Shown: piece after piece, positions 1-64,000 of the stretch
How positions within the stretch are numbered: the first letter of the stretch is position 1
Layout: each line of letters begins with the position of its first letter
Source: Alphaproteobacteria bacterium
GTDB lineage: Bacteria; Pseudomonadota; Alphaproteobacteria; CAAGCB01; CAG-977
Direction of reading: 5' to 3'
Assembly: GCA_900768845.1 (NCBI GenBank)
Contig: CAAGEK010000064.1
Location: forward strand, 4,682-68,681
Length of the DNA: 64,000 bases
The notes under the pieces: model-generated
Database searches by the model: none
What the model saw: the letters and a program-made list of their open reading frames with translations, nothing else
What the model was told of the DNA's origin: nothing
Translations under genes and position numbers: made by a program

Positions 1-19720: not shown

Positions 19721-20428
19721 ATGCGGCGTTTTTTCAAACAGGTTTCCGTCCGTCCCGCGAATCGGGGGTATGCCGTTTTTTTAGACGGCCGCCCGCTGAA
19801 AAATATGGCGGACGGGCGGGAATTTTCCCTGCCGTCACAGGCTTTGGCCGGATTTATCGCCGAAGAATGGTCTGCCGCGGGCGAAGAGTTCGATTTGACC
19901 TCGATGCCTGCATCGCGTTTGACGATGGGGGCTATGGCATTGAAGGACGCGGATCGCGAAGCGGTCGTATCGAAACTGATTGATGCGGCAAAAAACGATA
20001 CGCTTTGTTTTTTCGCGCCTTATCCCGAAGCTTTGACCAAGCGTCAGGAGGAATGTTGGCGTCCTTTGATCGACCGGATGAACGATCGGGGATGCGCGTT
20101 TGAACCGACGCGGAATTTGTCTCCGCCGCCTTTGGCGGAATCAACGCGGGAGTTTTTAAAAAATGAAATGCGGCGGGCGGATAACATTCCTTTGGCTTGT
20201 CTGCAGGTTTTGTCCGGCGTGTTCGGATCGGTGATTTTGGCTTTTGCCGTGCGGGAAGGGGATTTGACGGCGAAAGAGGCGTTTGAAGCGTCGTGTTTGG
20301 AGGAATTGTTTCAAAACGATTTGTGGCATACGGACGAAGAGGCGTTGACGGCGCGGCAAAACCGCGAACGGGATGCGTGTTTGGCCGCAAAGGTTTTGCA
20401 TTTGTATGAAGGAAGGAAAAATGGCTGA
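19721..20428 (+). CDS. ATP12-family F1-ATPase assembly chaperone
   Basis: The 235-aa ORF starts MRRFFKQVSV...GYAVFLDGRPLKN, a typical ATP12/ATPAF2 N-terminus; this family is confined to alphaproteobacteria and mitochondria. Confidence 0.55.
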   Translation: MRRFFKQVSVRPANRGYAVFLDGRPLKNMADGREFSLPSQALAGFIAEEWSAAGEEFDLTSMPASRLTMGAMALKDADREAVVSKLIDAAKNDTLCFFAPYPEALTKRQEECWRPLIDRMNDRGCAFEPTRNLSPPPLAESTREFLKNEMRRADNIPLACLQVLSGVFGSVILAFAVREGDLTAKEAFEASCLEELFQNDLWHTDEEALTARQNRERDACLAAKVLHLYEGRKNG

Positions 20429-20717
20429 AGAAACGGCGCACGTCCGTATTCACGGGCGCGTTCAAGGGGTTTTTTACCGGCAATGGACAATGTCGGAAGC
20501 GCGGGCTCGCGGTTTGTCGGGATGGGTCAGAAACCGCGTTGACGGAACCGTGGAAGCGGTGTTCAAAGGCGAAGAATCGGTCGTCAGGGATATGTTCCAA
20601 GCTTGTAAACGCGGGTCGCCGCGTGCGTTTGTCACCAAAGTCGAACATCAGCTTGCTCCGGATGCGCCGATGGAGGAAATTACGGACGGCGTTTTCGATC
20701 AAAAAAGGACGGTTTAA
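20421..20717 (+). CDS. acyP: acylphosphatase
   Basis: VRIHGRVQGVFYRQWT...GLSGWVRNRVDGTVEAVFKGEE is the acylphosphatase signature. The ATG at 20421 follows a GGAAGGAAAA ribosome-binding site. Confidence 0.75.
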   Translation: MAEETAHVRIHGRVQGVFYRQWTMSEARARGLSGWVRNRVDGTVEAVFKGEESVVRDMFQACKRGSPRAFVTKVEHQLAPDAPMEEITDGVFDQKRTV

Positions 20718-21364
20718 AGCGATGTTACAAAACGGACGGGGGCTTTGATCAAGTTTCCGAAGTATGTGGCGAAAGCGTGATCCAACATATTTACCCCCGT
20801 GACGTTCGCACCCGAAGCTTTCATTGACGTGACGCCGAAATCCGCCAGCCCGCAAGGAATGATGCCGTCAAAAGCGTTCAAATCGGGCATGATATTGACG
20901 GATATGCCATGAAACGATATGCCGTGCCGGATTCTCAATCCCAGCGCGGCGATTTTTTTTTCCGTTCCGTTTTCATCCGTAACCCACAATCCGATGCGGT
21001 CGGGAACGGTACGGGCTTTGACGCCGTAATCGGACAGGGCGTTTATGGCGGCCAGTTGTAACAGCTCGACGAAACGTTTCGGGGACAGATGAGCCTTGTT
21101 TAAATCCAAAATGGCGTAAATGACGCGCTGACCTTTGCCGTGCCAAGTGTATTTTCCGCCCCGATTCGTTTGGAAAACGGGGAAACGGGCGTTTTTCAAT
21201 TCCGACGGATCCGCGTGAATTCCCGCTGTGTAAACATCTTGATGCTCTAAAAACCACAAAGCCTCGTTTTCTGTTCCGTTGCGGACGGCTTGCACGCGCT
21301 TTTCCATCATTTCCACGGCGTCGGGGTAGGAAATCGGGGTATCGAACACAAAACAATCGATCAT
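20714..21364 (-). CDS. lipB: lipoyl(octanoyl) transferase
   Basis: The 216-aa ORF has LipB motifs (TNRGGKYTWHGKGQRVIYAILDL...HGISFHGISVN). Confidence 0.85.
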   Translation of the reverse strand: MIDCFVFDTPISYPDAVEMMEKRVQAVRNGTENEALWFLEHQDVYTAGIHADPSELKNARFPVFQTNRGGKYTWHGKGQRVIYAILDLNKAHLSPKRFVELLQLAAINALSDYGVKARTVPDRIGLWVTDENGTEKKIAALGLRIRHGISFHGISVNIMPDLNAFDGIIPCGLADFGVTSMKASGANVTGVNMLDHAFATYFGNLIKAPVRFVTSL

Positions 21365-21433
21365 TTATTTTTCCTGTTGTATTTTTATTGATAATTTGGT
21401 ATTTGAAAATGTCTTTGAATGCAAGACGGTAAT

Positions 21434-21520
21434 GCGGCTGTGGCGGAATTGGTAGACGCTCAGCGTTGAGGTCGCTGTGGATTAATCTCCGTGGAAGTTC
21501 GAGTCTTCTCAGCCGCACCA
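21434..21520 (+). tRNA. tRNA-Leu (anticodon GAG)
   Basis: GCGGCTGTGGCGGAATTGGTAGACGCTCAGCGTTGAGGTCGCTG...long variable arm...GAAGTTCGAGTCTTCTCAGCCGCACCA folds as a class II tRNA with anticodon loop TTGAGGT. Confidence 0.85.
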
Positions 21521-21523
21521 TTA

Positions 21524-21552
21524 AAAAGCACCCTTTCGGGTGCTTTTTTTGT
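21524..21552 (+). terminator. rho-independent terminator after tRNA-Leu
   Basis: AGCACCC-TTTC-GGGTGCT is followed by a T7 run. Confidence 0.5.
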
Positions 21553-21596
21553 TTCGGAAGAGGAAAAAGGCTTTCCCCGAAAACACGATGTTTCGA

Positions 21597-21968
21597 TTAT
21601 TTGACGTGAGTGTGAAAAACTTTGGCAAGCAATTTCCATTTAGCCCCGTCCCGTACCAACAAAAACATATCGGTATAACGGTTTCCGTGCCAGTTGTCGG
21701 ATTCCACTTTCGCATAAGCGATATCACCGGCAATATCCACCGCCGTAATGGCCGCCCTCATTCCGGTCGCGGCAGGGTTTTCATCCAAGAATTCAAACAA
21801 CGTTTCCATTGAGCCGCCGCTGACGGTGCCGTTCGGGGCACTGTAAATGATCGCGTCTTTGTATACGGACGGACGCAGAATATCTGCGCGTCCTTGTTTG
21901 CCCGCATTGATATAATCGTCAATCGCCTGTTTTACACCGTTCAAATCCTGTTCGTTTATAGGTTGCAT
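21597..21968 (-). CDS. NTF2-like/SnoaL-like small protein (DUF4440-like), 123 aa
   Basis: MQPINEQDLNGVKQAIDDYINAGKQGRADIL...DNWHGNRYTDMFLLVRDGAKWKLLAKVFH resembles the NTF2-like fold family. The ATG at 21968 was chosen and the longer upstream ORF rejected. It lies divergent to an HxlR-type regulator. Confidence 0.45.
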   Translation of the reverse strand: MQPINEQDLNGVKQAIDDYINAGKQGRADILRPSVYKDAIIYSAPNGTVSGGSMETLFEFLDENPAATGMRAAITAVDIAGDIAYAKVESDNWHGNRYTDMFLLVRDGAKWKLLAKVFHTHVK

Positions 21969-22189
21969 TATAGTTTCTCCCGTATTTTTGTACATATTCA
22001 CGGTTGTCCGATGCCGTATCCGATGCCGATTCCGACCGGAAAAGCCGTTGTGATAACGGCTGTGTTTTTTACAACCGTTTGGACTTTTCTTCCGATCAAA
22101 TCCGTTGCAATGCAAATAATGCCCATATATGCTGTATATGGCAATACGCACAAATTTGTATAGTACTAACCAAATGGAAAGTGTCACTC

Positions 22190-22525
22190 ATGAAGCACTG
22201 CATTGAACCGGATACGCGCATGGAAGACGTCGGATTCGGATATACGCTGTCGGTTATCGGCGGCAAATACAAGATGATCATTCTGTATTGGCTGGGCGAA
22301 TATGGTATTCTGAGGCATAACGCACTGCACCGTTTAATCGGAAAAATATCCTTTAAAATGCTCAGTTCGACACTCAAAGAACTGGAAGCCGACGGTTTGA
22401 TCATCCGCAAAGTATATCCGCAAGTCCCGCCGAAAGTGGAATACAGTTTGTCCGACAAAGGAAAATCGCTCATTCCGATACTGTTTTCCTTGTGCGAATG
22501 GGGCGATAAAAACAGAAACAAATAG
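22190..22525 (+). CDS. HxlR-family (MarR-like winged-helix) transcriptional regulator
   Basis: YTLSVIGGKYKMIILYWL...LSSTLKELEADGLIIRKVYPQVPPKVEYSLSDKGKSL is the HxlR signature. The ATG at 22190 was chosen by homology. Confidence 0.7.
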   Translation: MKHCIEPDTRMEDVGFGYTLSVIGGKYKMIILYWLGEYGILRHNALHRLIGKISFKMLSSTLKELEADGLIIRKVYPQVPPKVEYSLSDKGKSLIPILFSLCEWGDKNRNK

Positions 22526-22568
22526 CCGAACCGCCCGTCGGAGCGGAGGCTTTCCGGAACGGCGCATA

Positions 22569-22598
22569 AAAAAACTCCGGACGAACCGGAGTTTTTTA
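22569..22598. terminator. bidirectional rho-independent terminator
   Basis: A7-CTCCGG-ACGAA-CCGGAG-T6 serves hxlR on the plus strand and tRNA-His on the minus strand. Confidence 0.5.
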
Positions 22599-22601
22599 AA
22601 A

Positions 22602-22679
22602 TGGGGCGAGAGATGAGACTCGAACTCACGACATTCGGAACCACAATCCGACGCTCTAACCAACTGAGCTACACTCGCC
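22602..22679 (-). tRNA. tRNA-His (anticodon GTG) with G-1
   Basis: The reverse complement GGCGAGTGTAGCTCAGTTGGTTAGAGCGTCGGATTGTGGTTCCGAATGTCGTGAGTTCGAGTCTCATCTCTCGCCCCA is near-identical in architecture to E. coli tRNA-His, including the extra 5' G. Confidence 0.8.
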
Positions 22680-22799
22680 ATCGGGACATAGAGCTTATCT
22701 ACCGTGCTTTGAATGTTATGTCAACGGTTATTTTTCAAAGGTTTCTCTTTTTTGCGCAAAAGAAGGTATTTCTTGAAATATTTCCCGTACTTTGGTTAG

Positions 22800-23171
<372 letters not shown>

Positions 23172-23188
23172 CATTTGGGAAAAATTTA

Positions 23189-24610
23189 ATGAAGCACAAT
23201 TTTAAAAACGCACGGGATTTGTTGGATTATGTCGCTCGAGAATCCGTGCCGTACGTTGATTTCCGCTTTACGGACTATAAGGGCAAATGGCATCACGTCA
23301 CGTTTCGCAGCGATGTTCTGGACGAAGATATGTTGGATGAAGGCCTGTTGTTCGACGGATCGTCGATTGAAGGGTGGAAAGCCGTCAATGAATCGGATAT
23401 GCAGCTGAAGCCCGATTATTCGACGGCGGTTTCCGATCCGTTCGCGGCGCAAAAAACGCTGTTCGTCACTTGCGACATTCTTGATCCGGTTACGGGGACG
23501 TCCTATGATCGCGATCCCAGATCCACGGTCAGGAAAGCCGACGCTTATTTGAAATCGACGGGCATCGCCGATACCGTTTATGTCGGAGCCGAGGCCGAAT
23601 TTTTCATTTTCGACGACGTGCGCACCAGTTTGAAACCCAATAAGATATCGTTTGAAATTTCGTCCGTCGAAGGCGACAGCATGGCCGACAAGGAAATCGC
23701 CGGAGGCAATCACGGACACCGCCCCGGAGCCAAAGGCGGATATTTCCCCGTCGCTCCGGTCGATTCGGCGAACGATTTGCGTGCGGAAATGCTGTCCGTG
23801 ATGGCGGAAATCGGTCTGCCGGTTGACAAGCATCATCACGAAGTCGCCGTCGGCCAGCAGGAATTGGGATTTACGTTTGACGAGATGTTGAAAACGGCGG
23901 ATAACGTTCAAGCCTATAAGTACGTCGTGCGCAATGTCGCGCATATGTACGGAAAGACGGCGACGTTCATGCCCAAACCCGTGATGGGGGACAACGGTTC
24001 GGGAATGCACACGCATTTTTCTTTGTGGAAAGACGGGAAACCTTTGTTCGCCGGAACGGGATATGCCGATTTGTCCGACAAGGCGTTGTATTTTATCGGC
24101 GGTATCATCAAACACGCCAAAGCATTGAATGCTTTCGCCAATCCCACCACAAACAGCTATAAACGTTTGGTTCCCGGTTTTGAGGCTCCCGTTTTGCTGG
24201 CGTATTCGGCTCGAAACCGTTCGGCGTCCTGCCGTATTCCGTTCGGGACGGGACCGAAATCGAAACGCGTGGAAATCCGTTTTCCGGACACTTCAGCCAA
24301 TCCGTATCTGGCTTTTGCGGCAATGATGATGGCGGGCGTTGACGGGATTGAAAACAAACTTTCCCCCGGCGAGCCGATGGATAAAAACCTGTACGACCTG
24401 CCCCCCGAAGAATTGAAAGACATTCCTTCGGTGGCGACAAGCCTGAAAGAAGCGTTGGACGCGTTGGATTCGGATCGTGCGTTTTTGAAAAAAGGCGGCG
24501 TGTTTTCCGATGAGCTGATTGATTCTTTTTTGGCGGTAAAACGTGCGGAAGTCAGCGAATATGACAGGACGCCGCATCCGTTGGAATTCCGGATGTATTA
24601 TTCCGTTTAG
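23189..24610 (+). CDS. glnA: glutamine synthetase type I
   Basis: The 473-aa ORF carries GSI motifs ([18 protein letters not shown], adenylylation-site region NLYDLPPEE) and follows the glnB-glnA arrangement. Confidence 0.9.
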
Positions 24611-24613
24611 GCG

Positions 24614-25954
24614 ATGTCCTTCCGCTTTGCCTTTTGCCTGCTTTTGTTCCTGTGTCTGCCGTTTTGCGTGCAGGCACGGGAAATTTTTTTAATCGGTGAC
24701 GAAGAAACCGAACGCTTGCTTTATTCCTTTCAACGGCCGTTGTTTCAAAAAGCGGGGTTGGACGCAGGAACGGTGAAAATCCGGTTGATCAAAGACGGAA
24801 GCCTGAACGCTTTCGCCGTTCGGGGCGGATATGTTTTCGTGCATACCGGATTGCTGTTGAAAGCGAATGACGCTCAAGAAGTCATTGCCGTTTTGGCGCA
24901 TGAAACGGGACACGTCGCCGGCGGTCACATTATCCGGTTGGCCGGAAATGTCGAGCGTGCGCGCAGAAACGTTATGATATCGATGCTGTTGGGGACGCTT
25001 GCGGCGGCGGCGGGCGGGACTCAAGCCGGAGCCGCCGTCATCGCCGGCGGAATGAACGCGACGGAAGGTATGCTTGCCGGATACCGCCGAGCGGAGGAAA
25101 ATGCGGCGGATCAGGCGGCCGTTTCCCTGTTAAAAGCGACAGGACACGATTTAAGCGGTTTTGAAAGCGTGATGAAAAAGCTGGAACGTCAGGAAAGATT
25201 GACGCCCGAATATAAAGAAACGGCTTTTCTGCGTTCGCATCCCGCGGTTCGCGAAAGGCTGGAATTCGTTTCGGAAAAGCGAAAGCAGGCGAAGGAGCCA
25301 TCCCCTTCGGACATGGAGGCGATGAGCCGTGAAAACGAAGCCTTTAAAAGGGTTCAGGCGAAATTGTACGCTTTTTTGGAACCGTTTGATAAAACGTTTT
25401 TGCGCTATCCCGAATCCGACACGGGAATTGCGGCAAGGTACGCCCGAGCGATTGCCTGTTACCGGAAAGGCCGTTTCGACGACGCTTTGCGATTGACGGA
25501 CGCTCTGATTCGCGATTATCCCTCCGATCCTTATTTTTATGAATTGAAAGGCCAGATGCTGTTTGAAACGGGACGGGCGGAACAGGCCGTTTCCGCGTAT
25601 GAAAAAGCGTCCGCCCTTTTGCCGGAATCCGTTTTGATGCGCATCGGTCTGGCACAGGCTCAGATTGAAACGGATCGTCCGGAAATGTTAAAGGCGGCGG
25701 TGAAAAATCTGGAATTTGCGGCGGCGGAGAATTCGGATTTTCCTTTTGTCCGCCGGTTGCAGGCGACCGCTTATTCCCGCACGGGACAAGACGGGATGGC
25801 GGCGTATGCCATGGCCGAGTATCATTTTTTAAACGGCGATATGCAAAAAGCCGCCCTGTTCGCCCGAAAAGCTCTGGAATCGATTGCCGCCGGTTCTGCG
25901 GCGGGGATGCGCGCCGCGGACATTTCCGCCCGTTCGGAAGAGGCTGAAAACTAA
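24614..25954 (+). CDS. M48-family Zn metalloprotease with C-terminal TPR region (BepA/YfgC-like)
   Basis: A signal peptide, HETGHVAGGH (HExxH) and TPR-like repeats in the C-terminal half are present. Confidence 0.7.
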   Translation: MSFRFAFCLLLFLCLPFCVQAREIFLIGDEETERLLYSFQRPLFQKAGLDAGTVKIRLIKDGSLNAFAVRGGYVFVHTGLLLKANDAQEVIAVLAHETGHVAGGHIIRLAGNVERARRNVMISMLLGTLAAAAGGTQAGAAVIAGGMNATEGMLAGYRRAEENAADQAAVSLLKATGHDLSGFESVMKKLERQERLTPEYKETAFLRSHPAVRERLEFVSEKRKQAKEPSPSDMEAMSRENEAFKRVQAKLYAFLEPFDKTFLRYPESDTGIAARYARAIACYRKGRFDDALRLTDALIRDYPSDPYFYELKGQMLFETGRAEQAVSAYEKASALLPESVLMRIGLAQAQIETDRPEMLKAAVKNLEFAAAENSDFPFVRRLQATAYSRTGQDGMAAYAMAEYHFLNGDMQKAALFARKALESIAAGSAAGMRAADISARSEEAEN

Positions 25955-26033
25955 GAATAAAGGCGGTCTTGCCAGTTTGTTTTTTTAGGTATATCATCTT
26001 ACCCGTTAATTATACAACCAAGGGGAAAATAGA

Positions 26034-26783
26034 ATGTTGCGTAATTTGTGTGTAATGTCGTTGATCGCCGCAGCTACGGCTGTTCCTGCGGCTTCCGAAG
26101 CCGCCGTTTTGGGCTTGATGACCAAAGCGGACGTAGACAAAGCGGTCGCGGAATATCTGGATGCGAATCCTCAGGTCGTTGCTCAGGCTCTGCAGAAATA
26201 TCAACAGATTCAAGAAGCCGAAAAACAGGCGGCCATTGCCAAAGCGATAGACGCCGTCCGCCCTGCATTGGAACGTGATCCGACTTCTCCGGTTATCGGA
26301 AACCCCGACGGCGACGTGACGGTTGTTGAATTTTTCGATTATCAGTGCGGTTTTTGCAAACGTATGTTCCAGAAAGTTTTGGACGGTGTGAACGCCGACG
26401 GAAACGTCCGTTGGGTGTTGCGCGATTTGCCGACGCTGGGACCCATTTCCCGCACGGCGGCCAAGGCGAGTCTGGCGGCGCAGAATCAGGGTAAATTCTT
26501 TGAATATCATCAGGCGATGATGACAAATTCCGACCGTTTGGAAACGGATGAAGACGTTTTGAAGGTCGCCAAGAACGCCGGTTTGGATATCGACCGTTTG
26601 AAAGCCGATATGGAATCGCCGGAAATCAACAAGATTTTGAACGATAACGCCCGTTTGGCTCAAGTGGTTCAAACGCAGGGCGTTCCCAACTTTGTCATCG
26701 GCACATATATTTCCCACGGTGCGATGATGGGGAACGAACTGGAGGAAAATATCGCCAAAACGCGTGCGGCGAACAAAAAATAA
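26034..26783 (+). CDS. DsbA-family periplasmic thiol:disulfide oxidoreductase
   Basis: A signal peptide and the thioredoxin-fold CGFC active site (FFDYQCGFCKRMF) are present. Confidence 0.7.
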   Translation: MLRNLCVMSLIAAATAVPAASEAAVLGLMTKADVDKAVAEYLDANPQVVAQALQKYQQIQEAEKQAAIAKAIDAVRPALERDPTSPVIGNPDGDVTVVEFFDYQCGFCKRMFQKVLDGVNADGNVRWVLRDLPTLGPISRTAAKASLAAQNQGKFFEYHQAMMTNSDRLETDEDVLKVAKNAGLDIDRLKADMESPEINKILNDNARLAQVVQTQGVPNFVIGTYISHGAMMGNELEENIAKTRAANKK

Positions 26784-26799
26784 GCTTTCAATTTTTAAC

Positions 26800-26828
26800 G
26801 AAGCCCCCGATTTTCGGGGGCTTTTTTA
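26800..26828. terminator. rho-independent terminator
   Basis: AAGCCCCCG-ATTTT-CGGGGGC is followed by a T7 run. Confidence 0.5.
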
Positions 26829-26976
26829 TCGCCCGTGATGAAACGGAAAAAAGGACGACTTGCCGGATTCAGGACGGATGTTTACGGCAAAAAACACTCC
26901 CGGACAGAGAGGTATTCTTCAGGCGGCCGCGCTTGTCAAATCTTGGCGTTTTTTCGGAGAAATGAAAGCAACGGGA

Positions 26977-29900
26977 CTATTCACCGCGCTGAAGGGAATC
27001 GGTCAGCTCTTTTTCCTTCGCTTTTTTGACGGCGGGCACGTTTGTTTTTTGCAACGGCGGCGGCAGTTCTTCGGATTTGAACAAAACGGTTTTGGCCGAT
27101 GAAGAAACGGACGGAGAAGGTTGTGAAGGCGTTTGTGTGCGGGCGTCTTTTTTGCTTAAATCTTCATCCGAATTTGCGATTTTTCCCAACAATTCCCTGA
27201 CCGCTCCGGGGGCAAGCGCGGAAAAGGCGTTTACGGAAATATGCGGAGAGGGCAGCTTTCCCTTTACCGTGTATGTCGGCGCAATCAAACCGCCGCCTTT
27301 TTCTCCGGCAAACAGCTTTCCGATAAGGGGGATTTTGCCCAAAAAGCTGTTGAGGGTGTAAAACGGCACCAACGATCCGCGCATATTGAAATATCCGCTG
27401 TCCCGATAATATTTCCCGCTCAACGTAATGCCCAGCGACGATCCTGCAACGACGCCGTCTTTGATCGCTACGGCGGCGTCGGTGATGGAATAGGGGATTT
27501 CCGCACTGTCGAAAGCCAATCCTTCGCCTTTGAACATATCGACAATGCCCGTGAGGGAGGTCAGCATTAAAATGCGGGACAGGACGGGCATTTCAACCAT
27601 TCTGAATTCGGAAACCTTGAGCGTTCCGAATGAAATTTGCAGTTTCGGATCGTATTTGCCTTCGGCTTGCAATTTTCCGCCGCGGATTGACGAAATGTAA
27701 TCCAACGCCGCCAAAGATCCTCCGGCGTCTTCGGAAGCCAGAGAATAAACATATTCCGTTCCGTCGCCGTTCGGGGAAAGCGAAAAATGCAAAGGGATTT
27801 TGTTTTGACCGACCAATCCGACGGCTTTGATTTTTTCCCATGCCGATTCGTTGCGTTTGGCGAAAAGGGCGTTGTTTTCCGTGTATCCTTTCGAGCTGAG
27901 CCATACTTTGTCGAGGGCGGCGTTGATCAGCAAGGATTTTTCAGGATGCGCCCGTTCGGACTTTTCCCTTTTCGCCTCTTTCTTTTCCTTTGCTTCGGAA
28001 GAATCTCCCGCGATCAGACCGCTGATGTCCAAAGATGCGCCGCTCAAGTCGAACTTCAGTGAATTATCGCCGAAACGGATTCGGGCTTTGGCGTCAGTCC
28101 GCCCCGTTTTTACGGAATCGAGCAACAATTCCTTTAAGTCGCCCTTTTCGTCAAAAGTCAATTTCCCGCGGGCGGCGTTTCCCGCCGCGTCGCTGAGGGA
28201 AAAATCGGGAACGTCCGTCAGAACGTCGTCTTTCAACAATAAGGTGACGGATCCTTTGCCGTGAGTGTTCAAGGGCTTTTTCCATCCGACGGGGCGCAGA
28301 AAGATTTCTGCACCTTTGAGATCGAAATCCGTCTTTACCGTCGCCGATCCCGACCGTTTTCCCTTTAAACGCAATGCCGCCTTGACATTTCCGGAAACGG
28401 ACGGAGGCACCAGAAGCTTTGAACCGAAATCGAAATGAGCCCGCGTCGCATCGTTCAACGAGGTGTTAAAGGAAATGTCCGTTTTTTCCTGTTTGTTCCT
28501 GTCAAAACTCATTTTGACCGAAAAGTCCGCGGGGCTGGTGAAAAACATTCCCGTTCCGGTCAAACCGACGTCTTTTTCCCGTACTTTCAACGTCATGGAA
28601 GCCTGTTGCAATCCGTAATCCAACACAATGTCCTTTAAAGAGGCATTTTTGATTTCCGCATCCGCGTTGACTTTGACCTGTTCGTCCGATGTGAAAGCGT
28701 CTCCGATCGGAAAGTCCAAAGTCAGCGTGCCTTTTACCAGTCCTTTCGTCTTTTCGGGACGAACGCCGATTTCCCGTGTCAGATCCAACGGCGGCTGATC
28801 CAAAATCGTCAAAGCGTCTTTCAGACTGCCTTCCAAATCAAGGACGACTTTTCCGTCGGAAAACTCTTTTTCCAAATTGTAAAACGAAACCAGCCCTTTG
28901 GTGACGGAAACACCGTAAGTCGCTCCTTGATTGATATGAATGTCAACGGTTTGGCGGGTCAGATCCAATGTTCCCGCCACGTTTTCGACGGCGGGCATTC
29001 CCTCCATATAGGTTACGTTCGTCCCGCTGATATTGACGGTACCGGCGACACGGTCGCAGTCTATGCCGCTTTCGTCTTTCAATCCGATGAAATGCAGGGC
29101 GAAGGTTCCTTCATGAATGGTGCCGCCGTGCATATTGTCCCTGACCCAGTCGTGAATTTCGGGTTCGATGACCGCAGGCCAGTAAGAAGGCAGTTTGTCG
29201 ACGGGGACGTCCAAAACGGTTGCGTTCATGTCGGCGGAAATGCTTTCCCATCCGTGCGTATCGAAAGCCTTTCCCAATCCGCGAACGGAAATGTTCCCGA
29301 AGGCGCGCCCCGTGTTCATTTGCAATTCAAAGCCGGTTAAGTCGAATTTGTCGCCTTTGTCGTACCAAGCCCCTTTGAGAGAAAAATTTTTCAAATCGAA
29401 ATCGGCAATGACGGGATCGGGCAACAATACGCGTCCCGCGCCGCCTTTGATACGGAACTCGATGCGTTGAATGGCGTCGCGCCAGTCGTCCGGACGTTTC
29501 GATTTTAAAACGGGGGCGATGTCCAGACGGGTTGCCGTTTCAATATCGACGGGGGTGGAAAGTTGTTGCAGGACGGGATATTTTTTTGCGACGGACAAGC
29601 CCGATACATTGATGTTTTTGACGCCGACGGTCACGATCATGTCGGATTTGTTTTTGCCCCATTCCGCAAGGATGTTGACGTTCAGCGGTTTTTTTCGGGT
29701 TGTCAGCTTTAACCGTCCCGTCAAAGTGTTGCGGGAGCGTTTCTCCGCGTATGTCAGATCGGCTTTCGGAATTTCCCATTCGACATTGTGATATTCGTCC
29801 GTAACGCGGATTCTGGCGTCAAGCAATGAAAAACGGGAAATGTAAACGTCTTTTTCCAAAAACGCGATGACGTCCCACACGGGAAAAGGCGTTTCCGCTT

Positions 29901-30351
29901 CCGTTTCCGCGCTTTTCCCTTCCGGTTTCGGCAAGGCGTCCGGCGTGGAGCTGATACTTCCGTCTTTTGCAATGTACAAGCGGATGAAGGGGCGGTGAAC
30001 GGCTAACGTCCGCAAAGCGATCGTTCCGCGCAGCAACGCCGCAAAACTGAAAGAGAGCGACATTTCCGGCACGGAGGAAATCAAAACGCCGTCTTTGTTT
30101 CTCAGGCTGAAATCCTTGACCACCAGTTTGACGGGGCGGGCGGCTTCCCCCCACGCAAGGACGGCGGATCCGATTTTCAACTTCGCTTCGGATTCGGGAA
30201 TGGCGAAAGCGTGAACGATGTACGGGATGATTTCGTTGGCTTCGATGGGGCCTCTGTGCAAACGCCATAAAAACGCGCCGCCGATTGTCATCAGACAGAC
30301 GACGCACAATTGCAAGAATACGAAAAAGAGTTTGAAAAGCTTGCGCAACAC
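26977..30351 (-). CDS. large AsmA-like/YhdP-like (DUF3971-type) envelope protein, 1124 aa
   Basis: It has an N-terminal transmembrane anchor, a very long beta-rich periplasmic body and a C-terminal AsmA_2-like region; its size and composition match the YhdP/TamB-like lipid-transport family. Confidence 0.55.
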   Translation of the reverse strand: MLRKLFKLFFVFLQLCVVCLMTIGGAFLWRLHRGPIEANEIIPYIVHAFAIPESEAKLKIGSAVLAWGEAARPVKLVVKDFSLRNKDGVLISSVPEMSLSFSFAALLRGTIALRTLAVHRPFIRLYIAKDGSISSTPDALPKPEGKSAETEAETPFPVWDVIAFLEKDVYISRFSLLDARIRVTDEYHNVEWEIPKADLTYAEKRSRNTLTGRLKLTTRKKPLNVNILAEWGKNKSDMIVTVGVKNINVSGLSVAKKYPVLQQLSTPVDIETATRLDIAPVLKSKRPDDWRDAIQRIEFRIKGGAGRVLLPDPVIADFDLKNFSLKGAWYDKGDKFDLTGFELQMNTGRAFGNISVRGLGKAFDTHGWESISADMNATVLDVPVDKLPSYWPAVIEPEIHDWVRDNMHGGTIHEGTFALHFIGLKDESGIDCDRVAGTVNISGTNVTYMEGMPAVENVAGTLDLTRQTVDIHINQGATYGVSVTKGLVSFYNLEKEFSDGKVVLDLEGSLKDALTILDQPPLDLTREIGVRPEKTKGLVKGTLTLDFPIGDAFTSDEQVKVNADAEIKNASLKDIVLDYGLQQASMTLKVREKDVGLTGTGMFFTSPADFSVKMSFDRNKQEKTDISFNTSLNDATRAHFDFGSKLLVPPSVSGNVKAALRLKGKRSGSATVKTDFDLKGAEIFLRPVGWKKPLNTHGKGSVTLLLKDDVLTDVPDFSLSDAAGNAARGKLTFDEKGDLKELLLDSVKTGRTDAKARIRFGDNSLKFDLSGASLDISGLIAGDSSEAKEKKEAKREKSERAHPEKSLLINAALDKVWLSSKGYTENNALFAKRNESAWEKIKAVGLVGQNKIPLHFSLSPNGDGTEYVYSLASEDAGGSLAALDYISSIRGGKLQAEGKYDPKLQISFGTLKVSEFRMVEMPVLSRILMLTSLTGIVDMFKGEGLAFDSAEIPYSITDAAVAIKDGVVAGSSLGITLSGKYYRDSGYFNMRGSLVPFYTLNSFLGKIPLIGKLFAGEKGGGLIAPTYTVKGKLPSPHISVNAFSALAPGAVRELLGKIANSDEDLSKKDARTQTPSQPSPSVSSSAKTVLFKSEELPPPLQKTNVPAVKKAKEKELTDSLQRGE

Positions 30352-30415
30352 GTCGTAACCCCTTACTCTGAAAAGAATACTATAGAATCTGCAGTTTTTT
30401 CTTTCTACAGATAAT

Positions 30416-33211
30416 ATGGCTAATTTTTTAAAAAATCCGGAACGCTTCGCCTTGTTTGAACATTTCCATTCGCATATCGAAAAATTCAGCCCGTATTTGA
30501 CGGCTTTGACCCGTTTGAACGGCGATGTTTTGGACGAAGCCGGACGGAACGGATGCGACAGAACCTTTAAAAGACTGTTGCGTCAGGGGATGGAGGCTCT
30601 GTACGCGGAAACGGACGGGGAAGCCGTTTCCAAAGGCTTGCGCAATTTGAAAAAACGGGCGGCGTTGCTGGCGGCCGCGGCGGATATTGAAGGTGTTTGG
30701 AGTACGGAACGTTTGATGCGCGCTTTGTCGGCTTTGGCGGAAGTTTGCGTGCGCATCGCCGTTTCATTCGTATTGCGGCGGGCGGCGCAAAGGGGGGAGA
30801 TCGCCCTTTCCGATTCTTTGAATCCTGAAAAGGGATGCGGATTTTTCATTTTGGCGATGGGAAAGCTGGGAGGGCGCGAACTGAATTATTCTTCGGACAT
30901 AGATTTGATCGCGCTTTTCGATGCTCAAAAGGTTTCGTGTACCGGAAAAAGGGATGCGGGCAGTCTGTTCGTCCGTATGACAAAGGAAATCATCGCATTG
31001 TTGGAGGAACGGACGGCGGACGGATATGTCTTCCGGACGGATTTGCGATTGCGTCCCGATCCGGGGTCGACTCCCGTTGCCGTTTCGACGACCGCGGCGG
31101 AGTATTATTATGAAAGCTTCGCCCAAAACTGGGAGCGTGCGGCGTTTATCAAAGCGCGCCCCGTTGCGGGCGATAAAGAGGCGGCAAGGGTGTTTTTAAA
31201 AACGGTGCGCCCGTTCGTGTGGCGCAGAACGTCCGATTTTTACGTTTTGGAACAAATCCGGTCTTTGAAATATTCCTTTTCGGTTTCGTCGCCGGACGAT
31301 TCCAACCTGTCCGGACGGAACATCAAGCTGGGACGCGGGGGAATCCGCGAAATAGAGTTTTTCACACAGTTGCAACAGCTTTTGTGGGGCGGCAGGGACG
31401 CCCGTTTGCGTTCCCGTTCGACTTTGAACGCTTTGGACGCTTTGCACAAGGCGGGATGGGTTTCCGTCGGGGATCGCGACGGTTTGCGCCGCGCCTATCT
31501 TTTTTTGCGCAAAGTCGAACACCGTTTGCAAATGGAAGCCGATGAACAGACGCAAACTTTGCCCGACGACAAAGCGGATTTGGAACGTCTGGCCTTGTTT
31601 TCGGGGTTTGAAAGCCTTGAGAGTTTTAAGGAAGAATTGTTGAAGCATATGAAATGCGTCTGTCGGGCGTATGAAACCCTGTTCGCGGACGAAGAGGGCG
31701 ATAAAGCGGAACGTTGGTCTTTCGGCGGAACGGAGTTGCCTTTGGAAACGGCGGAGCGGTTGAAAGAGCTGGGATTCACCCGATTGGATTTCATTGCCGA
31801 CGCCGTGCGCGGGTGGCTGTCGGGACGGTATCGGGCGTTTCGCAGCGAAAGGGCGCGGGCATTGATGGAATCTTTGCTTGTTCCCGTGTTTCGCGCTTTG
31901 GGAAAAACCGGAAACGCCGACGGGGCTTTTATCAGGTTCGACGATTTTTTAAAAGGTCTGCCGGCGGGGATTCAGCTGTTTTCCCTGTTTCAATCGCGTC
32001 CGGCTTTGCTGGATCTGACGGCTCAAGCGACGGCCGTGTCGTCGTATCTGTCGTCTTGTTTGATGCATTCGCCGGATTTGTTTGACGCGGTGCTGTCCCC
32101 CGATTTTTTCGCTCCGTTCGTCGATGCGCGGACATTGGGGCGAATGGCGCAAAAACAGGCGGAAAACGGCGGGGATTTAGAGCGAACCCTCGATTTGCTC
32201 AGGCGTTTTACGCGTGAACAGAAATTCAAGTGCGGTGTGCGTTTTTTACGCGGAACCGATGATTCCGCCGCCGTCGGAAAAAATCTGGCCGATTTGGCTC
32301 AAGCGGCTTTGAGCGTTTTGTGCCCCGCCGTCAAAGAAGAATTTGAAAAGCGTTACGGAGTGATACGGGAATCTTCGTTTGCCGTCGCCGTGATGGGAAA
32401 AGCGGGCAGTCGGGAAATGAATTTCCGTTCGGATTTGGATCTTTTGTTTTTATATGATTCTTCTCCCGACGCCGTGTCTTCGGGCGGTCGTACGGAATTG
32501 CCGGCAGGGGTGTATTTCGCCCGTTTGGCGCAACGTTTCGTCAGCGCGCTTACCGCAAACGCAAAGGAAGGAGTGTTGTGGGCGGCCGATATGCGTTTGC
32601 GTCCGTCGGGCAATGCAGGCCCCGTCGCGGTTTCTTTGGAGGCTTTTCAACGGTATTACTCTTCGGATGCGTGGACATGGGAAAAGATGGCCATGACGAA
32701 AGCCCGAATCGTTTGGGGGGATGCTCCGGCATTTCAAAAACACATTCAGGCGGTTTTACAGCAAAACGTTCCCGAAAAAAAATTGCGCGCCGACGTTGCG
32801 GAAATGTATGCCCGCGTCATCGAAGCCCATCCGGCGAAATCCGTTTGGGATGTGAAATATACGGACGGCGGGATGGTTGACATAGAATTTTCCGTACAGT
32901 TCTTGCAACTCCGTTACGGAGCGGAACATCCGGAATTGTTGCGGCACGCGGTTACCCCCGTTTTGGAAACGGCCGCGAGAAAAGGCCTGATCAGTCGGGA
33001 AACGTTTACGGTTTTAAATTCCGCGTATCGTTTGTGGCAGGATTTGTCCGTGCTGTTTTCCCTGTGCTTGGATGAAAATGAAACGCCGTCCGGAAATACG
33101 GGCGGCGCAAATGAAAAAATATGCCGGTTATGCAATGTTTCCGACCTGTCCGAAGCCGTCCGGAAGATCCGGCAAACGGCTGAACGGGCGGCGTCATACC
33201 GGCTCTTCTGA
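30416..33211 (+). CDS. glnE: bifunctional glutamine-synthetase adenylyltransferase/adenylyl-removing enzyme
   Basis: The 931-aa ORF has two nucleotidyltransferase domains (GKLGGRELNYSSDIDL...; GKAGSREMNFRSDLDL...) and is linked to glnB-glnA. Confidence 0.85.
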   Translation: MANFLKNPERFALFEHFHSHIEKFSPYLTALTRLNGDVLDEAGRNGCDRTFKRLLRQGMEALYAETDGEAVSKGLRNLKKRAALLAAAADIEGVWSTERLMRALSALAEVCVRIAVSFVLRRAAQRGEIALSDSLNPEKGCGFFILAMGKLGGRELNYSSDIDLIALFDAQKVSCTGKRDAGSLFVRMTKEIIALLEERTADGYVFRTDLRLRPDPGSTPVAVSTTAAEYYYESFAQNWERAAFIKARPVAGDKEAARVFLKTVRPFVWRRTSDFYVLEQIRSLKYSFSVSSPDDSNLSGRNIKLGRGGIREIEFFTQLQQLLWGGRDARLRSRSTLNALDALHKAGWVSVGDRDGLRRAYLFLRKVEHRLQMEADEQTQTLPDDKADLERLALFSGFESLESFKEELLKHMKCVCRAYETLFADEEGDKAERWSFGGTELPLETAERLKELGFTRLDFIADAVRGWLSGRYRAFRSERARALMESLLVPVFRALGKTGNADGAFIRFDDFLKGLPAGIQLFSLFQSRPALLDLTAQATAVSSYLSSCLMHSPDLFDAVLSPDFFAPFVDARTLGRMAQKQAENGGDLERTLDLLRRFTREQKFKCGVRFLRGTDDSAAVGKNLADLAQAALSVLCPAVKEEFEKRYGVIRESSFAVAVMGKAGSREMNFRSDLDLLFLYDSSPDAVSSGGRTELPAGVYFARLAQRFVSALTANAKEGVLWAADMRLRPSGNAGPVAVSLEAFQRYYSSDAWTWEKMAMTKARIVWGDAPAFQKHIQAVLQQNVPEKKLRADVAEMYARVIEAHPAKSVWDVKYTDGGMVDIEFSVQFLQLRYGAEHPELLRHAVTPVLETAARKGLISRETFTVLNSAYRLWQDLSVLFSLCLDENETPSGNTGGANEKICRLCNVSDLSEAVRKIRQTAERAASYRLF

Positions 33212-34483
33212 AATCGTCAAAGCCCCTTTCAAATGAACGGCCGCCTGTTCCGCCGTCGTTTCGTCGTTCGCATGGACGAACGCCAAAGGAACGTACGGGG
33301 AAACATACATCCCCGGTTTGCACATATTCGTGTATCCTGCGGCATAATCGATTTTCTGTTCCAAATATAAATGGCCGCCGCCCATCTGGATGACGGACAA
33401 ACCGATCCAACGGACATTCATGCTTTGGATATAGCCTTCTTTGTCGGCGAAAACGGGACGAATGATCTGAGCCGTCGGTAAAAAAGGCGACGGATTGCTC
33501 ATAAAGGACGAGGAAACACCCTGTTCGCACAGCATTTTTCCGAAATGTTCCGCGGCTTTGCCCGACGACAAAGCTTTTTCGATTTGTTCTTGCGCATCCT
33601 GCTCCGAAGCGGCCATTTTGTTTTGCAACAAGGATGCGGTGCAAAAACGGCAGACTTCTTTGTGCAATTCGGGATCGCGCTGACGCGGGGAAGCCGTCAG
33701 ATAAGACCATGTTTCCTGAATTTCCAATGCGTTTCCGATGCTGGAACCGATAATGCGGTTCATATCGGAACGGGTGAAGGCCGTATCGATTTCAAACGCC
33801 GTTGCGGCTTCGCGAATACTGGATTCGCAATTTGCCGCCTCTTCGTCCGTTTGGGTGAACGCCCCGCTGCCCGATTTGATGTCAACGGTCAAAGTCTTTA
33901 ATCCCGAAGCGATTTTTTTGGCCAGCATGGACATAATCAGCATGGGAATGCTGTTGACGGTGGCCGTCACGTCGCGAATGCCCTGAATGCGGCTGTCGGC
34001 GGGGACGATTTGATCCGTCGGCGACATGAAAGCGCATCCCGCACTTTTCAAGGTTCTGCGGAAACGGCTGAGCGACGGGCGGGAGGTAAACCCCCTGATG
34101 CCTTCCAGTTTGTCAAGCGAGCCGCCCGTATGATACAGCATCCTTTCGCAAATCATCGGAACGAATGCGCCGCAGGCCGCCATAATCGGAGCGGCGATGA
34201 TTTCCAGTTTGTCGCCGACCCCCGGCATGGCGCATAAACCGGCGACCGGTCCGTCCAAATCCGTTGCCGACCAATCCAGAACCATTCCCGTGTCGACGAT
34301 GGCGTTAATGAAATAAATCATTTCATCAGTGTCCATTCCGTTGATCAGCAAAGCCATCGTCATGGCGGCGATCTGTCCGTCGGCGATCGACCAATCGTCA
34401 ATGCCTTTGACAAACTCGTCAATCTCCTCTGCGCTCAGCTTTAATCCGTCGCGTTTTTTCCTGATAATTTCCTGTGGTAGCAT
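33194..34483 (-). CDS. thymidine/pyrimidine-nucleoside phosphorylase-family paralogue (divergent active-site motifs)
   Basis: The 429-aa ORF is co-linear with DeoA (MLPQEIIRKKRDG...HTGGSLDKLEGIRGF), but the DKHSTGG and [10 protein letters not shown] motifs of canonical DeoA read GLCAMPG and CERMLYHTGG. Confidence 0.6.
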   Translation of the reverse strand: MLPQEIIRKKRDGLKLSAEEIDEFVKGIDDWSIADGQIAAMTMALLINGMDTDEMIYFINAIVDTGMVLDWSATDLDGPVAGLCAMPGVGDKLEIIAAPIMAACGAFVPMICERMLYHTGGSLDKLEGIRGFTSRPSLSRFRRTLKSAGCAFMSPTDQIVPADSRIQGIRDVTATVNSIPMLIMSMLAKKIASGLKTLTVDIKSGSGAFTQTDEEAANCESSIREAATAFEIDTAFTRSDMNRIIGSSIGNALEIQETWSYLTASPRQRDPELHKEVCRFCTASLLQNKMAASEQDAQEQIEKALSSGKAAEHFGKMLCEQGVSSSFMSNPSPFLPTAQIIRPVFADKEGYIQSMNVRWIGLSVIQMGGGHLYLEQKIDYAAGYTNMCKPGMYVSPYVPLAFVHANDETTAEQAAVHLKGALTISEEPV

Positions 34484-34550
34484 ATAACAGTTTCCGGTGA
34501 TGTGAAAAATCCGTACGAAAAGGGCATCCGTAAAGATGCCCTTGTCGTTT

Positions 34551-35771
34551 TTATTTCAAAAAGGACGTTCCGTCTTCGCTTGACGGTAAACCGAAGTAAT
34601 CGGCGATTGTCTGGCCGATGTCGGCATAGGTTTCGCGGCATCCGATGTAACGCGGTTTGATGTTCGGGCCGAACATGATGACAGGCACGTGCTCGCGTGT
34701 GTGATCCGTTCCTTTGTACGTCGGATCGCAACCGTGGTCGGCGGTGATGAAAACGATGTCGCCGTCCTTTAATTCCTTCATCAATTCGGGCAGACGGCTG
34801 TCGAAATATTCCAATCCCGCCGCATATCCCGAAACATCGCGACGGTGGCCGTACATCATGTCGAAATCGACAAAGTTCGGAAAGATGATCGTGCGGTCGC
34901 CGGCGGTTTTAACCTGTTCCAAAGTCCGGTCGAAAATTTCCGGCAATCCCGAAGCTTTGACGGCCTTGGTAATGCCTTGAGCCGCGAAAATATCGCTGAT
35001 TTTCCCGATGGAAACGACCTCTCCGCCCGCCGCTTTCATTTTATCCAAAACGGTGGGGGCGGGGGGCAATACGGAATAGTCGTGGCGGCCGGCCGTACGT
35101 TTGAACGTTTCCTTGGTTTCGCCTTCAAACGGGCGTGCGATGACGCGGGCGATGTTGTATTTGTCAACCAGCTTGCGTGCGATTTTGCAAATCTCGTACA
35201 AACGTTCCAAACCGAAATGCTTTTCATGGGCGCATATCTGGAAAACGCTGTCCGCCGAAGTGTAAACGATCGGCTTTCCCGTTTTGATGTGTTCTTCGCC
35301 CAACTCTTCCAAAATGACCGTTCCGGACGAAGCTTTGTTTCCCAAAACGCCGGGGATTTTCGCTTCCTTGACGAACTCCTCTATCAGTTCTTCGGGAAAG
35401 CTGGGATATTCGGGCGGGAAGTAGCCCCAATTGAAACGGACGGGAACGCCGGCCATTTCCCAATGGCCGCTGGACGTGTCCTTGCCTTTGCTGATTTCTT
35501 TGGAATAGCCGTAAACGCCGGTGATTTCCGATACGGGGATTTCCAAATTCGGAGCGTATTCGCCGTTGCATTGCTTGTACAACTCGCCCAACCCCAATTT
35601 AACCATATTCGGGACTTTCAACGCGCCCGAACGGTTGTTTTCGGCTTTGCCTTCCGCACAGGATTTGGCAATGTGCCCCAGCGTATCCGCGCCGGTATCG
35701 CCGAAATCCGCCGCATCGGGAGCTTCTCCGACGCCGAAGGAATCCAACATTAAGATTATTGCCCGTTTCAT
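34551..35771 (-). CDS. deoB: phosphopentomutase
   Basis: The 406-aa ORF has [20 protein letters not shown]...DHGCDPT, the alkaline-phosphatase-superfamily phosphopentomutase signature. Confidence 0.9.
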
Positions 35772-35791
35772 TTTTTCATCCTTTGATTCAA

Positions 35792-37111
35792 TTATCCGGT
35801 AATCGTTTCGATGACGGCCGAAGCTTCCTCGGGCGCGTCCGAAGACGTCCGTACAGCATTTTGCAACATTTGCCGCGCTTGGGCAAATGATTCTTCATCC
35901 GCGGCGCAAACGACGGCGATCGGGCGGTCTTTGTCCAACCGTTCCCCGATCCGCGCAAAATCCGTAAAGCCCACGGAATAATCCAACCTTTGATCGGGGG
36001 AGGTGCGCTGTCCGCCCAAAACCGTTACGGCCAAACCGACTTCGCGGGTGTCGAGTCCGCTGAGGAATCCCTCCTGTTGCGCATAAACAGGGCGGCAGAC
36101 GGTGGCTTTGGGCAGGTATTTCCAAACGTCGTCCGTAAAATCCGCAGGGCCGCCCAGAGCCGCGGTCATCTTGGCGAATTTTTCCAACGCCGCGCCGCTG
36201 TCCAACGCCTTTTCCAGCTTGTCCCGCGCTTCTTCACGCGAAGAAGCCAGCCCTTTCAGCATCAACGCTTCGACACACAAGGCCATGGTGACTTCGTGCA
36301 GTCGCGAATCTCTGGCCTCTCCTTTTAAATAGGCGACCGCTTCGGCGACTTCAAGAGCGTTGCCGACGGTTCGACCCAACACCTGATTCATATCGGTCAG
36401 AATCGCGTGGGCGGGCGTTCCCGCGCCGGCGGCGACGCCGACGATCATTTTCGCCAACGTTCGTGCGTCGTCGATATTGCTCATGAACGCCCCGTTCCCG
36501 CATTTCAAATCCATGACCAGAGCATCCAATCCGGCGGCCAGTTTTTTGGACAGGATCGACGCCGTAATCAACGGAATCGATTCCACGGTCGATGTAACAT
36601 CACGCACCGCGTAAATGCGTTTGTCGGCGGGAGCCAGATCCCCCGTCTGGCCGATGACGGCACATCCGACTTCTTTGGTGACCTTTTTGAACCGTTGCGT
36701 ATCGGGAACGGTGATATAGCCGGGAATGCTGTCGAATTTATCGAGCGTTCCTCCGGTATGTCCCAACCCGCGTCCCGAAATCATGGGAACGTAACCTCCG
36801 CAGGCGGCAATCATCGGAGCTAGCATCAGGCTGACCTTGTCGCCGACGCCGCCTGTCGAATGTTTGTCCAGCACGGGGCCGTCGAAATCGCAATCGTCCC
36901 ATTTCAGCATTTCCCCCGAACGGGTCATTGCCATTGTCAGGGCGACGGTTTCGTCGGTTTCCATGCCTTTCAGGTAAACCGCCATGACAAACGCCGCGAT
37001 TTGACATTCGGAAACGGACCAGTTCGTCACGCCGCGGATGAAATATTCGATTTCATCCGCACTCAACTTGCGTCCGTCCCGCTTGTGCCGGATAACCTCC
37101 TGCGGAAGCAT
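35792..37111 (-). CDS. deoA: thymidine phosphorylase
   Basis: It is near-identical in motif content to E. coli DeoA ([51 protein letters not shown]). The start at [13 protein letters not shown] (37111) was chosen by homology. Confidence 0.85.
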
Positions 37112-37112
37112 A

Positions 37113-37880
37113 TCAGTACCCTTCTTTAGCCGGTTCGGAAGCCGCGGAGAACCCCGCGGAAGCCAAAAGGCTGTCACGCAGGCCGCTTGCGCCGAAACGG
37201 AACGTCATCAATCCCGCCCATTTGGGCCCCATGATTTTATCGGCCAAAGTCATATAGTCAACCGCCTGCTCCGTCGTGCGGACGCCGCCCGAAGCTTTGA
37301 AACCGACGGGTTTTCCTGATTCGCGGATGACTTCCAACATGGCGTTCGCGGCTTCCAAAGTCGCCGAAACGGGCGTTTTTCCCGTTGATGTTTTGATGAA
37401 ATCAGCACCGCATTCGATCGACAGGCGGCTGGCTTCGGAAATGATGTTCGCGTGTTCCAAAACGCCGCTTTCGATGATGACTTTCATGATTTTGCCTTCG
37501 CACGCTTTGCGCGTCGCGTCCAAAACGGCTTTAGCCGCGGCCAAATCGCCGTCCATAAAAGCCTTGTAAGGCAAAACGACGTCGATTTCATCGGCTCCGT
37601 CGGCGACGGATTGTTCCGTTTCGGCGACGACGGCCTCAACGTCCGTTCCTCCGTGCGGGAAATTGACGACGGTGGCGACGCGGACGGGCGTTCCCTTCAA
37701 TTCCTTTTTGGCCAGTTTGACAAAACGCGGCCAGACGCAAACGGCGGCGGTATGTCCGAATTCGCCGTGAGCCTTCGCGCACAAACCGATGATCGTTTCA
37801 TCGGTGTCCGTATCGTTCAGACTGGTCAAATCCAATAATCCCAAAGCTCTCAGAGCCTGTTCCTTCATCATGGTATCCAT
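37113..37880 (-). CDS. deoC: deoxyribose-phosphate aldolase (class I, long form)
   Basis: The 255-aa ORF has the FIKTSTGK Schiff-base lysine region. Confidence 0.9.
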   Translation of the reverse strand: MDTMMKEQALRALGLLDLTSLNDTDTDETIIGLCAKAHGEFGHTAAVCVWPRFVKLAKKELKGTPVRVATVVNFPHGGTDVEAVVAETEQSVADGADEIDVVLPYKAFMDGDLAAAKAVLDATRKACEGKIMKVIIESGVLEHANIISEASRLSIECGADFIKTSTGKTPVSATLEAANAMLEVIRESGKPVGFKASGGVRTTEQAVDYMTLADKIMGPKWAGLMTFRFGASGLRDSLLASAGFSAASEPAKEGY

Positions 37881-37881
37881 A

Positions 37882-38697
37882 TCAAATCTCCGTAACCAGA
37901 CGCGTGATGACGCGTTGTAATTTCTTGCCGGCTTCGTTCGCCTGAGCCAAAGTTTCTTCGTGCGTTTGCTTTTCGTTGACCATACCCGCGCCGTAATTCG
38001 TGATGACGGATACGCCGGCGACTTTCATTCCGCAGTGAATGGCGCACAATGTTTCGGAAACGGTCGACATACCGACGGCGTTCGCCCCCATCATTCTGAA
38101 CATCATGATTTCAGCCGGCGTTTCAAAGTTCGGCCCCGAGGTCATCAGGTAAACGCCCATATACATATTGACGCCTTCCTTTTCGGCGGCTTCAATCATC
38201 TTTTTGCGCATTTCCGCGTCGTAAGCGTAAGTCATATCGGGGAAGCGGGGGCCGAATTCCTCGTCGTTCGGGCCGATTAAGGGATTGCATCCCGACAGGT
38301 TGATGTGGTCGGAAATGACCATCAGGCTTCCGGGGCCCATATCGCTGTTCAACGACCCCGCCGCGTTCGTCAGGATCATCTTTTCGATGCCGACCTTTTT
38401 ATAGGCGCGGATGACCAAAGCCAAAGACGCGGGGCTGTGGCCTTCGTAGAAATGGACGCGCCCCTGCATGCACAGGACGTCGACGCCGTTGAGCTTGCCG
38501 ATCACCAAACGCCCCGCGTGTCCGGAAACGGTGGAACGGGGGAAACCGTCGATTTCTTCGTAAGGGATAATGACGGGGTTTTCAATGGCGTCGGCCATAC
38601 CGCCCAGACCGCTTCCTAAAATGATGCCGATTTTCGGACGATAGTTGCCGATTTTGGCTTTGATCTGGCTTGCGACCTGATTGATAGTTTCTTTCAT
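37882..38697 (-). CDS. purine nucleoside phosphorylase (trimeric PNP-I/PunA family)
   Basis: The 271-aa ORF has GIILGSGLG...HAGRLVIG...VGMSTVSE motifs. Confidence 0.85.
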   Translation of the reverse strand: MKETINQVASQIKAKIGNYRPKIGIILGSGLGGMADAIENPVIIPYEEIDGFPRSTVSGHAGRLVIGKLNGVDVLCMQGRVHFYEGHSPASLALVIRAYKKVGIEKMILTNAAGSLNSDMGPGSLMVISDHINLSGCNPLIGPNDEEFGPRFPDMTYAYDAEMRKKMIEAAEKEGVNMYMGVYLMTSGPNFETPAEIMMFRMMGANAVGMSTVSETLCAIHCGMKVAGVSVITNYGAGMVNEKQTHEETLAQANEAGKKLQRVITRLVTEI

Positions 38698-38725
38698 AGC
38701 ATCCTCTATTATTGATTACGACGGT

Positions 38726-39136
38726 TTAAGGGTCAAGGTTTTCGGGTCCGAACGAAACCGGTAAAAGTTCGGACAGGGAAAGGGTTTTGCGCACGCCGTT
38801 CCTGTCACAGATGTGGACAAGCGTTTCCGGAGTTGCGAATTCGCGGATTCTCTGACGGCACGCGCCGCACGGGGAAACGAGGTTTTCTCCGTTGCCCATG
38901 ACGACGATTTCCTTGATTTTCGTATCTCCGCCCAAAATCATGGCGGAAACCGCGCCTTGTTCGGCGCACGAACCGGAAGGATAAGCCGCGTTTTCGACGT
39001 TGCATCCGGCATACAGCTTTCCGCTTTGCGCACGAATGACGGCTCCGACGCAAAAACGCGAATAAGGGGCGTATGCCTTGTCCATTGCGTCGCGTGCCGC
39101 CTGAAGCATTTCATTCAACGTATCCATTGTGTTCAA
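38726..39136 (-). CDS. cdd: cytidine deaminase
   Basis: The 136-aa ORF has the CAEQGAV...PCGACRQ zinc-ligand motifs of homotetrameric Cdd. Confidence 0.85.
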   Translation of the reverse strand: MNTMDTLNEMLQAARDAMDKAYAPYSRFCVGAVIRAQSGKLYAGCNVENAAYPSGSCAEQGAVSAMILGGDTKIKEIVVMGNGENLVSPCGACRQRIREFATPETLVHICDRNGVRKTLSLSELLPVSFGPENLDP

Positions 39137-39286
39137 TCCTCAGTGTTTCCCGTACGCCGGTACGGGTAAATTATTAAAGTAATAACAGAAATTTTGCCGT
39201 TAGCCATCATTTTTTTACATCCCGACCGCCATATCGTCCGCCGGAGGTGAAAAAAACGTTGGTTTTCGGCGCGCCGTATTTTATAA

Positions 39287-39985
<699 letters not shown>

Positions 39986-40014
39986 ATTTGTTATACTGAC
40001 CGGAATCGGTTCAT

Positions 40015-43000
40015 TTGGCGGAGGGGGTCTGCGTGAAAAAGACGCTTTTAATCGTGTTCGTTGTTTTGGTTTTGTTGGGCGGCGGCGTTTATTTCGTACT
40101 GCCGACAACGATCAATTGGGAAAAATACACGCAGGAAGTATCGGCCGCCGTTAAAAACGCGACGGGACGTTCGTTGAGCATTCAGGGAACGCCCGTGTTT
40201 ACGATGCGTCCCGTTCCCGTGTTGAAGCTGGGCAAGCTTACGATGGCCAACGCGACGGGGGCTTCCATGCCCAATATGATGACGGCGGAAGGCGCGGAAA
40301 TCCAGTTTGATGCGGGGGCTTTGTTCCGGCGTCAAACCAAAATCAAAAAGGTGACGTTGCATTCGCCGAAATTCTTTGTCGAATATCTGCAGGACGGCAC
40401 GCCGAACTGGCAGCCGGCTTTTCTGTTGCGCGCCCCGTCGGGAAAGGGCGTCGGGTTTGAAAGCCTGATGGTCAAAAACGGTTCCGCCCTTGTCCGTCCC
40501 GACAAATATTCCGATGCTCAAAACTGGAATGACATCAATGCGGAGCTTTTCGCCGACAGCCTTCAAGGGCCGTTCTTTTTGGAAGGAAATCTGGCGGCGT
40601 TGTCCACGACGTTCGGTTTTTCCATGAAAATCGAAAAAATCGAAGCGGGGCGTTCTCCCGAATTCGACCTGCGTCTGACGAATGCTCCCGCCGAGGCGTC
40701 TTTTTCCTTTACCGGCGGTTACGGGGCGAAGGACGGCGACAAGGATTCTCTGGAAGGCAACGTCAATTTTGAAATCCGTCAAACGGCTAGGGCGGCGCAG
40801 TTCCTGTCCCCGGAGTCCAAATCCCTTCCGGCCGGTTTGTTCCAACCGCTGGTCGGGAATATGATCGTAAAAAACAATTCCGCGAACAGGACGACGGAAT
40901 TCAGCGAAGTGCTGTTCAAATACGGAACGTCGTCGGCGACGGGCAAATTCACCGTCCGCCGTTTAAGTCCCGAGGAAAAGGCCGCGCTGGAGGACGGCAG
41001 GTATCGTCCCGCGCAAGCGGCCGGTTCGCCGGCGAAGGACGCAGACGGGGAAGACGATATCATGCTGATTGATCCCGACCATCCCGAAACACGCGTTTCG
41101 TTGGCGGGGTTGCCTGAAAAGCTGAACATTCATGAAAATTCCCTGCCGAAAATCATCAAAGGCGATTTCCTGTTTTCCAAATTCGCCGCGGACGTATGGG
41201 TGAAAAATTTTCCGGCTCTGGTTGACGCGCTGTCTTCTTCAAACGGAGCGGGAGCTTCGGGTGACGAGTACGATTTGGACGTCGCTTTCGACACGGTCGA
41301 TTTGAATCGGGATTTGGTGCGTCAGGCGAAAGTGACGCTTACCGACGATCCCAAAGGCATTAAATTCGCCGGTTTGCGTGCGTCTTTGCCGGGGAACGGA
41401 AGCATTGAAGGCGACATCGTCCTGCAAACGGATTCAAAACAGCCCCTGTTGACGGGGAATGTGAAAATTTCCGCCGACAATACCGCCGCATTGTTGCGTT
41501 GGGCGGGCGTCGACGTGCCTGAAGAGATTCCTCAAAACCTGTTGCGTTCGATGGAAATGTCGACCGGTTTTAAATCGGCGAAAACGGGGATCATCCTTGA
41601 AAACACGGATCTTGCGCTGGATCGCATCAAAGCGAAAGGCGGCCTGAGCGTGCGATGGGAAGGGCGAAAAGCGGCGGCCGTCGTCGCCGATGTCAATGAA
41701 TTGGACTTTGACGTTTATTTCCCGAAATCCCGCGAACAGGCGGTGAAAACGCAAGAGGAATTTTTTTCGACGGCACTGACCCCTTCGCAAAAAGTCCGGC
41801 GTTTGTTCGATACTTTGGCGTTTTTAAACGATCGGGACGTTTCCGTGAAACTGAAAACCGGATCCCTTTCGTGGGGCGGTGTAAAAACGGGGGCGTTGAG
41901 CGCGGACGTTTCCGCCGTGCGCGGTTTTATGCAAATCAGGGATTTGTCGATAAAGGATTTTGCAACGGCGTCTTGGGAAGTCAAAGGCGGCGTTTCCGGT
42001 TTCGGCGGAGTTCCTTCATTTAAAAATCTGGCGGTGAATTTCGACACCAAGCGGCTGGGAGATTTCCTGAAAACGGCAGGGTTTGCGATGCCCAAAGAGC
42101 TGATGCGTTCGGATGCGTTGAACCTGGCCGCGGAAACGGACGGCACTTTGGATTTGTTCGATTTCGGCGCGGACGTCAGGATGGGCGGTTTTCGGGCGGT
42201 CGGAACGGGAAGTTTCCAAAACGCTCCCGATGATTCGGATTTTTCGGTGCAATTGAGTGTTTCTCACGAAAATACGCGGAACTTTATGCGCTTGTTTACG
42301 GACAAGTACCGTCCGGCGTTGTCAAACCCCGGAATGTTCAAAGGATCGGCTCACGTTTTGAAGAACGATAAGGTCGTCCAGTTGTCGGATATGACGGTCA
42401 GCATCGGAGAAAATACGTTCAAAGGCGCGCTGAAATACGATTGGTCGAAACAGCTTCCCGCTTTGTCCGTGCAATTGAATGCACAGGAATTGGAACCGTT
42501 TGCATTTTTGCCGCGTTTGAATTTTTTGGATCCGGCCGCCGTCAGTATTTCCGGTGATAAAAAGGACGCAAAGGACGATGCGGAATCAAACGGCAAGGGC
42601 TTTTTCACTCCTTTGGCAAAAACGTATGCGTTTCCGAAAGCTCCTTTGGATTTGTCGTTTTTGGGGAATTACAATGCCGACATACAGGTGAGATCCGATA
42701 AGCTGAAATTCGACAAACTGGTGTTGAATAACGTCGATTTGGCGTTGTTGTTGCAACCGTCCTTGTTCAAGCTGGACGTCCGCTATGCCGAATGGGAAGG
42801 GGCGAGCGTCGTATCCATCATCGATATAAAAACGCCGCAAGGACAGGTTCCGGCCGCACAGTGGCGGTTGCGTCTGGCCAATTTGTCCGGTCGCGAAAAC
42901 GTGTTCGGGCGTGACGGGAAGGATTTGTCGTTCGGTTCGATGACGATGGATATGAATTTGACCTCGCAAGGCAAAACGGCGCAGGATATGCTTGACGCCT

Positions 43001-44382
43001 TGTCGGGAAAAGGAAAGGTTTCCTTTGAATCGGCCGTGTTGGAAGGCGTCGATCTGTTGGCGATGGAAAACGCGTTGTCGGGCAGGGGACAGGCCGCCCG
43101 CGACCTTTTGTTGCAATCGGCGGCGACGGGGCGCACCTCTTTGGAAAAGCTTGAATTGCAATACAATGTGGCGAACGGTTCTTTCACGCTTTCCCCGTTG
43201 CATTTCGGCTATTCGGGAAAAACGTCGGCCAGAAACCACTTGATATACGATTACGGCAAACGGACGCTGAAAGGCGAACTGAGTACGGATTTGTCTTCTT
43301 TGTCGACGCCGCCCGTTTATACGGGTAAGTTGCCTTTGTTCAGGATGCAATTCGAGGGGACGACCGACGCAATGACCGTTTCCGACAATGCGCAGGAAAT
43401 CGCCCTTTTGATGCAAACCGTCGAAAACGAAGCGGCGGAACGCATAAAAGCCGAAAACGAAATGGCACGGCAAAGGGAAGAGGAAAACCGTCTTTTCCTG
43501 AAACGCCAGCTGGATCGCGAATTCGGAATGCTGGAAAATGATTTGCAAAACCGGCTGGGAGATTTGCAAAAGAAAATAGATCTTTTAACGCCGTATGAAG
43601 ACAAAGTTTATGCCGTTCAGAAACACGTCATTCTTTTAAGAAAACATTTGCAGACTCTGAAAAAGTCGGAGGAGGAAATCGCAACGGCGAAGAACGACGG
43701 GAACACGACGCGTGAAAGTCTGAAGCTGTTAAAAGAAAAACTGGAAAAAGCGTGGACGCCGTTGCAACAGGAGATTGATACGACCTTTACGACGGCTCGT
43801 CTGACCGGAATCAGGGGAAGTATTGACGACCTGATCATTCGGGCGAACGATTTGTTGAAACAGGCGGCAAAAACCAAAGCCGCGCATCCCGATCTCAAAG
43901 CGGTTTCGAGCGGTGTGGACGATATTGTCGCCGGAATAAGGGATTTGAACGCGCAAAAGGAAAAGGCTTTGAAATCCGACGACACTTCCGCGCTGACTTT
44001 GATGTTGGCGGACGCCGAAGCGATCTTCGCCAAATCGTCGGCGGCTTTTGAAATGCTCGGCGACGCGGCGAAGAAACGGGAAGCGGAGATTAAGGCCGCC
44101 GAAGAAGCCAAAAAAGCCGCCGAAGAAGCCAAAAGAAAAGCCGAAGAGGCGGCGAAGAAGGCCGCCGAGGAAGCCGAGAAAGCGGCAGAAGCCGAACGGC
44201 GCAGGACAATCGTCCGCAAGGACGGGGTCACCCGCTCGGACGATCGTCCCGCGGCGGGAACGTCTTCCGGTTCCGGAAGCGGTTCGGGCTTTAAGCTGAT
44301 TCTTGAGGAAAAGGAAACAGCTCCGTCTTCCTCTTCAACGTCGTCGTCCGGCGGCACGGGCGGGATTATCCGCCGCCGCTGA
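40015..44382 (+). CDS. giant AsmA-family protein with C-terminal coiled-coil and low-complexity tail (1455 aa)
   Basis: It has an N-terminal transmembrane segment and an AsmA domain (YFVLPTTINWEKYTQEVSAAVKNATGRSLSIQGTPVFTMRPVPVLKLGKLTMANA). About 350 C-terminal residues are predicted coiled-coil, then an A/E/K-rich repeat region (AAEEAKKAAEEAKRKAEEAAKKAAEEAEKAAEAERRR) and a Ser/Gly tail. The start is TTG at 40015 or, more likely, GTG at 40033 after a GGAGGGGG ribosome-binding site. Confidence 0.65.
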   Translation: MAEGVCVKKTLLIVFVVLVLLGGGVYFVLPTTINWEKYTQEVSAAVKNATGRSLSIQGTPVFTMRPVPVLKLGKLTMANATGASMPNMMTAEGAEIQFDAGALFRRQTKIKKVTLHSPKFFVEYLQDGTPNWQPAFLLRAPSGKGVGFESLMVKNGSALVRPDKYSDAQNWNDINAELFADSLQGPFFLEGNLAALSTTFGFSMKIEKIEAGRSPEFDLRLTNAPAEASFSFTGGYGAKDGDKDSLEGNVNFEIRQTARAAQFLSPESKSLPAGLFQPLVGNMIVKNNSANRTTEFSEVLFKYGTSSATGKFTVRRLSPEEKAALEDGRYRPAQAAGSPAKDADGEDDIMLIDPDHPETRVSLAGLPEKLNIHENSLPKIIKGDFLFSKFAADVWVKNFPALVDALSSSNGAGASGDEYDLDVAFDTVDLNRDLVRQAKVTLTDDPKGIKFAGLRASLPGNGSIEGDIVLQTDSKQPLLTGNVKISADNTAALLRWAGVDVPEEIPQNLLRSMEMSTGFKSAKTGIILENTDLALDRIKAKGGLSVRWEGRKAAAVVADVNELDFDVYFPKSREQAVKTQEEFFSTALTPSQKVRRLFDTLAFLNDRDVSVKLKTGSLSWGGVKTGALSADVSAVRGFMQIRDLSIKDFATASWEVKGGVSGFGGVPSFKNLAVNFDTKRLGDFLKTAGFAMPKELMRSDALNLAAETDGTLDLFDFGADVRMGGFRAVGTGSFQNAPDDSDFSVQLSVSHENTRNFMRLFTDKYRPALSNPGMFKGSAHVLKNDKVVQLSDMTVSIGENTFKGALKYDWSKQLPALSVQLNAQELEPFAFLPRLNFLDPAAVSISGDKKDAKDDAESNGKGFFTPLAKTYAFPKAPLDLSFLGNYNADIQVRSDKLKFDKLVLNNVDLALLLQPSLFKLDVRYAEWEGASVVSIIDIKTPQGQVPAAQWRLRLANLSGRENVFGRDGKDLSFGSMTMDMNLTSQGKTAQDMLDALSGKGKVSFESAVLEGVDLLAMENALSGRGQAARDLLLQSAATGRTSLEKLELQYNVANGSFTLSPLHFGYSGKTSARNHLIYDYGKRTLKGELSTDLSSLSTPPVYTGKLPLFRMQFEGTTDAMTVSDNAQEIALLMQTVENEAAERIKAENEMARQREEENRLFLKRQLDREFGMLENDLQNRLGDLQKKIDLLTPYEDKVYAVQKHVILLRKHLQTLKKSEEEIATAKNDGNTTRESLKLLKEKLEKAWTPLQQEIDTTFTTARLTGIRGSIDDLIIRANDLLKQAAKTKAAHPDLKAVSSGVDDIVAGIRDLNAQKEKALKSDDTSALTLMLADAEAIFAKSSAAFEMLGDAAKKREAEIKAAEEAKKAAEEAKRKAEEAAKKAAEEAEKAAEAERRRTIVRKDGVTRSDDRPAAGTSSGSGSGSGFKLILEEKETAPSSSSTSSSGGTGGIIRRR

Positions 44383-44554
44383 TGCGGGTTCGCGGCGGTT
44401 GCAGGAATTTTTTCCCTTTCCGCCGTTTTTCCGTATCTTGAACGGGCGACCGTAACGTCCGCTTGAAAAAAACGGCCGGCTGCGGCAGGGGATGAAAACG
44501 GCGCGTCCCGGGCTTTTCGGGATTTCCCGCCGTTTGTTGAACGGAGGACGGATA

Positions 44555-46132
44555 ATGCGTCACTATCTTTTCGGGGTTGTTTTATTGGTTTCGGCCTGTG
44601 CCGCCGCCGATCCGTTTTCTTTGTCGATTGTTCATACAAACGATATTCACGCTCATATTTTGCCGTTTGACAAAGACGGAAAGGAATGTAAATCCGAAGA
44701 TGCGCACTGTTCGGGCGGTATGGCGGCAATCGCCGGTGCGATTTCCATGCAACGTGAAAAAGATCCCGATACGTTGGTGTTGGATGCGGGGGATCGTTTT
44801 ACGGGAACGTTGTTCTATACGTTGCACAAAGGCCGCGATATTTCCATGCTGATGAATGAAGCAGGATATTCCGCGATGACCTTGGGAAATCATGATTTCG
44901 ACGGGGGAACGGAAGAGCTGGAGCGTTTCATCCGCTCGTCGTCGGCTCCGGTTGTTGCGGCGAATGTTTCATTTCCTGAAAATCCGGCTTTGCAAGAATT
45001 GGTGAAACCGTATGTCTTTTTGAATGTCAAAGGAAAAAAAGTCGCCGTTATCGGGCTTGTCACGCCGGACACGGCTTTCATGTCGGCGGGGGCTTCACAG
45101 GCCGTTTTCCTGCCCGTTCGCGAAACGCTCGCCGCCCGATTGAAGGACGTAAAGGATGAAGGGGCGGACGTCGTCATTCTTTTAAGCCATTTGGGGTTGG
45201 AAGAAGACAGGGATATCGCGGCAACGACGGACGGAATAGACATTATTGCCGGCGGACATTCCCATTCCCTGCTGACGAACGGGAACGACGAAAACAAATC
45301 GGGCGGCTATCCCGCCGTTGTCAAATCGCCGGACGGGTCGGACGTGCTTATCGTGACGGCGGGGGAATACGGCCGGCATATCGGCATTTTGACGGCTTCG
45401 TTCGATAAGGACGGAGGGATTGTTTCCTATGAAGGGGACGCCATACGGACGGATGCTTCCGTTCCGCCGGACAAGGACGCTTTGCGCTTGGTTCAATCGT
45501 ATGCGTCGGAAATCGCTTTGACAAAGGACAGACTTATTACCGTATTTCAGACTCCATTGCTTTTAGGAAAGGACGGTATGTGTATGGAAGAATGCGTCGC
45601 GGGTGAATTTACGGCGGATACGTTGCTGGCGGCGTTTCCCGATGCCTGCGGGGCGATGCTGAACGGCGGGGCTTTGCGCCGTTCCGTCCCCGCCGGAAAA
45701 GTGACGTTCGGCGATGTCGCCGAGCTGTTCCCGTTTGACAGTTCGGTCGGAACGGCCGTCATGTCCGGATCGGAAATCCGCAGAATGTTGGAACACGGCA
45801 TAAGCCGCTTCGCCGACGCCGGAGACGGAGGCAGGGCGTTTCTTCAAACGGCGGGGATTTCCTATTCTTTCGATCCGTCCGCCAAGCCTTTTCGCCGCGT
45901 TTTCGATGTGAAGGTCAAGGAAAACGGCGAATACGTTCCGATAAAGGACGAAAAGAAATATAAAATCGTCATGCTTGATTTTATCGCTCGCGGCGGCGAC
46001 GGTTTTTCTCCCGTCCGCCGTTTCGTTCCCACAGACAGAAAAGCGGCGGACGTTTTGATGGAAATTTGGCGGAAGGAACGCTCTTTTTCTCCCCGACCGG
46101 AAGGCAGAATATTAAAACGGGCGGCTGATTAG
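44555..46132 (+). CDS. bifunctional metallophosphatase/5'-nucleotidase (UshA-like) lipoprotein
   Basis: A lipobox (LLVSAC) and calcineurin-like metallophosphatase motifs (VHTNDIHAH, GDRFTG, GNHDFD) are present. The ATG at 44555 follows a GGAGGA ribosome-binding site. Confidence 0.75.
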   Translation: MRHYLFGVVLLVSACAAADPFSLSIVHTNDIHAHILPFDKDGKECKSEDAHCSGGMAAIAGAISMQREKDPDTLVLDAGDRFTGTLFYTLHKGRDISMLMNEAGYSAMTLGNHDFDGGTEELERFIRSSSAPVVAANVSFPENPALQELVKPYVFLNVKGKKVAVIGLVTPDTAFMSAGASQAVFLPVRETLAARLKDVKDEGADVVILLSHLGLEEDRDIAATTDGIDIIAGGHSHSLLTNGNDENKSGGYPAVVKSPDGSDVLIVTAGEYGRHIGILTASFDKDGGIVSYEGDAIRTDASVPPDKDALRLVQSYASEIALTKDRLITVFQTPLLLGKDGMCMEECVAGEFTADTLLAAFPDACGAMLNGGALRRSVPAGKVTFGDVAELFPFDSSVGTAVMSGSEIRRMLEHGISRFADAGDGGRAFLQTAGISYSFDPSAKPFRRVFDVKVKENGEYVPIKDEKKYKIVMLDFIARGGDGFSPVRRFVPTDRKAADVLMEIWRKERSFSPRPEGRILKRAAD

Positions 46133-46194
46133 TATTTTATTAGCTTTTATTTTTTATCCTTTTACACGAAATATGTACGAACGGGAATGGTCGG

Positions 46195-46797
46195 ATGAAA
46201 AAATCGTTTAAAGGACGGGTGTTTGCCTGCATAACGTTTTCCATGTTGTTCGGATGTGTATCCGCAAACGCCGTCAAGGAAAAAGAGGAGGGCTCTTTGG
46301 AAATTCCTTCCTCCGTTCAACCGGAGCCGGCGGCGGAGATTCCCGTTGAATCTCCGAAAGCTCCCGAACCCGAAGGCATATCGGATGACGATTTGAAACG
46401 GGCGATACAAAACGCCGTGAGGGATTTGATGCGTTCCGGCGTCTTGGACAATCCGAACGGCGACCGTTATGTTGTCACCGTGTCGCGCATCGTGAATTTA
46501 AGCAAGGCTGAAATCGACATTCCTCTGGCCGTCAAAAGGTTGAGTTCCAATCTGGCGACCGGTAAAAAAGTCAAGGTTACTTACGGAAATCCGGCGGCGG
46601 GCAACGGTGCGAAAAGCTCCGTTCATCCGGAAATCAACGTTTCGGCGCGTATCACCCAAAGAACCGCTCATGTACGCAGCGGCAAACGGATCGAGTATTA
46701 TTTGCACCTGAATTTGACGGAAATCAAAAGCGGCATCGGGTTATGGGAAAACTCGACGCCGGTTTTGAAACGCCGTAAGAAATCTATTGGAAAGTGA
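46195..46797 (+). CDS. putative lipoprotein (LpoB/COG3417-like), 200 aa
   Basis: A signal peptide with lipobox LFGC, a Pro/Glu-rich linker and a small globular C-terminal domain are present. The family assignment is tentative. Confidence 0.35.
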   Translation: MKKSFKGRVFACITFSMLFGCVSANAVKEKEEGSLEIPSSVQPEPAAEIPVESPKAPEPEGISDDDLKRAIQNAVRDLMRSGVLDNPNGDRYVVTVSRIVNLSKAEIDIPLAVKRLSSNLATGKKVKVTYGNPAAGNGAKSSVHPEINVSARITQRTAHVRSGKRIEYYLHLNLTEIKSGIGLWENSTPVLKRRKKSIGK

Positions 46798-47368
46798 AAG
46801 TGACGTTAGTGGCATTTTTTCCACACTGTGCGGCCGCTTCCGAGGAAGCGAAAGGCAGATGTTGCGCTATGTCATATTCCGTTCCCTGAGGCGGATATGT
46901 GCGGGCGGCATGGTTTCCGATCTTGATGGATAACAGGTTTTGCACGGGAATATCCATTGTCGCGACGGCGACACAGGCCGCTCCGGGAAGATTGGTGTAA
47001 GTAAAGCTGTATGTCGCCGGATTATTGCCGTTCGCGGCCGAAACCGAGTACGTCAATTCGCCTCCGAACGGATTGGAAGAGGTTTTGTTCGTGGAATTAT
47101 AATACTCGTCGTCGATAAACTTCAAGTTATGCAACTGTTCCGCCGACAAATTGGGATAGTCGCGGAAAGAAGCAAAATAGCCCGTCAGGCTTTTCATCAA
47201 ACCTTGAGCATGCGTAACGATTTTGGATGTTTTGAAACGTGTCATTATTCCTTGATAACCGACCAACATTCCGATAGCCATCATCCCGATCACCGCCAGC
47301 ACGCCCATAATCTCCACCATTGACGCGCCGCGCTGTCCCTCGGTTTTGTGATTTTTGGAAACAAACAT
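46784..47368 (-). CDS. type IV pilin/pseudopilin-like protein (prepilin-type N-terminal methylation domain)
   Basis: The prepilin leader ends in G|ASMVEIMGVLAVIGMMAIGML, with Glu at +5 and a hydrophobic helix. A C-terminal Cys pair is present (GAAC...AAAQCG). The ATG at 47368 follows a GAAAGGAAGG ribosome-binding site. Confidence 0.6.
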   Translation of the reverse strand: MFVSKNHKTEGQRGASMVEIMGVLAVIGMMAIGMLVGYQGIMTRFKTSKIVTHAQGLMKSLTGYFASFRDYPNLSAEQLHNLKFIDDEYYNSTNKTSSNPFGGELTYSVSAANGNNPATYSFTYTNLPGAACVAVATMDIPVQNLLSIKIGNHAARTYPPQGTEYDIAQHLPFASSEAAAQCGKNATNVTFTFQ

Positions 47369-47382
47369 GACATTCCTTCCTT

Positions 47383-47610
47383 TCAAATCAAAATATTGAC
47401 GTATGTCCCGCGTGGAGCATTCAGATTGTAGCGTTTTCCGCTTATTTCAACAAACGTGCCTTCATCGTTCAAAAAAGGGACTTCCCTGCGATAAGAGGGG
47501 GATACGGTTTGTTTTTCCGTGTTTTTTGCAAAATCCGCCCGTTTCGACGATGCGGCGACACGTCCGGCGTCAAGATTGATACCCCTGTTTGTAAAAGAAA
47601 CGTTGCTCAC
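47383..47610 (-). CDS. small hypothetical ORF upstream of the pilin gene (75 aa, GTG start)
   Basis: This is an ORF only, with an AAGGGG ribosome-binding site; it has no recognisable family and may be non-coding leader sequence. Confidence 0.2.
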   Translation of the reverse strand: MSNVSFTNRGINLDAGRVAASSKRADFAKNTEKQTVSPSYRREVPFLNDEGTFVEISGKRYNLNAPRGTYVNILI

Positions 47611-47705
47611 GTCCGCCCCTTATTGTGTTTGATAAACCTTGTTTTAACCTAATTAGTATAAAAGCAAAAATATAAAAAGTCCATCAGCAAGGAGCCATAT
47701 TTGCC

Positions 47706-48329
47706 GTGAATGAAGCGTTGTTTTTGTCAAAAGCCGCGATTACCCGAATGTGCCACGATTTGGCCGGCGTTGTCGGAGCCGTGACGAACGGGTTGGAATT
47801 GCTGGGTGAAGAAGAGCGAATCGATCCGGAAACATTTGATTTGGTAAAGGGAAACGCATCCGTTTTGTTTGCGCGCACGGTTTTTTTTCGGGCGGCTTTC
47901 GGCAATGAAGGCCCTTTGACCGGAGCCGAAGCCGCCGAACGGATTTTAAAGGGGTATTTGAGTTCTTTGGAAAACAGGGCGGCGCGTTATTCATGCGAAT
48001 GGCACGTCGATTCGGGATTGCCGTTGTTTTCTTTCCGTTTGATTTTGCTGGCGGCGCAACTCGTGGCGGAACGTATGATCAAAGGCGGGGTTTTGAGCGT
48101 TACGGCAAAAGCCGGTGAAAACAAAATTTCCGTTTGCGGCGAAGGCGAAAGAATTTTAGCATTGTCCGGCGGCGATTCGTTCCTGTCCTATACCGAAGGC
48201 GATTATACGTCCAAAGACGTCGCCCGCGTTTTTTTGGCGGAGCATTTGCGCGGTTTGGGATGGACGGCCGTGTGTGACACGCCGCGGGAAGGGGTTTTCG
48301 GTTTGATTTTGACAGGGTCGGAAGTATGA
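47706..48329 (+). CDS. chpT: ChpT-family histidine phosphotransferase
   Basis: ITRMCHDLAGVVGAVTNGLELL and FFRAAFGNEG align with the phospho-His region of Caulobacter ChpT (LAARLCHDFISP...GLDLL; FTRVAFGASA). A GTG start follows AAGGAG. Confidence 0.7.
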   Translation: MNEALFLSKAAITRMCHDLAGVVGAVTNGLELLGEEERIDPETFDLVKGNASVLFARTVFFRAAFGNEGPLTGAEAAERILKGYLSSLENRAARYSCEWHVDSGLPLFSFRLILLAAQLVAERMIKGGVLSVTAKAGENKISVCGEGERILALSGGDSFLSYTEGDYTSKDVARVFLAEHLRGLGWTAVCDTPREGVFGLILTGSEV

Positions 48330-48351
48330 CGGCGCGAAAAGGGGGCTCCGA

Positions 48352-51210
48352 ATGCCTGATTTAATGAAAGAATTTTTGGACAGGGCGGATTTTGAGCTGA
48401 CGTCATTGGACGACCGTCTGCCGCGTTTGGAACGCAATCCGTCCGATCAGGAAATATGGGATGCGTTGGAAAGCTTTTTGGCATTTGTCCGCGACTGCTC
48501 GCCGTTTTTGGAAATGGAACGCTGTTCCGCTTTGTCCGAAGCGGCCTTGGACGAATTGTGCGCGTACAGGGAAGGACGCTTGGGACTGAAAATCCTGCCC
48601 GACGTTTTAATGAAGTTCCGGCGGCTGAAAAAGATTATTTCTTCCGTTGCCAAACTGGGGCGGGAACCGCGTGAAAGCGATGACGATTTGTTGCCCGTTC
48701 CCGTCGAAGCGGAACCGGTGCCCGACCAAATGGCGGAAAAAAGCGGGGCTTGGGTGGATTCCCTGCGCGAAGAGGCTGAAGCCTTGAACTCGAAGGAGCG
48801 CGAAATCGCGGCTCAGGAAAGCGCGTTGGACACTCGGGAGGAAGAGCTGGTCGTTTGGGCGCAAAGTCTGTCCGAACAGGACGCCTTTTTAAAAGCCAGA
48901 GAAAACAAGCTGTTTGAAAACGAACAAAAATACCACGTTTCTGAAAGTACCCTGCAAGAGGAGTACGCTCGAATTCAGGAATATGAAAAGCATTTGGACG
49001 AACGGCGCGACGAACAGGAACATCAGGATAAGATTTTGAAACTTCGCGCCGCCGAAGCGGAACAGGCTTTCGCCGATTTGGAGGAACGGTCGCGGGAAAA
49101 TCAAAAAGGGTTGGCCGTCCTGAGGGAAAGGGAGCAGTTGTTGGCCAAGCGTGAAAACGAATTGCACGCTTTGGAAGAGGAACTGGTACAGTCCCAGATG
49201 GAATTGCACCGCGACCGCGATGATTTGAAAGCCGTCGAAGAAGAATACGAAATGCAACATTCTTTGTTGAAAGACAAGGAAAGGTTGTTAAAGGAGCAGA
49301 ATGTCGAGCTGTCGAAAATGAAAGAGGATCTGGCGGCGAAGCTGGCTTCGGACGAGCATATCGAAACAGAGTTGCGTCTGGTGATCCAGCAACAGAAGCA
49401 AAAGATCGTCGAAGTCGAAGAAAAGCTCAGCCTGTCGGAATTCAAACTTCAAAACACGGAAAAGGAGTTGTTCCAAACTCAAAAGGAAAATCTGGCGTTA
49501 AAACACGAAAGCGACGATTTGAAACTGACGGCGACGGATACGGGACGCGAGTTGGAGCGCATCAGATCCGAACAGCGCGATTTCATAGAACAGCACCGGT
49601 TGTTAAACGATGAAAACGTTGAATTGCAACAAGAGTTGGCGCGCAGAAAGGCCGCCATTGACAGAGAGAGGGAAGAGCTGAAACGCCGCACGGCGACATT
49701 CGACCGGATGAAAGAAGAACTCGAAGCCGTCGGCTGGCCGTTTAACGCCGACGGATTGCGCGACGGGCTGGCCGATTTGGCGAAATCTCAGGCGGCCATT
49801 CAGAATTTGTTGAAAAATTCTTATAACGTTCAAAAACTTGCGTCGTTCAAGAATATAAACGAAGCGTTTTTGGTCTTTAAAAAACACGTTGCCGATTTGC
49901 GTTCGCGTTCTTTGCGCGGCATATACGATTTTGTGCGTCAGACGGCTGAACAAAAATCGGAAAAATACCGCCGTGCGTATGAAATCGATTGGGAGCTTCC
50001 CGAAAGCTTTCCCGTCGCCGATCTTCAGGCGGATTCGGCTTTGCGCGGCATTTTGTCGCATTTGATCGACAATGCGTTCAAGTATGCCGTTTTGGCGGCG
50101 GGGTTGCCTTTGCTCCGGTTGTTTTTCTCCGTCCGTACCGACGGGGCGTTTTTGAATTTCTATTTTGCCGACAACGGATCCAAATTTTCCGTGAATGCTT
50201 TGCGCGAAGAAATCGTCAATACGGGTGTTTTGGGAAAGGCCGAAGTTTACGGCCTGTCCGATGACGAAGCGTTACAATATTTGTTTCATCCGCGCATATT
50301 GCACGCCCGTTCGGACAAACGCGGACTGTTGGCGGCTCATGCGGCTTTGGCCGTTTGCGGCGGCCGGATCAAAGCCGTGGCCGACAACGGTTTCGGCATA
50401 TATTTTTCAATGCCGGTGTCGTATTTGTTCGGTCGGGTTTTGGGATTTAAAATCGGCCGGTGCAAATTGTTGCTGCCTTTGGGGGCGGTGATTAAAACTC
50501 TGGCCGTTTCGTCCGACAGCGATTCGTTTTGCGAGCAAAACGGGGCGGCGTTCTTTTCTTGGAACGGCGGCTTGATTCCCGTTTTGGATTTTCCTCCCGC
50601 ATCGTCGGATAAATCGGAATACGTCATCATTTTGCAAGCCGGAGCCTTTTATGTCGCTCTGAAAGCCGATCAGGTTTGGGACACGCAGGAAATCGCTTCA
50701 ATGCATCCGGAAAAATCGGACAAGGAAACGCCGTTTTTGTTGCCGTGCGTTACATTGGAAAGCGGAGCCGAATATTCGTTTTTGGATGTGGCCCGGCTGT
50801 TGCACGCCCAAGCACCTCTTCTGACGGAATATGCGGAGGACAAAGAACCGGAGCCCGCCCCGTCCAAGTTGCGTTCTTATTTGATTTTCAAATCCGCGCC
50901 TCATACGTTCGGGGCGGTGCGTATCGGCGATGTGAAATCCATCGAGGATTTTTCCGGACCGAAAAAGGATTTGGAAACGAATATGCATATTTTTGAAACG
51001 GGAGGAAAGAGTTTGCCTTTGCGGGACGCCGCACCTCAGGGACGGTTCGCTTTTTCAAAAACAGTGCTGGTTTTGGAAGGGGCGGCTTTGGCCATTCAGG
51101 AAGTGACGGATATTTTGGACATTCCCGTGTCGGAAGATGACGAAAACGTCGAGTTCGTCGTTTACAAGGGGGCGCAAGTCCCCGTTTTCCCCCAAGAGGA
51201 TAAGCCGTAA
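48352..51210 (+). CDS. CheA-like multidomain protein (Hpt-like N-domain without His, about 450-aa coiled-coil, degenerate HATPase_c, two CheW-like domains)
   Basis: The N-terminal roughly 100 aa are Hpt-like helical but contain no histidine. A long heptad-rich coiled coil follows. Residues around 600 onward carry LRGILSHLIDNAFKYA (N-box-like) and FADNGSKF (G1-like), but G2 is poor. The C-terminus has two CheW-like modules (GRVLGFKIGRCKLLLPLGAVIKTL; YLIFKSAPHTFGAVRIGDVKSIEDF). Confidence 0.5.
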   Translation: MPDLMKEFLDRADFELTSLDDRLPRLERNPSDQEIWDALESFLAFVRDCSPFLEMERCSALSEAALDELCAYREGRLGLKILPDVLMKFRRLKKIISSVAKLGREPRESDDDLLPVPVEAEPVPDQMAEKSGAWVDSLREEAEALNSKEREIAAQESALDTREEELVVWAQSLSEQDAFLKARENKLFENEQKYHVSESTLQEEYARIQEYEKHLDERRDEQEHQDKILKLRAAEAEQAFADLEERSRENQKGLAVLREREQLLAKRENELHALEEELVQSQMELHRDRDDLKAVEEEYEMQHSLLKDKERLLKEQNVELSKMKEDLAAKLASDEHIETELRLVIQQQKQKIVEVEEKLSLSEFKLQNTEKELFQTQKENLALKHESDDLKLTATDTGRELERIRSEQRDFIEQHRLLNDENVELQQELARRKAAIDREREELKRRTATFDRMKEELEAVGWPFNADGLRDGLADLAKSQAAIQNLLKNSYNVQKLASFKNINEAFLVFKKHVADLRSRSLRGIYDFVRQTAEQKSEKYRRAYEIDWELPESFPVADLQADSALRGILSHLIDNAFKYAVLAAGLPLLRLFFSVRTDGAFLNFYFADNGSKFSVNALREEIVNTGVLGKAEVYGLSDDEALQYLFHPRILHARSDKRGLLAAHAALAVCGGRIKAVADNGFGIYFSMPVSYLFGRVLGFKIGRCKLLLPLGAVIKTLAVSSDSDSFCEQNGAAFFSWNGGLIPVLDFPPASSDKSEYVIILQAGAFYVALKADQVWDTQEIASMHPEKSDKETPFLLPCVTLESGAEYSFLDVARLLHAQAPLLTEYAEDKEPEPAPSKLRSYLIFKSAPHTFGAVRIGDVKSIEDFSGPKKDLETNMHIFETGGKSLPLRDAAPQGRFAFSKTVLVLEGAALAIQEVTDILDIPVSEDDENVEFVVYKGAQVPVFPQEDKP

Positions 51211-51349
51211 CAAGCAGGACGGACGGGAAAAAGCGGCTTCCCCGCCGGATATCAAGCCGTTCAACAAGGTAAGCCGTAACGGAACCGGAGGGGAAAGCGG
51301 CGGACGGACTGTGAAACGGTTGCGGGGCGGTTTCCTGTCAAAGCACCGT

Positions 51350-53299
51350 TCAGAATTGGTACTGTAACCCGAACCGTCCTTCGCGAATATCGTCCCTTTT
51401 TCTGTTTTCATATGTCCAGCGTGCGACGACGGACAGGTTTGTCGTCAACGAATAAGATGCTTCCGCATCGCACCGCACCGTTCGCGCCGTTTTATCGGAC
51501 ATATGGATGTATTCGCTTTGCGCCAGAAACCTGAATTTCCCCAAATCCGTGAAAAGGCCGGCCTGTATCCCCGCTCCGGCAAATCCGTTGTGAGGCAGAT
51601 AGCCGCCCGATTTCAAATGCAGGTTTGCAAAGGTGAAAAAAACGGTTTGCGGGGCGATTTCAAACGACGCTCCGACGCCGCCGTCCGCGAAAAATACGCC
51701 GCCTTCCTTTTCCTTGTCGGGGTATTGATAACGTTCCACGCCCGTTTTGAATTGAAAAGACAGGGGGGAAAACAGGACGTTCCGCGGAGTCAATGCCCGA
51801 ATGTTGACCAGCTTGAGGTTTTGCAGTTTTAAATCGTTCCCGCGTTCATACCACCGTAAATCCGTGTCCAGATATGTAATCTCCGTGAACGGCAGGTATC
51901 CTCCGCTGTCGTCCATCAGGGAATGATAGGCCAGACGGATGTTGTAATCGACAAAGTTCCGTCCGTTTCTGCGACCGCCGAAAATGCCTGTTCCTGCGGA
52001 CGCGTGCCCTTCATCGGGTCTTTTTTCCGGAACGGGAACGGGCGGCAGGGCGGATTTTTCGGGAATCGAACTGCGCGCTTTCAACAGCTTTATCGTATCC
52101 GCCCGCATTTCGTCCAACTCGATATGGCGTGCCAGATATTCATATTGCAAATATTCGTATGCCGTTTCCAAAACGTTGGCTTTTTGAGTCGGGGAAAGGC
52201 TTGAATCCCTGACTTTGTCAACCATTCGCGGTTTGTGCAGGACATAATTCAGGATTTCTTTTTCTTCGGGCGTCAAAGAATTGTATGCGTGCCGGATTTT
52301 CGTCTGGCGTGCGGGACGGTACACGGCTTTGTCCAACAGGTTCGGGCGGCTGACGACGGTTCTGATCGTATCGACGGGAATGACGTAGTCCATAAAGAAA
52401 TACGGACGGTGGAACGTTTGCGCCATATCCGCGTTCGGGACGGCGACGTCCAGCATTTCCAGCAAAATGTAAGAGCAGTTTTCGGAAAAAAAGTAATAGT
52501 CCGTGTTTGTCTGCCCCGCTTCCCAGACGTGCGCGACCAAAGCGTCCAATTCGTCTTGGCTCAGGTTGAGGCGGTATTCCCAAATATCGCGGTTTTCCAT
52601 ATTGTTGTAAGTGTTGACCGTATCGTAATACGGAGCAAGGGAAAATACGCCGGGGTATCCGCCCCAAATGCCTTTGATCATAAACGACAAAGCGTTGTCG
52701 TTTCCGGTAATCGCCCCGTAATTGACGGCGTGAGCCAATAAAGGCAGGTCATCCTTTCCGTCGATGCGCAACAATGTGTGCCCCAACAGGGAAGCGGGAT
52801 TTCCCATATAGGCGCTGGTATAAATCAAAGTGAGTTTTTTCGCGCCCAGCTTTTTGACCGTTTCATCAAATTCTTTACATTCGACGGGCGGCAACAGGGA
52901 ACGGTCAAAGCCCAAATGTTTGTTCAGAAACCTGAACCTTGCGGGAAACAGGCATTTGGGATGCCGGTAGTCCGGAGATTCCCCCTCTCGGGATTTGATA
53001 TTTTCGCGGGGGGTGAAAAAAGCGCGGATTGTGGCGTGCAACTCGGCTTTCAAATCGTATTTTCCGTTTTTCGCCAAAAAGAAATCCGGAGAATCGATGG
53101 TGCTTTCGGCGGAAAACAAACGTTTATGATAATGCATCAATGCGCGCCATTCGTCCCGCCCGTCCAAATTCAAAGCGTCGGCTTTTTCCGTCAATCGGGC
53201 GATTTCCGCTTCGGCGGCCAAAGAAAAGGGCTCTGCCGATGCAGAAAAAGTCCCGCACAGGCAAAGCCCCGAAAATACGGCAAAAGAGATGAAACGCAT
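51350..53299 (-). CDS. secreted DUF4105/Lnb-N-like domain protein with C-terminal beta-rich region (649 aa)
   Basis: A signal peptide (MRFISFAVFSGLCLCGTFSASA) is followed by a large periplasmic domain and a C-terminal third with alternating hydrophobic patterns typical of an outer-membrane barrel. The family call rests on weak similarity. Confidence 0.45.
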   Translation of the reverse strand: MRFISFAVFSGLCLCGTFSASAEPFSLAAEAEIARLTEKADALNLDGRDEWRALMHYHKRLFSAESTIDSPDFFLAKNGKYDLKAELHATIRAFFTPRENIKSREGESPDYRHPKCLFPARFRFLNKHLGFDRSLLPPVECKEFDETVKKLGAKKLTLIYTSAYMGNPASLLGHTLLRIDGKDDLPLLAHAVNYGAITGNDNALSFMIKGIWGGYPGVFSLAPYYDTVNTYNNMENRDIWEYRLNLSQDELDALVAHVWEAGQTNTDYYFFSENCSYILLEMLDVAVPNADMAQTFHRPYFFMDYVIPVDTIRTVVSRPNLLDKAVYRPARQTKIRHAYNSLTPEEKEILNYVLHKPRMVDKVRDSSLSPTQKANVLETAYEYLQYEYLARHIELDEMRADTIKLLKARSSIPEKSALPPVPVPEKRPDEGHASAGTGIFGGRRNGRNFVDYNIRLAYHSLMDDSGGYLPFTEITYLDTDLRWYERGNDLKLQNLKLVNIRALTPRNVLFSPLSFQFKTGVERYQYPDKEKEGGVFFADGGVGASFEIAPQTVFFTFANLHLKSGGYLPHNGFAGAGIQAGLFTDLGKFRFLAQSEYIHMSDKTARTVRCDAEASYSLTTNLSVVARWTYENRKRDDIREGRFGLQYQF

Positions 53300-53326
53300 T
53301 ATCGCCCCTTTGCCTTTCCGATATTT

Positions 53327-53776
53327 TTACGCGTCCAACAAAGCGGACATTTTCAAAGAAACGGAAACCGCATCGGCGTTTTCACCGTCGAACAGAACGG
53401 CAAAATTCTGCTTTGCGACCGAACCGACTTTGTCGGCGGGCATTTCCATGATGGAAGCGACGGCGTCAATCGTTTCCCCGTGACCGCGGGAAGCGTCGAT
53501 GGCGAACTGATCCAGATTGTTTTCCAGAAAAGCGAACAGTCTGCCCGTACCGCCGGCGATGCGGCCGTTCTGGGTGCATCCGGACGTACCCGTCGTGATA
53601 CCGAACGTCTGGTTGCCGGAAATGCCGTTCAGGAACGTGGCCAACAGGTTGAAAACAATACCGGACTGGCCTTTGAGCAAAACGGATCCCAAACCGCAAC
53701 CGACGTTGTCGGCGGCATGAACCGGAGCGGTGCTCAACGCAAAGGCAACGGCGGCGACAGTCAATAATTTCTTCAT
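53327..53776 (-). CDS. small secreted protein (DUF3015-like)
   Basis: The 149-aa ORF has a signal peptide (MKKLLTVAAVAFALSTAPVHA), a Gly-rich mature part and two Cys; it is co-directional and 27 nt upstream of the DUF4105-like gene. Confidence 0.45.
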   Translation of the reverse strand: MKKLLTVAAVAFALSTAPVHAADNVGCGLGSVLLKGQSGIVFNLLATFLNGISGNQTFGITTGTSGCTQNGRIAGGTGRLFAFLENNLDQFAIDASRGHGETIDAVASIMEMPADKVGSVAKQNFAVLFDGENADAVSVSLKMSALLDA

Positions 53777-53936
53777 AAGTGGTCTCCTTTGAAAAGGTAA
53801 ACATCAAAAAACAAGGGGGAGTATAAAAGAACGGATTTATAAAATCAATCCGTCGGGACATTTTTTTCCCTTGTACGCCTGTTTGTTGAAAAGGTATGCT
53901 GTCAATGGCGGAATTTTTCAATTCGGGGAAAAGGGA

Positions 53937-55064
53937 ATGGCAAATCTTGAAAGGAAAATACGGAGTTGGGTCGAGGAAGGCCTGATTTCCGAAGATCAGG
54001 CGGACAGGCTGATCGAACGGGAAAAGGCGAAACACTTTTTTTCTTTTGGCGGCGTCCTCGTGTTTTTGGGCGTTTTGGCGGCGGCGTGCGGTATTTGCGC
54101 GATTGTCGCTTCAAATTGGGAGGTCATTCCCGATGCGGTCAAGTTGGGCGGAATGTATGCCGCGACGGGCGGTTTGGCGGCTTGGCTGTACCAAATCGGG
54201 GAATCAAAGAAAACGGCGTTTGAAACGGGGCTGTTTTTATACATTTTGCTGTTGTTCGCGGTCATCGGCTTGAACGGGCAGGTTTTCCATCTGGTCAGCG
54301 ATTCATGGAAAGCCTTCATGTTTTGGAGCTTTCTGGCTTTTCCTTTGGTTTTGCTGTCCCGAAAGGTGTTTATCGGATTCGTTTGGCTGGCGATTTTATA
54401 CACGGCGTTTCTCATGTCTCCGTATGTGAAAGAATTGGAAGAGTTTTTCATGCCGTTCGCCTACGGTGCGCCGCAATGTTTCGCCTTGTTGAGCTTTCTG
54501 ATATTTTTAACGGTTTGGCCGGTCAGGGACAGGCGTCCGGTCTTGTTGAAACCCCTTTGTACGTTTTTGTTCGCCCAAACCGTCATTCCGTTGTTGTTTC
54601 CCGCAATGAGGCTCCGGCATTGGGAAAAGGCCGAAGTTTGGACGACGCCCTTTGTCATTTTCTATTCGGCGATGTTTCTGTTCGGAATGTGGAAGCTGAT
54701 GCCTTTCAAGCCGGAAGCCAAAAAAGCCGTTTCCGTAGCGGTTTTCTGCTTTGTCGTCGGGGTGGCGGTCAAATTTAAGTACGATTTCATTTATTTCCTG
54801 TTGGAACTGGTGCAGTTGCTGTCGCTTTTGGCTTTTGCCTACTTTATCAGGGCAAGGGCGATGTTTAACGTTTTGTCCTTTACCGTCGGAGCGTTGATTC
54901 TCATTCGCTGGCTGATATTGTTCGGGACGTTGATGCAAACGGGGGCGGGATTGATCGCAACCGGCGCGGTGCTGATCGCCGCGGCGCAAGGATGGCGGGT
55001 GCTGACCAGAAGAGTCGCGGAACGTTTTGAACGCGAAAGCCTCGAAGAGGAGGGCGCATTATGA
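53937..55064 (+). CDS. DUF2157 (and DUF4401)-type polytopic membrane protein
   Basis: An N-terminal soluble helix (RKIRSWVEEGLISEDQADRLIERE) is followed by about 10 transmembrane helices, the usual partner of GDYXXLXY proteins. The ATG at 53937 follows AAAAGGGA. Confidence 0.5.
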   Translation: MANLERKIRSWVEEGLISEDQADRLIEREKAKHFFSFGGVLVFLGVLAAACGICAIVASNWEVIPDAVKLGGMYAATGGLAAWLYQIGESKKTAFETGLFLYILLLFAVIGLNGQVFHLVSDSWKAFMFWSFLAFPLVLLSRKVFIGFVWLAILYTAFLMSPYVKELEEFFMPFAYGAPQCFALLSFLIFLTVWPVRDRRPVLLKPLCTFLFAQTVIPLLFPAMRLRHWEKAEVWTTPFVIFYSAMFLFGMWKLMPFKPEAKKAVSVAVFCFVVGVAVKFKYDFIYFLLELVQLLSLLAFAYFIRARAMFNVLSFTVGALILIRWLILFGTLMQTGAGLIATGAVLIAAAQGWRVLTRRVAERFERESLEEEGAL

Positions 55065-55576
55065 ATAAAAAGGCTTTATGTCTGATTCTTCCTTTGGCCG
55101 TTTTAATCGGATGGACGGGGATTTTAACGTATCGTCAAACGCACGGTGCATTGATTGAAGTCGCGGTTCAAGGGTATGACCCGCGTGATTTGCTGGCGGG
55201 ACATTACTTGAGGATTCGAACGGATTACGGCGTCAAATGTCCGGAAAAGCGGTGGGGGGAGGCTTTCTTGTGCGCGGACGGCGGTTCCGTTACCTTGGAA
55301 CCGGAGGAAAAGACGGAAAATTGCCCCGTGCGGATCAGGGGATGGTGTCGGGGGACGCGTTTTGACGACGGAATCCAACGGTTCTACGTTTCGGAAGGTA
55401 AAGCCCGCTTGTTGGAAGCCGCTTTGCGCGACGGAAAAGTTAAAACGACGCTCGTCCTGTCCGTTTCGGGAAACAGCAACATTCCCGTTCCCGTCGATTT
55501 GAAACTTGACGGCATATCTTGGAAGGATTGGACGCCTCCTGAAAATCAAGACCAAGCATCGGATATGCCCCGATGA
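55061..55576 (+). CDS. GDYXXLXY-domain protein
   Basis: The 171-aa ORF has a signal/anchor and GYDPRDLLAGHYLRI, a variant of the GDYxxLxY motif. The start overlaps the upstream stop by 4 nt, so the two genes are translationally coupled. Confidence 0.5.
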   Translation: MNKKALCLILPLAVLIGWTGILTYRQTHGALIEVAVQGYDPRDLLAGHYLRIRTDYGVKCPEKRWGEAFLCADGGSVTLEPEEKTENCPVRIRGWCRGTRFDDGIQRFYVSEGKARLLEAALRDGKVKTTLVLSVSGNSNIPVPVDLKLDGISWKDWTPPENQDQASDMPR

Positions 55577-55663
55577 TTCCGCTTTCCGCAGAACAGGAAG
55601 CACCCTGAAAATAAAAAAGCCTCCGAATATCGGAGGCTTTTTTTATAATGTCCGTTTACGGAA

Positions 55664-56416
55664 TCAGTCGAAACGGCGTCCCCAACGTTTCGGGGCGGGC
55701 GGCGGATTGTTTTCTTCGGCGGAATCCTGCTGTTCCGAAGAGGAATCGGGACGTTTGACAAATACGCGTTTTTCCTCTTCCTTGACTTCCTCGCTGCCGA
55801 CGGGTTCCAAATCGTTGGATACGGCGTTGATAAAGGTGTCGAGCCATTCGCGGATGGGGCGGGCGGAAAATTCGCGTGTTTCCCCGCCGTACAGGAAAAA
55901 TACGCCGGGGCAGCTTCCGCCCGATAAAATCAAATCGACGTAATCGATATCCTGCCTGAAACGCAAAGCCAGACGGGGAGTGACAATACAAGACGCGATT
56001 TTCGTGACGGAAATGTCGTAACTTGTTTCCTGCAACAACTTCGCTTGGACTTCCTGTAATCCGACGTCGTTCAACGCACCGCAGTTTCCCGTGTGGGCGT
56101 ATCCGTCGATTGTGGGGCCGCGCTTTTTCGGGCTTTTTCTGGCGACGCCGTAACAACGGACTTCCTGAGGTTGAGCCAGCACGACGGCGGCGTTCGGGCC
56201 GATACGTTCGCGGATTTTTCCCGACACCAGCGTTTCATATTCTTCGGGAGGCGTATATTCGTCAGGATTTTCCACGACTTCCTTCTTTGCGACCGATCGG
56301 GAAGATCCCGCCGCGTCGAAATCGGAATGGGTGTTGTAGAAAATCTGTGCCTGAGCATTTGAAATGCCTGACATAAAAAACAGGGAAATTAAAAAGCATA
56401 CTTTTTTCATTTTCAC
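55664..56416 (-). CDS. hypothetical secreted protein (250 aa)
   Basis: A signal peptide (MKMKKVCFLISLFFMSGISNAQA), four Cys and an acidic/Pro-rich C-terminal tail are present; I recognise no family. Confidence 0.4.
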   Translation of the reverse strand: MKMKKVCFLISLFFMSGISNAQAQIFYNTHSDFDAAGSSRSVAKKEVVENPDEYTPPEEYETLVSGKIRERIGPNAAVVLAQPQEVRCYGVARKSPKKRGPTIDGYAHTGNCGALNDVGLQEVQAKLLQETSYDISVTKIASCIVTPRLALRFRQDIDYVDLILSGGSCPGVFFLYGGETREFSARPIREWLDTFINAVSNDLEPVGSEEVKEEEKRVFVKRPDSSSEQQDSAEENNPPPAPKRWGRRFD

Positions 56417-57885
56417 TTTCCGTTTTCAGAGGTGGTTTGTGTTCGGGGAAGGGGGTGTTCAGAAGTTTTCAAAACCGTTTTCCGTCCGTCCGGTTTTCCG
56501 GTTTCTCTTTTCTTTTTAACGGGTTGTTTCCCGCCCGAGGTAGGCGCATCCGTACCTGCGGGAGTGGCGGAGGGCTGTGCCTGCGCCGGTTGTTTTCCGC
56601 CCGAGGAAGACGCGTCCGTACCTGCGGAACCGGCGGAGGGCTGTGTCTGCGCCGGCAGTTTCCCGCCCGAGGAAGGCGCGACCGTACCTGCGGAACCGGC
56701 GGAAGGCTGTGTCTGCGCCGGTTGTTTTCCGCCCGAGGAGGACGCGTCCGTACCTGCGGAACCGGCGGAAGGCTGTGTCTGCGCCGGTTGTTTCCCGCCC
56801 GAGGAAGGCGCGTCCGTTCCGGAGTTCGCCGTCGGATCGGATGCATTTCCGGCTTTCGTCGGAACGGTGGCGTCCGTTCCCTTCACGGTGTTTTTCACAT
56901 TTTTTACGGCGTCGCGTTCCGAAACGGCTTGCTTTCCGGCGGAAACGTCCGATTTTGCGTCCGGAAGCTTGTTTTGTCCTTTTTTATTTTCGGCTTTTTT
57001 CGCTTCCTGTCGTTTGGAAGGGGCTTTTTTTCGGGCTCTTTTTGATGTTTCCGTTACGGGAGCGGAACAAAATTCCGATGAATTGTGCATGAAAGCCTGC
57101 GGATCCACCCGTTTGTTTTTCCACATGACCGTCCAATGCAAATGAGGACCCGTCGCACGTCCCGTCATGCCGACCAACCCGATTTTATCGCCTTTTTTCA
57201 GCTTTTGCCCTTCTTTGACCAAGATTTTGCTCATATGGACATAACTGGTCGTCAGGTCGTTCCCGTGCGCCAGCAATACGGTTTTTCCGGTCAACAGCAT
57301 ATCTTCGTGCGCCAGCAATACCGTTCCGTCGGCGGGGGCGCGAATCGCCGTTCCCGTTTTTGCCGCAATATCCAAAGCGTTATGCGCGCCGCCCGCAATG
57401 CCGTTAAAAATGCGCTGACTGCCGTAAACGCCTGAAATCCGCCCTTTTACGGGAACGGAAAAACAAAGGGGAACGGGGCGGAGGGCTTTTTTGCCGCGTG
57501 CTTTTGCGATTAATGCGTTTTCATCCGCGATGCGTTTTTGTTCAACCGGATTCGGCGTCACCGTGTTTTGCGGAACGCCGTCAACGCGTTGGATGTTCCA
57601 TTTGCGCGGCCTGATTTTTAAAACTTTCCTGATTTTGGCTTTTTTCCGTTCGGCTGTCAGAACCAGCTTTCCCGTATCGTCGCGTCCGATGCCGAATACG
57701 AACCAACCGTCCTTGCGCACGGCGATTTTTTCCCCGTTCAACCGTACCGTTGCACCTGGGGTCGCATACCCGAATATCAATTCCCCCTGTCTGGGCTGTC
57801 CGTGCAAAAACAACACGGGCGGTTCCGCCTTGACGGAACAGGCGGCCGATAAAAACAGGCCAAGCATAACCAAAAAACGAATCAT
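56413..57885 (-). CDS. M23-family (LytM) peptidoglycan endopeptidase with C-terminal 22-aa tandem repeats
   Basis: A signal peptide and M23 motifs (HNALDIAA...TGPHLHWTV) are present. The C-terminus carries five copies of SAGSAGTDASSSGGKQPAQTQP. Confidence 0.75.
   Translation of the reverse strand: MIRFLVMLGLFLSAACSVKAEPPVLFLHGQPRQGELIFGYATPGATVRLNGEKIAVRKDGWFVFGIGRDDTGKLVLTAERKKAKIRKVLKIRPRKWNIQRVDGVPQNTVTPNPVEQKRIADENALIAKARGKKALRPVPLCFSVPVKGRISGVYGSQRIFNGIAGGAHNALDIAAKTGTAIRAPADGTVLLAHEDMLLTGKTVLLAHGNDLTTSYVHMSKILVKEGQKLKKGDKIGLVGMTGRATGPHLHWTVMWKNKRVDPQAFMHNSSEFCSAPVTETSKRARKKAPSKRQEAKKAENKKGQNKLPDAKSDVSAGKQAVSERDAVKNVKNTVKGTDATVPTKAGNASDPTANSGTDAPSSGGKQPAQTQPSAGSAGTDASSSGGKQPAQTQPSAGSAGTVAPSSGGKLPAQTQPSAGSAGTDASSSGGKQPAQAQPSATPAGTDAPTSGGKQPVKKKRETGKPDGRKTVLKTSEHPLPRTQTTSENGK
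56520..56850. repeat. five tandem copies of a roughly 66-bp repeat within the M23 peptidase 3' end
   Basis: Near-identical units (..CTGCGCCGGTTGTTTTCCGCCCGAGGAAGACGCGTCCGTACCTGCGGAACCGGCGGAGGGCTGTGT..) are visible directly in the sequence. Confidence 0.7.
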
Positions 57886-59378
57886 AACAGCGTTCCCTGT
57901 TTGTCGTTGTCCGCCGTTTTTGCGGGGCGCGCCCGTTTTTGCGGCGTTTTTTGCGCTGACGCTGTTGTAACAGAAACGGAGCCGTCTGCAAATTTTAAAT
58001 TCAAATCCGGATGTTTCGCCGCGCTTTTCGCCGATACGACGGGCTTTCCCCCGTCATCCAAAACCAAAGCGAATCCCCTGTCTAAAATGCGTTCGTAGGA
58101 AAAGCTTTCCAACAGACGTGCGGCCGTTTCGAAACGGGCGGCGGCGTCCGACACGGCGGCGGCGGCCGACGTGTTCAGCGGTTGGGCGAAACGCAACAGG
58201 GCGTTTTGAGCGTTCGCCAGCATTAAATCGGGGCGGATTAGGCGGGAAACCAGCACTTTCAGAGCGGATTCCCCGGCTTTGAAAAAAACGGCGGCGGCAT
58301 TTTGCAAACGTTCCGTCCTGTCGTCAAGTTTTTGAGCGTATTCGTCCGTGATTTGTTCCAACGGCGGCAATCCCCGCCTCAGCCCCGTCAGGATGTTCCG
58401 TTTTTCCGACAACAATCTGGAAACGGCGACGTAAGCTCTGGAGTTTTGAGCCGTCAGTCCGGCAATCAGTTCCGAACGGACGGGAACGGCCTTTTCCGCC
58501 GCGCCCGTCGGAGTGGGAGCCCTTAAATCGGAAGCGTAATCGATCAGTGTCGTGTCCGTTTCGTGTCCGACGGCCGAAATGACGGGAATATCGGATGCGG
58601 CGACGGCGCGGACGACGATTTCTTCGTTAAACGCCCACAAATCTTCCAAACTGCCGCCGCCGCGTGCGACGATCAATACGTCCGGACGGGGGATTTTTCC
58701 GTCGGGGGAGTCTTTGCCTCCGCTGGGGATGGCGTTGAAACCCCTGACGGCCGCGGCAACCTGAGCGGCGGCGTCTTCGCCCTGAACGACACAGGGCCAT
58801 AACAGGACGCGGCGGGGGAAACGGTCGTTCAAGCGGTGCATGATGTCACGGATGACGGCTCCGGTCGGAGAAGTGACGACCCCGATGACGTCGGGCAGAA
58901 AGGGAATCTTTTTTTTGCGTTCCGGTGCGAACAGCCCTTCGGATTCCAGTTTTTTGCGCCGCTCTTCCAGCAACTTCAACAACGCGCCTTCGCCCGCGGC
59001 TTCCATCGTTTCGACGACCATCTGATATTTCGACCGTCCGGGATAGGTTGTTATCCTGCCCGTGCAAACGACTTCCAATCCGTCTTCGGGGACGACGGAC
59101 AACCGCGACGCACCGCCGCGCCAACATACGCCGTCCAAAACGGATTCCTCGTCTTTGAGGGCGAAATACATATGCCCCGACGCGGCCTTTTTAAACCCCG
59201 ATATTTCCCCGCGCACCCTGACGGATGAAAAACCGTTTTCAACCGTGCTTTTCAAAGCGTAAGACAGTTCCGAAACCGTCATCGGTTCGTCTTTTCGCTT
59301 TTCGGGGGCTTCCCGAAAAAGCTCCGGCGAATCGGCTTTTAATTCCAAAATGTCGGCGAACAACGGTTGACGGGTCAT
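57882..59378 (-). CDS. xseA: exodeoxyribonuclease VII large subunit
   Basis: An OB-fold N-terminus (VRVRGEISGFKKAASGHMYFALKDE) and the ExoVII_L catalytic region are present. The ATG at 59378 overlaps the tadA stop (ATGA). Confidence 0.8.
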   Translation of the reverse strand: MTRQPLFADILELKADSPELFREAPEKRKDEPMTVSELSYALKSTVENGFSSVRVRGEISGFKKAASGHMYFALKDEESVLDGVCWRGGASRLSVVPEDGLEVVCTGRITTYPGRSKYQMVVETMEAAGEGALLKLLEERRKKLESEGLFAPERKKKIPFLPDVIGVVTSPTGAVIRDIMHRLNDRFPRRVLLWPCVVQGEDAAAQVAAAVRGFNAIPSGGKDSPDGKIPRPDVLIVARGGGSLEDLWAFNEEIVVRAVAASDIPVISAVGHETDTTLIDYASDLRAPTPTGAAEKAVPVRSELIAGLTAQNSRAYVAVSRLLSEKRNILTGLRRGLPPLEQITDEYAQKLDDRTERLQNAAAVFFKAGESALKVLVSRLIRPDLMLANAQNALLRFAQPLNTSAAAAVSDAAARFETAARLLESFSYERILDRGFALVLDDGGKPVVSAKSAAKHPDLNLKFADGSVSVTTASAQKTPQKRARPAKTADNDKQGTLL

Positions 59379-59851
59379 CTTTTTTCTCCGTTTTTGCGCA
59401 AGGCTCTGAAAAAACTTTCCAACAAACGGGCGTTTTGCGTTTCCGCAATGCCTCCGTAAACTTCGGGCGTGTACAAACGGGTCGGCGCGTCGTAAAGCCT
59501 GCATCCGTGTTCCACGGCTCCGCCTTTGACGTCATAAGCCCCGAAATACAGGCGGCGCAGTCGGGCGAAAGATATGGCGGCGGCGCACATCGGGCACGGT
59601 TCCAACGTCGCGTAAATGTCCAAACCGCTCAAACGGGGCGATCCCGTTTTCCGGCAGGCTTCGCGTATGGCCAAAATCTCCGCATGGGCGCACGGATCGT
59701 TGTCTTGTTCCGTGCGATTCGACGCAACGGCGACAATGCGCTCCGTTTCGGGGGCGAAAACAACGGCGGCGACGGGAATTTCCCCTCGTCCGCCCGCCTT
59801 TTGCGCTTCGGTGAAAGCCGTCGCGACAACCGTTTCCAAAAAGCTTTTCAT
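59375..59851 (-). CDS. tadA: tRNA-specific adenosine deaminase
   Basis: The CDA-fold motifs HAEILAIR and PCPMCAAAI are present. The start at MKSFLE (59851) or the upstream in-frame MTSGRY (59887) is possible. Confidence 0.75.
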   Translation of the reverse strand: MKSFLETVVATAFTEAQKAGGRGEIPVAAVVFAPETERIVAVASNRTEQDNDPCAHAEILAIREACRKTGSPRLSGLDIYATLEPCPMCAAAISFARLRRLYFGAYDVKGGAVEHGCRLYDAPTRLYTPEVYGGIAETQNARLLESFFRALRKNGEKR

Positions 59852-60018
59852 AACGTTTACAGTGTCGCCGTACCGTCCGGATGTCAAGCAAAAGCATCTT
59901 TTTACGGCTTTGCCGGCGCGTAAAAATCCGCAAATGTGAAAAAAATCGTAAAGACGACAAGGTATATAATGATTTTTTGATTTTTTGGCTTTATATTAAA
60001 TGCGATTCAAAACAGGGG

Positions 60019-61188
60019 ATGAGTATGCCTGCACAGGTGGCGATTGACAATAATACGGTTTATAAACTCGGCGGGTTTCGGGTCGACCGCGATATTGTGC
60101 GTTATATCCGCGAAGCCAGCGATTTAAGCGGCGTCAGCTTTGATTATATGCTGGCGAAGGCCGGTCATGAAAGCCGTTTCGATGCGGACGCCGCCGCCGC
60201 AAAATCCAGTGCGGAAGGCATTTACCAGTTCACGTCCGATACATGGTTGCAACAAATGAAATTGCACGGCGCAAAGTACGGCTATGCGAAGCTGGCGGGG
60301 AAGATCTACCGCGACGGCCGCGGGCGGTATCGCGTCAATGACAAAAACGTGCGTGAAGAAATCCTTTCCCTGCGCCGTTCGCCGCGAATCGCCTCTTTGC
60401 TGGCGGCGGAATTTGCAAAAAGCAACAAAAAGATTTTACAGGATCAGGTCGGCGGGGAAATTACGCCCGCGGATTTGTATCTGGCTCATTTTATGGGACC
60501 TTCGGGGGCGGTGATGCTGTTGCGCGCCGACAAATTCACACCGCACAAGCTGGCGGCGGATCTGTTTCCCGATGCGGCGATGGCGAATCCTCCCATTTTT
60601 TATAATGAAAGAAACAAAATGCGCACGGTGCGTCAGGTGCGCAATGTTTTGTCCGCAATTTTCCAAGATAAAATCGAACGCTTCGCCGTTTTGCCCAAAT
60701 CGTTGAAAACATGGTTGGACGCCCAGTCGAAAACGGCGACCGCCGACAGGAAACAAGCCGTCGTCGTTCAGGCTCCCGTGTTAAGGATGGAAGCGGGGCT
60801 GTCCGTTTCTCCGCCCCCGATGCCGAAGCTGGTTGAAACTTTGCAAATGGCGAAAATACTGCCGGGCGAAGGGATGAATTTGGATGACGATGCGTTGATG
60901 GAAAGCCTGAAAACAAAAATGGAAATGAAGGCGGCTTCGGGTGAAAACGATACCGTTTCCGCCGATTTCCTGCCGGTTCGCCGCGCAGAATATGATATGG
61001 CGGGCGTCACGGGGTTGGAAGCCGATATGCCTTCGTCCGTCCGTCCGGTCTATACGGCGCGTTCGGCGGTCTGGTTTGAATCCGACGATTATCCCCTGAC
61101 GTCGGCTTTGCCCGTCCAGATGACGGCACAATCTTCTTTGAAAGCCCTCTTTGATTCCAAACGAAAAGAAAACACGGATGAACTCTGA
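60019..61188 (+). CDS. lytic transglycosylase (SLT) domain protein with long C-terminal extension
   Basis: GHESRFDADAAAAKSSAEGIYQFTSDTW matches the SLT catalytic Glu/ES...GLMQF signature. The roughly 250-aa C-terminal region has no assigned family. The start is at 60019 or 60025. Confidence 0.55.
   Translation: MSMPAQVAIDNNTVYKLGGFRVDRDIVRYIREASDLSGVSFDYMLAKAGHESRFDADAAAAKSSAEGIYQFTSDTWLQQMKLHGAKYGYAKLAGKIYRDGRGRYRVNDKNVREEILSLRRSPRIASLLAAEFAKSNKKILQDQVGGEITPADLYLAHFMGPSGAVMLLRADKFTPHKLAADLFPDAAMANPPIFYNERNKMRTVRQVRNVLSAIFQDKIERFAVLPKSLKTWLDAQSKTATADRKQAVVVQAPVLRMEAGLSVSPPPMPKLVETLQMAKILPGEGMNLDDDALMESLKTKMEMKAASGENDTVSADFLPVRRAEYDMAGVTGLEADMPSSVRPVYTARSAVWFESDDYPLTSALPVQMTAQSSLKALFDSKRKENTDEL

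Positions 61189-64000: not shown

Follow-up and report, generated by a model that had tools for sequence, protein, structure and literature searches.

Directly downstream of a chpT gene, the 64,000-nucleotide stretch of DNA studied here (hereafter the window) encodes a long protein resembling the chemotaxis kinase CheA. Is this protein a genuine CheA homologue and, if so, what could such a relative be doing beside a histidine phosphotransferase when several of its catalytic features are gone? The two ORFs concerned lie where the original prediction had placed them (Table 1).

Table 1. Coordinates of the features of the locus (positions in the window; aa, residues of ORF B unless stated as a length).
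Feature	Position	Strand	Remarks
Type IVb-like prepilin gene	46784..47386	-	200 aa; Pfam PilS 40.2 bits, Bundlin 28.7 bits
Conserved 75-aa ORF	47383..47610	-	Between pilin gene and chpT; overlaps pilin start by 4 nt
Conserved intergenic element, 58 bp	47628..47685	-	Consensus across 19 loci
ORF A, ChpT-type histidine phosphotransferase	47706..48329	+	207 aa; GTG start
ORF B, degenerate CheA homologue	48352..51210	+	952 aa; 22 nt past ORF A stop
P1/Hpt-like four-helix bundle	48352..48657	+	aa 1-102; phospho-acceptor position occupied by Ala44
Linker motif L-(G/K)-R-E-P-R-E-x-D-x-D-L-L-P	48655..48696	+	aa 102-115; near-invariant; disordered segment after it
Coiled coil, ~325 residues	48754..49731	+	aa ~135-460; in place of P1-P3 linker/P2
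P3-like dimerisation helices	49738..49899	+	aa ~463-516
P4-like (HATPase_c-like) domain	49900..50421	+	aa ~517-690; nucleotide-binding motifs partly degenerate
P5 / first CheW-like domain	50428..50811	+	aa ~693-820; Pfam CheW 33.8 bits over aa 696-819
Second, C-terminal CheW-like domain	50872..51189	+	aa ~841-946

A ChpT-type phosphotransferase followed by a CheA homologue

The reading of ORF A as a ChpT phosphotransferase is confirmed by several lines of evidence. The Pfam HPTransfase profile scores above threshold (31.7 bits vs a cut-off of 22.9), the ChpT crystal structures 4qpj, 4fmt and 4fpp are matched in a PDB search (E = 6e-8 to 9e-7), and His17, located in the sequence R-M-C-H-D-L, aligns with the ChpT His motif, with R14, H17 and D18 all invariant among 16 homologues. 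The protein also carries the FFRAAFG and (K/R)GG motifs, while the GTG start and the RBS of chpT are kept across loci. In general, ChpT carries phosphate from CckA to CtrA and CpdR. ORF A thus resembles the Caulobacter and Brucella proteins (4fmt, 4qpj) in its overall length, its R-x-C-H-D phospho-His motif and its HPTransfase domain, but it is very divergent from them, reaching 47 bits against NCBIfam ChpT equivalog cut-offs of 225 and 240; a cheA-linked ChpT protein from Sphingomonadales scores 200 bits on the equivalog.

ORF B, preceded by an RBS (AAAGGGGG) in the gap after chpT, is a true CheA homologue. Its expected CheA-like order (Hpt-like, coiled coil, kinase-like, two CheW-like) is recovered by profile, fold and alignment matches, and reads P1/Hpt-like bundle, coiled coil, P3, P4-like, P5 and second CheW-like domain. 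A single-sequence Pfam search detects only one CheW domain (aa 696-819), whereas a family profile of residues 455-952 matches the CheA P3-P4-P5 structures with E = 4e-21, which establishes that the C-terminal region is related to CheA. Furthermore, the REC domain found in all the chpT-linked canonical CheAs tested is absent from ORF B.

At the N-terminus, the AlphaFold2 model consists of four helices (residues 2-28, 33-53, 56-73 and 79-102), for which the best Foldseek matches in the PDB are the CheA P1 structures 1tqg, 3kyi and 2ld6. By BLASTP, this segment is 27% identical to a canonical CheA P1 (E = 5e-8), A44 standing opposite H45 and Arg47 replacing the Lys found three residues past the phospho-His (K48 in the canonical CheA of locus L023), and the N-terminal family profile (A3) scores 40-58 bits on the P1 domains of canonical CheAs. 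Hence, both the fold and the homology of a P1 domain are present, while its phospho-acceptor His (H-x-x-K-G) is missing. As had been noticed from the sequence, the Hpt-like segment contains no His, none occurring in residues 1-194, and the orthologues tell the same story of a lost phospho-acceptor, residue 44 being hypervariable (K/G/L/D/E/H/C/R/N/S/A) across 20 species. The linker motif that follows has invariant columns in the family alignment and is kept in nearly all of the 20 species, with a weaker version, ‘G(S/H)EPxGxDxDLIARL’, in two canonical relatives (P0064 and P0068); from residue 112 on, pLDDT falls below 50.

The coiled coil had been estimated at roughly 450 residues, which proves too long. 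Residues 125-462 contain no proline and only two Gly, about half of them being charged, and a weak SMC coiled-coil match covers residues 140-457. The coil itself is about 325 residues long and, if continuous, would measure about 48 nm. Across species, it falls into two length classes (about 276-280 and 335-346 aa). No match to MCPsignal was found in ORF B with Pfam at E <= 0.1.

Downstream of the coil, profile A2 aligns from its position 21 onward with the P3 region of the Thermotoga maritima CheA structures 3ja6 and 1b3q; the P3 dimerisation domain is thus present by profile alignment, and ORF B does not reach the Pfam H-kinase_dim threshold. The first CheW-like domain aligns with P5 of the E. 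coli CheA structure 8c5v. Finally, the C-terminal domain aligns with the second CheW-like domain of canonical CheA, and sequence-only searches are weak in this region. AlphaFold2 gives it an all-beta model (pLDDT 79), and the top 17 PDB matches found by Foldseek for the last 119 residues are all CheW or CheA P5 (E = 2e-6 to 2e-3; next match, 0.6).

Eroded kinase motifs under purifying selection

The original prediction had described the HATPase G-boxes as degenerate, which holds for G2 and for the second Gly of G1, both lost, but not for the N-box Asn and the G1 Asp, which are invariant. In ORF B, the N box reads L-I-D-N-A-F-K-Y (Asn574), G1 reads D607-N-G-S-K, the F box L-F-H-P and G2 K-R-G-L-L-A-A, with GGRI retained. 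The second G1 Gly is missing in all 20 species loci tabulated, three species have another residue in place of the first one as well (two read DNS and one reads DNV), and the G2 ‘GxGxG’ has become ‘RGL’ in the 20 species. ORF B does not reach Pfam HATPase_c, which its relatives P0006, P0008 and P0062 reach at 26-28 bits. Since the N-box Asn and the G1 Asp are the main Mg-ATP contacts, nucleotide binding, and even some residual kinase activity, may have persisted.

Such activity would be central to a split kinase, in which the P4-like domain of ORF B would bind ATP and phosphorylate His17 of ChpT in trans, ChpT replacing the dead P1, by analogy with Rhodobacter sphaeroides CheA4, which phosphorylates the P1 of CheA3. 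As both the P1 His and the REC domain are lost, ChpT is the only acceptor nearby, and its His17 is invariant; moreover, the N-box Asn, the G1 Asp, the F-box ‘LFxP’ and the ‘GGxI’ are conserved in 20/20 species and two distant members (P0062 and P0063) retain a full G1 (‘DNGTG/DNGAG’). However, the G2 box is gone from every member, the lid region is shortened in the P0007-P0009 subgroup, and the first G1 Gly gives way to Ser or Val in the three species mentioned above. In addition, what the P4 domain of CheA recognises is the four-helix bundle of P1, whereas ChpT has a helix pair of the DHp type, and we know of no kinase of this kind. We thus regard a split kinase, which would give ChpT a CheA-type input, as unlikely.

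Could the gene then simply be decaying? A functionless cheA remnant could well lack the His, the G2 box and the REC domain and have no che genes beside it, as is the case here, but all the homologues found are full-length, intact ORFs occurring in 20 species or more and at identities as low as 28-31%, and motifs such as LKREPRESDDDLLP are invariant across the 20 species compared. ORF B is under purifying selection, dN/dS (five pairs) ranging from 0.02 to 0.26 for the P1-like region, the coil, the P3-P4-like region and P5, which contradicts this explanation and makes it highly implausible. The family is rare, with only ~13 clusters among 1.84 billion representative proteins. Its carriers are uncultured gut and rumen Alphaproteobacteria.

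Because the catalytic features are lost and the protein is nonetheless tightly conserved beside chpT, repurposing as a non-catalytic scaffold is probable. Our preferred reading, to which we give a probability of about 0.5, is that ORF B is a repurposed and very probably non-catalytic CheA descendant, which would act with ChpT as a dimeric scaffold or adaptor.

Genomic neighbourhood of the chpT-cheA pair

The linkage of ORF B to chpT is operon-like and is seen in all related loci for which the sequence extends far enough, the chpT stop being separated from the ORF B-type start by 3-22 nt in 19 of the 20 species loci. The pairing of ChpT with a CheA had itself been considered unusual, which is not the case: a canonical CheA (Hpt-dimerisation-HATPase-2xCheW-REC) comes directly after ChpT in about 22 of 39 environmental ChpT loci, canonical cheA follows chpT in L023 and L024, and in a Sphingomonadales MAG chpT is the first gene of a chpT-cheA-cheW-cheY-cheB-cheR cluster. 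The pairing is thus inherited, and what is new here is the degenerate CheA descendant, not the association of the two genes. It follows that adjacency to chpT is, taken alone, no proof of a present-day functional partnership.

Beyond the pair, cheW, cheY, cheB and cheR are present after the canonical cheA of L023 and are absent beside the degenerate cheA in all the loci of the clade. Nor did the window show any che genes, or genes for flagella or receptors. These absences argue against ORF B using its P5 and CheW-like domains to join chemoreceptor arrays and tune an active CheA encoded elsewhere in the genome, even though purifying selection has preserved P3, P5 and the second CheW-like domain and Azospirillum is known to build mixed arrays from paralogous Che proteins (PMC6759762). 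ORF B could still be such an ordinary array component, but we consider it quite unlikely. The gut alphaproteobacterial order Rs-D84, to which the present clade may or may not belong, has been reported to lack flagella (PMC12306168).

On the other strand, a type IV pilin gene had been announced about 300 bp upstream, and it is indeed there, its start lying 320 nt from that of ORF A. The prepilin shows a cleavage-type motif (G↓ASMVE) with Glu at +5, and its orthologue in L016 bears the N_methyl motif. Between strains, the pilin is only 74% identical where the neighbouring genes are 97-99.6% identical. The small ORF next to it, present in all the loci of the clade, has no family match in Pfam or the PDB, and ends in an invariant C-terminus, FVE(I/V)DGK(K/R)Y.L.APRGTY(V/L)NI(L/I)V. 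In the intergenic element, a promoter scan reveals a sigma-70-like promoter on the minus strand (TGGACT-17 nt-TATACT, 47683..47655) with a conserved leader, TAATTAGGTTAAAACAAGGTTTATCA, downstream of it; judging from these motifs, this promoter most likely drives the small ORF and the pilin gene.

In the family, chpT and the degenerate cheA are always divergent from the small ORF and the type IVb-like pilin gene, and every locus of the clade has this four-gene set, even L016 and L021, which are devoid of flanking synteny; in L016, all other flanking genes differ, yet the set persists. Such an arrangement, along with the promoter-like element conserved across 19 loci, would suit a functional unit made of the CheA-like protein, ChpT, the small ORF and the pilin, loosely like Pil-Chp, that would regulate the expression of the pilin or mark the place where the pilus is assembled, long coiled coils being typical of polar landmark proteins. 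Against this, neither the window nor the loci examined contain pilus assembly genes, the whole window is devoid of a full CtrA box (TTAA-N7-TTAA), and the canonical chpT-cheA pair of L023 has no adjacent pilin gene. A role tied to the pilus therefore appears improbable to us.

Comparison with known systems and possible function

The closest known counterparts of ORF B are the two-CheW alphaproteobacterial CheAs with a C-terminal receiver, with which it shares the P1 - P3 - P4 - P5 - second CheW-like order, the position directly downstream of chpT and the ‘EP..D.DL’ motif after P1; its P1-like domain also scores highest on that subgroup. Unlike them, it is devoid of the phospho-His, the G2 box, the REC domain and adjacent cheW/Y/B/R genes, and their ~120-aa P1-P3 linker contrasts with the coil of 280-345 aa in its family. 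These CheAs have the CheA.V/VI architectures of Vass, Bourret and Foster, who link them to F5 chemotaxis systems (bioRxiv 10.1101/2022.05.07.491037). The F5 class assignment, made from architecture only, is putative.

CheA3 and CheA4 of Rhodobacter sphaeroides are incomplete CheAs, each functional only with its partner, CheA4 phosphorylating the P1 domain of CheA3. The P1 structure of CheA3 (3kyi) ranks among the best structural matches to the N-terminal domain of ORF B, and between its P1 and P5 CheA3 has a long non-canonical region, which has been described as a phosphatase. CheA3 and ORF B are nevertheless built differently, since CheA3 keeps the phospho-His and is devoid of P3 and P4, whereas ORF B has no such His, keeps P3 and a P4-like domain, and carries a coiled coil as its insert. 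Another precedent is DivL, a pseudokinase derived from a class I histidine kinase, which regulates the CckA-ChpT-CtrA pathway (PMC4211667). Like ORF B, DivL descends from a histidine kinase and has lost its phospho-acceptor, and it acts by protein-protein contact in a pathway that includes ChpT; however, it is a class I protein (DHp-CA) with Tyr in place of His, while ORF B is a relative of CheA (class II) with CheW-like domains and a coiled coil, so that homology between the two is limited to the HATPase fold. Finally, in the MAC (methyl-accepting coiled-coil) proteins, too, one polypeptide holds both a long coiled coil and a kinase module of the CheA type, but ORF B has its coil between P1 and P3, no detected MCPsignal and no CheB/CheR partners.

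If ORF B is a repurposed scaffold, its ancestor would have been the alphaproteobacterial CheA that normally comes after chpT (Hpt - dimerisation - HATPase - CheW - CheW - REC). In the gut and rumen clade, the protein has lost the P1 His, the glycine-rich G2 lid, the second G1 Gly, the REC domain and its cheW-cheY-cheB-cheR neighbours at the locus, and a coiled coil of 280-345 residues has taken the place of the P1-P3 linker, while all the protein-protein interaction modules (Hpt-like bundle, P3 helices, P4 fold, two CheW-like domains) are retained. Produced with ChpT from a single transcript, ORF B would dimerise as a scaffold or adaptor, the His-less Hpt-like bundle and/or the P4-P5 core may dock ChpT or its receiver-domain partners, and the coiled coil may anchor the complex or fix a distance. 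ORF B would then position or modulate the ChpT relay rather than supply phosphate to it.

A bolder version, which we put forward tentatively and consider doubtful, is that a chpT-linked CheA became a ~45-nm coiled-coil pseudokinase tethering or gating the ChpT phosphorelay, possibly at the cell pole or at a type IVb pilus site, with the His-less Hpt as a non-transferring receiver dock, in gut Alphaproteobacteria that may have abandoned flagellar chemotaxis. If true, a CheA-derived pseudokinase would be seen for the first time in a phosphorelay of the cell-cycle or development type, and the ancestral hybrid CheA-REC would pass phosphate to ChpT, wiring chemosensory arrays to CtrA. We know of no earlier description of a conserved CheA that is kinase-dead and carries a long coiled coil, and ORF B would be a clear natural case of a chemotaxis kinase stripped of catalysis with its docking modules retained, in Alphaproteobacteria of the gut and rumen that are abundant but uncultured and have unexplored signalling. 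More broadly, the location of more than half of the sampled environmental ChpT genes directly upstream of a hybrid CheA-REC suggests a phosphorelay that would run via ChpT from chemosensory arrays to CtrA-type regulators, and this wider pairing of chpT with CheA-REC may matter more than ORF B itself.

Gene layout around the ChpT-type gene

The ChpT-type gene (ORF A) is directly followed by the degenerate CheA homologue (ORF B), as the original prediction had it, the 22-nt spacer between the two holding a ribosome-binding site (AAAGGGGG), while the pilin gene announced upstream on the opposite strand is also there. ORF A matches Pfam HPTransfase (31.7 bits, cut-off 22.9) and the ChpT crystal structures 4qpj, 4fmt and 4fpp (E-values from 6e-8 to 9e-7), its His17 aligning with them within an R-x-C-H-D motif of which R14, H17 and D18 are invariant across 16 homologues. 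It reaches only 47 bits on the NCBIfam ChpT equivalogs (cut-offs 225–240) and is thus highly divergent; because this score is so far under the cut-offs, we label ORF A a ChpT-type protein, short of a proven ChpT orthologue.

Main features of the window (empty cells: no value reported)
Feature	Coordinates	Strand	Remarks
DUF6782 gene	7074-8372	+	432 aa; between adk and rpsM in the ribosomal protein/secY operon
Large AsmA/YhdP-family protein	17306-19705		
Large AsmA/YhdP-family protein	26977-30351		
Large AsmA/YhdP-family protein	40015-44382		
Pilin-like gene	46784-47386	-	200 aa; Pfam PilS 40 bits, Bundlin 29 bits (type IVb pilin families)
Small ORF	47383-47610	-	75 aa; upstream of ORF A
Intergenic element	47628-47685	-	58 bp; conserved across 19 loci/species
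ORF A	47706-48329	+	207 aa; GTG start
ORF B	48352-51210	+	952 aa; co-directional with ORF A
Probable island	62000-64000		GC 0.31 (~0.51 elsewhere); type I restriction-modification subunits (Methylase_S, N6_Mtase)

Otherwise, the 64-kb window consists of housekeeping genes (a ribosomal protein operon, glnA/glnB/glnE, genes for nucleoside salvage and those for the three AsmA/YhdP-type proteins, of which the one of 1455 aa ends in a tail combining a long coiled coil with Lys/Glu/Ala-rich and Ser/Gly-rich sequence). The low GC and the restriction-modification ORFs of its last 2 kb point to a probable horizontally acquired island. The CtrA box TTAA-N7-TTAA has no site in the window (1.3 expected by chance), which also showed no genes for chemotaxis, flagella or pilus assembly. 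A residual role of ORF B in chemoreceptor arrays is a further reading, which we regard as unlikely and as the least probable of the functional alternatives.

Domains, catalytic residues and selection in ORF B

Single-sequence searches were too weak for ORF B (Pfam: one CheW domain only; PDB phmmer: E = 0.005 for P3–P5 and 0.4 for P1) and family profiles were required. With these, residues 455–952 match CheA P3-P4-P5 structures at E = 4e-21, from P3 through the end of P5, so that the C-terminal region is related to CheA as proposed. The N-terminal domain aligns without gaps to a canonical CheA P1 (27% identity, E = 5e-8), its profile scoring 40–58 bits on the P1 of canonical alphaproteobacterial CheAs, and its AlphaFold2 model is a four-helix bundle (domain pLDDT ~88) with CheA P1 domains as closest PDB matches, including that of R. 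sphaeroides CheA3. The last 119 residues were not identified by sequence-only searches, and structure prediction was needed: the predicted fold is all-beta, and CheW and CheA P5 account for all of its 17 top PDB matches (E-values from 2e-6 to 2e-3, the 18th being at 0.6). Altogether, the predicted order (Hpt-like, kinase-like, two CheW-like) holds; CheAs with two CheW-like domains are a known architecture, which has been associated with F5 systems (bioRxiv 10.1101/2022.05.07.491037).

Between P1 and P3, residues 125–462 contain no proline, two glycines and ~50% charged residues; this is a coiled coil of ~325 residues, instead of the ~450 first estimated. Pfam finds no MCP signalling-domain match in this coil, and the reading of ORF B as a MAC protein was rejected by Pfam search. 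A linker motif, LKREPRESDDDLLP, is nearly invariant in the family.

The expected absence of histidine from the N-terminal segment was borne out: Ala44 occupies the aligned phospho-His position and the first His does not come before residue 195. Across 20 species, this position is variously K/G/L/D/E/H/C/R/N/S/A, while the adjacent Lys/Arg at position 47 is retained; in the family, only L013 (the locus at 10001-12604) has a His there. The protein of another family locus, L020 (10001-12061), is much shorter (690 aa, with a coil of ~113 aa). Degeneracy of the G-boxes in the P4-like domain (aa ~517–690) proved partial. The G2 "GxGxG" lid has shrunk to "RGL", the second G1 glycine is missing in 20/20 species loci tabulated (the distant members P0062 and P0063 retain the full DNGxG) and the first is substituted in three species, but the N-box keeps its Asn, and G1 its Asp, in all 20 species. 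This invariance keeps alive a split kinase in which ChpT would serve as a trans substrate of ORF B, a reading that we consider unlikely given the other losses in this domain. ORF B has no receiver domain.

Decay of ORF B, for which these losses might be taken, is highly improbable: five species or strain pairs give dN/dS values of 0.02–0.26 in the P1-like, coil, P3-P4-like and P5 regions, on which grounds the pseudogene reading was rejected.

ORF B belongs to a small, isolated family: of 1.84 billion representative proteins scanned exhaustively with HMMER, 13 reached E <= 1e-30, below which scores fall sharply to canonical CheAs (~120–85 bits). A word-indexed search with the whole of ORF B was saturated by coiled-coil words (9 clusters only), and one with the C-terminal profile added a single member, the rest being unrelated CheA classes; the best "canonical" match there (P0011) was uninformative, as it sits in an F6-like motB-cheV-cheY-cheZ-cheA cluster. 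According to genome records, the hosts are uncultured gut, rumen and faecal Alphaproteobacteria (e.g., 'Acetobacter sp. CAG:977', HF994923; UMGS/RUG/UBA MAGs; and horse-faeces MAGs such as JAKSVT01 and JAKSVU01). The MAG GCA_964322825.1 is another carrier of the module.

A conserved four-gene module

The linkage to chpT extends to relatives, the ChpT-type gene lying directly 5' of the CheA-like gene in 19/19 genome loci and, among gut-type metagenome loci, in each of the 12 that extend far enough downstream, with a gap of 3–22 nt in 19 of 20 loci. The divergent small ORF is detectable in every clade locus reaching far enough upstream, and the fast-evolving pilin, by tblastn, in most clade loci extending upstream. 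In one locus (L016), the module is intact though all other flanking genes differ (PfkB, metallo-beta-lactamase and methyltransferase on one side; HAD, LOG and AAA_14 on the other). Such an association raises a pilus-linked role for ORF B, which we hold to be about as doubtful as the split kinase, the window showing a pilin-like gene and none for pilus assembly.

The pilin-like gene is 74% identical between the window and a near-identical strain (L025), against 97–99.6% for neighbouring genes, and identity falls to 24–50% clade-wide, a pattern suggestive of a surface protein under rapid and probably diversifying evolution. The small ORF, translationally coupled to the pilin gene (4-nt overlap), has an invariant C-terminus, FVE(I/V)DGKKYFLNAPRGTY(V/L)NI(L/I)V. 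No Pfam or PDB family was found for it; clostridial toxin repeats that it matched in the PDB were discarded, as the score sums a short repeated motif and no single stretch is significant.

Conservation of the 58-bp element extends over 19 species with a protein identity of only 30–50%. Its minus strand contains TGGACT-17 nt-TATACT, a promoter-like sequence facing the small ORF and the pilin; this sigma-70-like site, whose -10 is of the extended type in most loci, precedes a conserved leader or operator with TTAAC. A chpT promoter was rejected, the sigma-70 fit being on the minus strand only.

Ancestry of the pairing and proposed role of ORF B

Outside the gut clade, a Sphingomonadales MAG (L023, 243-5314) carries chpT (scoring 200 bits on the ChpT equivalog), then a canonical CheA gene, cheW, cheY, cheB and cheR, and a second metagenome contig (L024) has a canonical cheA after chpT. 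A metagenome scan with a ChpT alignment gave 66 environmental loci, ~39 of them with at least 1.2 kb downstream, and in ~22 of these ~39 cheA follows within 40–580 nt, its FRLVHTIKG, HMVRNSADHG, DDGRG and GRGVGMD motifs being intact in every case. The five chpT-linked CheAs tested all show an Hpt - dimerisation - HATPase - CheW x2 - REC architecture. Given these canonical pairs, the chpT-cheA pairing is ancestral and common. The original prediction is upheld in part: CheA descent, loss of the His and chpT linkage stand, but not the unusual character of the pairing itself. In the literature, we found no description of an ORF B-type protein or of chpT-cheA linkage, the sole hint being the gene numbers of Sphingomonas sp. 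WG (chpT = Gene3285, cheR = Gene3280; PMC8921679), which fit the order chpT-cheA-cheW-cheY-cheB-cheR.

In the closest canonical CheA (P0064), a bacterial globin domain (Pfam Bac_globin) lies between P1 and P3, at the site of the coiled coil in the gut clade. In free-living Alphaproteobacteria, chpT very often immediately precedes the gene for a hybrid CheA (Hpt-dim-HATPase-2xCheW-REC), as seen in L023, L024 and among the metagenome loci L056-L109. The usual phosphate donor of ChpT is the hybrid kinase CckA, through its receiver domain; together with this pairing, that suggests that a relay from CheA-REC to ChpT may operate in these organisms.

In the gut clade, CheA has shed its His, its G2 box and its REC domain and acquired the coil. 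The best supported reading, to which we give a probability of about 0.5, is that ORF B would be expressed together with ChpT and act, without catalysis, as a dimeric scaffold or adaptor. Docking surfaces would be provided by its Hpt bundle, which lacks the His, by the P4-like core and by the CheW-like domains, and the coiled coil would space or anchor the complex.
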